Part shown: positions 1-42,908 of the stretch, one piece after another
How the letters are laid out: every line of letters starts with the position of its first letter
Numbering within the stretch: position 1 is the stretch's first letter
Source of the DNA: Candidatus Hermodarchaeota archaeon
GTDB taxonomy: Archaea > Asgardarchaeota > Hermodarchaeia > Hermodarchaeales > Hermodarchaeaceae
Direction of reading: 5' to 3'
Assembly: GCA_016839365.1 (NCBI GenBank)
Contig: JAEOUH010000004.1
Coordinates: forward strand, 1-42,908
Length of the DNA: 42,908 nt
The notes under the pieces: generated by a model
Databases searched by the model: none
What the model was told of the DNA's origin: nothing
The model's input: only the letters and a program-made list of their open reading frames with translations
Position numbers and translations under genes: made by a program

Positions 1-1
1 A

Positions 2-268
2 CGAGCTGAACTCAAAGGCATCACTTCGAATATCGAAGACATCATCGCTTACATCCTTTTCCCACAGCCTGCCCTCGAATTCTTCGAGCACCGCAAAGAC
101 CAAGAAGCCTTAAGCAAGCTAACTCCTGAGTTGCAGGCCGCAATAACTGCCGCACTACTCGAAATGCAGCCTGAACCACTGAAGATGCCGACAATCCGTC
201 GATCTAATAAAAATGGATCGAATCCTTGGGTGCTTACTGGACGTCGAGAAGCTATGGGTTATGATTAA
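2..268 (+). CDS. C-terminal fragment of a pyruvate/oxaloacetate carboxyltransferase (OadA/PycB/transcarboxylase 5S-like) with an OadG/MmdD-like tail; truncated by the window edge
   Basis: Manual frame-2 translation: RAELKGITSNIEDIIAYILFPQPALEFFEHRKDQEALSKLTPELQAAITAALLEMQ...NPWVLTGRREAMGYD*. EDxxxYxLFPQxAxxFFxxR is the conserved end of the carboxyltransferase domain. A biotin carrier gene follows. Confidence 0.75.
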   Translation, partial: RAELKGITSNIEDIIAYILFPQPALEFFEHRKDQEALSKLTPELQAAITAALLEMQPEPLKMPTIRRSNKNGSNPWVLTGRREAMGYD

Positions 269-293
269 AGAAAATAGCGTGGAGGAGCCCTAA

Positions 294-875
294 TTGACAC
301 GAAAATATAAACTCACCATCAACAACCAAACAATCAACGTTGAAGTTGATGGGCCCACCAATGGGATCCTCTCTATCACCATCGGTGAAATCACCTTCCC
401 CGTCCAAGTGACGGACACTAATTCAGATTCAGGGAAATATAATGTCAAAGTCGGCGACAACAAGCACACACTCCACTTGAAACCTCAGCCTAGTGTTCCA
501 GGATATTCTGTTAAAGTGGAAAAGAATACCTATGCTGCTCAACTCATATCGCTTACTCATTCAACGACTCGTCCAATTTTGGCTCCAACTGTTTCCACTG
601 AACCCACAGCCATTACACCATCTACTAGACCACCAAGTGCTATAGCCCAAGAAGCGAGTGAACCGGGTACTGTAGCCGCCCCGTTGCCAGGACGCGTTCT
701 AGAAGTTCGCGTAGTAGAAGGCGCAGCTGTTAAAGCGGGCGATGTTCTGCTGGTCTTAGAAGCCATGAAGATGGCAAACGAAATACTGGCCCCACAGGAT
801 GGTACAGTGAAAGCAGTTCACGTCAAAGCCGGAACTGCGGTGGAAAAGGGACAACCTATGGTGAGTATCATATAA
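294..875 (+). CDS. Biotin carboxyl carrier protein
   Basis: EAMKM biotinylation motif, APLPG, Pro/Thr/Ala-rich linker; GGAGG SD before the TTG start. Confidence 0.93.
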   Translation: MTRKYKLTINNQTINVEVDGPTNGILSITIGEITFPVQVTDTNSDSGKYNVKVGDNKHTLHLKPQPSVPGYSVKVEKNTYAAQLISLTHSTTRPILAPTVSTEPTAITPSTRPPSAIAQEASEPGTVAAPLPGRVLEVRVVEGAAVKAGDVLLVLEAMKMANEILAPQDGTVKAVHVKAGTAVEKGQPMVSII

Positions 876-975
876 TGGGAATTGCGGTTTAATCAAAGCT
901 AACAAAACCGTTTCTGGGTTCGGAGAAGTATTTAATAGAGAAATTAGGGCACCTTTTTTTGGGGTATCGTTAGAC

Positions 976-1110
976 ATGGCTTGCCCAATGCATGATGCTA
1001 CAAATAATGTGTGTCAACAACTCCAGCGGAAATTTCCGGAAGGTGCCCGAACTCCTTGTGAGTTCGTAAATGATCCTGCTCAGTGTCCCATCTGTATGAT
1101 GTCTTCCTAA
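976..1110 (+). CDS. Small Cys-rich protein (44 aa), possible metal-binding microprotein
   Basis: Manual translation MACPMHDATNNVCQQLQRKFPEGARTPCEFVNDPAQCPICMMSS* (5 Cys). TATA-like TATTTAATA about 40 nt upstream; fills an otherwise empty gap. Confidence 0.55.
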   Translation: MACPMHDATNNVCQQLQRKFPEGARTPCEFVNDPAQCPICMMSS

Positions 1111-1256
1111 TCCGCAGGTGGGACCCTTTTCCTTTTCACCCAACAGTCTTCTATGAGCTAGTATAGAGTAGCATTTAGGCAAGATTGTAAAGTGCCAAAA
1201 CCATTAAAGCACCTGCACCCTAACTGAACAAGCGAATCATGGGATGGCGAAGTCCA

Positions 1257-2933
1257 ATGGGTACGAAAGAGAAACAATCTGTGTCGCAAACGAAACGAGA
1301 CTGGGAAAACAATACCCTGAAAGAGACTCTTGACAAATCCCCCGAACGTCGCGAACGATTCATCACAACATCGAGTCGTCCAATTGCCCGAATATACACT
1401 CCAATTGACATTGCAGATTTTAATTATGAAGAACACTTAGGATTTCCTGGTCAATACCCGTATACACGTGGCGTCTACCCCACGATGTACCGTGGTCGAT
1501 TATGGACTATGCGGATGTTTTCGGGGTTTGGTACAGCAGAACAGACAAATACCCGGTTCCGATATCTCTTGGAGCAGGGACAAACCGGACTTAGTGTCGC
1601 GTTTCATCTTCCAACTATCCAGGGGTACGACTCTGATGACCCCATGTCCAAAGGAGAAATCGGTGTCTGTGGCGTTGCAGTCGATTCGCTGGCTGATATG
1701 GAGATTCTTTTCTCGCACATTCCACTGAATAAAGTAACAACTTCGATGACCATCAACGCCCCTGCAGCAGTTCTCCTTTGCTTCTACATCGCTGCAGCAG
1801 AAAAACAGGGCGTTTCTTCGACCCAAATCGGTGGCACCATCCAAAATGACATCTTGAAGGAGTACCAAGCTCAAAAGACTTGGATATTTCCCCCTGACCC
1901 ATCCATGCGGATTATCACCGATATTCTTCAGTTTTGTACGAAAAAAGTGCCCCGATGGAACACCATTAGCATCAGTGGGTACCATATCCGCGAAGCAGGG
2001 GCTACTGCTGTGCAAGAAGTTGCTTTTACCCTCGCAAATGGTCTAGCGTACGTCCAAGCAGGGGTCGATGCGGGTTTGAAGGTGGATGATTTTGCCCCTC
2101 GGCTCTCCTTCTTCTTTGATAGCCATCTGGATTTGTTCGAAGAAATTGCGAAATTCCGAGTTGCTCGACGGGTCTGGGCACGAGAAATACAGGACCGCTT
2201 TAAGGCAAAGAATCCACGGTCTTATCTGCTACGATTTCATACACAAACGGCAGGTGTCAGCCTTACGGCACAACAGCCCGAAAATAACATTGTGCGAACC
2301 ACCATTGAAGCCCTAGCGGCGATTCTAGGGGGCACCCAATCACTTCACACCAACTCTATGGATGAAGCGTGGGCACTCCCAACAGAGAAGGCAGCTACCA
2401 TTGCCCTTCGCACGCAACAGATACTTGCGCATGAAAGTGGTGTTGCAAACACCATCGACCCCCTCGGGGGCTCATATTTCATTGAAGCGTTAACCAACGA
2501 AATGGAAGAAGAGACTTACAGATACTTCGATCGCATCGAAAAGCTTGGAGGCGTGGTGGAAGCCATCAAGAAGGGATTTTTCCAGCGCGAAATCTCTGAT
2601 TCCGCTTTTCGATTCCAACGTGAAATTGAAGAAAAAGAGCGTATCATCGTTGGCGTCAATGAGTACGTTACTGATGATCAATTGGAAATCCCTGTCCTCA
2701 AGATTGATCCTGAAGTGGAACGAACCCAGCTAGCAAGGCTGCAGAAGACACGGAAAACGCGGAATAATCAGAAAGTCGACCAACTTCTAGGCCAATTACA
2801 GCGTGCTGCAGAGGGAACTGACAACCTGCTACCCCATATCCTTGCAGCTGTTCGTGAATACGCCACTGTTGGGGAAATTTGTAACGCGCTGCGAGACGTT
2901 TATGGTGAATATCAAGAACCTATCATATTCTAA
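1257..2933 (+). CDS. Cobalamin-dependent acyl-CoA mutase large (substrate-binding) subunit, isobutyryl-CoA mutase-type specificity residues
   Basis: [63 protein letters not shown]; no fused B12 domain. The start could alternatively be 1239. Confidence 0.93.
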
Positions 2934-2962
2934 CTATACAAATTATGAAGAGTTGAACGCCA

Positions 2963-3361
2963 TTGACAGAAACTAGAAAAATTCGGGTGTTGATTGCCAA
3001 GCCAGGACTAGACGGACACGACCGTGGCGCCAAGGTTGTGGCACGAGCCTTACGCGATGCCGGCTTTGAAGTCATCTATACGGGGTTGCGCCAAACACCA
3101 GAACAAATTGCAGAAACCGCTCTGCAAGAGGATGTCGATGTTGTTGGGCTAAGCATTCTCTCAGGAGCCCACATGCGGTTATTCCCAGAGATAATGCAGC
3201 TCCTCAAAGAACGCGAGATGGCTGATGTACTTGTTATCGCCGGAGGTATTATCCCTGAAGATGATTTCGAACCCTTGAAGAAGCTCGGTATTAAAGAAAT
3301 TTTTGGGCCAGGGACACCAACTGGTGAAATCGTCGATTTCATTCGAAAACATACCAAATAA
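2963..3361 (+). CDS. Acyl-CoA mutase small, cobalamin-binding subunit
   Basis: [10 protein letters not shown] (DxHxxG), [14 protein letters not shown] motifs. Confidence 0.95.
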
Positions 3362-3369
3362 TCAACGGA

Positions 3370-4344
3370 GTGAGCTGTATGGCTCCAGATACGACAGAAC
3401 TGGTCAAACATGTGCTAAAGGGTAATCGTCGAGCCGCAGCTCGGCTCATGACCCTTACCGAATCCTTGTCACCAGAAGCCCATGCAGCAATTAAGCAACT
3501 GTACCCATACACTGGGAAAGCTCATATCATTGGAATTACCGGTCCACCTGGTTCTGGGAAAAGCACTCTTGTGGATAAGCTCATTGAAAAGTACCGCTCC
3601 CATAATCTATCAGTAGGAGTGGTTGCCGTTGATCCCAGTAGTCCATTCACAGGTGGTGCCCTCCTTGGTGACCGCATCCGAATGAACCGTTTTGCCAGCG
3701 ACCATGATGTCTTCATTCGAAGCATGGGATCTCGAGGTCATCTCGGAGGTCTAGCCTGGGCTACTATGGATGTTGTCCATATTTTGGATGCGATGGGCAA
3801 AGATATCATTATGGTTGAGACAGTTGGTGCCGGCCAAGCGGAAGTAGACATCGTTCAGCTGGCAGAAACTGTTGTCTTACTCTCCGTACCTGGTTTAGGC
3901 GATGATATTCAAACTATCAAAGCTGGAATAATGGAAATTGGTAATATTTTCGCAATTAACAAAGCGGACCTCGACGGAGCCGATCGCCGTTTTGTCGAAC
4001 TTCAATCGGCCCTCAGTTTGGGGCAGGAAGGTGACGGGTGGGAACCGCCCATCCTCAAAGTCGTTGCAACAACTGGTGAAGGTATCGAAGACCTTGTGAA
4101 AGCCATCCAAGACCACCATGAATACCTTGTTGAAAGCGAGGAGATTGTTAAAAACCGAGAAAGACGCTGCTACGCACAGCTCGAAACAATCATAGAACGC
4201 AGTTTTATTAGGAAATTACTGATGGATCCTGATGAACGGACCCTATTCGATAAACTAGTCGCGGAAGTAGATCAACGAAAAACCGACCCATACACCGCAG
4301 CCGAACGACTCATTCTTCACCTAATAAAAACACCAAAAAAATAA
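3370..4344 (+). CDS. meaB: MeaB/ArgK GTPase, B12 mutase chaperone
   Basis: GITGPPGSGKST, AVDPSSPFTGGALLGDRIRM, ETVGAGQ, NKAD; operonic with the mutase. The start may be 3379. Confidence 0.95.
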   Translation: MSCMAPDTTELVKHVLKGNRRAAARLMTLTESLSPEAHAAIKQLYPYTGKAHIIGITGPPGSGKSTLVDKLIEKYRSHNLSVGVVAVDPSSPFTGGALLGDRIRMNRFASDHDVFIRSMGSRGHLGGLAWATMDVVHILDAMGKDIIMVETVGAGQAEVDIVQLAETVVLLSVPGLGDDIQTIKAGIMEIGNIFAINKADLDGADRRFVELQSALSLGQEGDGWEPPILKVVATTGEGIEDLVKAIQDHHEYLVESEEIVKNRERRCYAQLETIIERSFIRKLLMDPDERTLFDKLVAEVDQRKTDPYTAAERLILHLIKTPKK

Positions 4345-4355
4345 ATGGAGTAACT

Positions 4356-5273
4356 CTATGGGTTCCGGCTACGTCCTATCTCAAGGGGCGTTCCCAACCC
4401 AACAGTCGGTGTGCCACCACGAATTTGATAGGGAACCTTCAAATAAGTCGTCACTTCATCAGGAGCCGTAGTTTTAAGAATCTGCACGAATTTAGATGGC
4501 TGCTTCAACCCTGGCACGTCGCCATAGCCCCACCGTAAAACTTGGTCCGCCATGCGTTCACAAGCTGTATGAACCTCAGGAACTGTTCCTCGCCATCCCA
4601 TGAAAAGAACCAGAGTATGTCCGAACTTACGCATGAGGCTGATTAGACGCCGAAAATAATCTAGCGCGGGTTGGGGACCCACACCATCAATGAAATCATC
4701 CACATACGCCATTACCATTCGGATGGTTCCTTTCCCATGCAGTGACGATGTAATATTACTGATCGCAGCGGGTAAACCATCTACTGAGTGAATTTCATCC
4801 GGTTTGCGAGGTGATACCAATAGATTTGGGTTTCCGCCCATACTTTTGATTCGCTGTTGGTATGACGTTCTTACTAATTCCCGTTCAGGATCGCCAAAAC
4901 CTCGATAAGTGAAGATATCCACCCAATGGAATCGATTTACATTACTCGTTTCTAAAAACACCTTGAAAGCGTTGGGCAGTTTTCGCTCACACCATAATGC
5001 AATAGCCACAGGGTCAGCATAAGTGGTTACTAAAAGAAGTGTTTCCCTGTCACGGACATCGTTGGTTAACCACTCAATGGTCAAGCTAGTGGGATCTGTG
5101 AAGGTTTGGTTTTGTACATACATAATTGTCGAGGTGCCTGACATCACGCCAAAATACTGATCAAAACTTTTATTTCCTGTATATAGACGGTATCGGTCTT
5201 CTATACCATCCAAGACGATTCTTGGAGCAGGCCTTTCATTCATTGAAACACATCTCCCACCATAATTATACAT
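4356..5273 (-). CDS. Degenerate KaiC/RAD55-like (RecA-fold) protein without Walker A
   Basis: N-terminal YTGNKSFDQYFG resembles KaiC TGxxxLDxxLGG; WVDIFT, ERMADQVLRW and VQILK resemble KaiC strands; no GxxGxGKT. Confidence 0.5.
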   Translation of the reverse strand: MYNYGGRCVSMNERPAPRIVLDGIEDRYRLYTGNKSFDQYFGVMSGTSTIMYVQNQTFTDPTSLTIEWLTNDVRDRETLLLVTTYADPVAIALWCERKLPNAFKVFLETSNVNRFHWVDIFTYRGFGDPERELVRTSYQQRIKSMGGNPNLLVSPRKPDEIHSVDGLPAAISNITSSLHGKGTIRMVMAYVDDFIDGVGPQPALDYFRRLISLMRKFGHTLVLFMGWRGTVPEVHTACERMADQVLRWGYGDVPGLKQPSKFVQILKTTAPDEVTTYLKVPYQIRGGTPTVGLGTPLEIGRSRNP

Positions 5274-5436
5274 TAGCTACTAGGAGGTAAGCATTTAATG
5301 GGTTTCCCTCCAGTTTGATGAGCTGTTTTTTTCTTCGCGATTTCTGTAATCTCCACGGAGAAGAACTTTTAAGCAGAGCAGTTTCGTGTAACCGCCATTC
5401 AAGACGCCTGTCACCTGAGCCATGGGGGCAATCCAT

Positions 5437-6234
5437 ATGAAAATTATCGTCCCGATCAAACAGGTTCCCGAAATTGCTGAGGTCAAAATAGATCCAGAAA
5501 CGAAAACCCTAGTTCGTGCAGGAGTTCCCTCGATTCTCAACCCCTTTGATGAATTCGCCATTGAAGAAGCTGTTCGCATCAAAGAACAGCTTGGTGAAGG
5601 TGAAGTCATTATCATTACTATGGGTCCTCCGCAAGCGGAAGAAGCTCTGAAAAAATGCCTTGCGATGGGCGGAGACAGGGCCATCCACCTCTCTGATCGC
5701 GCTTTCGCTGGTGCAGATACTTGGGCTACGGCCTATACCATTGCCCAAGCCATCAAAGCCGAAGCCCCCTATGATCTCATTATTTGTGGCAAACAAGCGA
5801 TTGATGGTGATACAGCGCAAGTTGGTCCTGAAATCGCTGAAATTCTGGGTATTCCACAGGTGACCTATGCAGTAAATGTTGAACTCACAGAGAGTAAAAA
5901 GCGCATCAGGGTAAAACGAGAAACAGATGAAGGATTTGAAGTAATAGAATGCCGCTTTCCTGCGCTCCTCACAGCGACTAAAGGGCTTAACGAACCCCGG
6001 CTACCCAGCTTAATGGCCATCATGAGTGCCAGCAAGAAAGAAATCAGACTCGTCACTGCTGAAGCCCTCGGTGGAGATCAAGAGCAGTATGGGCTTCCGG
6101 GTTCACCCACACAAGTGGTGGAAGTTTTCACGCCTGAACAACGTACAGGTGGCATCAAAATCGATGGCACAGAAGATCCTGAGAGCGCCGCGAAGCAACT
6201 CGTTGAGTGGTTGCTGAAAAAGGGGGTCATCTAA
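5437..6234 (+). CDS. etfB: Electron transfer flavoprotein beta subunit
   Basis: IKQVP, NPFDEFAIEEA, GADTWAT, GKQAIDGDTAQVG, NEPRLPS. Confidence 0.95.
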   Translation: MKIIVPIKQVPEIAEVKIDPETKTLVRAGVPSILNPFDEFAIEEAVRIKEQLGEGEVIIITMGPPQAEEALKKCLAMGGDRAIHLSDRAFAGADTWATAYTIAQAIKAEAPYDLIICGKQAIDGDTAQVGPEIAEILGIPQVTYAVNVELTESKKRIRVKRETDEGFEVIECRFPALLTATKGLNEPRLPSLMAIMSASKKEIRLVTAEALGGDQEQYGLPGSPTQVVEVFTPEQRTGGIKIDGTEDPESAAKQLVEWLLKKGVI

Positions 6235-6250
6235 GGTAGGGTGGCTTATC

Positions 6251-7444
6251 ATGTTGAACATCAAAAAAGAAGAATGTACGGGCTGCGGTTTATGTGTGAA
6301 AGTCTGCCCCTTTGATGCCATACACCTTGTCAACGAGAAGGCAGAAGCTGATGAGAAATGCACCCTCTGCGGTGCCTGTGTCAAAGTCTGTCCAGTTGAT
6401 GCCATCTCAATTGAACGCAAACGGGTAGATCCCTCCAAATTCACTGACTACAAAGGCGTGTGGGTATGGGCCGAACAAATCAACGGTGAACTTCGCAACG
6501 TCGTTTTAGAACTGTTGGGAAAGGGCCGAGAACTTGCCGATAAGCTTGGTGAACCCCTTGGCGCAGTTCTGCTTGGGCACAATGTCGGAAATCTCCCGGA
6601 AATCCTCATTCAACATGGCGCGGATGTTGTCTATGTAAGTGATCAAGAAATCCTCGCCCAATACACCACTGAAGCTTATACTGATGTTATCGCCGCCCTC
6701 ATTGTCACCGAGAAACCCAACATTATCCTATATGGAGCCACTGCCAATGGCCGAGATCTCGGACCCCGAATCGCCGCCCGCTTAATACTTGGACTCACTG
6801 CTGACTGTACAGGGCTAGATATTGACGACAAACGGCAACTAGTCCAAACCCGTCCTGCCTTCGGAGGCAATATTATGGCTTCCATCCTGAGCCCATATAC
6901 TCGCCCCCAGATGGCTACCGTCCGACCCAATGTATTCAAAGTCCCCGAACTCGATACTTCCCGGAAGGGCGAAACCAAAAAGGTGGATATCAAGGTCAAC
7001 AAGGCTGCGGTACGCACCAAAATCGTGGACACTATTGTGGAAATGGAGGAAGGCGAACTCAAAGTTGACGAAGCCGAAATGGTGGTCACCTGCGGACGTG
7101 GTATCAAAGACCCCCAAAACATCGATATTGTCGCTAAACTAGCAGATGAACTCAATGCTGCCCTTGGTGGTTCCCGTCCCATTGTCGACCAAGGATGGAT
7201 GAAGCACCATCAGCAGGTCGGCCAATCTGGTCGAACAATCGCTCCGAAACTCTATATCGCCTGTGGGATTAGCGGTGCAATCCAACACCTCGTTGGCATG
7301 CGTACCAGCGATACCATCGTTGCCATCAACAGCGACCCTGACGCCCCCATCTTCACCGTTGCCGACTACGGGATTGTTGGCGATCTTTTCAAAATCGTTC
7401 CTGCCCTTGTTAATGAAATTAAACGGGTCAAAGCACAGAAGTAA
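6251..7444 (+). CDS. etfA: Electron transfer flavoprotein alpha subunit with N-terminal 2x[4Fe-4S] ferredoxin domain
   Basis: Two CxxCxxCxxxCP motifs, then GLTADCT, RPAFGG, QVGQSG, GISGAIQH. Confidence 0.95.
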   Translation: MLNIKKEECTGCGLCVKVCPFDAIHLVNEKAEADEKCTLCGACVKVCPVDAISIERKRVDPSKFTDYKGVWVWAEQINGELRNVVLELLGKGRELADKLGEPLGAVLLGHNVGNLPEILIQHGADVVYVSDQEILAQYTTEAYTDVIAALIVTEKPNIILYGATANGRDLGPRIAARLILGLTADCTGLDIDDKRQLVQTRPAFGGNIMASILSPYTRPQMATVRPNVFKVPELDTSRKGETKKVDIKVNKAAVRTKIVDTIVEMEEGELKVDEAEMVVTCGRGIKDPQNIDIVAKLADELNAALGGSRPIVDQGWMKHHQQVGQSGRTIAPKLYIACGISGAIQHLVGMRTSDTIVAINSDPDAPIFTVADYGIVGDLFKIVPALVNEIKRVKAQK

Positions 7445-7537
7445 TTCCAATAGATACGGCCTTTCATCTACATCTATTAGAAATAGAAAGGGATAATTTG
7501 TCACAAGGGTTTCTGAAAGGTTGATTATCAGAGTAGG

Positions 7538-7984
7538 CTAAGCTTCGAGTGGTTTTTGGGCAATGAGTCCACCGAGGATGGCAAGGAAACCGGGGAGCCA
7601 GCTGGTCAAGAGAAGGCCTAGCCAGAGTTGTGGCCAGGTCAAGCCGAATAAAGAATAGGCGAGGAAGGCTGGAACAATGCCTCCGATGATGAGGGCGAAA
7701 ATGCCGATGATAATCAGCCAAATCCTGAACCGGCCAGGACTGCTGGCGAAGACGAAGAACAGAATCATGAATATGAAACCGGTGATAGCGCTAGCGAACA
7801 TTGATGCCATCGTCATGACGGCAAGATCTCGAAGGGGATCACCAGGAGCAAAAATTGCTGCAAGGAGGACGAGAATGAAGATAATGAAGCCAAAGAAGCC
7901 ATTAGTCACCAAGTAGACGAGTTGGAGCACTGCACCTAGAATGACAAGAATTCTGGCTATGGAGTTTCTTTCCATATAAATCAC
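7538..7984 (-). CDS. Hypothetical multi-pass membrane protein
   Basis: About 4 hydrophobic segments. GGAGGTG SD precedes the ATG of MERN, so the likely start is 7975. Confidence 0.7.
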   Translation of the reverse strand: MIYMERNSIARILVILGAVLQLVYLVTNGFFGFIIFILVLLAAIFAPGDPLRDLAVMTMASMFASAITGFIFMILFFVFASSPGRFRIWLIIIGIFALIIGGIVPAFLAYSLFGLTWPQLWLGLLLTSWLPGFLAILGGLIAQKPLEA

Positions 7985-8067
7985 CTCCCAAAGCCATGGA
8001 TTATAGCTGAATATCCAGCTTAGGGTGTATTAAAATTACAGGGATAGAGCCCTAGACCGCACCTAGT

Positions 8068-8838
8068 TCATCGTTGAGCAAGCGTGATTAGGTTACGGCT
8101 CTCCAAAGCCGAAAACGGCTGCCTTGAATATGAACTAAACAGCTCAATACGAGTGAAATCAAGGCTGTGGAGTTGTCCTTCCATGATGTGCTGGGAGAGT
8201 TGAAGCACCTGCTGCGAATGAGTCTGAGTTACCCAGGTGTTTCCACGTTTGATGAATCCTGTGAAAACAAGGTGCGCAATCGAGGAACTGGTGAATGGTT
8301 CAAAGAAGCGGACAAAGACTACTTCGTCTCCACCAAGAGTCTTGCCAGATTTTAAGGGAAAGAAGCGGAACTGGGAGTGCTGGATTTCTTCGAAGTTGAG
8401 GATTTGTGAAATGAAGTACCCACCCCTAGAAAGCAACATGTACACGCCTTTAAGGGTCTGTTGTAGAGATTCAAGAGAAGGAAGTAGTGCTAATGAATTA
8501 CCAAGACACAAAATTAAATCAAAAGGACCTTTTACCGTAGTATTTGCTTTCTCCATGTTAGCCACATAGAATTGGACCTGGACATCATTTTCTTGGGCAC
8601 AGACTTGTGCCGCAGAAATCATTTGGGAACTAAAATCGAGGCCAATAACCTCGTGACCCTCTCTTGCCAAGGCCACGGCGTGACGTCCGCTTCCACAGGC
8701 TAGATCAAGAATGCGTGCTATTTTCTTATCATGAATCAAGTTTCTGAGTAGAGGAAGCTCTCGTTGAAGTCGTTGAGCCCAGTTAATAGATTGGTCATAA
8801 ATCAGTGCTAACTCGTCAAAAGCAGTCATGGGTATCAT
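8068..8838 (-). CDS. Class I SAM-dependent methyltransferase
   Basis: ILDLACGSGRH motif I, GLDFS, FDLILCLGNSL; start overlaps the RdhA stop. Confidence 0.9.
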   Translation of the reverse strand: MIPMTAFDELALIYDQSINWAQRLQRELPLLRNLIHDKKIARILDLACGSGRHAVALAREGHEVIGLDFSSQMISAAQVCAQENDVQVQFYVANMEKANTTVKGPFDLILCLGNSLALLPSLESLQQTLKGVYMLLSRGGYFISQILNFEEIQHSQFRFFPLKSGKTLGGDEVVFVRFFEPFTSSSIAHLVFTGFIKRGNTWVTQTHSQQVLQLSQHIMEGQLHSLDFTRIELFSSYSRQPFSALESRNLITLAQR

Positions 8839-9920
8839 CTAGTCGCTTGTTGGTTAGAATTACTCCAAAAGGCTTCGGAGTCGAATGGAATGTGGTTAAA
8901 CGTGCGTCTGGTGAACGGGCAGACAGCAATGCAGGTTGAGCAGTCACCTCCATTATCACACCAGAACTCATAACATCGTTCGGAGTTAACGGGCCATTTC
9001 AAAACTCCAGGACTATTCGACTTACATGTGGACGTGAAGGTAGGCTCATCCGTGCTGGAGATGGCGTCAACTTCGCACGCTTCGACACACAGTTTGCACC
9101 GACAGCAGAATTCTGTAACACCAAAGTCGATGGGCTTGTCGACTTGGAGGGGCATGTTGGTGAAGATTTTACACAAGCGAACCCGGGACCCAAATTCGGG
9201 GGTAATAAGGAGCCCGTGACGTCCTAGTTGTCCAAGCCCAGCATCGATAGCTAGGGGAACACTAAGGCCTGTGTCATTGGCACATTGAATCGCATCATAA
9301 CCTAAGTTCCGAATGAACTCGCCAAGTAGCGCGAGAACGAAGGCCATGCGCGAATACCCAACACCCGTTGCAGCAGCAGCAGGGATGGCTGGGGAGGTAG
9401 CGATACCTTCAGGTTCCATTTCAATAGCTATTACAATAGCCATGTTGCAATATTCGGGGATATCGACGTTCGAATAGATCCAATTAGAGTTAACCGAACA
9501 TATGCCAGTCATCGAAGCACCAAATAGCTTAGCCGCTCGTTTAACGTAGGAACTCATCTTAGCCGGAGCTTCAACCTCGAAGGGGATTTGAGCAAGATCA
9601 TGGTCAAATTCTGCTACCGGTTTACGGAATTTGGGTATACGGGAGTGGGCAAAGGTGCCATTGTAAGTGTCATGGAGAGTCCAGGCTGCTTCTTCGAGGG
9701 CAAAATCAATGTGTGTATATCCAGGTTTCGGGTTCCGAATATAGTCGGGGATCCGTTCATCGATCATCCGCTGATGACCTGGCCAGTGAGGGTCTGAATG
9801 GACACGATTGAAAATTAAATTGTCTAGGTTATATCGTCGAAGTTGGCTTGGATCAATCGTGTAGGAGGGCTTGTCGAGTCGCCGTATTTGTAGTCGAGTG
9901 AGTCCCATAGTTTTTACCAC
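8835..9920 (-). CDS. Reductive dehalogenase (RdhA)-like cobalamin/2x[4Fe-4S] protein lacking a Tat signal
   Basis: VKRAAKLFGA, FIRNLGYDA, AGLGQLGRHGLLITPEFGSRVRL, PLQVDKPIDFG, FCCRCKLCVEAC, KWPVNSERC, DCSTCIAVCPF; no RRxFLK. Confidence 0.85.
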   Translation of the reverse strand: MVKTMGLTRLQIRRLDKPSYTIDPSQLRRYNLDNLIFNRVHSDPHWPGHQRMIDERIPDYIRNPKPGYTHIDFALEEAAWTLHDTYNGTFAHSRIPKFRKPVAEFDHDLAQIPFEVEAPAKMSSYVKRAAKLFGASMTGICSVNSNWIYSNVDIPEYCNMAIVIAIEMEPEGIATSPAIPAAAATGVGYSRMAFVLALLGEFIRNLGYDAIQCANDTGLSVPLAIDAGLGQLGRHGLLITPEFGSRVRLCKIFTNMPLQVDKPIDFGVTEFCCRCKLCVEACEVDAISSTDEPTFTSTCKSNSPGVLKWPVNSERCYEFWCDNGGDCSTCIAVCPFTRRTFNHIPFDSEAFWSNSNQQATR

Positions 9921-9959
9921 CTTAAGCGTTATTTGCCCGTTGAGCCTTTTGAAGGTTCA

Positions 9960-11228
9960 CTAATGACAACACGCCACTTTAACAATTTCCGCGAATCGAT
10001 ATACTTCGGTAAAGGTGTTATAGAAGGGAGTTGGGGCGACCCGTATAACATCGGGTTCTCGCCAATCACAATATATTCCGGCCTTTGTGAGATGTTCAAA
10101 GAGGGTTTTCCCGTTTTGATGGGTTTGGATTGAGAGTTGACAACCGCGTTGATCAGGGTCACGGGGTGTGAGAATGGTGAATTGATCAGTTCCGATTTGG
10201 TCGAGAAGAAATTCTAAGTAACCTGTAAGCTGGAGAGATTTTTCGCGGAGCCGTGGTAGAGTCACTTGATCAAACATTTTCAAGGAGGCATCAAGTGGAG
10301 CAAGCAGAAGGGGAGAGAAGCTGCTGATTTGCCAACCCGCAGCTCCAATGCTTGCATTAATTTCAGGTTCCATAAGGAAGCGGCTTTGAAGTTTATTACC
10401 CCACCATCCTTCAAATCGTGGACGGTCCTGTTCAGAAAAATGGCTTTCGTGTACAAAGCAACCACCAGGACCCCCTGGACCCCCATTCAAATACTTATAA
10501 GTGCACCAAACCGCAAAATCCACTTTCCAATCGTGTAATTTTAATGGAATATTTCCTACAGCGTGCGCCAAATCATATCCAACGATGGCACCATGCTCAT
10601 GGGCCAGATTAGCAATTTCTTTCAACTTGAAGGCTTGTCCGGAATAATAGTTAACACCACCTAAGAGAATGAGTGCCACGGAATCCCCTGTTTCCTCAAA
10701 GAGTGCCTTGAAATCACCAAGGGTAATAGTGGTTCCCCTCTCAGGAGTTACCTTTAACAAAGCATTAGCTGGGTCGATGTGATGAAAGCGCATTTGGGAT
10801 TTGATGGCATACTCATCGCTAGGGAAGGTTTTCTCTTCAATGATGACTTTATAACGGTTTTTTGTTGGTTGATAAAAAGAGACCAGCATTAAATGAAGAT
10901 TAACAGAGAGGGCATTCATCAAGACAACTTCGGATGTTTTTGCCCCAACAATTTTAGCCATGCTTGATTGAAGAGAATCTCCATAAGTAATCCAAGGAGC
11001 ATCAGCTTTGGTGTAGGCTTCAACACCCCACATCTCCCAATCTTTCAGAATTTTTTCAAGGTGCGCCCGTGTTGTTTTTGGTTGTAATCCTAAAGAATTT
11101 CCTAAGAAATAGGTGGCAGGTTTACCTCTGACATCTTTAGGGAGATGAAAGTCATTTCGGTAGTTGGAAAGGGGATCCTTGGCATCCATCTTCGATGAAA
11201 AGGTTTTACTCGCTTCGAATTGTGTCAT
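9960..11228 (-). CDS. kynU: Kynureninase (PLP-dependent)
   Basis: YFLGNSLGLQP, FPSDEY, DLAHAVGN, WCTYKYLNGGPG, RGCQLS, DWREPDVIRVAPTPFYN. Confidence 0.95.
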   Translation of the reverse strand: MTQFEASKTFSSKMDAKDPLSNYRNDFHLPKDVRGKPATYFLGNSLGLQPKTTRAHLEKILKDWEMWGVEAYTKADAPWITYGDSLQSSMAKIVGAKTSEVVLMNALSVNLHLMLVSFYQPTKNRYKVIIEEKTFPSDEYAIKSQMRFHHIDPANALLKVTPERGTTITLGDFKALFEETGDSVALILLGGVNYYSGQAFKLKEIANLAHEHGAIVGYDLAHAVGNIPLKLHDWKVDFAVWCTYKYLNGGPGGPGGCFVHESHFSEQDRPRFEGWWGNKLQSRFLMEPEINASIGAAGWQISSFSPLLLAPLDASLKMFDQVTLPRLREKSLQLTGYLEFLLDQIGTDQFTILTPRDPDQRGCQLSIQTHQNGKTLFEHLTKAGIYCDWREPDVIRVAPTPFYNTFTEVYRFAEIVKVACCH

Positions 11229-11364
11229 ATTCTGTCCTCACCCAGCTTTTCTGAAGAAGTATGTGAATTCTTGCAGATTGAAGAAGTTGGTGACTTAAGA
11301 CTATCACATTGAAGGGAGTATGAAGCACAATCCTTTGTTATAGGACTTTGGTTTTGATAATCGT

Positions 11365-12480
11365 TTAGAAGAAGAAGGTGTCTTTGTCCTCGTCATCGGG
11401 TTCTTTGGGTTCTTCTGATTCCTCTTCCTGTTCAGGTGTTGTTTCTGGTGGTTCTTCAGTAAAAGTTGGTTCCTCAAAGATTATCGGTTCTAATGGCGTT
11501 CTAGGTTCGTCTTCGGAAGTGTCTGGTTCGGGTTCGGTAACTGGCTCAGCTTCAGGAGCTTCTTCGGGCTCAGGAACCGGTGGAACAGGCGGGGGTGTCG
11601 TTTCGAGTTCGCCAGGTTCTTCTTCTACTTCGGTTGAAATCTCCTCTTCATCTTCCTCTTCCTCCTCTTCCTCCTCTTCCTCCTCTTCCTCCTCTTCCTC
11701 CTCTTCCTCCTCTTCCTCCTCTTCCTCTTCGTATTCGAGTTCCGAAAAAGGAGTTAGTGTGATATTTCCATCTTCGACTTCGTATAGATAAAGCAGAGGA
11801 ACAAAATCAACGCCACGCATTTTCTCAATTTGGCAACCGATTTGCCAGCCTTCTTCGTCATAGATTTTGTAGAGAGCGATGACTCCATCGGCAATATGCT
11901 CAAGCAGGCGAAGGTCCTCCTCATCGTGAGCCTCACGGGCGAGAGTGTAAAGGAGAATATTCCCATGAGCCTTTTGCTCACGTATTTGATGATGCACGTA
12001 GTTGATGGTATCATCCACTTCACGAGCAGAATGCAGGATAGAGGTGAGAGAATCAACCACACCGCGCAAGTTATCCTTGGGCTTCGTTGTCAAGACCGCC
12101 TTACGGATTGTGTCATGGACGTGCCGTGAATTACCCAGGTCATGTACCGAGAACTCGCTTTCAGGTTCAAACTCACCCCATCCAAATGCATCGGTAAACG
12201 CATCAATGCCAACGAGCTGTTTGGATTTCAGAGCTTTGTCCACATCGATACCTTTGTTGCGAAGTTGGTCGTAGGGAATTCGGAGTGGATATTCCGAACA
12301 GAAAAGATAAGCAAATTCGCCTTTGTTCAAGCCCGTGGCCAGGAAGGTTGTAATGAACGCATCAGGGCGGGTGCCACTATCAACTTCTAGTAAAATCACG
12401 TATCCCCGTGGGACACCGCCGCCTAGCGCCTCGTCGAGTTCAGGAATGCCAAGTGGTGTTTTATCCGACATGTTTTCCAC
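11365..12480 (-). CDS. KaiC/RAD55-family protein with degenerate Walker A and a long acidic/Pro-rich tail
   Basis: LGIPELDEALGGGVPRG, VVDSLT, EHIADGVI, IEKMRG; the P-loop reads EVDSGTRPD; about 120-aa Glu/Pro tail ending DTFFF. Likely start 12471. Confidence 0.85.
   Translation of the reverse strand: MENMSDKTPLGIPELDEALGGGVPRGYVILLEVDSGTRPDAFITTFLATGLNKGEFAYLFCSEYPLRIPYDQLRNKGIDVDKALKSKQLVGIDAFTDAFGWGEFEPESEFSVHDLGNSRHVHDTIRKAVLTTKPKDNLRGVVDSLTSILHSAREVDDTINYVHHQIREQKAHGNILLYTLAREAHDEEDLRLLEHIADGVIALYKIYDEEGWQIGCQIEKMRGVDFVPLLYLYEVEDGNITLTPFSELEYEEEEEEEEEEEEEEEEEEEEEEEEEEDEEEISTEVEEEPGELETTPPPVPPVPEPEEAPEAEPVTEPEPDTSEDEPRTPLEPIIFEEPTFTEEPPETTPEQEEESEEPKEPDDEDKDTFFF
11656..11727. repeat. Perfect tandem repeat (CTCTTCCTC)x8 encoding poly-Glu
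   Basis: Eight consecutive 9-bp units counted from the sequence, within a run of about 26 Glu codons. Confidence 0.95.
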
Positions 12481-12609
12481 TCAATTGTCCGAAGACAATT
12501 CACTATCAAAAACCTTCTGGTCAAAAATTCTGCTCACTGAAGAAAGTAAGAATTAATTAACACAACCTTACAAGCATTTTAAGGATACTTCAGTAATTGG
12601 AGGAGAAGA

Positions 12610-12792
12610 CTGTCAAAACTGGATTTAGTATGCCCGCTTTACGGTGGAACGAAGTTACGCATTCAAACGATGCGCCTAGGAATGGTTTTTCCTGGTGATG
12701 TGTTTATTCGTTTAGATTGCCTTGATTGTCGGCTTGTGCTCCTATTTTCAGAAGGTGAATCCCTTTTCAGCCATGTATTTGATGATCAATAG
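12610..12792 (+). CDS. Zn-ribbon microprotein paralogue (CTG start, one Cys replaced); possibly decaying
   Basis: Manual translation (M)SKLDLVCPLYGGTKLRIQTMRLGMVFPGDVFIRLDCLDCRLVLLFSEGESLFSHVFDDQ*; GGAGGAG SD; aligns with 12942..13118. Confidence 0.65.
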   Translation: MSKLDLVCPLYGGTKLRIQTMRLGMVFPGDVFIRLDCLDCRLVLLFSEGESLFSHVFDDQ

Positions 12793-12941
12793 ACAGAATC
12801 ATTTGAGTAATTAGATTTAGAAGATGCTATTAGGTAAAATTTGATAGTCTTAGTATTTATCGTAATAGCGGGCAAGGTTTAATTATCCAAATTCTGCTAG
12901 TCAAAGTGCAGTAAACGGATATGCTGGAGGCTACAGAAAGT

Positions 12942-13118
12942 ATGTCTAAGCAACAATTAACATGTCCTTTATGTGGAAATACTGAATTTAAGAAAGAAGA
13001 AGGCCGAATGGACAGCCGTTGGGGCGTCACAAGCCACAAGATTACTCTAATGATTTGTACTCATTGTCGATTCATTATGCAGTTTTCGAAAGGTCGGTCC
13101 ATCTTCGACTTTGACTAA
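12942..13118 (+). CDS. Small Zn-ribbon protein
   Basis: CPLC...CTHC pair in 58 aa; GGAGG SD upstream. Confidence 0.8.
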   Translation: MSKQQLTCPLCGNTEFKKEEGRMDSRWGVTSHKITLMICTHCRFIMQFSKGRSIFDFD

Positions 13119-13555
13119 GAATAATCCCGTGTATAATGCTCGGGATCTTCGACAACATTGTATCGATTGCCATCGAGGTCTTCAAACCCAGCCATATAGC
13201 CACCCCAAGGCATTTCCTCAGGGAGCATATGGAAATGAACTCCACGCTCCTTCATCTTCTTGTAAAACGCATCGAGGTCATGGACTTCGAAGGTGATGCC
13301 TGTATCACGCCCGATTTGGTTGAGCTGCCACTCATACCTGATGGGATCTGCATCAGGGTTAGGTTCAACGAGGGCGATTTTTGCCCGTTCATCCGGAGGT
13401 CCAAGTTCCACCCACCCAAACCGTGGTGCATCCAAAATCACCGGAAATTCTAAGATGTCTTGGAAAAATTCTATCGCTGATTCTTGGTTGGAGACGAAGA
13501 CACGAACGGTCCAAACCCGATATATCGCATCTTTTGTTCCTTTTTTGGTTGTCAT
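13115..13555 (-). CDS. VOC (glyoxalase/bleomycin resistance) family protein
   Basis: VFVSNQESAIEFFQDILEF, ITFEVHDLD, PWGG, FEDLDGNRY. Confidence 0.9.
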   Translation of the reverse strand: MTTKKGTKDAIYRVWTVRVFVSNQESAIEFFQDILEFPVILDAPRFGWVELGPPDERAKIALVEPNPDADPIRYEWQLNQIGRDTGITFEVHDLDAFYKKMKERGVHFHMLPEEMPWGGYMAGFEDLDGNRYNVVEDPEHYTRDYS

Positions 13556-13714
13556 AAAGGGTCACTGCAGGTGCTTTAAATCTTAGGTGACATAACTCTT
13601 ACTCTATTGTATAGTCAAGGGAAATAAAACCCTGAAAAGATTCGAATACAAAGGCTTTAATAACCTAAAAACCGGAGTGCCGCTATCAACCCTCGAATGT
13701 GAGGAGGAAACAAC

Positions 13715-14944
13715 ATGGACTTTGAATTTTCCCAAGAAGAAGAAATGTTCCGACAAACAGTTCGGGACTTTGCCCAAAAAGAAATCCGTCCCTACACACG
13801 GGAAATGGATGAAACGGGCAAACTACCCAAGGGACTTGTCAAGAAGATGGCCGACCTTGGACTCCTGGGTATCACAATTCCAGAAAAATACGGCGGACCC
13901 GGCGGCAATTTCATGCTTGCCTGTATTGCAGCAGAGGAACTTGCACGCGCGGATCTTAGTATCGCGATTCCAGTCTTTTATCTTGTCGAAGCTAGCTGGG
14001 CGTGGGTTTTTGCCCGACACGGCACAGAGGAAGCCAAACAAGAAATACTTCCCAAAGTTGCCAAAGGTGAATACTTCTTTGGTATTGCCACCACTGAACC
14101 CGGTGGAGGTAGCGATATTGTAGGTGCAACCAAGACGACGATCACTGAGGAAAGTGACAAGTACGTGGTGAACGGAGAAAAGGTCTACATTAGTGGCGTC
14201 CGCGAATCAACAACCGAAATGAAAGGCCGTTACTTCACCACGGCCTACTTAGATAAGAAAGCATCACCCAAACATCGTGGAATCGCGGCATTCATCCTAC
14301 CGGTAGAAAAAGACACCCCTGGTTTGACTCCAACCCTCTTTGAAGACTGGGGACGGATGGGTATTAGCACCGGTGGCTTCGCCATGGACAACGTGGAAGT
14401 CCCCAAGCACTGGTTAATCGGCGATCCCAAAAAAGGGTTCGTCTACTCCATGGAAGGCTTCTCCGCGGCGCGAGTCATCATCGGCGCCACTTGCATCGGA
14501 TGTGCCCTCGAGGGACTCGAAATCGGCATGAACTACATCCGCCAACGCAAAGCCTTCGGCAAAGAGCTCGGTAAATACGAAGGTATCAGCTTCCCACTTG
14601 CTGAATGGTACAGTAAACTCATGGGCGACCGCCTTGTCATGTACAAGGCTGCATGGCTCATGGACCAAGTTTATGCCGGCAAAACTAAGTACAGCCACTT
14701 CGATGTCGCGCTCTGGACCGCCATGGCTAAACTCCGCGCTCCTATTGACGCCTTCGGCATCCTTAACGAAGTCGCCGACTGGCACGGAGCTTTTGCATAC
14801 ACAAAAGATAGTGAACTGGATCTCGGAATCCGGGGTGTGCGATCATATAGTATCGGTGCTGAGGGCGGTATGAACATCATGCGGCTAATCATTGGTCGTG
14901 AGCTACTCGGCAAAGAATTTGTGCCCTACGATCGTCCGAAATAG
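13715..14944 (+). CDS. Acyl-CoA dehydrogenase
   Basis: MDFEFSQEEEMFRQTVRDFA, IPEKYGG, TEPGGGSD, VNGEKVYIS, RKAFGK, HGAFAY, IGAEGG. Confidence 0.93.
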   Translation: MDFEFSQEEEMFRQTVRDFAQKEIRPYTREMDETGKLPKGLVKKMADLGLLGITIPEKYGGPGGNFMLACIAAEELARADLSIAIPVFYLVEASWAWVFARHGTEEAKQEILPKVAKGEYFFGIATTEPGGGSDIVGATKTTITEESDKYVVNGEKVYISGVRESTTEMKGRYFTTAYLDKKASPKHRGIAAFILPVEKDTPGLTPTLFEDWGRMGISTGGFAMDNVEVPKHWLIGDPKKGFVYSMEGFSAARVIIGATCIGCALEGLEIGMNYIRQRKAFGKELGKYEGISFPLAEWYSKLMGDRLVMYKAAWLMDQVYAGKTKYSHFDVALWTAMAKLRAPIDAFGILNEVADWHGAFAYTKDSELDLGIRGVRSYSIGAEGGMNIMRLIIGRELLGKEFVPYDRPK

Positions 14945-14950
14945 AACAGT

Positions 14951-14982
14951 GAGTGCAGTTTCGGCACTCCATACCTTTTTTT
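14951..14982 (+). terminator. Hairpin plus U-tract terminator after the acyl-CoA dehydrogenase
   Basis: GAGTGC-AGTTTCG-GCACTC followed by CTTTTTTT. Confidence 0.55.
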
Positions 14983-15008
14983 CTTGTACGTATTACGCTA
15001 GGCTCTAT

Positions 15009-15641
15009 TCAAGCCTTTGGGAAGAGTTTTAGAAAATAGTACCCTTGCAACGTAGACCATAATACGAGGCTATATACCGCGACTTTTTGCATGGTCGCAC
15101 TGCTGAAAATCGGTACATGGGCAATGATGCCAACGAATTAAGCAAAAGCTAGGATGCCGATGATGATGCCGATCAGCCCGAAGAGGTTTGAATACTCACT
15201 GTTGAGAAATATGGCAACAGAGTAGATGATGATCGCGATGGCAATGAGAAAGAAGAACACCTGTGTAGCGATGCCATGTTGGAATGGGAAGGCGTCGACG
15301 GCGAAGATGGCAAGGGCCGAGAGGAAGGGCATTGCAGCGAGGCCGAGGATGGTTCCAATCCCGCTGATGATGAGGAGTGGAGTTGTTTTGGTGAAAAGGG
15401 TTCGCAATGCGAGAAAGAACGGGATGCTGGCTACTGCTACAAATGTGCAGGTTATCGCGAAGAGGATGTTATGGTGGGGAGTAGGCGCACCGTTGGTGAC
15501 TGTGAGTCCGAGTGAGCTGAAAGTGTTTACGAAGAAGTTGTATCCTGGGAATGGGTAGATGGTCATGAGGATAGCGGTAATGATAATGAACTGTATGGGT
15601 CCGATTATTCCAAGGTAGGCTCCAATTCGTTTCCATGACAT
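15009..15641 (-). pseudogene. DUF998-like membrane protein interrupted by an in-frame TAA
   Basis: YNFFVNTFSSLG motif. After TAA (15138-15140) the same frame continues FVGIIAHVPIFSSATMQKVAVYSLVLWSTLQGYYFLKLFPKA* to 15009. Confidence 0.7.
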
Positions 15642-15706
15642 GGTCAGGTTACATCACCATCCAGTGTTATATTTGAGGTGATCTTTATCTTTCGTGCTGT
15701 TCTCCA

Positions 15707-15988
15707 TTAAATACGGTAATACTGCGTACTAATATTGACACGCTGGTGACTACTTGCAGGAAGATTAGGTTGAAATAGATTTTTGTTGATTAACCAGTTG
15801 TCTTGTTGTAGTTTGATTTGAGAGTTTACAATCATCAAAGAAAAGCTAACCTTTTTCAACAACTTTAACAAAATATTACAACTGGAGGGATTCTCAATAT
15901 CATATCCAACTTGGACTAATTTATATCCAGTAGATGGTCCTTCAATCTGGCAATACTTGATTACTTTTCTTCTGATCGCGATCTTCAT
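15707..15988 (-). CDS. Hypothetical protein in an AT-rich segment (uncertain)
   Basis: 93-aa ORF only; no recognisable motif. Confidence 0.25.
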   Translation of the reverse strand: MKIAIRRKVIKYCQIEGPSTGYKLVQVGYDIENPSSCNILLKLLKKVSFSLMIVNSQIKLQQDNWLINKNLFQPNLPASSHQRVNISTQYYRI

Positions 15989-16263
15989 AATTGAGCTCTA
16001 TCGTCTTTGGAAATGCAGGCGACCCTGAGTCAACGAACAGGCCAAAGAATAGAAGAATATTCAAGTAACCAGTACTTGAGACCAATCACCCTCCATCCTC
16101 TTTTTTTCTACTTCCAAAAAAAGTCTAGAACCGATACTACAAGAAATGACTACAGCTCCTAACAGAAAGGATTCTTCTATCTTCCCCCAATCGGATATAT
16201 ACTTTAATAGAAGTACTTACCAGAAAGAATGTTCCTTATCGTAATAGATTTGGAGGGAGACAA

Positions 16264-18126
16264 ATGGCACTAGTTGACAAAGCTCTATTTCAAAAATTAA
16301 AGGTTACAGCTATTGTGACACTTAAATCAAAAACAAACAAATCATTAATTAATAAAGTTCATAACGAAACAAACTTCGCACAATTTGACCCCCCAGATGG
16401 TGCAATTGACAAAGTCGCTAATCTGCTAAAAGGAAAAGGATTCATCGTAGGACCTAAAGGCCGTTTCAGCATAGTGATTTCAGGATTATTATCGCTCTTC
16501 CATAAAAGATTCTCTGTTAACTTCGCCCGCGAGGAGCTCTCTATCAAAGTACCACCAAAAAACCAGCAATTAAGAATGAGGCATCCAAGACTTCATTATA
16601 TTGTACCAAAGGGTAAACTTGACCCGAAAAAACTAGGAGCTTGGGGAAAACATATTGCCGATATAACAATGGCAGGTGTCAGCCCCATTCAATGTCAAAT
16701 CCACGTGTTCCCACCACATATACCGCCACCACCTTTGGTGCCACCACCGCCTCCACCAATGCCATATGGTCGAATCACACCTCCGAGCGATATATCTCGG
16801 TTATTGAACGCTGATCTTATTCATCCGAAATACACAGGAAAAGGCGTTCATGTAGTCATGATTGACTCAGGATTCTGGCACGTCAAAGAGGATACAAAGA
16901 ACAATTTTCATCTATTTTATGAGTACAATTTATCCAGGCAAGTCCTTAATGAAATCGATGTAATCTTAGCTCCAAATTCAGCGGGTGGGATTTCTTGGAC
17001 TGATGCACAATTAGATGAGGGGGGACATGGTACTGCGATAGCTTCTGGATTGTTTTCAATAGCCCCTAATATCACGTTCACGATGATAAAAGCAGGTGCG
17101 ATTGCATTTAATTTCTTAGACTTAGCTTACTACAGTGGCATTCATCTGGTTGATGGTTTCTTATTAGCTCAAAATATACCGAATAGACCAAAACCAGATA
17201 TAATTCTATTTTGTGCTGGTGCACCTGAAGAATGGTGTGTGCCCGGGCAGACCCAAGGTAATCTGAAACAAGCATTAGAAGGCGCAATAGCCGATGAGTT
17301 GAATAAAGGGACAGTCATTGTTGCGGCATCAGGAAATACCCAAGAACCAGATGGAACTAGTCAAAATTGGGGACCAATCGTCTGGCCTGCTACGTACCCC
17401 GATGTTATTGCTGTAGGTGGTGCCTATCCTGAAGATCCAACACTTGCCCATTCGGATTTAACATGGATAGCCTCCGATGCAGCTTCTAGTGGCACCTCAG
17501 TTCTGCATCCCCCGCGTAAAGTCCCTGATGTGTGTGGATTATGTGGTCCTGTGGTAATAGAGGATTTGTTTGATAGATTTGGGAATCAAATTAAGGTCAG
17601 GTATCCTGCCCCCTATCAAGCCATGCCCACACAATGGGGCTGTATGGCAGATGATAAGATTGGCCAAGGTAATTGTTCATATGATGGGTGGGTTTATACT
17701 ACTGGAACCTCTTGTTCGGCGCCCATGGTGGCTGGTGTTGTAGCGCTGATGCTTGAGAGGATAAGGAAAATTAGTGGGCTAATACTAAGAAGGACCTCAG
17801 GAATTGGACTACGATTACCCCAAGTCTTGCTAAAACAGATCCCATTAGTGCAAGCCACTTACTGGAATAGTGCATCTATCCTGCTTCCACGCTATATAAA
17901 GGAGGTTCTGAAAAGAACTGCGATTGATGTACAACAGGGTGTTAGTGCGAATAACGAACCGACGGGACCAAATGAAGATCCTGCAACAGGTGCTGGTGTA
18001 GTCAATGCTGCTGAAGCCTGCAACTATATCAACTACCGTAATATGAGAAACTCCCTTACTTCAAGATATATCAACTTTAAAGCCTTTGATGGCAGTGCGT
18101 TCCAGTATGGTGATTTCTTCACATAA
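16264..18126 (+). CDS. S8 subtilisin-like serine protease with N-terminal prodomain and poly-Pro linker
   Basis: Triad motifs MIDSG, GHGT, GTSCSAPMVAG; oxyanion AASGN; VIAVGG, VPDVCG, TGAGVVNA; GGAGG SD. Confidence 0.9.
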   Translation: MALVDKALFQKLKVTAIVTLKSKTNKSLINKVHNETNFAQFDPPDGAIDKVANLLKGKGFIVGPKGRFSIVISGLLSLFHKRFSVNFAREELSIKVPPKNQQLRMRHPRLHYIVPKGKLDPKKLGAWGKHIADITMAGVSPIQCQIHVFPPHIPPPPLVPPPPPPMPYGRITPPSDISRLLNADLIHPKYTGKGVHVVMIDSGFWHVKEDTKNNFHLFYEYNLSRQVLNEIDVILAPNSAGGISWTDAQLDEGGHGTAIASGLFSIAPNITFTMIKAGAIAFNFLDLAYYSGIHLVDGFLLAQNIPNRPKPDIILFCAGAPEEWCVPGQTQGNLKQALEGAIADELNKGTVIVAASGNTQEPDGTSQNWGPIVWPATYPDVIAVGGAYPEDPTLAHSDLTWIASDAASSGTSVLHPPRKVPDVCGLCGPVVIEDLFDRFGNQIKVRYPAPYQAMPTQWGCMADDKIGQGNCSYDGWVYTTGTSCSAPMVAGVVALMLERIRKISGLILRRTSGIGLRLPQVLLKQIPLVQATYWNSASILLPRYIKEVLKRTAIDVQQGVSANNEPTGPNEDPATGAGVVNAAEACNYINYRNMRNSLTSRYINFKAFDGSAFQYGDFFT

Positions 18127-18180
18127 TCATGTACATTCATATTTTTATGATGCTGTTAACTTAAGATGCCATAGATTGGG

Positions 18181-18218
18181 AACATTAGATGCTGCATGGG
18201 TGGTGCAGCGATGTTTCA
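18181..18218 (+). promoter_or_regulatory. Conserved palindromic element upstream of Lrp-like gene 1
   Basis: GCTGCATGGGTGGTGCAGC begins 76 nt before the ATG at 18267; a near-identical copy precedes the paralogue. Confidence 0.7.
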
Positions 18219-18257
18219 TAAATCCCTCCACCTTCAGGAAATCTAGGAAAGTTTAGC

Positions 18258-19238
18258 GTGACAACTATGGACGAGATTGATAAGAAACTCATATTCGAAC
18301 TACTCGTTGATTATCGGGCTTCTTATCAGTCCATGGCGAAGAAACTCGATTTATCTGTGAACGGTGTGAAGAAACGGTTTGAACGGTTGAAAAGTGTGGG
18401 TATCATTCGTGGTGGGCTTTTGGTACCTGTGCCTAGGATGCTAGGGAGTGAGGAGTGGGTGGCGATTTTACGCATGGAAGGATCGAGTACCTCAGAAGAA
18501 CAGCTGGGTAGAGTGGGCGCACACCGTTTGGTTCGAGCAGGGAGTATTTTAACCGATGGAAGCATGCTATGCTTTGGTAGTGTTGGAGGAGCAAAAGACC
18601 TTCAGGAGATTGGGAGTTATTTGCGCCAAGTCCCTGGAGTAGTAACTGTAGAATTTCACACCGTTTTGAATGATCCAGGAAAGAAGTGTGAGTTGACTAT
18701 GGCTGATTTGAAAGTCCTCCGCTGTTTGCGCGAAGAGCCGCGAATACCAATCAGCGAGATTGCCCAACGAACTGGGTTGACACCACGTCGCATCCGGAAA
18801 ATACTTGTAAATTTATTTGGGGAAAACGGTTCGGAGATAACTTTTTACTTGAATTGGGAACCGCGAGGCGTGGCGCACCCCAATGAGGTGTGTTTTCGTC
18901 TGATGGTTTCGTGGAATTTAAACGCCGGCGGATATACGGCATTCATTATTAGGGTTAAGCATGCAGAAGGCAGTGAAGCCCGAAGTCAGATTGTCAATTG
19001 GTTGAAACGCTCATATCCGTTTGAGTTCTGGTATGCTTATGCGTCGGCCTTCGAACCTGTGATTTTTTGCATATTCATGGTTGAGCATTTACGTGAATCA
19101 ATTGACATAGCGAGTGCTGTGACACAATTACCGGAAGCCACTGATGTGTATCCGATTTTCGGATATCCCACGAAAGTCTTTCGAAGCCAAATAGATGACT
19201 ATTTTGAAACACTCTTCAAACAGCTAGATGCGAAGTGA
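18258..19238 (+). CDS. Lrp/AsnC-like regulator with duplicated HTH-effector modules (paralogue 1)
   Basis: MDEIDKKLIFELLVDYRASYQSMAKKLDLSVNGVKKR and a second HTH DLKVLRCLREEPRIPISEIAQRTGLTPRRIRK. Likely ATG 18267. Confidence 0.85.
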   Translation: MTTMDEIDKKLIFELLVDYRASYQSMAKKLDLSVNGVKKRFERLKSVGIIRGGLLVPVPRMLGSEEWVAILRMEGSSTSEEQLGRVGAHRLVRAGSILTDGSMLCFGSVGGAKDLQEIGSYLRQVPGVVTVEFHTVLNDPGKKCELTMADLKVLRCLREEPRIPISEIAQRTGLTPRRIRKILVNLFGENGSEITFYLNWEPRGVAHPNEVCFRLMVSWNLNAGGYTAFIIRVKHAEGSEARSQIVNWLKRSYPFEFWYAYASAFEPVIFCIFMVEHLRESIDIASAVTQLPEATDVYPIFGYPTKVFRSQIDDYFETLFKQLDAK

Positions 19239-19360
19239 TGGACCTGGTTACTCATCATCGAATCGATTTTTGTACGACTTTTTCTTGTTGAGTATTTCTA
19301 GTAATATCCAGTCTAGGGCTTGTATTTTTAGGTAAGGACCTTATAGTAAATCTGGATTCG

Positions 19361-19400
19361 GACATTGGAACGCTGCATGGGTGGTGCGGCGGTGGTTTCA
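19361..19400 (+). promoter_or_regulatory. Conserved palindromic element upstream of Lrp-like gene 2
   Basis: GCTGCATGGGTGGTGCGGC begins 76 nt before the ATG at 19448. Confidence 0.7.
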
Positions 19401-19438
19401 CAACGTCATCAAATCGATGTAAACCAGATTAGGTAGGT

Positions 19439-20416
19439 TTGGGAAGTATGGACGAAATTGACAAGAACATCATCTTCGAGTTGTCTGTCAATTATCGTGT
19501 ATCATACCAGACTATTGCAAACAAATACAACCTCTCGGTGAATGCGGTAAAAAAACGTATACAGAAGCTCAAAAGTGACGGGATCATTCGTGGGGGGTGG
19601 TTAGTTCCGATGAATGCAATGTTGGGGATGGAATCTTGGGTTGCGCTGGTAAGAACGGAGGATCCGATTCCCTCGGATGCATTCTTGGATGGTATTGGAG
19701 CACACAAGTCGATCGATTCAGCAAGTATTCTCACGGATGGAAGCATTCTCTGCTTCGGACATTATGCTGGTGCCAAAGGTCTTGAGGAAATTGGTACATT
19801 CTTACGTCAAACTCCAGGTGTTATATCGGTCGATTTTCACACAATCTTATCTGAACCAGGTATGCGTTGTGAATTATCCTTATCAGATTTGAAGGTATTA
19901 CAGTGTTTACGACAGGACCCAAGAATGTCTATCAGTGATATATCTCAAAACACCAGGCTTACACCTCGTCGAATCCGAAAAATCATCCAAAATTTGATTG
20001 ACGAAAAAGGCTCCGAACCAGAACTCTATCTGAACTGGGACTCACGGGGTGGAAGCCGGCCTGATCAAGTGTCCTTCAAGCTTAGTGTGAATTGGGACTT
20101 GAATGCAGGAGGTCACACGGCCTTTATGATAATCATCCGTCACGAAGAAGGTAGAGAATTCCGATCTAAGATTGTTGATATTCTTAAAGAGACCTATCCA
20201 TTTTGGTTCTGGTATTCGTATGCATCGGCCTTTGAACCAGTCATTTTTTGCGTATTTGTGGTTGAGCACATGAGGGAAGCAGGCGATATAATTGAGACCT
20301 TGCGGCAAACACCCGAGGTTGTTTCCGCTAATGCAATTTACGGATATCCAAGCCGACGATATCATAGTGTCATTGATGAGTATTTTGAACAACTATTCAA
20401 ACGCCTAGAAGGCTAG
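19439..20416 (+). CDS. Lrp/AsnC-like regulator with duplicated HTH-effector modules (paralogue 2)
   Basis: Colinear with paralogue 1 (MDEIDK, SILTDGS, LTPRRIRK, LNAGG, YASAFEPVIFC). Likely ATG 19448. Confidence 0.85.
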   Translation: MGSMDEIDKNIIFELSVNYRVSYQTIANKYNLSVNAVKKRIQKLKSDGIIRGGWLVPMNAMLGMESWVALVRTEDPIPSDAFLDGIGAHKSIDSASILTDGSILCFGHYAGAKGLEEIGTFLRQTPGVISVDFHTILSEPGMRCELSLSDLKVLQCLRQDPRMSISDISQNTRLTPRRIRKIIQNLIDEKGSEPELYLNWDSRGGSRPDQVSFKLSVNWDLNAGGHTAFMIIIRHEEGREFRSKIVDILKETYPFWFWYSYASAFEPVIFCVFVVEHMREAGDIIETLRQTPEVVSANAIYGYPSRRYHSVIDEYFEQLFKRLEG

Positions 20417-20519
20417 GCAGAACAGGTCGGTTTTTGCCAACTATTGTCAGAATGAATCGTTATTTACCGCCACCAACCTTGTGAGGAGATATATAGCTTG
20501 ACTATTATAAAAAAATCAA

Positions 20520-20641
20520 CCGGGTCTTCAAGGTTCCTTCCCCTCCATTTCGGCACTTCCCGGTCCAAAGAAAATGGGTGGCAATGGACCTTTTTAGGAC
20601 AACGGATTCGGAGTTTACGTTCGATTTCCTTGAAGACCCGG
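20520..20641 (-). ncRNA. Putative 122-nt structured RNA element 1 (3' of peptide gene 1)
   Basis: Perfect 14-bp terminal inverted repeat CCGGGTCTTCAAGG; inner CUCCG/UGGAG and GGUCCA/UGGACC helices; U-tract directly downstream on the minus strand. Confidence 0.55.
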
Positions 20642-20704
20642 CTTTGGTCAGTGTCCAAGGTCCGTGTCCCTGGTGTCAGTGTCGCTCCCTAACAGTAAGT
20701 GTGA

Positions 20705-20848
20705 TTAGCGTCGTGATGTGACGATTGCAAAGTTGATTCGATCGCGGGGAGTGCCTCGTGGGTTCTTTGCTCCTGTCACAGCGCGTTCTGCAACAGGCAT
20801 TTCGACAATTTTCTTCTTTGTGTGTCCGGTTTCTTTCTTTTCGACCAT
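20705..20848 (-). CDS. Small basic peptide 1 (47 aa), unknown family
   Basis: MVEKKETGHTKKKIVEMPVAERAVTGAKNPRGTPRDRINFAIVTSRR*; GGAGGT SD; homologous to peptide 2. Confidence 0.8.
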   Translation of the reverse strand: MVEKKETGHTKKKIVEMPVAERAVTGAKNPRGTPRDRINFAIVTSRR

Positions 20849-20908
20849 TTTCTATCAACCTCCTGCCCATGCAGGACAATGATGTATAACCCAGAAATTG
20901 CCTATTAT

Positions 20909-20991
20909 TCGATGGGAGCTCGTCAGTGCAAAAATTCGATGAAAAGAGAAGAAGCGAGCCAACTTTTGCACTCCTTGGTGCAAAAATTCGA
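20909..20991 (-). promoter_or_regulatory. Conserved upstream boxes of cassette 1
   Basis: TCGATGGGAG-N6-AGTGCAAA and TTTTGCAC-N6-GTGCAAAA, repeated 518 bp away; GTGCAAAAATTCGA occurs twice (20926, 20978). Confidence 0.7.
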
Positions 20992-21021
20992 AAAAAAAGG
21001 ATTTTAGGAAATAAGGGGGGA

Positions 21022-21144
21022 ATTGGGCCCGCACAAGCTCCAAACGGAAGGAACTAAGAAGTGTGGACATCCGCTGCCGGAACGCTGCTACGCCGATCCC
21101 CCGTCAACGGATGAAGAGGTGATCGGAGGTTCTGCAGGCCCAAT
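21022..21144 (-). ncRNA. Putative 123-nt structured RNA element 2 (3' of peptide gene 2)
   Basis: Terminal stem AUUGGGCCUGCA/UGCGGGCCCAAU with one U.G pair; CUCCG/UGGAG; AUCCGUUG/CAGCGGAU. The wobble pairs form only on the minus strand; a U-tract follows. Confidence 0.55.
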
Positions 21145-21202
21145 GTCTTCGCTGCGAGCTGAATCTGGTGATCGTGTGTTCACCATGAGAATTCCTCACA
21201 GC

Positions 21203-21340
21203 TTAGCGTTTGCTTAACGCCAGCATGACTGCGTACCGAGTACGAGGTTTCGCAGTCGGGTGGGGGTTGCGGCAGCCAGCGACAAGGCGCTCACAAGCTG
21301 ACATGTTTTCGAGTTTCTTGTGTTTGTAGGATTTGGCCAT
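21203..21340 (-). CDS. Small basic peptide 2 (45 aa), unknown family
   Basis: MAKSYKHKKLENMSACERLVAGCRNPHPTAKPRTRYAVMLALSKR*; GGAGG SD; homologous to peptide 1. Confidence 0.8.
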   Translation of the reverse strand: MAKSYKHKKLENMSACERLVAGCRNPHPTAKPRTRYAVMLALSKR

Positions 21341-21426
21341 CTCAAATCCCTCCAATTGTGTTTGTCACCGGAATCCCCGGGGGGGAACCCCGTTGCAATG
21401 AGATATGGGTAAGGATTTGATATGAA

Positions 21427-21503
21427 TCGATGGGAGTAAAATAGTGCAAATGTCCGCGGTTCAAGCTCAGAAATCAAGAAATTTTGAACCGTTGTGTGCA
21501 AAA
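21427..21503 (-). promoter_or_regulatory. Conserved upstream boxes of cassette 2
   Basis: TCGATGGGAG-N6-AGTGCAAA (21427) and TTTTGAAC-N6-GTGCAAAA (21482), with the same spacing as cassette 1. Confidence 0.7.
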
Positions 21504-21643
21504 TAATGTACCAAAATCTGGCATTTCTCCGTTTTTTGCACCAGATTGGCATAATTTTAGTTTTGCAGAACCCATTTGAATAATGTCAAACGAGGTTTCC
21601 GAAAGTTTTTGGGATGTTTTTCTCCCTATCAACTGGTGGTGTT

Positions 21644-22165
21644 ATGCCAAAACAAGATGTCAAGCCGATCGAGGGTCTACAAGCATTACCCCCATTTCCT
21701 GTAGTGTTTGTCTCCGTGCAAGAGAACGTAATGACAGCAGCAGCGTTTCATTTCTTTTCATTCAATTCCCTTTGCGTGATGGTATGAATCCGACCACAAA
21801 CACACACCTTTAGCTTACTACAGCAGGCTAAAGAATTCGGAATAAATATTCCAACGATAACCCAGCTAGAAGAGGTACGTGTCTGTGGGTCCGTGTCAGC
21901 TCGGGATGAAGGCAAATTTGAGAAAACCGGATTAACCAAGATGAAAGGGAAAGTCATCGATACCGTCCTCGTGGCGGAGTGCCCTGTGAACTTGGAGTGT
22001 CGCGTCGTACACGAAGTAGAGTTTGAAGGGAGCCATCGATGGTTTGTCGGTGAGGTCGTTGCAGCTCATGTAGCCGAGGATTACCAGCGGGATCAGGCCC
22101 TGATGTATTGGATGCGAGAGTATCGCCGCGTTGGCCAAGTTTTACTCACCATCAAAGGGCAGTAA
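21644..22165 (+). pseudogene. Flavin reductase-like (flavoredoxin family) gene with an in-frame TGA
   Basis: MPKQDVKP...PFPVVFVSV..NVMTAA...CVMV*IRPQTHT...EFGINIP...CGSVSARD..KF...ECPVNLECRV...GSHRWFVGEV; TGA at 21785-21787. Confidence 0.75.
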
Positions 22166-22206
22166 GAGAGTTTAGTGAATGGAAAGAGCTTTTCACCACT
22201 AACTAA

Positions 22207-22677
22207 TTGGATAACATAGAAGGCGGAGTTGTTAGCGATATGAATCCGTTAGAGGAGTTTCCATTCAAGAATATGCGAACGATCGTCGAGTTGGTTGAAG
22301 AAGGCGAAGTTGATGTGAGTGCGATTCGTTCCGCGACGGGACTGTGCAGTTTTGATTCCACCGAGGTGTCGGATATGCTCGCATATCTCACGAGCTTTGG
22401 TCGCGTAGAAGCCGAGGAGGGAGGTTGGGTGCTTCAGAATGCAGAGGTGGAAGCCGTTTATGAGCGGTTCCGGAAGAGTTTTCTTGAGGCAGCTGTAGCG
22501 CTTCTTTCAAAATTAGCAGAAAAAGCAAAGTCGAGTGAACAACTCTCGAAGGAGACAGGTCTTGCACTGGAGACCGTTGAGTTGTACTTACCGTTTCTTG
22601 CCGACATCACTAGGTTAGGTGTTATTAGCCGGTGTTCGACTGAGTATCCTATCATTTGGTGCCAGAAATCAAAGTAG
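22207..22677 (+). CDS. Hypothetical protein, probable tandem winged-helix
   Basis: KSSEQLSKETGLALETVELYLPFLADITRLG is HTH-like. Likely start 22240. Confidence 0.55.
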   Translation: MDNIEGGVVSDMNPLEEFPFKNMRTIVELVEEGEVDVSAIRSATGLCSFDSTEVSDMLAYLTSFGRVEAEEGGWVLQNAEVEAVYERFRKSFLEAAVALLSKLAEKAKSSEQLSKETGLALETVELYLPFLADITRLGVISRCSTEYPIIWCQKSK

Positions 22678-23391
22678 CTGATCGAGCTGGGGCAGGATTT
22701 CACCTGCTTTCCCAGAGAGATGCACGTCAGCTGCGAAGGTGAGTGGCGTTTCTTCGATGTTCACCTCAAGAATTCGTCCCCCCTGTCGTTTTACGAGCAA
22801 AGGGAATGAGGCAGCGGGTTGGACCAAAGCAGAAGTTCCGATTACTAGGATTGTATCAGCTTTTTGAAGTTCAACAAATATTTGGTCCATGATCATTGAT
22901 GGCAGACTTTCTCCGAACCATACAACGTCTGGTCGGAGATTAGCATTACAGGTCGGGCATGTAGGGATGCCTTCTGCGGGTTCTGTTTTCCTTGAATGAA
23001 AGGAGCAGCGAGTGCATTTCAGTGTCCAGATGTCGCCGTGAACCTCTATAACCTTGGTTGAGCCAGCTTTTCGGTGCAGTCCGTCGACATTCTGGGTGAT
23101 TAATGATTTGAGGGTACCATTCTTTTCCCAATTGGCTAAAGTGTGGTGTGCGGGATTTGGTATGCAGGTGGCGATGAGTTTTTGACGCCAGGTATACCAT
23201 TCCCAGACGAGTTGGGGGTCCTGGCTGAAGGCTTGGGGGGTGGCAAGGTCCATGGCATTGTATTGTTTCCACAAGCCATCTTTTCCCCGAAAGGTGGGAA
23301 CATTCGATTCTTTGGAGATGCCTGCACCTGTGAGGACAATGAGGTATTCGGCGTTAAGTAGAAGGTCGGCGGCTTTTTGGAGATGATTCAT
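22669..23391 (-). CDS. cobB: NAD-dependent protein deacylase (sirtuin, CobB/class III)
   Basis: LTGAGISKES..PTFRG, TQNVDGLH, HG, two CxxC, RPDVVWFGE, IGTSALVQPAA. Confidence 0.95.
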   Translation of the reverse strand: MNHLQKAADLLLNAEYLIVLTGAGISKESNVPTFRGKDGLWKQYNAMDLATPQAFSQDPQLVWEWYTWRQKLIATCIPNPAHHTLANWEKNGTLKSLITQNVDGLHRKAGSTKVIEVHGDIWTLKCTRCSFHSRKTEPAEGIPTCPTCNANLRPDVVWFGESLPSMIMDQIFVELQKADTILVIGTSALVQPAASFPLLVKRQGGRILEVNIEETPLTFAADVHLSGKAGEILPQLDQLL

Positions 23392-23521
23392 GATGAAGCC
23401 TCTACGGTTCCTTGGGTTTTATGTAGTTGGCTTTAATTATTGATCTATTGTTTGGGCAAACGGGGGAAGGATACAGCTTTTATAGGAGAAGTGGTGGATG
23501 CGGCAGGAGAGCTGATTCATC

Positions 23522-24067
23522 ATGTCGGAAGTTAGGTTACCATCTTGGCTTCGTTGGCTGAACTTCATTATTGGAATAGTCGCAATCATTGTCGGTGTTT
23601 CAGTGATTCTATATCCGAGTACCTACGTTGCTTGGGGTCTTGTTATCCTAGGAGCCATTTATCTTTTGAAAGTCATTATCCGTTTGTACGGCGGGGTAAA
23701 ATACGCTCAGTTCCCCCTATGGCAGCAAGCCTTGGGCATCATCATTGGGCTAGTCTTGATTTTCCTTGGGTTGCCGGTCATTCTTATTCCAGGATTTGGT
23801 GACGCATGGTTAAGCATTCTCATCTTAACTGCCCTCCTCTTAGTTGGTGTAGACCAGATTATGACAGGTTTCTTCGTTAAGACGAATACGTCAACTCGAC
23901 GATTCCTGCACATCATCTTTGGCATTATCTTGGTGATTTTGGGATTAGTGAATTACCTATTTGTCGGGTTGGGCATTTGGGTTACCCTGTACATCATCGC
24001 CTTCACACTCGTGATCATCGGTCTTGATTCGCTCATCCAAGGACTAACAGGATACCGCTCCATGTGA
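23522..24067 (+). CDS. HdeD/DUF308-like membrane protein
   Basis: Three repeated hydrophobic hairpins with GIIxIIxG patterns. Confidence 0.7.
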   Translation: MSEVRLPSWLRWLNFIIGIVAIIVGVSVILYPSTYVAWGLVILGAIYLLKVIIRLYGGVKYAQFPLWQQALGIIIGLVLIFLGLPVILIPGFGDAWLSILILTALLLVGVDQIMTGFFVKTNTSTRRFLHIIFGIILVILGLVNYLFVGLGIWVTLYIIAFTLVIIGLDSLIQGLTGYRSM

Positions 24068-24645
24068 AACAACATGATTTGGGAGGTTGGTATATGGGAG
24101 AAGCACTTCGTCGAATAACAAAGGGGCGGGCAATCATTGTTATCTTGCCCAATATCCTCTACTTTGTGATACTTGCCATTGGCCTTGTGATGACTTGGTA
24201 TTTCCCGCAGATACCATGGCAATTCCTACCAGGGACTAATCTGTTATTTCCGTGGCGCCTTGTGGAACTTCTGGGAGGAACAATCCTGTTAATCCTTGCA
24301 GTCATGTTCATCGTATGGGGTGTAATTTCGCTAGGGCGGGACCGATCTTCAGGGACCGAGATAGGGGCAACTCGTCGCTCTTCAAGCCTTGTAATCAGTG
24401 GAGCCTACGCCTATTGCCGCCACCCGCAAACCCTAGGTTTCATTCTCGCGACACCAGCATTTGCCTTGATATTCGACTTTGTACCACTCCTCATTGTTGC
24501 TCTTTTATACACTCCCTTACAGCTCGCCTTACTTGGTTATGAGGAAGTGGAACTACTCCGGCGATTTAGTGACCCCTATGGCACCTACCGTGACGCCGTG
24601 CCGTTTATTATCCCTCGCCGAAAACGGATAGTACCAAGTACATGA
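24064..24645 (+). CDS. Isoprenylcysteine carboxylmethyltransferase/PEMT family membrane protein
   Basis: LVISGAYAYCRHPQ, EEVELLRRF, Y..Y...VPFIIP. Confidence 0.85.
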   Translation: MKQHDLGGWYMGEALRRITKGRAIIVILPNILYFVILAIGLVMTWYFPQIPWQFLPGTNLLFPWRLVELLGGTILLILAVMFIVWGVISLGRDRSSGTEIGATRRSSSLVISGAYAYCRHPQTLGFILATPAFALIFDFVPLLIVALLYTPLQLALLGYEEVELLRRFSDPYGTYRDAVPFIIPRRKRIVPST

Positions 24646-24659
24646 AAAGTGACTAGCCA

Positions 24660-25064
24660 ATGACTTCATTGCCCAAGATTCTGCGATGGACCATCTTAGT
24701 CCTAGCACTGATTCTACTGATTGAAGGCGCCGCCCTCTTTATCGGGATGAATCTTCTCAGCCCAGGAGCTGAGTGGACCCTCCTCAATAACGTCTTGTTA
24801 ATCATCGACATATTCGTTGCTGCAGGACTATTTCGACTCGTGCTCCGACAAACTAATTTCGATAGGTCAATTGGCCTCTTTGTCCTATTAGTCATTTCCA
24901 TCATAACCCACGCCTACCGGACCATTGAATACTTCCTACCAGTTCCCTCGAAATTTATTTTCAACGAGGCTTTGTTTCTCGTCAATGCTCTTAAACTTGG
25001 ATTGGCTATCGCCACATTGATAATCGGTATCTATCTTCAAATCAAGTCGAATCACGAGGATTAG
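24660..25064 (+). CDS. Hypothetical 4-TM membrane protein
   Basis: Four hydrophobic segments; operonic with the upstream genes. Confidence 0.7.
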   Translation: MTSLPKILRWTILVLALILLIEGAALFIGMNLLSPGAEWTLLNNVLLIIDIFVAAGLFRLVLRQTNFDRSIGLFVLLVISIITHAYRTIEYFLPVPSKFIFNEALFLVNALKLGLAIATLIIGIYLQIKSNHED

Positions 25065-25082
25065 CTGCAGAGCAGAGTATCT

Positions 25083-25529
25083 TCATTCAAGATCTTTAAG
25101 CGCCTGGCGAATCTTCTTGCCTTGCTCCTGCATTTCCTCAGCTGGTGGTGTGGTTCCATAATCGGGACCAGCCTGAATGCGTAGGCCATCGCCCTCGAAT
25201 CGGGGAATGACGTGGATGTGAATGTGGGGGATCTCTTGAAACGCTGCTTTCCCATCAGCCAACCACACATTGATGCCCTCACTACGGATATCAGATTTTC
25301 GCAGGGCGGCAGCAATACGGCCGGCGACTTGGAATAGACGCCCCCCCAGTTCGGGATCAAGATCCTCTAAGCCTGCGGAATGATGTTTGGGGATAACGAG
25401 TGTGTGGCCAGGATTGATGGGACGAACGTCTAGGAAAGCAATGATTTCTTCATCCTCATAGACGATTGTGGAAGGGATTTGTTTGTTAACGATCCTGCAG
25501 AAGATGCAGTCGGCGGACGATTCACTCAT
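25083..25529 (-). CDS. HIT family nucleotide hydrolase
   Basis: DCIFCRIV, AFLDVRPINPGHTLVIPK, HIHIHVIPR. Confidence 0.95.
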   Translation of the reverse strand: MSESSADCIFCRIVNKQIPSTIVYEDEEIIAFLDVRPINPGHTLVIPKHHSAGLEDLDPELGGRLFQVAGRIAAALRKSDIRSEGINVWLADGKAAFQEIPHIHIHVIPRFEGDGLRIQAGPDYGTTPPAEEMQEQGKKIRQALKDLE

Positions 25530-25586
25530 AAGGATGACTTAGGACAGCCTATTCATAAATGCCTTTGGTCTGAATATTCGAATAGG

Positions 25587-28172
25587 CTATTCTTCTGATC
25601 GGGCTTGGTTGAGGATGGGATAGATCTGTTCTGCGTTGATTATCGCTTCTCCATCGACTTCATAGTCGGTGGGATGGACAAAGATGGCATGGGTTTGGTT
25701 GCCTCCGACGCCACCATGGTTGCCGATTAATTCTTCATAAGCGGCAACGGAACCGTCAGGATAAACTGGGCTTATAAGTGTGAGATCACCAGCACTTGGG
25801 AACTCGGCCAGTCGCAAGAGTTGTTTGATGCGGATTTCAGGTCGCTCATAAGGAATCAGAGGGTTTATTCCATCTATATTACCGGTTCGTAGTTCAACAG
25901 CCCCTTTTTCTGATAAGAGGATTGGACCACGATTTTGATCCAAGACAATAAGGAAGCCAACTCCTTCATGGGCGACGAGTTTCGAAATAAAGCCAGGAAA
26001 TTGTTTTTCAAAGTCTTGTAAGGTTAGGCGTTCTTTTTGTGTATTGAAATAGACTTGTGCCAGATTACCTGATGCACATACTATGACATCATTTTCACTG
26101 ACCTCTTCACGCATATCAACTCGTTCTTTCTCAGCTTTTTGTCGATAGAAATGGCGTAGTGCAGTTTCGCCCTTCTTACCCTCCACTTCCGCTTTTCCAG
26201 CGTTTAGGTCATCGACGAGTCCACCGACATATCCGACGTGGGCATCTAAGGCTTCAATTTCTCCAACAGATAATTGACCTTCTAGCAAATTTTCAATGAA
26301 GTCTTTAATGGAGATGTTATATCGTTGTTTAAAGGTCCACCCCACAGACTGACCATGGTCTGAGAGGACAAAGAGATGATAGGGGCGAGGAGCTAGATGC
26401 TCGATAGCATGGAGCACTCGCCGAATCTGTTTATCAAGACCCCTAAGAGCCTTCAAAGCATCGCTGGTCATAGGCCCCGAATGATGAGCTATCTCATCGT
26501 ACCCAAGATAAGTAACATATACTCCGGGTACACCCCGGATGATGTCCTGTATCACCATGGAAGTCGCAATGTCACGCATGAAGATGTTCGTCGCTGCCCG
26601 AACCCCAGGATAGAATTTGTGAAACCGATTCATTCGTGGCTTCCGTCGAGTAATAGTTTGTTTGATTATCTGCCCAATTTCTACAATAAGATCCCAGATT
26701 GTATAGATAATACTCCGGTTCATCGCCCAAGGATTGAGTAAATAATAGTAGAGATCTTTACTTCGTCGTTCGCTGGCTTCCGTGTCTTTTTCTTGAAGCG
26801 TTGACATTGTGAAAAAGGAATAGGTGGCATCACCGCTTACTAGGTTACTCACACTGGACCCTCCGTTGCGGAGAATCCCCTGCCCATCGGATGCGCGTTT
26901 ATCGATGAAATGTGCATCTGTCTGTTTGTTTGAGGTCAACATGCGGTCTTCGTTTTTAATGTACCAGCGAAACGCAGGAATATCGTAGTTGTTCCCGTGG
27001 AGAATGCCAGCTTGACAGGAGGAGGTCATTGAGGGGATTCCGCAGTCCCATCCAGTGAGCTCATGGCTGCCACGGTCCAATAACTTCTGAATAGTGGGCA
27101 TATTTTCACGTTTTAGTGCCGCTTGCAGAGCGGGATAGCTTAGCCCATCGATTTCCAAGGCAACGACGCCAGGAGTTTGAGGGATATCTTCGGTTGCTAT
27201 TTCTTTCTGGATTTGTTTAGCAACGTATTGATTAAAGAAGCTACTATCATCATCGAGCCCTACAAGATTAACAATAATCGCATTGAATGCAGCAAAAATA
27301 AGCCCACCAATGAGGGCAGCCGGGATATTAACGACTACAAACCCAGGCAAAAAGACAGAGAGAAGATAAAGTATGAGTCCATTAACAAGGAACATAACCA
27401 CAAAGGAGACGGCAAATCCGATCCACCAGCGGGCAATCCATGAGGCGACTTTGGTGAAGACTGGGCGAATTAGCACGTTGACAAGAGCAATCAAGGCTAC
27501 GACAATATAGATTACCCCTAAAGCTGTGAGAATGTCACCAGAAAACACGCCAGCAACGATAATTCCATTGTACAATATCGTTGTTAAAAGCAGAGCAAGT
27601 GCATTGAGATTCCAGACCAAGATGAAGCGCCCTAGTCGGATATTACCATAGGGTTGATCTTCTAGCTGCCAGATAATAAATGCACCAACAAAGAACACGT
27701 TAATTGCCAACACAATAAAGAACACACCTAATGCCACATCAAGAAAAATAAGAGGGCCGATGACGGTCACAGGATGAAAGAGGTTGAACACATAACTGAG
27801 AACTCCACCAGTTATTGCTAGAAGAGACACAGCGATACCAAGAGGAACAGCCCATTTCTTCCGATACGCTGTCCCCAGGGCTACGATCATGCCAATAAGT
27901 GCAACAAAGGTAAGAGAAACGCCTATTGTAAGAAAAAGGCTGAGAATCAACTGAACGGTGAGACCAGCATTCGTAATTGCTGTCATAATTTGAGCATATT
28001 GGGTAGGATTAGAAACAGCAAGGAGGTTGAGATAATCTACGAAACTGGCGGGGAGTAAACTGATGATCCCACCAATTATCGTGAAAGTAAACATCAGTAC
28101 AAAGTCAATGCCAGCAATGACGCGAACTACTCGAGGGGCTAGGTGCTTTCTTACGGTCTGAGTTTCTGCCAT
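25587..28172 (-). CDS. Multi-TM protein with 4-TM 'phage holin family'-like region fused to an alkaline-phosphatase-superfamily (phosphodiesterase) domain
   Basis: LVNVLIRPV and FLVNG holin-family motifs; EIDGL, PSMTS, YDEIAHH, LSDHGQ and HGG metal ligands. Confidence 0.8.
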   Translation of the reverse strand: MAETQTVRKHLAPRVVRVIAGIDFVLMFTFTIIGGIISLLPASFVDYLNLLAVSNPTQYAQIMTAITNAGLTVQLILSLFLTIGVSLTFVALIGMIVALGTAYRKKWAVPLGIAVSLLAITGGVLSYVFNLFHPVTVIGPLIFLDVALGVFFIVLAINVFFVGAFIIWQLEDQPYGNIRLGRFILVWNLNALALLLTTILYNGIIVAGVFSGDILTALGVIYIVVALIALVNVLIRPVFTKVASWIARWWIGFAVSFVVMFLVNGLILYLLSVFLPGFVVVNIPAALIGGLIFAAFNAIIVNLVGLDDDSSFFNQYVAKQIQKEIATEDIPQTPGVVALEIDGLSYPALQAALKRENMPTIQKLLDRGSHELTGWDCGIPSMTSSCQAGILHGNNYDIPAFRWYIKNEDRMLTSNKQTDAHFIDKRASDGQGILRNGGSSVSNLVSGDATYSFFTMSTLQEKDTEASERRSKDLYYYLLNPWAMNRSIIYTIWDLIVEIGQIIKQTITRRKPRMNRFHKFYPGVRAATNIFMRDIATSMVIQDIIRGVPGVYVTYLGYDEIAHHSGPMTSDALKALRGLDKQIRRVLHAIEHLAPRPYHLFVLSDHGQSVGWTFKQRYNISIKDFIENLLEGQLSVGEIEALDAHVGYVGGLVDDLNAGKAEVEGKKGETALRHFYRQKAEKERVDMREEVSENDVIVCASGNLAQVYFNTQKERLTLQDFEKQFPGFISKLVAHEGVGFLIVLDQNRGPILLSEKGAVELRTGNIDGINPLIPYERPEIRIKQLLRLAEFPSAGDLTLISPVYPDGSVAAYEELIGNHGGVGGNQTHAIFVHPTDYEVDGEAIINAEQIYPILNQARSEE

Positions 28173-28326
28173 TAATTGTCTCCTCGGTTACTGAATTTGG
28201 CGTGCTTTGTCATTTGGTTCCTATTATCTTATTACTTTTCTCTAATATCGATGTCTGTGAAGTGCGAAAGCTATTTGTGGAGTCTTCACTGACTGAGTGT
28301 AAGATTCGGTGTTAGGTGTGTTCACC

Positions 28327-30159
28327 ATGAAAGGCTGGACTGGACAGCTATTACGCATTAATCTAACAACAAAGAACGCCACTCCGGAAGCGTATTCGAA
28401 AGATTTTGCCCTCCAATTTGTAGGAGGTCGTGGCTTCGCTGCTAAGATCCTTTGGGATGAGGTGCCACGCGGAACCGATCCCTTATCGCCTGGTAACAAG
28501 TTCATTGCCGCAGCTGGACCTCTTTCGGGACTTTCAATGCCGAATGTTGGAAAGACGGTGGTCGCCGCTAAGAGTCCCCTAACAGGTATGTATGGAGATG
28601 GTAACTTGGGAACCCACTTTGGTTCCCAACTCCGTCGGTCAGGCTTTGACTTGGTTGTCATTGAAGGGAAGGCAGAAGATCCATGCTATGTTCTCATTGA
28701 AGATTCAGATGTCAGCATCCTTGATGCTGATTACCTCTGGGGAATTGGGGCTTTTGAAGCGGAACAGAAACTTGAGGATAGGCATGGCAAAAACATCGGT
28801 ACCCTCATGATTGGTCAAGGTGGCGAAAATCTTGTGAAATACGCCGTGGTTCGGTCAATGATGGGTCGTGCTGGTGGTCGCCCAGGTATGGGTACGGTGA
28901 TGGGGTCAAAGAATTTGAAAGCCTTAGTTGCGAAAGGCAGCAGAACACCTGAAATAGCGGACGTTTCTGCGTTTCGACAACTTGGTCGTGATGGCTTCAA
29001 AGATATTCGTGAAAAACCAGGTTATGACCATTGGATGACTCAAGGGACCATGTTGATTCATGCATGGTGCCAAGAATACAGCGTCCTGCCTAGTTATAAC
29101 TTCAAGGAGGGCCAATTTGAACACGCAGATGCCCTCAACGGCGATACTATGGAGTCTATGAAAGAAAAGACCCGGGGTTGCCCATCATGTACCATGCAAT
29201 GCGGTCACTGTATCAAAGATTCTGAGGGGAAATCAGCGGAATTGGATTATGAGAATGTGGCTCTTCTTGGATCCAACATTGGGCTACGTGACTTGCGTGA
29301 AGTTGCAACATTGAATCGGTTGGCTGATGAATATGGCCTCGACACGATTTCGCTAGGTAACACTATTGGGTTTGCCATGGAGGCGTCTGAGAAAGGCATC
29401 CTCAAGGAGAAACTCGATTGGGGCGATTACCAGGCAACTAGGGATTTAATCCAAGAGATAGCTTTTCGCAAAGGCCCTTTAGGCTCGATGCTTGCAGAGG
29501 GAACACATCAGGTTGCGAAAAAACTTGGTAAGGGTACCATGGACTTCGCTATGCAAATCAAAGGACTCGAAGTGTCCGGATATGATTGCCATGCTGCTCC
29601 GGGAATGGCTCTCGCATTCGGGGTTTGCTCCATTGGAGCGCATCATAAGGAGAGCTGGATAATTACCTACGAAGTAGATGTCGGACGAGAAACTTATGAT
29701 GAAAGTAAGGTAGATAAAATCATTGAATTACAGCGGATTCGTGGCGGGATGTTTGAACAACTGGTTAGTTGTCGCTTCCCATGGATTGAAGTTGGTTTCG
29801 ACCTTGAATGGTATCCGAAGTATTTCACTGCTGCAACCGGGTTGAAATGGAAGCTTGATGATTTCTGGAGCCTTGCCGATCGAGTTTATTCGTTAGTGCG
29901 TGCTTACGCTGTGCGTGAATACAACGGTGAATGGGATCGAACGATGGATCACCCTCCAGCCAGATGGTTCGAGCACCCCCTATCGTGTGGGCCACTGACA
30001 GGTGCAACGCTTGACCAAGACGGTTATGAGAAGATGCTTTCATGGTACTATCAAAAGCGGGGTTGGGATGATCGGGGAATCCCTAAGAAGAAACGACTAG
30101 CTGAGCAAGGATTAGACTGGGTAATCCCCGAGCTTGAAAAGGTCACGACCCTAGAATAA
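28327..30159 (+). CDS. Tungsten-type aldehyde:ferredoxin oxidoreductase family protein
   Basis: GWTGQLLRINLT, KSPLTG, GRAGGRPGMGTVMGSKNLKA, CPSCTMQC, DYEN, DEYGLDTIS, YYQKRGWD. Confidence 0.95.
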   Translation: MKGWTGQLLRINLTTKNATPEAYSKDFALQFVGGRGFAAKILWDEVPRGTDPLSPGNKFIAAAGPLSGLSMPNVGKTVVAAKSPLTGMYGDGNLGTHFGSQLRRSGFDLVVIEGKAEDPCYVLIEDSDVSILDADYLWGIGAFEAEQKLEDRHGKNIGTLMIGQGGENLVKYAVVRSMMGRAGGRPGMGTVMGSKNLKALVAKGSRTPEIADVSAFRQLGRDGFKDIREKPGYDHWMTQGTMLIHAWCQEYSVLPSYNFKEGQFEHADALNGDTMESMKEKTRGCPSCTMQCGHCIKDSEGKSAELDYENVALLGSNIGLRDLREVATLNRLADEYGLDTISLGNTIGFAMEASEKGILKEKLDWGDYQATRDLIQEIAFRKGPLGSMLAEGTHQVAKKLGKGTMDFAMQIKGLEVSGYDCHAAPGMALAFGVCSIGAHHKESWIITYEVDVGRETYDESKVDKIIELQRIRGGMFEQLVSCRFPWIEVGFDLEWYPKYFTAATGLKWKLDDFWSLADRVYSLVRAYAVREYNGEWDRTMDHPPARWFEHPLSCGPLTGATLDQDGYEKMLSWYYQKRGWDDRGIPKKKRLAEQGLDWVIPELEKVTTLE

Positions 30160-30183
30160 CATCCAAGTCTGAGCGATAAAGCA

Positions 30184-30783
30184 CTAGTCTGTCTTATCTG
30201 AAAAAAGGATTCGGAAGACACATTGTGGATCACCTTGTAGGCGTCCTGCGGTTTGCGTAACTCGAGCCACATAGGGGATTTCGAGATTATCAATCCAATG
30301 TTGTAACAGTCCTTCCAGCAAACCTGAAACTAGCTCACAGTACCGTAAATCCATCTCCGCTTCGAAGGTGTCTTGTGAGCAAATGGGACACAAGTCTGTG
30401 CGAAGAAGCAGTGTTCTATCGTCTGTGAATTCTAATGAAGTGGGTGGTTTTCCGGTTGCCAGTGTCCAATTACGTTCTAGATATTCGTCGACCCGGTTTA
30501 GAAATAAATCTGGCGAATTAGGGAAGAAGTCTTCTTGTGGTTTACCATAGCGACTGACGAGCCCTAGGAGGAGTGGGGTTGTCATAGTCTTTCCAAGGGA
30601 ATGAAGGGCAGCCTCAATAGCGGTGGGATTTCCGGCATGTTCAACGGATAAGGCTTCAACTAGACGCAAATAGAAAATAGGCATTAGTGGACCGGAGAAG
30701 AGGGATGGTTTTGGTTCGGGAGTAGGTTCGTTCGGTGTCATGCTGTTTTCCTCCGGATAGTTGGATTGAGTTCCTCCGTTCAA
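30184..30783 (-). CDS. V4R / TRAPP-Bet3-like ligand-binding-fold protein
   Basis: LHSLGK helix, CPIC, YCELVSGLLEGLL, GDPQCVFRI. Confidence 0.7.
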   Translation of the reverse strand: MNGGTQSNYPEENSMTPNEPTPEPKPSLFSGPLMPIFYLRLVEALSVEHAGNPTAIEAALHSLGKTMTTPLLLGLVSRYGKPQEDFFPNSPDLFLNRVDEYLERNWTLATGKPPTSLEFTDDRTLLLRTDLCPICSQDTFEAEMDLRYCELVSGLLEGLLQHWIDNLEIPYVARVTQTAGRLQGDPQCVFRILFSDKTD

Positions 30784-32024
30784 TCGTCGTCATCAGATTC
30801 TGTTTCAGCGGATTCTGCTTTAGCTGGTTTGCCCGTAATTGCAGCCTTCACCTTCTCTCTGCGAGAAGCCTTTGCAGGAACTCGTTCACGAAGCTGCTGT
30901 TCGGCTTCGGCCAGGGGACCCATGGGAATAGTTGCAGGTAATGTGGGTGCTTGTCCGGTTAATTGAGCGATTTCAACTGATTTTTCAGCCCAGAGCACTT
31001 GCGCTGGATGAACTCCAGCTACGCGCCAATAGAAGAAACGATCCCACAACTTTTCTTCGATAGATAATACGCCAGCGGAAAGCGAAACGAGATTTAAGCC
31101 AAGCCGGTTAAATGCTTTAGCTACAATCTTGCGTACTTCGTCACGGATTTCTGCTTCATCCCGTAATGCACTCATAAAATCGTGCTCTGAGAACTTATCG
31201 CGCATCACGTTATCAATTAGCGTTTTAAGATACTCGACGAGTTCTTGTGAGTTCATTGGAATTCGTTGTTCGTGAAGCGTGGAAATCAGTTCCCGAGCAT
31301 CTTCAACATCAAAGGCGAAGAGCAACCCATAGGGTTCTTGGAGTCGGATTGACCGATTGTACACTGTCTTAGCTTCTTTCCCCTCCCCAGTTGTCACTGG
31401 AACATCAAATTCTTCACGCCGCCAAGATTTTCCAGTCCAAGTGAGTCGCGCTAAATCGGAAGTCTGAGTTACGCCAGTATTGGCATATACATGAACCCTA
31501 CCAGTGTAGATGTATACAATATTGGCTTTGAACCCTTGACCCCGCCATCCTGTCTTAATTAAGGGTGAAGGAAAGGTTTCAATGGAATAGGGAGTCTCAC
31601 TGGGTTCCCAAACTTCGTAGACTTTGAACTCTCGATTGCCATTGTGGAATTCCTCGCCATATGCACAACAAAGCCAGTCTGGAGGAACGTAGACCTTTGC
31701 GTCTTTTTCGAGGATTTCGATTTGTTCCATGTCCCGTTCCAAATCCGGTGGATGGTAGATAAACTGGGGGAGGCGTGCATCGGATTCTTGGATTTCGGTT
31801 CCTGTGGCGAGTTTTCGGACAATGGTTTTTCCTGTTGTGAACCCACCAAAGGCTGCAAGCCTGGTTAGCCGGCGTATTGCCCGGATTGCTTGGGCACCCC
31901 GATCCTTATGAGGGGCTTGGATCATTTGCGTCCAATAATTTTGACTACCTACATCTCCAATTGGGATACTGGGATGAGGACCCAGTTGTGGGTCTGGTGC
32001 CATTAAACAGATTGTTTTTGCCAC
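30780..32024 (-). CDS. SPFH/Band-7 protein of the YdjI ('virion core'-like) subfamily, no TM anchor
   Basis: FIYHPP...EILEKDAKVYV, P.I.TGW..FKANIVYI, YGLLFAFDVEDARELISTL, FNRLGLNLVSL. Confidence 0.65.
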   Translation of the reverse strand: MAKTICLMAPDPQLGPHPSIPIGDVGSQNYWTQMIQAPHKDRGAQAIRAIRRLTRLAAFGGFTTGKTIVRKLATGTEIQESDARLPQFIYHPPDLERDMEQIEILEKDAKVYVPPDWLCCAYGEEFHNGNREFKVYEVWEPSETPYSIETFPSPLIKTGWRGQGFKANIVYIYTGRVHVYANTGVTQTSDLARLTWTGKSWRREEFDVPVTTGEGKEAKTVYNRSIRLQEPYGLLFAFDVEDARELISTLHEQRIPMNSQELVEYLKTLIDNVMRDKFSEHDFMSALRDEAEIRDEVRKIVAKAFNRLGLNLVSLSAGVLSIEEKLWDRFFYWRVAGVHPAQVLWAEKSVEIAQLTGQAPTLPATIPMGPLAEAEQQLRERVPAKASRREKVKAAITGKPAKAESAETESDDDD

Positions 32025-32086
32025 GATGAAAGCCTCCGTCTCATATCTGCGAATACTTCTAGCTTCAAATAACTATTGGTGGATGG

Positions 32087-32959
32087 TTAAAACCCGGTTA
32101 TCTCATACCGGTCACCAAGTCGTTGTGCCTTTGCTTCTTCTTTGCTCCTCCATTCTTCAATGAATTGCTGCGTCTTCTGTTGGATTGCTGAATTGGCTGA
32201 TTGGGCAATCCAATCCATAGAGATATGGACATGATCCTCTCGAAGGGCGATGGTACGGGCTACAGCATCATAATAGCCTCCCTGCCCTTTCTTTCCGAGG
32301 TATGATATAAACGTGGTAAATAATTTCTGTGCCTTGTTGTTATAGCTTTGAAGCATACTTTCTGGAACAATGGGGATTTGTTTGATGATGCGTTTTCCGA
32401 TGAGATCATAGATGGCCGTTTCTGTTGTTTTTTCGTGTTTGACCCCGCTTTCAAGCAGTGTATAGAAGTCTATGGGTCCTGTGAAGCAACTCTTAAAGAA
32501 CTCATGGCTCGTGCGTTGGAAATCAAGGAGTTCGCCTGTTGCTTTGATGTAGACGACCTCTTGTACGCCATCGGAACGTTCCACCGCCAAGTTGATGTGT
32601 TTTTTCCATTTGGTGTACCCCTGGGGATTTTCCTGCAGTTCAGGAAGAAATACGAGGGGTACATTGAAGAAGACCTTGCTGTGTTTGAGGGCTTTTTCTA
32701 ACTCTCCCTTGTATGGTTCAGTGGGTGGTAGACCTTCGACTTCTGCTACAAATGCGGCGCGATAGCTTGTTAAAATGAAATGGCCGTCCTGCCCCTTCAC
32801 CATGAGGGGGTCGGTGCCAGCCCGGACGCCCTTGGCGATTTTGACTTTGGCCACCAAGAGCAAGGTTTCGTCAGCCTTGGGGAGGATGCTCTTGGCGATG
32901 GTCAGTTTTTCTGTTGGTTCGAGTTCCCAAGTCAATGCGGTTAACCTTCCTGCTTTCAA
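32087..32959 (-). CDS. Hypothetical protein with a possible PH/GRAM-like N-terminal domain
   Basis: DETLL...GHFILTSYRAAFV...FNVPL matches the G-x-L-x-L-T-x-x-R-x-x-F pattern of PH-like folds. Confidence 0.5.
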   Translation of the reverse strand: MKAGRLTALTWELEPTEKLTIAKSILPKADETLLLVAKVKIAKGVRAGTDPLMVKGQDGHFILTSYRAAFVAEVEGLPPTEPYKGELEKALKHSKVFFNVPLVFLPELQENPQGYTKWKKHINLAVERSDGVQEVVYIKATGELLDFQRTSHEFFKSCFTGPIDFYTLLESGVKHEKTTETAIYDLIGKRIIKQIPIVPESMLQSYNNKAQKLFTTFISYLGKKGQGGYYDAVARTIALREDHVHISMDWIAQSANSAIQQKTQQFIEEWRSKEEAKAQRLGDRYEITGF

Positions 32960-32985
32960 TCTATTGTAGGATTTGGATTATTTGA

Positions 32986-35136
32986 TTATTGTCCAAGAAA
33001 ACGGTTGGCGAATTCAGCAAACTGTGCCATGGTTTCCTTGGTGATGCTGGGTTTTGTAGCTGCGATGGCTTCTTTGAAGTGTGACATACTTACACTGGAC
33101 GCTTCCAGGTTCTTGCGTAGAACTGCTAGAACTGCCTTTCGACACACATTCTGGATATCTGCACCAGAATAACCTTCCGTTACTGAGGCAAGTTGATCGA
33201 GTCTTACATCATCGGCAAGAGGCATGTTGCGAGTGTGGACGGCGAAAATAGCTTGTCGAGCCATCTGATTGGGAGGAGGAGTAAAGATGAAGATGTCGAA
33301 TCGACCGGGTCGTAGCAGGGCAGTATCAATCATATCCGGACGGTTAGTGGCGGCTAACACTACCACGCTTTCAAGTTCTTCCATGCCATCCATTTCAACC
33401 AAGAGTTGGTTTACAATGCGTTCGCTAACACGGCTATCGTATCCCGATCCTCGGCGTGGAGCAATATTGTCGAGTTCATCGATAAAGAGAACCGAGGGAG
33501 CGGCTTGGCGGGCACGTCGGAAGATTTCGGCGATGATTTTTTCGGATTCACCAACCCATTTACTCATCACTTCAGCGCCACGAATACTGATGAAATTCGC
33601 CTGACTTTCCGTAGCAACAGCTTTTGCAATAAGTGTTTTCCCGGTGCCAGGGGGACCAAAGAGAAGAATCCCTTTGGGTGGTGTGATGTTGAACCGGGAA
33701 AAAATATCAGGTCGACTGATTGGTAATTCGACGGCTTCGTGAAGAGCCTGTCTAGCTTGTTCCATTCCACCGATATCATCCCAACAAACCATAGGGATTT
33801 CAACGGCAATTTCCCGTAAGGCGGATGGTTCGACCACTTGTCGGGCAGTTTTGAAATCAGTTGCATTGACCACAATTTGGTTGATCATGTCAGGGGGAAC
33901 TTGCATGTGCTGATCTTGGATTTTCGGCAACACACGGCGTAAAGCACTTAGAGCAGCCTCCTTGACCAGGAAGGCTAGGTCAGAGCCCACAAACCCATGG
34001 GTTCCCTGTGCGAGTTGGTGTAAATCAACGGAGTCATCCAAGGGAACACCCCTTGTATGGACGCGAAGAATGTCATATCGACCATTTGCGTCAGGTACGG
34101 AGATATAGATTTCACGGTCAAACCGTCCTGGGCGTCGAAGGGCGGGGTCAACGGCATCCAACCGGTTAGTTGCCGCGAGGACATAGACCTGGTCTCGGTC
34201 TTGGAGCCCGTCCATGAGGGTCAAAAGTTGGGCAACTATGCGACTTTCCATACCTCCTGATTCGCGTTTAGCAGCAATGGCATCGATTTCATCAATGAAG
34301 ATGATGGCCGGTTTGTTTTTCTCGGCTTCTTGAAAGGCATCTCGAAGGAACTTTTCTGATTCGCCATAGTATTGGCTGACAATTTCAGGACCGTTTATAG
34401 CACGGAAGAAGGCTTCGCTTTCTGTCGCAACCGTTTTTGCCAAAAGAGTTTTTCCACATCCCGGAGGTCCATGCAGAAGCACACCATGTGGTGGTTGAAT
34501 TTTAAGACGGGCAAAGAGTTCCGGATGGCGAATAGGCAGCTCGACGATTTCACGGATTCGTGCTATTACATCGTCTAACCCGCCAACATCATCATATGTA
34601 GCTGTAGCTATCGCGGGAGTTTCTTCAGGGGCAGTTTTTTGAAGTTGAATATCAGTATTGGCTTGGACTATCACGTTTCCAGCAGGAACTGTTTTCGCCA
34701 CATAGAACTTCGCTTCGCCCAGGGCAAACGCTGCACGACCCACTGCAATGATGATATCCTTCTTAATGGGTTTGTTTAACAAATTTGATCTCAGCAAAGA
34801 CGTAGCAAGTTCTTGTCGGTATTCAATTTCTTCGCCTTTGAGCGGTGTTAATACAATACTACGAGCCGGTTGCGCCTCTATGCCATGAAGTGTAACGATA
34901 TCTCCGATGCGAACACCAGCATTCAATCGAGTCAATCCGTCCATTTTAATAACGTTCTGACCATGAAGAGCAGAATCACGTACAGCTAGCGCCGAGACAC
35001 TCTTCTTCCCGACAATTTCAAGCAATGCTCCATCTGCTAGTTGCAGTTGGTCTAATACTGCTGGATCAACTCGAACTGTGAATCGTCCAACATCCACAGC
35101 ACTTGCTTCAGTCACGCGTACCGATGCTGCACTCAT
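32986..35136 (-). CDS. CDC48/VCP (VAT) family double-ring AAA+ ATPase
   Basis: N-domain ([11 protein letters not shown]), D1 [24 protein letters not shown]2 [23 protein letters not shown]. Confidence 0.95.
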
Positions 35137-35224
35137 GGCTATACACCCACTATGACTCGACAGATGAGGACTCGTTATAACCCTCGCGAGTAGGATATTT
35201 AACTCCGGCGCCTGATAGGAGAAT

Positions 35225-36115
35225 ATGGGTCGAATGACTATGACGTCCCCAAAGCCACCTACTATTCATTTTAACACGGGCCATAATGAAGAGCTTGCTA
35301 TCGATGAACCGGAATTAACCCAGTTGGTGCGTCTACTCGAATTAAATGGTATGCAACCTACAAAGTTGACTACAGCCCTAACACACGAATCCCTTGCAGA
35401 ATGTAAGGTTGTGGTGCTTGGCAATCCTAGGGATTCTCTATTTACTTCAGATGAAGTTTCGGCTCTCGTTTCCTTTGTAGAATCTGGTGGAGGGCTCCTC
35501 ATTGTAAGCGGTGCAACCATTTTTGGGAGAGGAGGGGATATGGCGCGAAAGACAAATCTCAATGAAATCGCAAAGCATTTCCAATTTGAGTTTGCAACCA
35601 AAGCCCTCGCACAGCCAGTAGATGTTTCTGATGAGGTGATTAAGGCCGTTCCCACACACGATCATCCTATACTAGTTGGCATTGGGCCGCTACTTCTGGC
35701 ATCAGGAGTCAGCCTACTGGCAGAAGATACGGAAACACATCTTTTTCGGGCTGCAAATATACCAGGTACACAAACGGTTGCCATTATCACCGAGAAGAAG
35801 GAAGGACGCATAATCGCTTTTGGTGGTGGAACCTTCTTCTTTAACGATTATATTCAGTTAAGTGATCATGAACATCTTCTTGTACAGATTTTTCGATGGC
35901 TTTCAGGTGTCCCCTTGAACCTCCCAGTCCAAAGGCTTTCACCCCAAGGACCCATCTTAGATGAAGCATCTGCTACAGAAGCAATCGCTGTCTTAAGACA
36001 GCAACTGGACAAAATAGAGACAGAACTTTCGAACCTTAAAGAGGTAATTAATACTAGCGTCAAGGAAATGGAAAAACTCGTACGTCTATGTCAAGACGAA
36101 GAAAAAGAGACCTAG
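35225..36115 (+). CDS. IFT52/GIFT-like (DUF4350/GATase-like) domain with a C-terminal coiled coil
   Basis: VVVLGNP..LFTSDEVSALVSFVESGGGLLI, NLNEIA, GRIIAFG..FFFNDY, IFRWL; heptad LRQQLDKIETELSNLKEVI. Confidence 0.65.
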   Translation: MGRMTMTSPKPPTIHFNTGHNEELAIDEPELTQLVRLLELNGMQPTKLTTALTHESLAECKVVVLGNPRDSLFTSDEVSALVSFVESGGGLLIVSGATIFGRGGDMARKTNLNEIAKHFQFEFATKALAQPVDVSDEVIKAVPTHDHPILVGIGPLLLASGVSLLAEDTETHLFRAANIPGTQTVAIITEKKEGRIIAFGGGTFFFNDYIQLSDHEHLLVQIFRWLSGVPLNLPVQRLSPQGPILDEASATEAIAVLRQQLDKIETELSNLKEVINTSVKEMEKLVRLCQDEEKET

Positions 36116-36774
36116 TCCTTTGGGGAAACTAGCACTTCAATTCGTAACCGTCGTTCTAACTGGACGGCTTGAAGGTGCTGTAGCCTGAAGTACTCTAGCA
36201 TCACCTGAAACACGGGTTGTCGAAGTTCTTTGGCAAGTTCTTGAATTGATCGGTTTCCATCAATCACATCGAGGAGTGCATGCAGTTCCTCGGGTGTTTG
36301 ACTCTTGGGAACAGTGTGAACACGGACTGGAACATATCGTTCTGCAACAGCATACGGTCGAAACAGTAAATCGATTTGTGGTGCAATTTCACGAAAGTGA
36401 CTTAGATCACCCAGCCAGTTCTCTAATAGCTCGCCATGTTGGCGCTCCATGATGTTAATCAGGGTACGCATACGGTCACGGATGGCAGGCAGGTCATCAG
36501 TGGAGAAGACTGCAACATAGATGTTTTTTCCATATTCTAAGAGGATTTTGACATCTTCACGGTCAATAATACGGAGGCGCCCATCTTCACGTTCAAGAGT
36601 CCGTAATTTTTTTCCATCCTCGGAAATACGACCAATTAAGTCAGAAAGAAACATACTCACCGCAGAGAGGAATCCAGTGACTAAATCAGGCTCCATGTTT
36701 TCGATCTGGAAGTCCTTTTGGAGTAATGTTCGTCCATCTCGATAGACAACATAGAGACTATACAGTTGGGCCAT
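36112..36774 (-). CDS. Longin-like domain plus C-terminal winged helix
   Basis: LYVVYRDGRTLL, DLVTGFLSAVSMF, KILLEYGKNIYVAVF; C-terminal LLDVIDGNRSIQELAKEL. Confidence 0.7.
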   Translation of the reverse strand: MAQLYSLYVVYRDGRTLLQKDFQIENMEPDLVTGFLSAVSMFLSDLIGRISEDGKKLRTLEREDGRLRIIDREDVKILLEYGKNIYVAVFSTDDLPAIRDRMRTLINIMERQHGELLENWLGDLSHFREIAPQIDLLFRPYAVAERYVPVRVHTVPKSQTPEELHALLDVIDGNRSIQELAKELRQPVFQVMLEYFRLQHLQAVQLERRLRIEVLVSPKD

Positions 36775-36836
36775 CCGAACTCAACCTTAAATGATAGTTC
36801 ACTGAAGACGCGAAAAGAGAAAAGCTTTCCGAGACC

Positions 36837-39425
36837 TCATCGAATCCGTTGTGCAATCCGATGGATTTCGCTTATAATTTCCGTTGGTGATGTGAGTTCA
36901 GCACCTAGATAGGTGCGCCCGTGCGTGATATAAGCCATGTAGAAACCTAAGAACGGTATTATCTTGTCTTCTTTTATTCCCACTTCAATGAGATTCGGCG
37001 TATTTAGTTCTTGGGCGCGTTTATGTGCCCAATCAAGAATAACCTCGTGATGCTTTTTCTGTCTTATTGGAAAGAACTCATGGTGAAGGTTGATAGTCAC
37101 AAGAGGGATTCGGTTGTTATTCATCAGGTGACACTGATGAAGCACGTCAGCAATCGCTTCAGGTAACCCAATATCAGGTGTATCGGAGTTAGTCAATTGA
37201 ATATTGGGCAGGAAATCACTAAACACAACAACAATGGGTAAGACATTGGAGTTTCGACGGCGTTCACGTTTAATGGTTTCATGGGCTCGTTTCACTCCTG
37301 CAGCTAAGGGGGTATATCCAGAGAGGCGAAGTGACATTAGCTTGGCGACCAACCGGGTCCAATTCGTAGTAGGTGCTTGTACTTCCACAGCGCCCCAATC
37401 TTTGAGGGCAATGAGTCCAACCCGATCTCGGGTACCTTCTAAACAATTCTTGAATGCAATCAAAGAGAGCTGAAGTTTATCAAAACTGCGAAGCATGGAT
37501 ACACTCAGGTCCACCACAAAGATGATGGTAAGTGGAGTCCAGCTCTGAAACCGTTTTTCCCGAACATCTGGAGGTCGAATACGAACTCTGGGTTTTTCCC
37601 GAAGAGAAAGATCTGTATGAAGAGCAGCGGCTTTAATGGTGGCAGGAATGTGAATATTTCGAGGAGAGCCTCGAGGAAGTCCGGAGCCAAGGAGCACTCC
37701 ACCTTCAGTTTCTCGGGATTGCAGAGACCCAGCCCGTCGTCCAACCTGGCGAATTGACCATTTGGGTGCCCGTTGTCGACCAAAATATCGAGGCTCAAGA
37801 AAATCTTCCAAGTCAAAGAGCGGTTTCCCTTCATCCATTCGAATGAAAGAGGAGGTAACCGATGGTGAACTTGGACTAGAGGGTTGAGAGGAAGATTTCG
37901 CTAACTTTTGTGGTGTGGAACTAACGGCAGCAGGACCTGTTGAATCACCCTCATGTTTCGCTCGACGATACTTTCCTGTAGTGTCAGGAGGTTGGCTGCC
38001 TTGGGCCAGTGCAGGCATCACTGATCCAGGGCGTTTATGATAGCGGTAAATACGTTCCAGTGCCATGACGAATCCGACTGCAATTACTCCGCCGATAACG
38101 AAATTAATGGGCCATGGAAGTGGTATAAGGAGGCCGATGGCAGCCGCGATAACCATATAGAAACATACGAACCCAGTATATGAGCAGCGTCCCCCAGGAC
38201 CACGCCTGGGTGGGGTTCCAAAAAAACGCTCACCGTCGTGACTACTGTCCAAAGGATGGTGTTGCTTGAACTTGCTGGTAAGTTTTTGATATTCATCCTT
38301 CGTGTAAGGCGCTTTGTCTTTAGCTTGGGGATTTTGCGTCTTCGTCTTTTTTCGCGCTTCCTTCATTGCATCTTGAATGTCATTTCGGTTAGGAGGTTCG
38401 AGAATACCACGCTGCCGAGTGCGATGACTGAGCGCAAGGGGCGCTACAATTTCCACATCTTCGGCTGTGATGGATGTCCGTCCATCAAACGCAGCAAAGG
38501 CCATCGCAGTCTTGGCAATCACAATATCTGGGCGAGCCCCATCAACTTGTAGTCGAGTGGTCAACTGGGCAATGACCTGCATAACTTCATCTGAAATCTC
38601 CACGGTCTTCATCTTTTCTCGAGCGGCAATGATTTCAGCTTGGAGTTTTCCTTCTTGTTCAGCCCATTTTTTATGAAGTTCTTGGGGATTCCTTTCAAAT
38701 TCAATATTTAATCGGATGATTTCAACGCGTTCTTCAGGAGAAAAGGGGCGTTGGATTGCAACGTGAAGGGGGAATCGGTCCAGTAATTGAGGACGTAGTT
38801 CTCCTTCTTCTGGGTTCATTGATCCAACAAAGATGAATCGAGCAGGATGGCTGACTGAGATGCCTTCTCGTTCAACAACATTGACACCAGTTGCTGCTGC
38901 ATCAAGAAGTGCGTCCACGATGTGGTCAGGGAGAAGATTGACCTCGTCTACATAAAGGATATTTTGGTTTGCATCAGCAAGAATTCCAGGTTTTAGAGCC
39001 GCTTCTCCTTCACGGATAGCCCGTTCTACATCTAAACTTCCGACTACACGGTCTTCAGTGGCACTTAGCGGGAGATTTACCACACGCATTTTTTGCATTT
39101 GAGTGTTCAGTTTTTTATTCTTCGCAAGTTTTGCCATACAAGTGCCACATAGTCCAGTGGGGTCATTAGGATCACAACGAAACTGGCAGTCGGTTACGAC
39201 AGGAATATCAGGCAACAGCGCAGCAAGAGAGCGAACAACGGTAGTTTTTCCTGTACCTTTTGGACCTGTAATGAGAAGGCCTCCAATGTTAGGGTTGATA
39301 GCATTGAGTAGAAGAGCGAGTTTTAGTTCGTCATGATTAACGAATGCCGTGAAGGGCAGAACGCTACGTGTAGTGTTGCTCGCTTCTGGTACCAACCCAA
39401 GAACCTCTACCTCTCCTGCCCTCAT
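36837..39425 (-). CDS. Chelatase ChlD/BchD-like AAA+ - vWA protein with a transmembrane hairpin in the linker
   Basis: [51 protein letters not shown]; vWA DLSVS, G.TPLA; hydrophobic insert of about 40 aa. Confidence 0.88.
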
Positions 39426-39534
39426 TCCACTTATAGAATTTTGGGAAGATGCACCACTTCCAAAGAATAGGTGATAGAAGAAGGTGAAGACATTTGGGCA
39501 AAAGCTTTAGTTTTCTGAAGTCCTCCTTTTATCC

Positions 39535-40053
39535 ATGTCAGCCCAGCCCTCGAAGGATCTCCGCAGTGGTTTAGCCGCAGCATACGAGGCAGCACGTAAC
39601 TACCTACGTTATATCCTCACCGAGCTCACCCCTGAACAAGCTTCAAAAGAGCCCGCCCCTGAGTCCCGCACGATTCTGTATTATTTAACACATATCGCCA
39701 ATTCCGAACTGTATTGGCTGGCAGCATCAGGTCGTAAAGTTGTGGTGTACGCAAAAACTGTTCCGCTAGATATTGCCAAAGACCGCTTAGAAGATGTTTG
39801 GAAACGCATCCTCAGAGAGCTTAGGGAATGTCCAGAAGAGGAACTAGTTTTTCAACCGCCAACTCAGAAAGAAAAACCGAGTCTAGGCTGGGTGGTATCT
39901 CACATCACCTTACATACATTGTATCATTCTGGTGAGATTATCTATGCACGTTATGCTGTTGGAGGATCTGATCTTCCTAACGATGAGCTTGAAGAGTATT
40001 GGGGAAAAATGATAGACTCCATTGTGTATCTAACATTTTTTACAAAACAATGA
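39535..40053 (+). CDS. DinB/DUF664 family protein
   Basis: TILYYLTHIANSELYW, WVVSHITLHTLYHSGEI. Confidence 0.8.
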   Translation: MSAQPSKDLRSGLAAAYEAARNYLRYILTELTPEQASKEPAPESRTILYYLTHIANSELYWLAASGRKVVVYAKTVPLDIAKDRLEDVWKRILRELRECPEEELVFQPPTQKEKPSLGWVVSHITLHTLYHSGEIIYARYAVGGSDLPNDELEEYWGKMIDSIVYLTFFTKQ

Positions 40054-40087
40054 AGTTTCCTCTTCCCTTTTCGGTCCAATCCCTTGA

Positions 40088-40618
40088 TCAAGGCACCAGC
40101 TTTTTCAGCGTTTTTTCAAATATCGAGTAAGAAGCGGGATCGAAGAGACAAAAGACAATATGGCGAAGTGTCGATTTTGTGTTCTTCACATGATCAATTG
40201 TTGTTGAAAGAATTAGATTTGCTGCTTGCGCCTTGGGAAACCCGAAAATCCCAGTGCTAATAGCAGGAAATGCGATGCTGCGTAATTGTTTACTTTCAGC
40301 AAGCTTTAACGCGTTTTCAACTGCGCTAATCAGTTTAGGCTCTTCATCTCCTTCACCCCAGCGGGGACCAACGGCATGAATTACGTACCGTGCTTTCAAA
40401 TTACCACCAGTGGTCAGGATTGCTGTCCCAACTGATGTGCCCCCAATATCATCGCATTCCCTTTGGATTGCTGGTCCTCCTCTTCGTCGAATGGCACCCG
40501 CCACACCTCCTCCCATTTGTAACGATTCATTGGCAGCATTAACAACCGCGTCAGTTGCTAGGTCAGTAATATCCCCTTGAACAAGTTCGATGGTGACTCT
40601 GTTGACCAGCTTTTGCAT
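40088..40618 (-). CDS. Macro-domain ADP-ribose hydrolase (MacroD-type)
   Basis: GDIT, VNAAN, GGGVAGAI, IHAVGP, PAISTGIFGFP. Confidence 0.95.
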   Translation of the reverse strand: MQKLVNRVTIELVQGDITDLATDAVVNAANESLQMGGGVAGAIRRRGGPAIQRECDDIGGTSVGTAILTTGGNLKARYVIHAVGPRWGEGDEEPKLISAVENALKLAESKQLRSIAFPAISTGIFGFPKAQAANLILSTTIDHVKNTKSTLRHIVFCLFDPASYSIFEKTLKKLVP

Positions 40619-40709
40619 ACTCCAACACCCATCTGACCAACCACTACGCGCAAACAGCCTAATATCTCGGATTAAAGGTTTCCCCCAATGAGAAAACAGC
40701 CCTTCAAAA

Positions 40710-41375
40710 TTACGGGAATAGGGGGAGCATTCCCCATCCAGTTATTCCTGAAATGAGTATGAACACCCAGCTGATAGCGATGAATACACCACCAGTGACA
40801 AGGAAGCCACGTTTGGCGCGAGGATCGACTAGCCCTAAATGCGCATCGAGGTATTCAGTTTTGAAGCTTAATCGCACATAATAGATGGCAGCAATTGCCA
40901 CAGGAACCCAGATGATATCAACGAAGGTGAAGAGAACAGCAATAGCTCCAGCAATTCCGAAGAGCCAGAAGTCTGCTATGACAAAGCCGACCGTTTCCCA
41001 GACTACGCCCACTATCATTGCGAGGGGTTCACGAATTCGTCCCAAAGATTTAGAGCGTCCGATGTAGCCAACGATGAGGGCTTCTGGTGCACGAACAGCA
41101 ACAATTCCAGGGATGAAGATTGCAGGTAGGCCCACCGCGGTGATCAAAACCCCTTTCCCGATGAGTTGCCCAATGGTTGTGATGATGAGTCCGAATGCTG
41201 GCCCGTAAAGAATGGAAACCGCGAAAATCAGAACTGACGAGGTATCAATTGAGCCAATAGGTGGTGGCAGCACAACGGCAAACATCGCCATAAAAGCCAT
41301 CAGAGCGCCTAGTACACCAATAGTCGCTACATACAGGGAACGGGGGGCGTGCTTTTCCGCTAGTAAATCGTTCAT
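40710..41375 (-). CDS. ECF transporter S-component-like membrane protein
   Basis: VATIGVLGAL, ILYGPAFG; about 6 TM helices. Confidence 0.7.
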   Translation of the reverse strand: MNDLLAEKHAPRSLYVATIGVLGALMAFMAMFAVVLPPPIGSIDTSSVLIFAVSILYGPAFGLIITTIGQLIGKGVLITAVGLPAIFIPGIVAVRAPEALIVGYIGRSKSLGRIREPLAMIVGVVWETVGFVIADFWLFGIAGAIAVLFTFVDIIWVPVAIAAIYYVRLSFKTEYLDAHLGLVDPRAKRGFLVTGGVFIAISWVFILISGITGWGMLPLFP

Positions 41376-41505
41376 GGTGATTGGCTCCTCAACAAAATCC
41401 TGATTCTATACATGGCGTATATAAGCCTTGTGTAAAATGCCGTAGACTCAAAAAGGAAGAATTATCTAGAACTTTACAGGTTCAACCCAGTGAGGGATTG
41501 TTGTA

Positions 41506-42051
41506 ATGGACGACAATTCTGACAAACTCATTCACCAGCTATTTACTAACATCTCTGCTCTAACTCGCACTCGTAATTTTGGTCGATTAGTTCCAGAAGT
41601 AGGAGGGAATTTTGTGGCGTGTGAAACTGGGGCAACTAAACTATCCCAGGTTGCAGGATTGACCGGGCGTATCATTTTAGTACGAGGTGAACCAGAGCCG
41701 ATCGGTGAAGTCGAACTGGGCTGGGCACCCTTTATGGGGCGAGTCCTATTGAAAGCTCATAGCCTGAATAACACTATCCATTCAGCTGTGTCATTGAAAT
41801 ATTCTACAATTATTGTCGATGCAGCGCGTCAAGCAGAGTTACAGGTTGTGGGATTCCGTCTAGGAGAAAACAAGCCTATTCCCAATTGTATGACGTTGGA
41901 GGCACTCAATAAGTTGGGATTCGTACCAGAGGTATTATTTGACTGGGGAGCCCATGGAATCGAACCGCTCGTTGTTGTGTTTGGCGAGACCCCTGCTGTT
42001 GTCACCAAACGTGTACGAGCGATCCTATCGAAATTAGCCATTGATGAGTGA
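41506..42051 (+). CDS. Stand-alone ThiN (thiamine-phosphate synthase family) domain protein
   Basis: LVPEVGGNF, VAGLTGRI, PEVLFDWGAHGIEPLVVVFG. Confidence 0.8.
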   Translation: MDDNSDKLIHQLFTNISALTRTRNFGRLVPEVGGNFVACETGATKLSQVAGLTGRIILVRGEPEPIGEVELGWAPFMGRVLLKAHSLNNTIHSAVSLKYSTIIVDAARQAELQVVGFRLGENKPIPNCMTLEALNKLGFVPEVLFDWGAHGIEPLVVVFGETPAVVTKRVRAILSKLAIDE

Positions 42052-42811
42052 CAGGAGCTTGACCAACAATCCAAGAAAAAAATCAGAACATACAAATGAA
42101 GTGAGTCAAGCGTTTGGTGCAATTGCTCCATTCTATGATGCCTGGTACCAGTCGCCCGTCGGAGGTTATGTCTGGGCTGTTGAAACAGAAGCGATACAAG
42201 CCCTACTTCCAGAACCCCAAGGTGGAGTCGCGTTAGAAGTAGGTGTTGGAACTGGAATGATAGCAACTTTTGTCCAAAACCCCTTACTACAATTTGTGGG
42301 TGTTGATGTTGCCTGGCAAATGCTAGCTGTCGCTCATCAAAAACTCCAAAAAACGGAAAACCTACATCTAGTGCAGTCCGATGGAGAACATCTTCCTTTT
42401 CGAAAGAAATGTTTTGACCTAGTATTAGCCATGACCGTGCTTGAATTCGTTCCAGACCCGGAACAAGTTCTATCCGAGATTCATCAATGTCTACAGCCTT
42501 TTGGGCATCTTCTATTGGGAATACTCACATCAACAAACCTATGGGCCGTTGAACGACGAATCCGGAGTTTCATTCAACCTGATGTCTTCAGGTATGCCCA
42601 GTTTCCAAGCCCATGGCAGGTTATCCGCTTACTGTATCGGAATGGATTTTCACAGGTTCAGTACAGGGGCTCTGTGTATGCACCTACATTTACACCGACA
42701 CGCTTGCTTCCAAGGTTTGCTTCCTTGGAATCGACATTGGGAACAAGGTGGTTGAGTCGTGCCCTAGGTGCTTTCCTTGTGTTTTCCGCTAGACGAAGTG
42801 TGATCAGGTGA
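42041..42811 (+). CDS. Class I SAM-dependent methyltransferase
   Basis: YDAWY, ALEVGVGTG, DGEHLPF, FDLVLAMTVLEFV. Confidence 0.9.
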   Translation: MMSDRSLTNNPRKKSEHTNEVSQAFGAIAPFYDAWYQSPVGGYVWAVETEAIQALLPEPQGGVALEVGVGTGMIATFVQNPLLQFVGVDVAWQMLAVAHQKLQKTENLHLVQSDGEHLPFRKKCFDLVLAMTVLEFVPDPEQVLSEIHQCLQPFGHLLLGILTSTNLWAVERRIRSFIQPDVFRYAQFPSPWQVIRLLYRNGFSQVQYRGSVYAPTFTPTRLLPRFASLESTLGTRWLSRALGAFLVFSARRSVIR

Positions 42812-42908
42812 TTTGATCTGTATAGCGTGTATACGGGTCTTCTCCAGGTTTGAGACGCTCTGACTTTTCATCAGTCTCAATAATCACATGCTTCTTTTTA
42901 GTGAAAGC

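Follow-up and report, generated by a model that had tools for sequence, protein, structure and literature searches.

A small-protein and structured-RNA module, transcribed and lineage-restricted, in two tandem units of a Hermodarchaeota genome

In the CIN1 loci of Alphaproteobacteria, the small arginine-rich RNA-binding protein CcaF1 (DUF1127) is co-transcribed with 3′-UTR sRNAs bearing anti-Shine-Dalgarno (anti-SD) loops, the CcsR "cuckoo" sRNAs (PMC8034643). These cuckoo RNAs consist of two hairpins with CCUCCUCCC loops and constitute the Rfam family ar14 (PMC8034643). Asgard archaea are the closest prokaryotic relatives of eukaryotes, and riboregulation and small proteins are almost unstudied in them. 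Here we analysed a window of 42,908 nucleotides (the whole stretch of DNA under analysis) from a Candidatus Hermodarchaeota archaeon, in which a model-made initial annotation had pointed out a module of small basic peptides and structured RNAs. We found no description of this module in the literature.

Reading of the sequence placed two homologous minus-strand units, A and B, at 20509-21505 of the window (Table 1). Each of them presented, in this order, an operator palindrome, a second half-site that merges with the TATA region, a hairpin in the 5′ leader, a Shine-Dalgarno (SD) sequence, an ORF, a spacer, an end-paired RNA and a T-tract. The tandem arrangement proposed in the initial annotation was recovered in all its parts, as both ORFs, the RNAs, the T-tracts and the direct repeat of the upstream boxes, with a spacing of exactly 518 bp, were present. 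The distance of about 60 nt claimed between stop codon and RNA measured 63 nt in unit A and 58 nt in unit B, and the RNA lengths (122 and 123 nt) and the trailing U-tracts (T7 and T8) were also as described. Since the same layout and selection signatures recurred in at least 10 other species, the architecture is far beyond chance.

Table 1. Features of the two units and of the neighbouring regulator genes, in window coordinates.
Feature	Position	Strand	Basis
Unit B distal operator-like imperfect palindrome, TTTGCAC-N6-GTTCAAA	21479..21505	-	518-bp repeat of unit A box; pattern scan
Unit B proximal half-site TTTGCAC, then ACTCCCATCGA, TATA-like TTCATATC	21419..21452	-	518-bp repeat
Unit B 5′ leader G/C hairpin	~21371..21393	-	sequence; leader comparison; contig ends with adapters
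Peptide B gene, 45 aa, subtype B	21203..21340	-	SD GGAGGG at 21348-21353
Unit B spacer, long imperfect hairpin from just past the stop, GCUGUGAGGAAU...AUUCAGCUCGCAGC	21145..21202	-	MFE fold
Type B RNA domain, 123 nt	21022..21144	-	covariation, slid controls, shuffles
T8 tract after unit B	20991..20998	-	sequence
Unit A distal operator palindrome, TTTTGCAC-N6-GTGCAAAA	20961..20988	-	inverted repeat; cross-species identity
Unit A proximal half-site TTTTTGCAC-N6-GCTCCCATCGA, then TATA-like AATAATAG	20901..20934	-	repeat; cross-species identity
Unit A 5′ leader hairpin UCCUGC-AUGG-GCAGGA, overlapping SD AGGAGGU	20858..20876 (hairpin 20861..20876)	-	compensatory variants
Peptide A gene, 47 aa, subtype A	20705..20848	-	codon-position variation; homologues
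Unit A spacer, short conserved blocks TAATCAC, GACRCTGAC	20642..20704	-	cross-species identity 0.61
Type A RNA domain, 122 nt	20520..20641	-	13-sequence alignment; cross-species identity
T7 tract, archaeal terminator signal	20509..20515	-	sequence
Lrp/AsnC-type regulator, two HTH domains, 325 aa	19439..20416	+	Pfam
Second tandem Lrp/AsnC-type double-HTH paralogue, 326 aa	18258..19238	+	Pfam

The peptides quoted in the initial annotation were confirmed as minus-strand ORFs of 47 and 45 aa preceded by SDs, which aligned gap-free over 38 residues with 32% identity (pairwise E 4e-8). Searches of Asgard genomes uncovered the family that the annotation had anticipated, with coding-type conservation. 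The homologues (28 and 16) were all short, with no others, and the family has four subtypes. It occurred in one Asgard family, 17 of whose 18 genomes had it, and was absent from all 381 other genomes of the same phylum. An HMM search of 1.8 billion representatives for fused or longer forms returned three long repetitive proteins with low-complexity matches only. The variable columns at the first, second and third codon positions numbered 12/6/30 in type A (33 codons, 12 sequences), 15/11/34 in type C and 7/5/32 in type D. We judge the peptide ORFs to be genuine coding genes because of this third-position bias, their SDs and the shortness of all homologues. At E≤10, Pfam gave no match to either window peptide or to the 38 members of the family, and no NCBIfam match to the peptides was found; their sole PHROG match was a family with no assigned function (E 0.16), while a profile search gave no significant PDB relative and an ESM Atlas feature search gave uninformative scores of 0.82 to unnamed clusters. 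A viral origin was rejected, as no relative of the peptides appeared among viral contigs. The peptides are strongly basic (about 12 K/R versus 5 D/E in peptide A) and share an invariant E-R...G..N-P; an AlphaFold2 model built from the 38-sequence alignment showed three short helices at low confidence (pLDDT 64.6).

The RNA domains belong to a family with types A, B, D and E and a short type C. The initial annotation had considered the two window RNAs near-equal in length but diverged; the length agreement held, but the sequences were not unrelated, since types A and B share a YCCGUUG motif and a GGGYCU.../...AGRCCC closing stem and are homologous members of one RNA family. The unit A RNA is closed by a perfect 14-bp stem and that of unit B by 20-nt arms at 85%. 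The type B fold comprises the closing stem P1, an unpaired C/U-rich stretch, a P2 hairpin with CCGUUG and a P3 hairpin. In its alignment 93% of the cells were paired, compared to 30-47% in slid controls, 11 pairs carried double (compensatory) changes with a score reached by 0 of 500 shuffles, and G.U pairs were confined to this strand. The unit B spacer region also pairs in other species, with a different sequence (loci L033 and L022). Type A combines its closing stem with a CCGUUGUCC block, a GGUCC/GGACC hairpin that bears the invariant loop AUUGCCACCCA, and an invariant GGGAAGUGCC. The 13-sequence alignment contained 52 invariant columns, and identity across the domain was 0.80 versus 0.58 at codon position 3 and 0.32 in the downstream flank; the core pattern was found in this genus only. 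The internal fold of type A is not established because covariation was nearly absent (1 of 22 pairs). A MITE or another mobile repeat was rejected because no genome has more than one copy of an RNA type, and the copies occupy orthologous positions. Neither the window region nor the C, D and E loci matched Rfam 15 at E≤1, making the RNA family new, and ARAGORN reported no tRNA or tmRNA. Judged by these database comparisons, the small-protein family and the structured-RNA family are both new.

In order to read transcription, contigs from four wetland metatranscriptome runs, which may share one sampling campaign, were placed on the window. They covered solely 20522-20857 and 21028-21378, two discrete stretches of about 340 nt each that hold ORF and RNA, while no contig of the four runs covered the promoter gap or the neighbouring gene. 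The contig ends carried adapter at 20522-20525 (unit A 3′ end) and at 21368-21378 (unit B leader), and uncovered window stretches are not read as silence beyond these sharp adapter-marked ends. Single contigs of 347, 349 and 365 nt spanned both ORF and RNA, indicating that the two are co-transcribed. A putative junction of circular appearance joins the 3′ end to 21304. The contigs cannot show a processed 120-nt species, and they carry no strand, so that transcription is presumed to run along the minus strand. Altogether, the initial proposal of a transcribed, selected and previously undescribed peptide and RNA module is supported by homologues, coding-type conservation, conserved 3′ structure, the lack of a match to any known family, and RNA contigs, the latter unstranded; of the refuting outcomes named in the annotation, none of those examined was observed.

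The upstream regions were also conserved. The palindrome TTGCAC-N6-GTGCAA occurred once in the window, compared to 0.02 occurrences expected by chance. The mean pairwise identity of the unit A distal palindrome across 10 species was 0.83, versus 0.48-0.56 in its flanks, and the proximal half-site/TATA region reached 0.88 across species. The half-site followed by CTCCCAT was found solely in the two window units within the intergenic DNA of the genome. A genome-wide palindrome scan at 3 mismatches was too permissive to define a regulon and gave few convincing extra sites (C44, C46 and C48). The unit A leader hairpin kept its pairing through compensatory changes in 11 other species. Both neighbouring regulators matched Pfam HTH_AsnC-type (PF13404, E 1e-15 to 8e-17) and HTH_24 domains in two stretches each, and every A/B locus, like the divergent loci L063-L065, had a homologous Lrp-like double-HTH gene (roughly 325 aa at the A/B loci) no more than about 1.5 kb away. 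The adjacent 325-aa protein is a candidate binder of the palindromes. A complex prediction of this protein with peptide A scored 0.01, which counts neither way.

By analogy with CcaF1/CcsR, the account that we tentatively prefer is an Lrp-controlled stable transcript that may yield two products, a mini-protein that binds nucleic acid and an RNA domain that functions from the 3′ end. Each unit would be a self-contained transcript of about 340 nt, driven by a promoter with a TTTGCAC-N6-GTGCAAA operator pair to which the adjacent double-HTH Lrp-like regulator presumably binds. The transcript would run from the 5′ hairpin through the coding region of a basic protein of 45-50 aa to a multi-stem RNA of ~122 nt with a long closing helix and a U-tract. 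The most likely mechanism is that the mini-protein acts as the nucleic-acid-binding partner of the RNA family: by attaching to the CCGUUG helix that the types share, or to the closing stem, it might determine how stable or active the 3′ RNA is or how it is processed. The unpaired, C/U-rich, anti-SD-like stretches of this RNA could then act on other mRNAs. A bolder version, a new, lineage-born archaeal RNP family in which each mini-protein sits on the CCGUUG helix or closing stem of its cognate RNA as a stable particle produced under Lrp-type (nutritional) control, and in which the anti-SD loops reprogramme translation, seems to us unlikely.

How tightly peptide and RNA go together bears directly on the role of the RNA. 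The peptide subtype matched the RNA type in every genus-1 locus examined (A-A, B-B, C-C and D-D), and in 11 genomes a distance of about 310 nt separated the D ORF from the D RNA that follows it; if entire transcription units were duplicated together, such matched types would result without functional coupling. The type A RNA was retained without a type A ORF in two species (genomes G097 and G098), standing free at loci L022 and L024 after loss of ORF and promoter. The type E RNA was found behind an unrelated, much longer membrane-protein gene, an association conserved in 11 of 15 genomes, and the sister-genus peptides were followed by plain (terminator) hairpins only (loci L021, L023 and L025). 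These exceptions together weaken a strictly cognate version of the peptide-RNA pair that had been suggested. Peptide-RNA coupling is not obligate and can be broken in both directions. The retention of type A where its ORF has been lost, and the position of type E after an unrelated gene, show that the RNA does not depend on an ORF of its own; it is a functional element by itself. This element could be purely cis-acting, a protective or terminating structure or a site for an unrelated host factor, setting the stability or translation of any mRNA that bears it, with peptides that act elsewhere (on the ribosome, DNA or a protein) and just happen to be its most frequent cargo. Such a role would suit type E as the 3′ UTR of an ordinary gene, the stable structures capping both transcript ends (the 5′ hairpin and the 14-bp closing stem), the contigs that span the full length of ORF and RNA, and the simple hairpin that suffices for the sister-genus peptides. 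A stabiliser, however, would have no use for some 50 unpaired nucleotides that never vary, and the free-standing persistence of type A at L022 and L024 would be unexpected for it; we consider a purely cis element possible but somewhat less probable than the Lrp-controlled protein-plus-RNA transcript.

The C/U-rich, anti-SD-like motifs of the RNAs (AACCUCCGAUCACCUCUU for type B, CUCCA..AACCUCUUGG for types D and E, GCCACCCA for type A) are conserved, unpaired and outside the supported helices, as would be expected of a dual-function RNA whose C/U-rich stretches sequester the SD regions of target mRNAs independently of the peptide. The B genes have a conserved ribosome-binding site, AAUUGGAGG, to which CUCCAAU of type E is complementary, and the loop GCCACCCA of type A shows 9-10 nt of complementarity to the hairpin loop in the Lrp-gene leader (UGGGUGG). 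However, these complementarities are of 7-10 nt and SD-like, for which chance matches are expected, as they are for matches of 9-11 nt in a target search by short complementarity. The A loop could pair with the Lrp leader in this genome and its closest relative only, the reason why a kissing loop was not adopted. We regard a dual-function RNA with an independent peptide as rather doubtful.

The peptides could instead serve the Lrp-like regulators, as DNA-architectural or regulator-modulating cofactors that bind the minor groove in the manner of HU/IHF arms, the RNA being unrelated. The Lrp-like genes beside the A/B and L063-L065 loci, an HU-arm-like motif (F..F.V.ERAA..GRNP) and the lack of an HU homologue in the genome are in line with this proposal, but the C and D units had no Lrp-like neighbour within 1.5 kb. 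The only PDB similarity of the peptides, to the nucleic-acid-embracing arm of HU, was not significant (profile E 0.6-0.75). Compared with the HU arm motif R-x-x-R-x-G-R-N-P-x-T-G, which includes the intercalating proline, the peptides have E-R-A and R/K-N-P equally spaced and G and T shifted by one residue. HU/IHF homology was rejected (hhalign probability 4.4%, no Pfam PF00216 match among 38 members), the resemblance being retained at motif level, and the peptides lack the dimerisation body of HU. We consider a cofactor role improbable. Finally, the toxin-antitoxin-like or attenuator-like unit raised in the initial annotation, although a small ORF adjoins a structured RNA and the unit A 5′ hairpin overlaps the SD, is very improbable. 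A toxin reading fails on the hydrophilic character of the peptides, which have a net charge of about +7 and neither a hydrophobic stretch nor a membrane segment; an antisense promoter was not seen, nor was an overlapping RNA, the contigs being unstranded. A leader-peptide/attenuator reading fails because the RNA has no conserved following gene (type A runs into its T-tract and then genes that are convergent here and variable in other species), while amino-acid conservation spans the whole peptide core and not a run of regulatory codons.

The locus reveals a conserved gene family missed by standard gene calling and supplies clear selection signatures, natural RNA-library evidence and operator palindromes beside Lrp-type regulator genes. 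A protein and RNA unit that duplicates and diverges as a block offers a clean case for the origin of cognate RNA-protein pairs. Peptides of 45-50 residues and RNAs of about 122 nt can be made, so that the RNP question can be addressed in vitro without culture. If the RNP reading were true, no earlier regulatory system of small protein and sRNA would be known from Asgard archaea, and this one would have arisen via repeated duplication of one protein-plus-RNA gene.

Autoregulatory RNA-binding proteins, such as ribosomal proteins and archaeal L7Ae, bind their own mRNA, at elements that are usually 5′ and mimic rRNA or a K-turn. The Asgard units resemble them in pairing a small basic protein with a conserved structured element on its own mRNA, but no K-turn or rRNA mimicry was identified in the Asgard RNAs. 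Type I toxin-antitoxin systems of the hok/sok type likewise encode a tiny ORF in a stable mRNA that is highly structured, at its 5′/3′ ends too, whereas the Asgard peptides are hydrophilic and basic and not membrane toxins. With HU/IHF (DNABII) arms the peptides share a basic character and the local motif hydrophobic-x-V-x-E-R-A-x-x-x-G/x-R-N-P at equal spacing; they are half the size, have neither the helical dimerisation body nor the GFGxF strand, and were modelled as helical at low confidence. Among bacterial sRNAs derived from 3′ UTRs, such as that of the glnA 3′UTR (PMC9731577), a functional RNA likewise forms the last part of an mRNA and stops at its terminator, a pattern that fits type E behind its ordinary gene; in contrast, the Asgard RNA is a multi-copy family mostly tied to one peptide family, and a separate sRNA is only putative. 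The CcaF1/CcsR loci differ in several respects: the Asgard peptides have no DUF1127 match and the RNAs no Rfam match, the RNA is a single multi-stem domain of ~122 nt with a long closing helix and not a set of repeated two-hairpin sRNAs, its motifs (CCUCC, ACCUCUU) are shorter than the CCUCCUCCC loops, and the unit has an archaeal promoter with an Lrp-type operator. Both systems nevertheless join a gene for an arginine-rich small protein to homologous structured sRNAs in the 3′ (or 5′) UTR, with intragenomically duplicated loci, C/U-rich anti-SD motifs and an RNA-ORF link that is loose in some lineages, and in the Asgard units, as in CcaF1/CcsR, ORF and RNA lie on one transcript, as indicated by the single (unstranded) contigs that span both.

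The two mini-gene units lie on the minus strand at 20509-21505, where every element listed in the initial annotation was found, and they share the same build, with unit B upstream of unit A. Their upstream boxes repeat at an offset of exactly 518 bp, and peptides A and B align without gaps at 32% identity. On the plus strand nearby (21614-22165), a flavin-reductase-like gene seems to be divided between one ORF at 21614-21787 and another at 21893-22165, and Pfam Flavin_Reduct (profile positions 77-152) matched the latter alone; a frameshift, pseudogenisation or misassembly may be the cause.

Elements of units A and B in the window, and the type E RNA elsewhere in the same genome
Feature	Position	Strand
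Unit B imperfect palindrome	21479-21505	-
Unit B half-site, ACTCCCATCGA and TATA-like box	21419-21452	-
Unit B G/C hairpin	~21371-21393	-
Unit B Shine-Dalgarno (SD), GGAGGG	21348-21353	-
Unit B ORF, 45 aa	21203-21340	-
Unit B spacer, hairpin-forming	21145-21202	-
Unit B end-paired RNA, 123 nt	21022-21144	-
Unit B T8 tract	20991-20998	-
Unit A palindrome, TTTTGCAC-N6-GTGCAAAA	20961-20988	-
Unit A TTTTTGCAC-N6-GCTCCCATCGAATAATAG	20901-20934	-
Unit A 5' hairpin, overlapping SD	20858-20876	-
Unit A ORF, 47 aa	20705-20848	-
Unit A spacer	20642-20704	-
Unit A RNA, 122 nt, perfect 14-bp closing stem	20520-20641	-
Unit A T7 tract	20509-20515	-
Type E RNA, ~150 nt, extra outer stem CGGCUCCC/GGGAGCCG	contig C17:28969-29139 (L066:2570-2740)	

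With a profile of the peptides, 28 hypothetical proteins (40-70 aa) were retrieved from among 5.8 billion, all of those with a named source coming from Asgard MAGs; exhaustive HMM searching of 1.84 billion representatives yielded 16 further short relatives and no more. No relatives were found in Pfam, NCBIfam or PHROG, none significant in PDB and none in viruses. Of the 400 genomes searched in the phylum, 17 out of the 18 belonging to the window's own family carried such peptides (1-6 copies each), against 0 out of 381 others; the own genome carries two further paralogues, on contigs C33 and C85. The four subtypes (A-D) have in common an invariant E-R...G..N-P core and a basic tail, and variable columns fall mostly at third codon positions in A (12/6/30 by position), C (15/11/34) and D (7/5/32). 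The peptides are thus genuine genes belonging to a new, narrow family. On C33, a further conserved small ORF (~27 aa, preceded by an SD of its own, GGTGG) lies between the stop of the D peptide and the D RNA (L003:~1660-1745), as also in loci L031 and L034; it ends in ...F.[FY].L...RR and is similar to the C-terminal half of the peptide family.

The RNA domains of types A, B and D span ~120-135 nt, are closed by a GGGYCU.../...AGRCCC helix and share the YCCGUUG motif; in type C, a shorter hairpin, CCGUUG is paired to CAGCGG. For type B, aligned from nine species, 93% of cells paired versus 30-47% with slid partners, both sides had changed at 11 pairs versus 2-4 in slid controls, and the covariation score was reached by 0 out of 500 shuffles. 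Many of its pairs are G.U, which would read A.C on the opposite strand, indicating that the RNA is read from the minus strand. Type A was too conserved for covariation, 52 columns being invariant among its 13 sequences; mean pairwise identity in unit A reached 0.80 over the RNA domain, compared with 0.58 for third codon positions, 0.61 for the spacer and 0.32 past the terminator. Whole-transcript folds were more stable than shuffles (z -2.0 and -3.2). The type A core pattern occurred in 11 out of 15 genomes of the genus and in 0 out of 385 outside it, and an Rfam search gave no match. By these data, the RNAs constitute a new and genuinely structured family. A few nucleotides 5' of the closing stems, spacers carry C/D-box-like words (window 20642-20704; D-type loci L003, L031, L034 and L026), namely RAUGAUGUCAC in type D and GACRCUGAC in type A.

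In every locus examined in the window genome's genus, each peptide subtype was followed by its own RNA type. However, two genomes of other species (G097 and G098) carry a well-conserved type A RNA directly after the B unit, the A ORF and promoter being absent. A fifth member, type E, homologous to type D, begins right behind the stop codon of a beta-lactamase-like membrane-protein gene; it is conserved at 76-96% in 11 out of the 15 genus genomes. A covariance model of D and E found exactly one of each in most of these genomes, the D RNA always lying ~310 nt behind the D peptide, and in the sister genus plain hairpins alone follow the peptides. The RNA domain thus functions independently of the ORF and the peptide can exist without the RNA, so that the coupling is strong but not obligate. 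In its stricter form, as an obligate pairing, the cognate pair proposed initially is weakened. The broader proposal of a selected, undescribed peptide-plus-RNA module, matching no known family, was upheld by third-position variation, type B covariation and type A conservation.

A double-HTH AsnC/Lrp-type gene of ~325 aa lies within ~1.5 kb of every A/B locus and of the divergent relatives L063-L065, which retain the palindrome, the half-site-CTCCCAT-TATA arrangement and the leader hairpin. The own genome has nine such paralogues, several preceded by TTTGCA-N8-TGCAAA palindromes and one located 1.4 kb upstream of the type E RNA. These regulators are candidates for binding the operators. On contig C44 (17700-17830, L067), an unrelated gene (at least 77 aa), oriented divergently to another Lrp-like paralogue, is driven by a promoter of the same build (palindrome followed by GTTGCAC-N6-GGCTCCCGTTGATTGATAT), so the operator system is not exclusive to the peptide units. 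In the window, both tandem Lrp-like genes have a common leader palindrome, GCTGCATGGGTGGTGC(A/G)GC, ~76 nt before their starts (18181-18215 and 19370-19390); complementarity between the loop of this palindrome (UGGGUGG) and the invariant loop of the type A RNA (GCCACCCA) is confined to this genome and its closest relative.

Small parts of the window were found in six wetland metatranscriptome runs. In the four runs assessed, whose studies are possibly one campaign, the contigs came from relatives ~90-95% identical, and cover was limited to 20522-20857 and 21028-21378, in single pieces of 347, 349 and 365 nt. Neither the promoter gap nor the DNA upstream of unit B nor the convergent regulator gene was covered, and several contigs reached the Illumina adapter (20525, 21368 and 21378). 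The contigs, which carry no information on strand, expression level or processed species, fit two discrete, short, abundant RNAs, each comprising leader, ORF, spacer and RNA domain. The deepest contig (run X18, record 12, depth 46; 21028-21304) was circularly permuted. In it, position 21304 inside the B ORF was joined to the 3' end of the closing stem of the B RNA with 7 additional nt (UCCGGUU, RNA sense), and the same 27 nt were repeated at both ends. Possible explanations are a processed RNA, circular or self-ligated, with its 5' end at 21304, a template switch, or an artefact of assembly.

Altogether, the best fit would be a regulator-controlled, structurally capped transcript with two products, a basic mini-protein likely to bind nucleic acids and a putatively functional RNA domain at the 3' end, in which unpaired C/U-rich stretches resembling anti-SD sequences are conserved. 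Its main rivals are that the RNA domain is a purely cis-acting stabilising or terminating element, that the transcript is a base-pairing dual-function RNA, or that the units have a DNA-architectural role together with the Lrp-like regulators. The last was considered because the best PDB similarity, although not significant, matched peptide residues ~12-32 (20753-20815 in peptide A) to the DNA-embracing HU arm (F..F.V.ERAA..GRNP), with E-R and N-P spaced as in the peptide; the own genome has no HU gene. The toxin-antitoxin and attenuator readings of the initial annotation were rejected. Although it has no homology with these units, and neither of its hallmarks (a DUF1127 domain and cuckoo RNAs) was found in them, CcaF1/CcsR of Alphaproteobacteria (PMC8034643) represents the closest described logic.

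Follow-up and report, generated by a model that had tools for sequence, protein, structure and literature searches.

Structured 3'-terminal RNA domains in the messengers of paralogous small basic proteins from a Hermodarchaeota genome

RNA-level regulation is very poorly known in the Asgard group, the archaea most closely related to eukaryotes. Small RNAs of the CpxQ/SroC type are bacterial 3'-UTR sRNAs, and 6S RNA requires the bacterial sigma-70 RNA polymerase holoenzyme; to our knowledge, archaea have no sigma-70. Nor do we know of any requirement for a hairpin in archaeal transcription termination. Two reports ascribe archaeal termination to U-tracts together with aCPSF1 (PMC8716108, PMC7515710), and a third describes the Rhodobacter ccaF1-CcsR1-4 locus, where 3'-UTR-derived sRNAs are located behind a small-protein gene (PMC8034643).

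The window, by which we mean the whole stretch of 42,908 nucleotides analysed here, is contig C5 of a 2.2-Mb MAG (G000) that is 84% complete. Its minus strand carries two units built in the same order: a leader of 30–40 nt, an ORF of 45–47 codons, a spacer of ~60 nt, an element of ~122 nt with a long helix, and a U-tract. The first unit comprises ORF1 (20848-20705), which is preceded by a GGAGG Shine-Dalgarno sequence 8 nt upstream, encodes a 47-aa basic protein (MVEKKETGH...INFAIVTSRR) and ends in UAA; spacer 1 (20644-20704), which contains GGACCUUGGACRCUGAC and is moderately conserved (mean column conservation 0.75); element 1 (20520-20641); and a U7 tract (20509-20515), an archaeal oligo-U terminator signal 2–4 nt past the 3' arm of the closing helix. 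The second begins with a 5' untranslated leader (21341-21380), followed by ORF2 (21340-21203; GGAGGG Shine-Dalgarno, a 45-aa basic paralogue MAKSYKHKK...AVMLALSKR, UAA stop), spacer 2 (21145-21202; conservation 0.71, with a small hairpin UGGUGA..UCACCA), element 2 (21144-21022) and, 24 nt past it, a U8 tract (20991-20998). In both units the distance from the ORF to the element is 58–63 nt, and both of these small minus-strand ORFs have a strong Shine-Dalgarno sequence.

This arrangement resembles ccaF1-CcsR and the CpxQ/SroC-type systems in that one transcript carries a small-protein ORF and, behind it, a conserved structured RNA ending at a terminator, that pyrimidine-rich tracts occur in some copies and that the cassette has been multiplied by paralogy. 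Unlike those systems, the elements are archaeal and bear no sequence or family relation to them, and each is a single end-paired domain of ~122 nt rather than several short hairpin sRNAs. The peptide family is also unrelated to DUF1127 (no Pfam match), and release by processing, as in ccaF1-CcsR, is for the elements only putative.

All motifs named by the first-pass annotation of this DNA are present where it had placed them. Read on the minus strand, element 1 is closed by a perfect 14-bp stem, CCGGGUCUUCAAGG/CCUUGAAGACCCGG, which flanking A-U and G.U pairs extend to a 16-bp helix P1 over 20518-20643 (5' arm 20643-20628, 3' arm 20533-20518). Within it lie the pairings P2, CUCCG/UGGAG, and P3, GGUCC(A)/(U)GGACC, a purine-rich 3' strand, GGGGAAGGA, and four invariant blocks, CCGUUGUCC, GGUCCAUUGCCACCC, GGACCGGGAAGUGCC and UGGAGGGGAAGG. 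Element 2, AUUGGGCCUGCA ... UGCGGGCCCAAU, is closed by a P1 stem of 12 bp, one pair of which is U.G and would read C.A on the other strand; it also has the same P2, CUCCG/UGGAG, and a long inner hairpin, AUCCGUUG../..CAGCGGAU, with a sub-helix GAUCG/CGUUC.

Compared with 200 dinucleotide shuffles, minus-strand folding is the stronger (z = -2.55 for element 1 and -3.81 for element 2) and plus-strand folding gives z = -1.71 for both, so that the comparison of both strands with shuffled controls, suggested by the first-pass annotation as a check, came out in favour of the minus strand. Because each strand of this 43-kb window has about 70 stems of 11 bp or more over a span of 60–150 nt when G.U is allowed, a closing stem in a single sequence is weak evidence alone, and the case for both elements rests on comparison among genomes.

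BLAST searches with a 941-nt region detected homologues in 10 of 14 other genomes of the same genus and in none of 26 others. Every one of the 10 same-genus homologues of element 1 has a closing stem (11–17 bp), as has every one of the 9 homologues of element 2 (10–13 bp), and in all 19 cases the stem starts 57–66 nt past the stop codon, which establishes a fixed position behind the ORF. The alignment of element 1 (A2, 10 sequences) has 94% of cells paired and five P1 pairs changed on both sides, a value equalled in 0 of 500 shuffles; U-A has become C-G in two genomes, for example, and in G006 A-U/A-U/G-C has been replaced by G-C/G-C/A-U. When the partner strand is shifted by one column, pairing falls to 51%. 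The alignment of element 2 (A3, 8 sequences) likewise has 94% of cells paired, with 10 pairs, located in P1 and in the three-part inner hairpin, changed on both sides (again 0 of 500 shuffles). The compensatory changes demonstrate both closing helices and the inner helices of element 2; the closing stems that had been noticed in one sequence are thus kept in the relatives, and covariation is present. Several one-sided changes in P1 of element 1 yield G.U pairs. As the first-pass annotation had argued, such pairs are diagnostic of the minus strand, since they would be A.C on the plus strand, and a covariance model of element 1 scores 148 bits on the minus strand vs 25 bits on the plus strand; the RNA is that of the minus strand. 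The comparison supports the view that elements 1 and 2 are genuine structured minus-strand RNA domains, selected for structure.

Element 1 is the best-conserved stretch of the locus, with a column conservation of 0.87 vs 0.82 in ORF1, 0.75 in the spacer and 0.45 in the downstream DNA; across nine genomes 70 of its 122 columns are invariant, vs 64 of 144 in ORF1. These values support selection of element 1 for sequence as well as for structure. P2 and P3 are nearly invariant, and therefore neither supported nor contradicted by covariation; the candidate helix CGUUGUCC/GGGAAGUG is invariant in 12 sequences. The covariance model gives 105–148 bits on ten copies of element 1 from nine genomes, 59–62 bits on the diverged copies of G001 and G004, and 16–28 bits on the opposite strand. 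Each genome of the genus has one copy (two in G014), always syntenic. With the model we found no match in four genomes of the sister genus, nor in 132 others from the phylum; most of these are incomplete MAGs, so the absence applies only to the genomes searched. In 9 of 10 homologues of element 1, six or more consecutive U lie within 2–6 nt of P1, and P1 is part of the MFE fold of the complete 3' UTR in all of 10 species.

The proteins encoded by ORF1 and ORF2 are Lys/Arg-rich paralogues; their core, M..ER...G..NP...A, is invariant, and their C-terminus, (S/T)R(R/H), is basic. Conservation across nine genomes at codon positions 1, 2 and 3 is 0.86, 0.90 and 0.69 for ORF1 and 0.89, 0.90 and 0.65 for ORF2, i.e. 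the third position is relaxed, which argues that both are coding. Sequence-profile searches of Pfam, NCBIfam and PDB returned no match for the small proteins, the ESM Atlas yielded nothing usable (best score 0.82), and the AF2 model of the peptide (pLDDT 66) displays three short helices at low confidence. Near-identical public proteins are annotated as "hypothetical" and come from Asgard MAGs labelled Promethearchaeota or Thorarchaeota. Within one Asgard family, 17 of the 18 other genomes contain the protein family (1–6 matches per genome), and a search of 381 further genomes of the phylum found it in none. We rejected the idea of coding through the elements themselves: an ATG-led frame behind ORF2 enters element 2 in several genomes, with frame and length that vary by species, and over element 1 no ORF is kept across relatives.

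Both units are represented among RNA contigs from four wetland metatranscriptome runs (four studies), which are 90–99% identical to the window and therefore come from close relatives. Their cover falls into two blocks, unit 1 running from 20522, 20525 or 20532 to 20849 or 20857 (with stops at 20516-20532) and unit 2 from 21028 or 21029 to 21368, 21376 or 21378, and thus the two units are separate RNAs of ~340 nt, whose 3' ends probably coincide with the foot of the closing helix. In element 2, the contigs of three runs end at 21022-21029, where P1 has its base, and not at the U8 tract. Cover is absent at 20858-21027 and upstream of 21380, which we do not take as a sign of silence. Single contigs of 314–365 nt span ORF, spacer and element, and every element-covering contig of sufficient length continues into the spacer and ORF: ORF and element are transcribed together. 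Sequencing-adapter letters abut 20525, 21368 and ~21380, so these are real fragment ends, and those at 21368 (X17) and ~21380 (21378+2, X19) are RNA 5' ends in the leader of unit 2. At both adapter junctions the first read is on the plus strand, which under the usual stranded libraries fits minus-strand RNA and is a weak hint only. The contigs are a weak guide to ends, and levels, exact termini and a released fragment are beyond their reach. Because they bridge ORF and element and their stops coincide with the helix base, each element forms the structured domain at the 3' end of a minus-strand mRNA of ~340 nt that is transcribed separately, is monocistronic and encodes a tiny basic protein. 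The first-pass annotation had proposed stable, processed non-coding RNAs; the location 58–63 nt behind codon-periodic ORFs and the contigs of four runs that bridge ORF and element do not support a free-standing RNA of this kind. One contig of X20 (record 15; 21022-21304) runs from the 3' end of element 2, through UCCGGUU (the end of P1 in that relative), back into ORF2 at 21304; this single, circular-like unitig could reflect circular RNA, template switching or an assembly artefact.

Tails of related design are found behind further paralogues. Cassettes in G002_C29, G011_C27 and G005_C65 have closing stems of 13–15 bp located 51–53 nt past the stop codon, and paralogues of the "...RRGSKW" type are followed by a shorter hairpin on CCCGUUGUG/CACAGCGGG and then by a U-tract. 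A pattern search (GGGTCTTC-N85-115-GAAGACCC) revealed element 3, a third end-paired subfamily of ~120 nt, which occurs once in G000 (C33:4765-4884 = L086:1501-1620, plus strand) and in five relatives (orthologous loci L079, L080, L083, L085 and L087). Its helix P1, GGGUCUUCCGG/CCGGAAGACCC, encloses AUCCGUUGUCUACC..GGUCCAC and a loop rich in C and U, and a U-rich tail follows. About 190 nt separate the element from the "...MTSRRGSKW" paralogue in front of it, and this interval contains a 27-aa mini-ORF whose product ends in ...LLFTRR. At least three subfamilies, with interiors that otherwise differ, thus share two motifs, AUCCGUUG and GUCCA, as well as the sequence of the helix, CGGGUCUUC/GAAGACCCG; these common features suggest sequence-specific recognition beyond mere pairing. 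All subfamilies are located behind small-protein paralogues, the peptide paralogue and the element being linked at more than 25 loci, and the family is confined to one family among the Asgard genomes searched. Hybrid cassettes exist in G001 and G004, with an element resembling element 1 behind an ORF2-like gene. Paralogues from the sister genus g2 (L060, L061 and L062) carry a plain GC-rich hairpin, GCCGCCAGC..GCUGGCGGC, and no ~120-nt element, and therefore the elaborate tails seem to have arisen within genus g1.

No Rfam family covers these elements: cmscan, run over the whole window at the gathering score and over 20450-21500 at E <= 10, gave no family match to them, the one match at E <= 10 being a meaningless C/D-box hit (E = 7.5) on the other strand and outside the elements. 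The likeness to 6S or Y RNA proposed earlier comes down to general shape, a rod with internal loops whose ends are paired into a long helix. The 6S RNA models gave no cmscan match, and the elements measure 122–123 nt vs ~180 nt for the 6S rod with its central, open-promoter-like bubble; the sigma-70 holoenzyme, for which 6S mimics a promoter, is absent from archaea. A Ro/TROVE gene (PF05731) was not found in G000, 84% complete, while controls matched, and the elements are mRNA tails, unlike the separate genes of 6S and Y RNA. Archaeal SECIS elements are similar in being conserved 3'-UTR structures of archaeal and Asgard mRNAs at a set distance from the ORF. The SECIS models of Rfam gave no match, and the elements are ~3 times larger; ORF1 and ORF2 have no in-frame UGA and both end in UAA, and therefore the elements are not SECIS. 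We also rejected a K-turn (L7Ae site) at the P1/P2 internal loop of element 1, where AA or CA rather than GA stands 5' of CUCC and the tandem G.A signature is missing, and a C/D box, because we found no C box to go with the CUGA that is conserved in spacer 1. A pseudoknot of the loop CCACCC with GGGAAG or GGAGGGG would comprise 3-bp matches at most, and all of its columns are invariant. The elements are a new RNA family, from a poorly studied lineage, of a general kind (the structured, terminator-proximal 3'-UTR domain) that is already known; they provide a covariation-supported RNA domain that is tied to a lineage-specific small-protein family and transcribed in natural sediments.

We consider it about an even bet (probability ~0.5) that the elements are cis-acting modules that define and protect the 3' ends of the ~340-nt small-protein mRNAs and contain a binding platform. 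The GC-rich closing helix (consensus CGGGUCUUC/GAAGACCCG), beside the oligo-U terminator, would set the mature 3' end and hinder 3'-to-5' exonucleolytic decay, which would render the small-protein mRNAs stable and abundant. The interior could be where a partner, most likely a protein, binds in a sequence-specific manner, because it is hyperconserved in element 1 and because AUCCGUUG and GUCCA are common to all subfamilies; such a putative platform would add control of mRNA stability or translation. The elements resemble intrinsic terminators and 3' stabilising stem-loops in having a GC-rich helix directly before oligo-U, at the base of which the RNA contigs stop. Element 1 has the typical hairpin and U-tract (16-bp P1, then U7 after 4 nt), with 9 of 10 homologues alike; element 2 corresponds only in part, its U8 tract being 24 nt away. 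The "loop" is here, unlike in those stem-loops, a conserved, structured interior of ~95 nt, and the helix sequence CGGGUCUUC is conserved across paralogous subfamilies, which indicates a specific recognition factor. If the tail does control 3'-end formation or stability of the mRNA, archaea would offer a case of 3'-end definition assisted by a hairpin. What weighs against the cis-acting module is the distance of the U8 tract beyond P1 in element 2, the near-invariance of P2 and P3 in element 1, and the fact that a plain hairpin suffices for 3' protection: the g2 paralogues have just a plain GC hairpin, and so protection by itself leaves the conserved interior of ~100 nt unaccounted for. The hyperconserved interior therefore brings two rival explanations into play.

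The first rival is that the ~122-nt domain is cut from the mRNA and acts in trans, by base pairing with other mRNAs, as a 3'-UTR-derived sRNA; candidate pairing sites would be the anti-Shine-Dalgarno-like C/U tracts of elements 2 and 3 (CCUCCGAUCACCUC, CCCCUCC) or the loop UUGCCACCCAU of element 1. A stable, closed 3' structure is typical of such sRNAs, element 1 is more conserved than ORF1, and the pyrimidine-rich tracts recur in homologues of elements 2 and 3. There is also the bacterial precedent of CcaF1/CcsR, a small-protein gene followed by 3'-UTR-derived sRNAs (PMC8034643). However, all element contigs that are long enough continue into the spacer and ORF, and the sequence of the C/U tract in element 2 varies among species, so that we regard action in trans as possible but rather unlikely.

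According to the second rival, the encoded basic peptide binds the structured tail of its own mRNA, either for autoregulation or to form an abundant RNP (both putative). The strict linkage of peptide paralogue and element across at least three subfamilies and more than 25 loci agrees with this idea, as do the Lys/Arg-rich composition and invariant ER..G..NP core of the peptides, the conservation of the interior of element 1 in sequence, beyond pairing, and the retention of an element of this type behind the ORF2-like gene of G001 and G004. The same hybrids can be held against it, for they show no strict correspondence between the type of peptide and that of the element; moreover, g2 has the peptide with a plain hairpin only, and the peptide model, with its three short helices, has low confidence (pLDDT 66). 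Taken together, peptide binding seems to us slightly less probable even than action in trans. A bolder version, to which we give no better chance than to a trans-acting sRNA, envisages a lineage-specific Asgard RNP with the peptide on its own tail, where the CGGGUCUUC helix together with AUCCGUUG/GUCCA would form a recognition code; the RNA would then be abundant and have a dual function, as messenger and as structural or regulatory RNA, with at least three cassettes per genome under the tandem Lrp-like regulators described below. A tail that bound its own peptide or acted in trans would represent a new small RNP or a dual-function RNA. The RNA of ~340 nt and the 46-aa peptide provide a defined construct for probing, binding and reporter assays.

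A third proposal, made by the first-pass annotation, is a conformational switch coupled to termination, in which two mutually exclusive folds decide whether transcription stops. The alternative pairing of element 2, CCGAUC(A)CCUC/GGGGGAUCGG, does exist and is even the single-sequence MFE in G000, but it is poorly conserved, with 70% of cells paired vs 92–96% in the competing hairpin, which also has compensatory changes; two conserved, exclusive helices were not found. Spacer 1 offers a second possible partner: GGACCUUGGAC (20654-20664) is complementary to GUCC-UAAAAA-GGUCC of element 1 (20586-20600, minus strand), and a helix between them could form transiently, during transcription, in competition with P3. 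Despite this complementarity the MFE of the full 3' UTR retains P1 in 10 of 10 species. The next gene downstream of element 1 in G000 is convergent, so that no co-oriented gene there needs control of read-through, and Rfam yielded no riboswitch match. Given the 70% vs 92–96% pairing and the constancy of P1, the switch is weakly founded and we consider it improbable; coupling to termination is plausible only in the sense of a closing helix abutting a U-tract. Least probable by far is an origin as remnants of MITE-like, non-autonomous mobile elements with terminal inverted repeats, or as chance inverted repeats, which the perfect 14-bp terminal repeat, the size of ~120 nt and the frequency of such stems by chance in a single sequence would fit, but which we reject because each element matches only itself in the 2.2-Mb genome (and element 1 occurs once per genome in the genus), in a syntenic position at a fixed distance from the stop codon, with compensatory changes, strand-specific G.U pairs and transcription together with the ORF. 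The earlier interpretation therefore stands insofar as it saw structured minus-strand RNA that is not an IS/MITE remnant, the latter having been named there as the finding that would speak against it; what it took for 6S- or Y-like genes are mRNA tails, and the switch that it envisaged is not conserved.

Outside the RNA elements, between element 2 and ORF1, lies a palindrome, TTTTGCAC-N6-GTGCAAAA (20963-20986), upstream of unit 1. It is found in the same place in 8 of 8 relatives that have both units, and is therefore likely to be an operator or activator site for unit 1. One further stem on the minus strand matches element 1 in length, a G.U-rich, long-range stem of 16 bp at 21794-21888; it is the only other one, lies in a region of overlapping ORFs and is probably due to chance. 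On the plus strand, 18258-19238 and 19439-20416 encode tandem paralogues of 325–326 aa, Lrp/AsnC-like proteins with a duplicated winged helix. A gene of this kind adjoins the peptide cassettes in at least seven relatives, in either orientation, and also a class-III paralogue cassette (L059), and the tandem Lrp/AsnC-like proteins are, on this genomic context, candidate regulators of the peptide cassettes.

Follow-up and report, generated by a model that had tools for sequence, protein, structure and literature searches.

A block of six genes in the genome of a Candidatus Hermodarchaeota archaeon is ancestral, has been inherited vertically and disappeared as a unit from one lineage. A four-gene operon, encoding a Cdc48 paralogue and PH-like, SPFH and V4R/TRAPPC3-like proteins, co-occurs with an IFT52-GIFT-like and a longin-like gene (Table 1). 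The Cdc48 has intact ATPase motifs and has lost its proteasome-docking tail, and the block encodes no membrane anchor. The conserved block suggests an undescribed protein-remodelling system. Our leading interpretation, held tentatively and at a little under even confidence, is a vertically inherited, Hermodarchaeia-specific remodelling module made of neofunctionalised extra copies of general Asgard genes; that the four operon genes work together at all is probable. A literature search, thin on subscription papers, found no published description of the block.

The window, the whole stretch of 42,908 nucleotides that was analysed, carries four co-directional minus-strand reading frames across 30184-35136, as a sequence-only reading of this DNA had proposed. 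The genes are real, and dN/dS against the closest congener is 0.046-0.115 for all four, indicating strong purifying selection. That reading had nevertheless missed the GIFT-like and longin-like genes, and of its spacings only the 62-nt gap stands; its 26-nt gap and 4-nt overlap arose because the most upstream TTG had been taken as start. The PH-like gene starts at TTG 32935, preceded by GGAAGG; several orthologues have ATG at the same place and five congeners have an in-frame stop shortly upstream. The gap between it and cdc48 thus comes to 50 nt. For the V4R gene the start is ATG 30741, with GGAGG 8 nt upstream; its reading frame is 182-185 aa long in 10 full-length congener copies and its product is recorded at 185 aa in the protein collection, so that the SPFH-to-V4R gap is 38 nt and no overlap exists. 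SD-like motifs precede three of the four co-directional genes. Scans for sigma-70 promoters and terminators, whose models are ill-suited to archaea, gave results at or below chance.

Table 1. Genes of the co-occurring block, with positions in the window
Product	Position	Strand	Length	Remarks
V4R/TRAPPC3-like protein	30184..30741	-	185 aa	Profile matches; four invariant cysteines
YdjI/SamI-type SPFH protein	30780..32024	-	414 aa	Derived, soluble; Band_7, hhalign, alignment, tree
Orphan PH-like protein	32087..32935	-	282 aa	Probable PH/GRAM-like N-terminal domain; small alpha/beta C-terminal domain
Third Cdc48 paralogue	32986..35136	-	716 aa	N domain, D1 and D2; TIGR01243, motifs, own clade
IFT52-GIFT-like protein	35225..36115	+		Divergent from cdc48; probable C-terminal coiled coil; in co-occurring block
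Longin-like protein (presumed)	36112..36774	-	220 aa	In co-occurring block

The four operon genes occur in 14 of 14 congeners, and their order does not change where contigs let it be read. The six-gene order is intact in metagenome loci of two deeper-branching lineages, on contigs from Guaymas (ERZ940666) and from SRR17234074, and no internal loss or insertion was seen in the loci examined. The neighbours of the block vary: a phosphodiesterase gene is in many cases cut short or absent, and one locus (L070) has an ABC transporter inserted just outside the V4R gene. Among the 400 Asgard genomes searched the block is confined to Hermodarchaeia, and among GTDB genomes to one genus; orthologues of its genes were found only where the whole block occurs. 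Gene order and joint presence or absence are conserved in relatives, in support of the sequence-only reading. Three sister-genus genomes have the AOR and ChlI-vWA flanks joined, 44-61 nt apart (G015, where AOR was not found and ChlI-vWA stands at a contig end, is left out of this empty-site check). Members of the sister genus encode just two Cdc48s and retain the generic YdjI paralogue, but have no orthologue of any block gene; no GIFT-like orthologue was found there, and the relatives of the longin-like protein are only distant paralogues (29-33%). AOR and ChlI-vWA were concatenated because the ChlI-vWA tree alone is poorly rooted by long outgroup branches. In the joint tree the block-bearing Guaymas lineage lies outside the genus and sister genus together (support 100/99), and forcing the block-bearers together, as for a single later gain, is rejected (p-AU 0.003; AOR alone, p 0.02). 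The block is therefore ancestral and was lost en bloc in the sister genus. Since one 6.6-kb deletion takes out the whole set of six, their joint loss counts as only one event. In the trees of Cdc48 and SPFH a long stem comes first, after which conservation is strong.

Work on archaeal Cdc48 has, to our knowledge, dealt for the most part with its role as gatekeeper of the proteasome, and few dedicated cofactors or substrates are known. The protein of the block shares with the archaeal Cdc48/VAT proteasomal ATPases (Forouzan et al. 2012, PMC3493965) the N-D1-D2 layout, the catalytic motifs and a TIGR01243 score above cut-off (894 bits against 803, with CDC48_N and two AAA domains), but it differs from them in lacking HbYX, in its altered D1 pore loops and in having its own operon with partners. 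Both rings carry Walker A/B, sensor-1 and arginine-finger motifs and had rightly been called intact. The catalytic motif set is complete and the pore loops are aromatic; that of D1 reads SQYYG in place of SK(F/Y)YG, and the D1 pore-2 loop is two residues shorter in most members of the clade. The tail stops after the last D2 helix, with the FLGQ ending read correctly before. C-termini in the clade are LGQ, LRK, VGG or EGS, none of them fitting the docking motif [LVIMGAPFYW][FY]x, and an HbYX-type tail is missing in all 30 of its 30 members, whereas the genome's other two Cdc48 copies end in PYT and PFT and both fit the pattern. The paralogue forms a separate clade (stem 0.62, SH-aLRT 100), in agreement with the suggestion of a dedicated HbYX-less copy phylogenetically distinct from those bearing HbYX. 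Paralogues without HbYX are not unusual, M. mazei CDC48-C being one that resembles the block Cdc48 in this respect (PMC3493965).

The SPFH protein has an N-terminal extension of about 75 aa, two insertions and a charged tail where C-terminal zinc ribbons would stand. Band_7 matches 14 of 14 aligned members (28 bits for that of the window, against a cut-off of 23.6) and Band_7_1 weakly matches 13 of the 14. Together with the hhalign match to the generic YdjI paralogue (92%, E 6e-7), which scores 87 bits on Band_7_1, this confirms the YdjI-type SPFH label. Its tree groups the protein with Thorarchaeota homologues and rejects placing it in a clade with the local paralogue (p-AU 0.011), a result made unreliable by the stem, a long branch of 3.6 substitutions. 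The PspA-YdjGHI (SamGHI) system of Bacillus subtilis (PMC8581546, PMC13713150) also has a soluble Band_7_1-type SPFH protein in an operon with partners, but the block lacks PspA, the YdjG/H anchors and the zinc ribbons and has Cdc48, PH-like and V4R genes instead. No PspA (PF04012) above the family cut-off was found in the five incomplete genomes searched, and no YdjG/H-like membrane anchor is encoded in the block.

Residues 16-178 of the V4R protein match PDB entries 7yh3 (E 1.1e-5) and 7yh2 (E 7.6e-5) by profile; this upholds the earlier V4R/TRAPP-like assignment, as a match that cannot tell TRAPPC3-like from general V4R. Residues C118, C121, C135 and C174 are invariant and align with cysteines of Thorarchaeota TRAPPC3, the zinc site of which has four, and a zinc-type site is predicted here. 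Full-length match, four cysteines and a longin-like gene in the block are the points of likeness to Thorarchaeota TRAPPC3 (PDB 7yh2/7yh3; PMC10933270) and eukaryotic TRAPP; the block differs in having no small GTPase gene. The GIFT-like protein matches PF23355 (E 1e-11) and the IFT52 structure 5fmr (E 1e-4). The remaining product, which we take to be longin-like by its motif, has no Pfam match; it resembles other longin-like domains of the genome and also the N-terminal portion of a protein that is V4R-like in its C-terminal portion.

The sequence-only reading had put forward a candidate machine for membrane remodelling or quality control, citing the erlins and Bacillus YdjI. No transmembrane helix was found in any of the four operon proteins (maximum 19-residue hydropathy 1.0-1.4), and the SPFH protein, at 1.24, has no erlin-type N-terminal helix. 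With such helices absent, neither membrane action nor the erlin/ERAD analogy is supported, and the lack of a YdjG/H-like anchor in the block and of a PspA above cut-off in the five genomes searched gives the former no support either. The analogy is poor on topology too, erlins being membrane-anchored and ER-lumenal, on the opposite side from p97 (PMC12624060). Established SPFH-AAA+ pairs are HflK/C-FtsH and prohibitin-m-AAA (PMC12624060). These and Erlin1/2-p97 of ERAD likewise combine an SPFH scaffold with an AAA+ motor, but their SPFH proteins are membrane-anchored, whereas the SPFH protein and Cdc48 of the block would both lie in the cytosol, and the block has no linked protease or ligase. 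In the ESCRT loci of Makarova et al. (2024, 10.1101/2024.02.06.579148), Meth_adaptin has an SPFH gene beside an AAA ATPase and Halo_adaptin an ATPase with a VAT N domain; those ATPases are single-ring and Vps4-like, whereas the Cdc48 of the block is two-ring and ESCRT-III is absent from it, since the Snf7 genes of this genome lie elsewhere (C7).

A modelled complex of Cdc48-N, SPFH and PH-like proteins scored 0.49 (best of three controls, 0.00), which is weak support. Of 80 solved complexes 58 reach the mark, against 2 of 110 mismatched pairs; at 0.60 or below, however, only 7 of the 80 do so, along with both mismatches. The runs share at least 31% of contacts, with partner pLDDT of at least 71. 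Replacing SPFH drops the score to 0.00, and the control keeping Cdc48-N and the PH-like protein, also at 0.00, gives no support, neither for nor against their binding. The complex foreseen by the sequence-only reading thus survives in part: binding of the PH-like protein to SPFH is weakly supported by the model and needs the SPFH chain, but no physical tie of Cdc48 to any partner emerged from the present analyses.

Under our leading interpretation, the soluble SPFH protein would oligomerise into a scaffold to which the PH-like protein may bind. A dedicated Cdc48 hexamer would use ATP to pull apart or remodel the scaffold or its clients, releasing these instead of passing them to the 20S proteasome. 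A ligand-sensing or targeting input could come from the zinc-binding TRAPPC3/V4R-like protein, probably together with the products of the longin-like and GIFT-like genes. Peripheral action at the cytoplasmic membrane face is conceivable, if somewhat short of probable. The absence of transmembrane segments would suit a membrane-independent signalling or regulatory module, in which V4R would bind a small hydrophobic ligand and Cdc48 would switch a soluble SPFH/PH-like complex. PoxR-type V4R domains bind phenols. The cavities of V4R/TRAPPC3 proteins bind hydrophobic ligands, as has been proposed for Thor-TRAPPC3 (PMC10933270), and SamI/YdjI of B. subtilis is cytosolic and also regulatory (PMC13713150). 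Such a module is unlikely, however, as the block has no DNA-binding or kinase output gene and most characterised SPFH assemblies abut a membrane (PMC12624060).

Perhaps there is no single machine, but rather lineage-specific genes lying together in a slowly rearranging region and removed by one deletion, with at most the PH-like/SPFH pair interacting. In all lineages the unrelated flanks (AOR, HIT, ChlI-vWA, macro domain) keep their synteny about as well as the block does, so gene order alone is no proof of shared function. The loss was one event, and the block lies on two strands, with the GIFT-like gene on the opposite one and the longin-like gene open to being read with the upstream ChlI-vWA. 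This account is nonetheless doubtful: the short gaps of the four genes and the SD-like motifs are kept across lineages in which AOR is only 66-70% identical to that of the window, loss of a single gene from the block is absent in the loci examined, and orthologues occur only alongside the whole. A proto-ERAD pathway, in which an erlin-like SPFH cage would mark membrane proteins for extraction by the block Cdc48 and proteasomal degradation, can draw on fold families that match the erlin/p97 pair, on intact ATPase motifs and on a genome whose PAN and two HbYX-type Cdc48s could take over degradation; with the erlin analogy unsupported, it seems quite improbable. Recent acquisition as a genus-specific island, mobile or defence-related, accords with the single genus among GTDB genomes and with the unreliable Thorarchaeota grouping of SPFH, yet it is largely refuted and now very improbable. 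The site is identical in two deeper-branching lineages, a single later gain is rejected, GC is 45-48% like the flanks, no integrase was seen, PADLOC gave no matches for the five non-ATPase proteins, and no SPFH relatives were found in viral contigs.

A bolder proposal, which we would not expect to hold, is that an Asgard lineage evolved a dedicated, proteasome-independent Cdc48 segregase with a non-UBX cofactor of its own. Along with subunits resembling TRAPPC3, longin and IFT52, it would assemble and disassemble a peripheral SPFH coat, and would thus parallel in a prokaryote the membrane trafficking by p97 and its adaptors. Confinement to Hermodarchaeia among the 400 Asgard genomes makes the block a side branch and not the direct ancestor of a eukaryotic system. 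Because the operon pairs a Cdc48 lacking HbYX with partners that are small and apparently soluble, it can be tested directly in vitro whether Asgard archaea have p97-style segregase activity with specific adaptors. The block also supplies genomic partners for an Asgard TRAPPC3-like protein, something that the structural study of such proteins was unable to derive from gene layout (PMC10933270).

The PH fold of the orphan protein is only plausible, and the earlier PH label is not statistically confirmed. Its ESM Atlas features match BBS5/Vps36/GRAM clusters (0.90, with a low recognition score), and a profile comparison with Asgard PH domains places the motif in register but is not significant (probability 1.8%; 2 of 100 shuffles as high). 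No Pfam match was found, and HMMER against 1.84 billion representatives recovered only its own family, one 50% cluster, with P0058 a chance match. The C-terminal half, with its near-invariant RYEITGF, gave no usable match by Atlas features, and its likeness to SUI1/eIF1 is not significant (26 columns, probability 1.6%, 19.2 against 18.2 for the best shuffle, the profile having been picked after the motif was seen). AlphaFold2 models from 15 and 28 sequences have mean pLDDT of 38 and 42, about 30-45 over the PH-like domain, and only residues 200-270 are moderately confident. Searching with these low-pLDDT models (Foldseek PDB, VIA wide and Atlas) gave no clear match; at the top of the Atlas rows stood Lsm12/Gemin6 AD-domain clusters (TM 0.36-0.51 by target), which give no more than a lead.

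The Cdc48, PH-like, SPFH and V4R genes form part of a conserved unit of six, which extends beyond the four-gene operon to a GIFT-like and a longin-like gene. We regard this block as a real, lineage-restricted and undescribed candidate module with a predicted function. The window corresponds to contig C5 in a genome of Hermodarchaeia, Asgard archaea (2.2 Mb, 84% complete), which has Ca. Hermodarchaeum yapensis among its congeners, and the four operon genes are present in 14 of 14 congeners, their order being kept wherever contigs permit. The four genes and the 62-nt gap of the sequence-only reading stand, whereas its 26-nt gap and 4-nt overlap came from two starts placed too far upstream; the gaps are 50, 62 and 38 nt. 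The PH-like gene starts at 32935 behind an SD-like motif, with ATG at this position in several orthologues and in-frame stops shortly upstream in five congeners. V4R starts at ATG 30741 with GGAGG upstream (orthologues 182-185 aa). With dN/dS of 0.046-0.115 against the closest congener, the operon genes are real and constrained.

The expected conservation of neighbourhood is found outside the genus as well, the block lying at the same site in Guaymas Basin contigs (L070/L177, L328) and a Logan/JGI lineage (L327, L068, L072). The sister genus has only two Cdc48s and lacks orthologues of five block genes (PH-like, SPFH, V4R, GIFT-like and longin-like); in three of its genomes, the ChlI-vWA gene directly follows AOR (44-61 nt apart). 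An AOR+ChlI tree (two gene markers only, rooted on three other Asgard genomes) places the Guaymas pair outside both genera (support 100/99), and a clade of all block-bearers is rejected (p-AU 0.003; AOR alone, 0.02). On these grounds, the block dates back to the ancestor of the sampled Hermodarchaeia and was deleted once.

The block Cdc48 passes TIGR01243 with every catalytic motif intact and, as had been read from the sequence, without HbYX, which is absent from 30/30 retrieved members of its clade and whose absence sets it apart from proteasome-docking Cdc48s. The genome's other two copies, of three, end in PYT and PFT, both fitting the HbYX pattern of Forouzan et al. (PMC3493965), and a quick tree separates the block clade from such copies (stem 0.62, SH-aLRT 100). 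Absence of HbYX is not unique: M. mazei CDC48-C has no such motif either and fails to activate the proteasome (PMC3493965). The N domain is at least 68% identical within the clade and about 40% beyond it. D1 pore loop 1 is SQYYG versus the usual SK(F/Y)YG, and most members have a pore loop 2 shortened by two residues; these changes may alter substrate grip.

The YdjI-type assignment of the SPFH protein was upheld by Band_7 (14/14 aligned members; weak Band_7_1 in 13) and by profile alignment along its length (92%) with a generic Asgard YdjI-type protein. The PspA/YdjGH context of the Bacillus protein was not found: no YdjG/H genes lie within the block, and PspA gave nothing above cut-off in five incomplete genomes searched, which sets the block apart from PspA-YdjGHI. 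B. subtilis YdjI depends on YdjG/H for membrane localisation (PMC8581546). Compared with the generic copy, block SPFH has acquired two insertions and extra sequence at its N-terminus and lost the zinc ribbons; beyond a stem of 3.6 substitutions, its clade is strongly conserved (73-96% identity). The genome also has a normal zinc-ribbon copy on contig C37, among whose neighbours no PspA or Cdc48 was recognised.

The V4R/TRAPP-like identification is sound: over almost its full length, the family profile hits structures of Thorarchaeota TRAPPC3 (E 1e-5), with four cysteines in alignment. Thorarchaeota TRAPPC3 itself uses four cysteines to bind zinc and has a hydrophobic cavity (PMC10933270). The PH-like protein is an orphan family, one cluster among 1.84 billion representatives, and a search of the other 385 Asgard genomes gave no notable match. 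It probably has a PH fold, judging by a language-model feature match to BBS5/Vps36/GRAM clusters (0.90, under the recognition mark) and a G-x-F-x-L-T-x-x-R motif in register with Asgard PH domains in a non-significant alignment; AF2 gave no fold. With PH-like as partner to the Cdc48 N domain and SPFH 1-365, one ESMFold2 job scored 0.49 versus 0.00 for the best control (at least 31% of contacts agreeing between runs; pLDDT of the partner at least 71). When SPFH was replaced, the score fell to 0.00 and the partner pLDDT to 52, which shows that the signal depends on the SPFH chain. In calibration, the mark is reached by 58/80 solved complexes and 2/110 mismatches; as only 7/80 solved complexes yet both mismatches reach it with scores of 0.60 or below, the predicted binding is weakly supported, a hint.

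Our leading, still tentative, reading is that SPFH would form an oligomer bound by the PH-like protein and remodelled by the dedicated Cdc48 with no hand-over to the 20S core, while V4R, longin-like and GIFT-like proteins would sense or target. Composition, ancestry, motifs and the missing tail and anchors are observed; we infer the oligomer, Cdc48 recruitment, substrate and location. In its predicted working mode the block resembles SPFH plus AAA+ pairs. A soluble ligand-controlled switch is unlikely, and we give similarly low credence to genes co-located without a single function; unrelated flanking genes are similarly syntenic, and the joint loss, one deletion, counts as one event. The earlier erlin analogy is unsupported, and proto-ERAD is improbable, because erlins are lumenal and membrane-anchored (PMC12624060) whereas block SPFH has no transmembrane helix. 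A recent island is the least credible, beside the ancestral origin of the block.

Taken singly, the block proteins are either orphans or new members of known superfamilies. No description of the combination was found in the literature searched; the closest published contexts are YdjGHI and Meth_adaptin ESCRT loci, the latter with SPFH genes. Separately, the genome has an ESCRT-like locus on contig C7 and a Vps4-like ATPase on C71; Makarova et al. 2024 (10.1101/2024.02.06.579148) give Hermodarchaeia 'none' of diverse ESCRT families, in ambiguous wording.

Coordinates of the operon and of other features observed (window positions unless a contig is named)
Feature	Location	Strand	Remark
cdc48, PH-like, SPFH, V4R operon	35136-30184	minus	
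PH-like C-terminal end	32087-32120	minus	Near-invariant RLGDRYEITGF/W in lineages just 56-60% identical overall; typical of docking peptides; does not match HbYX
PH-like C-terminal alpha-beta-beta-beta-alpha unit	32120-32340	minus	Resembles Lsm12/Gemin6 AD domains (TM 0.36-0.51 by target, Atlas search)
ChlI/ChlD-like AAA+ fused to vWA	36837-39425	minus	Hydrophobic hairpin-like stretch between domains (~residues 415-460); two separate matches suggest a split gene in genomes G023 and G033
Multiple TM segments, 4-TMS holin-like domain and phosphodiesterase, fused	25587-28172	minus	Complete in the sister genus and in some congeners; about half of congeners lack it or have it truncated
Housekeeping Cdc48 (PYT)	G000:C31:10884-13136		Proline at hydrophobic position, conserved across family; adjoins TBP-like gene
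Housekeeping Cdc48 (PFT)	G000:C27:20318-22510		Proline likewise
YdjI-type SPFH	G000:C37:50913-51962		Double zinc ribbon; in both genera, widespread among Asgard genomes
ESCRT-like locus (L294, L338)	G000:C7:24513-27333		503-aa cysteine-rich PH-domain protein convergent with two Snf7/ESCRT-III genes; separate from block, conserved in both genera
ABC transporter ATPase and FtsX-type permease	L070:8708-11834	opposite	Between V4R and AOR in one Guaymas lineage
Longin-like (N-terminal) and V4R-like (C-terminal) parts in one protein	L104:1399-2289 (G027)		From another Asgard family; consistent with the two folds being functionally linked
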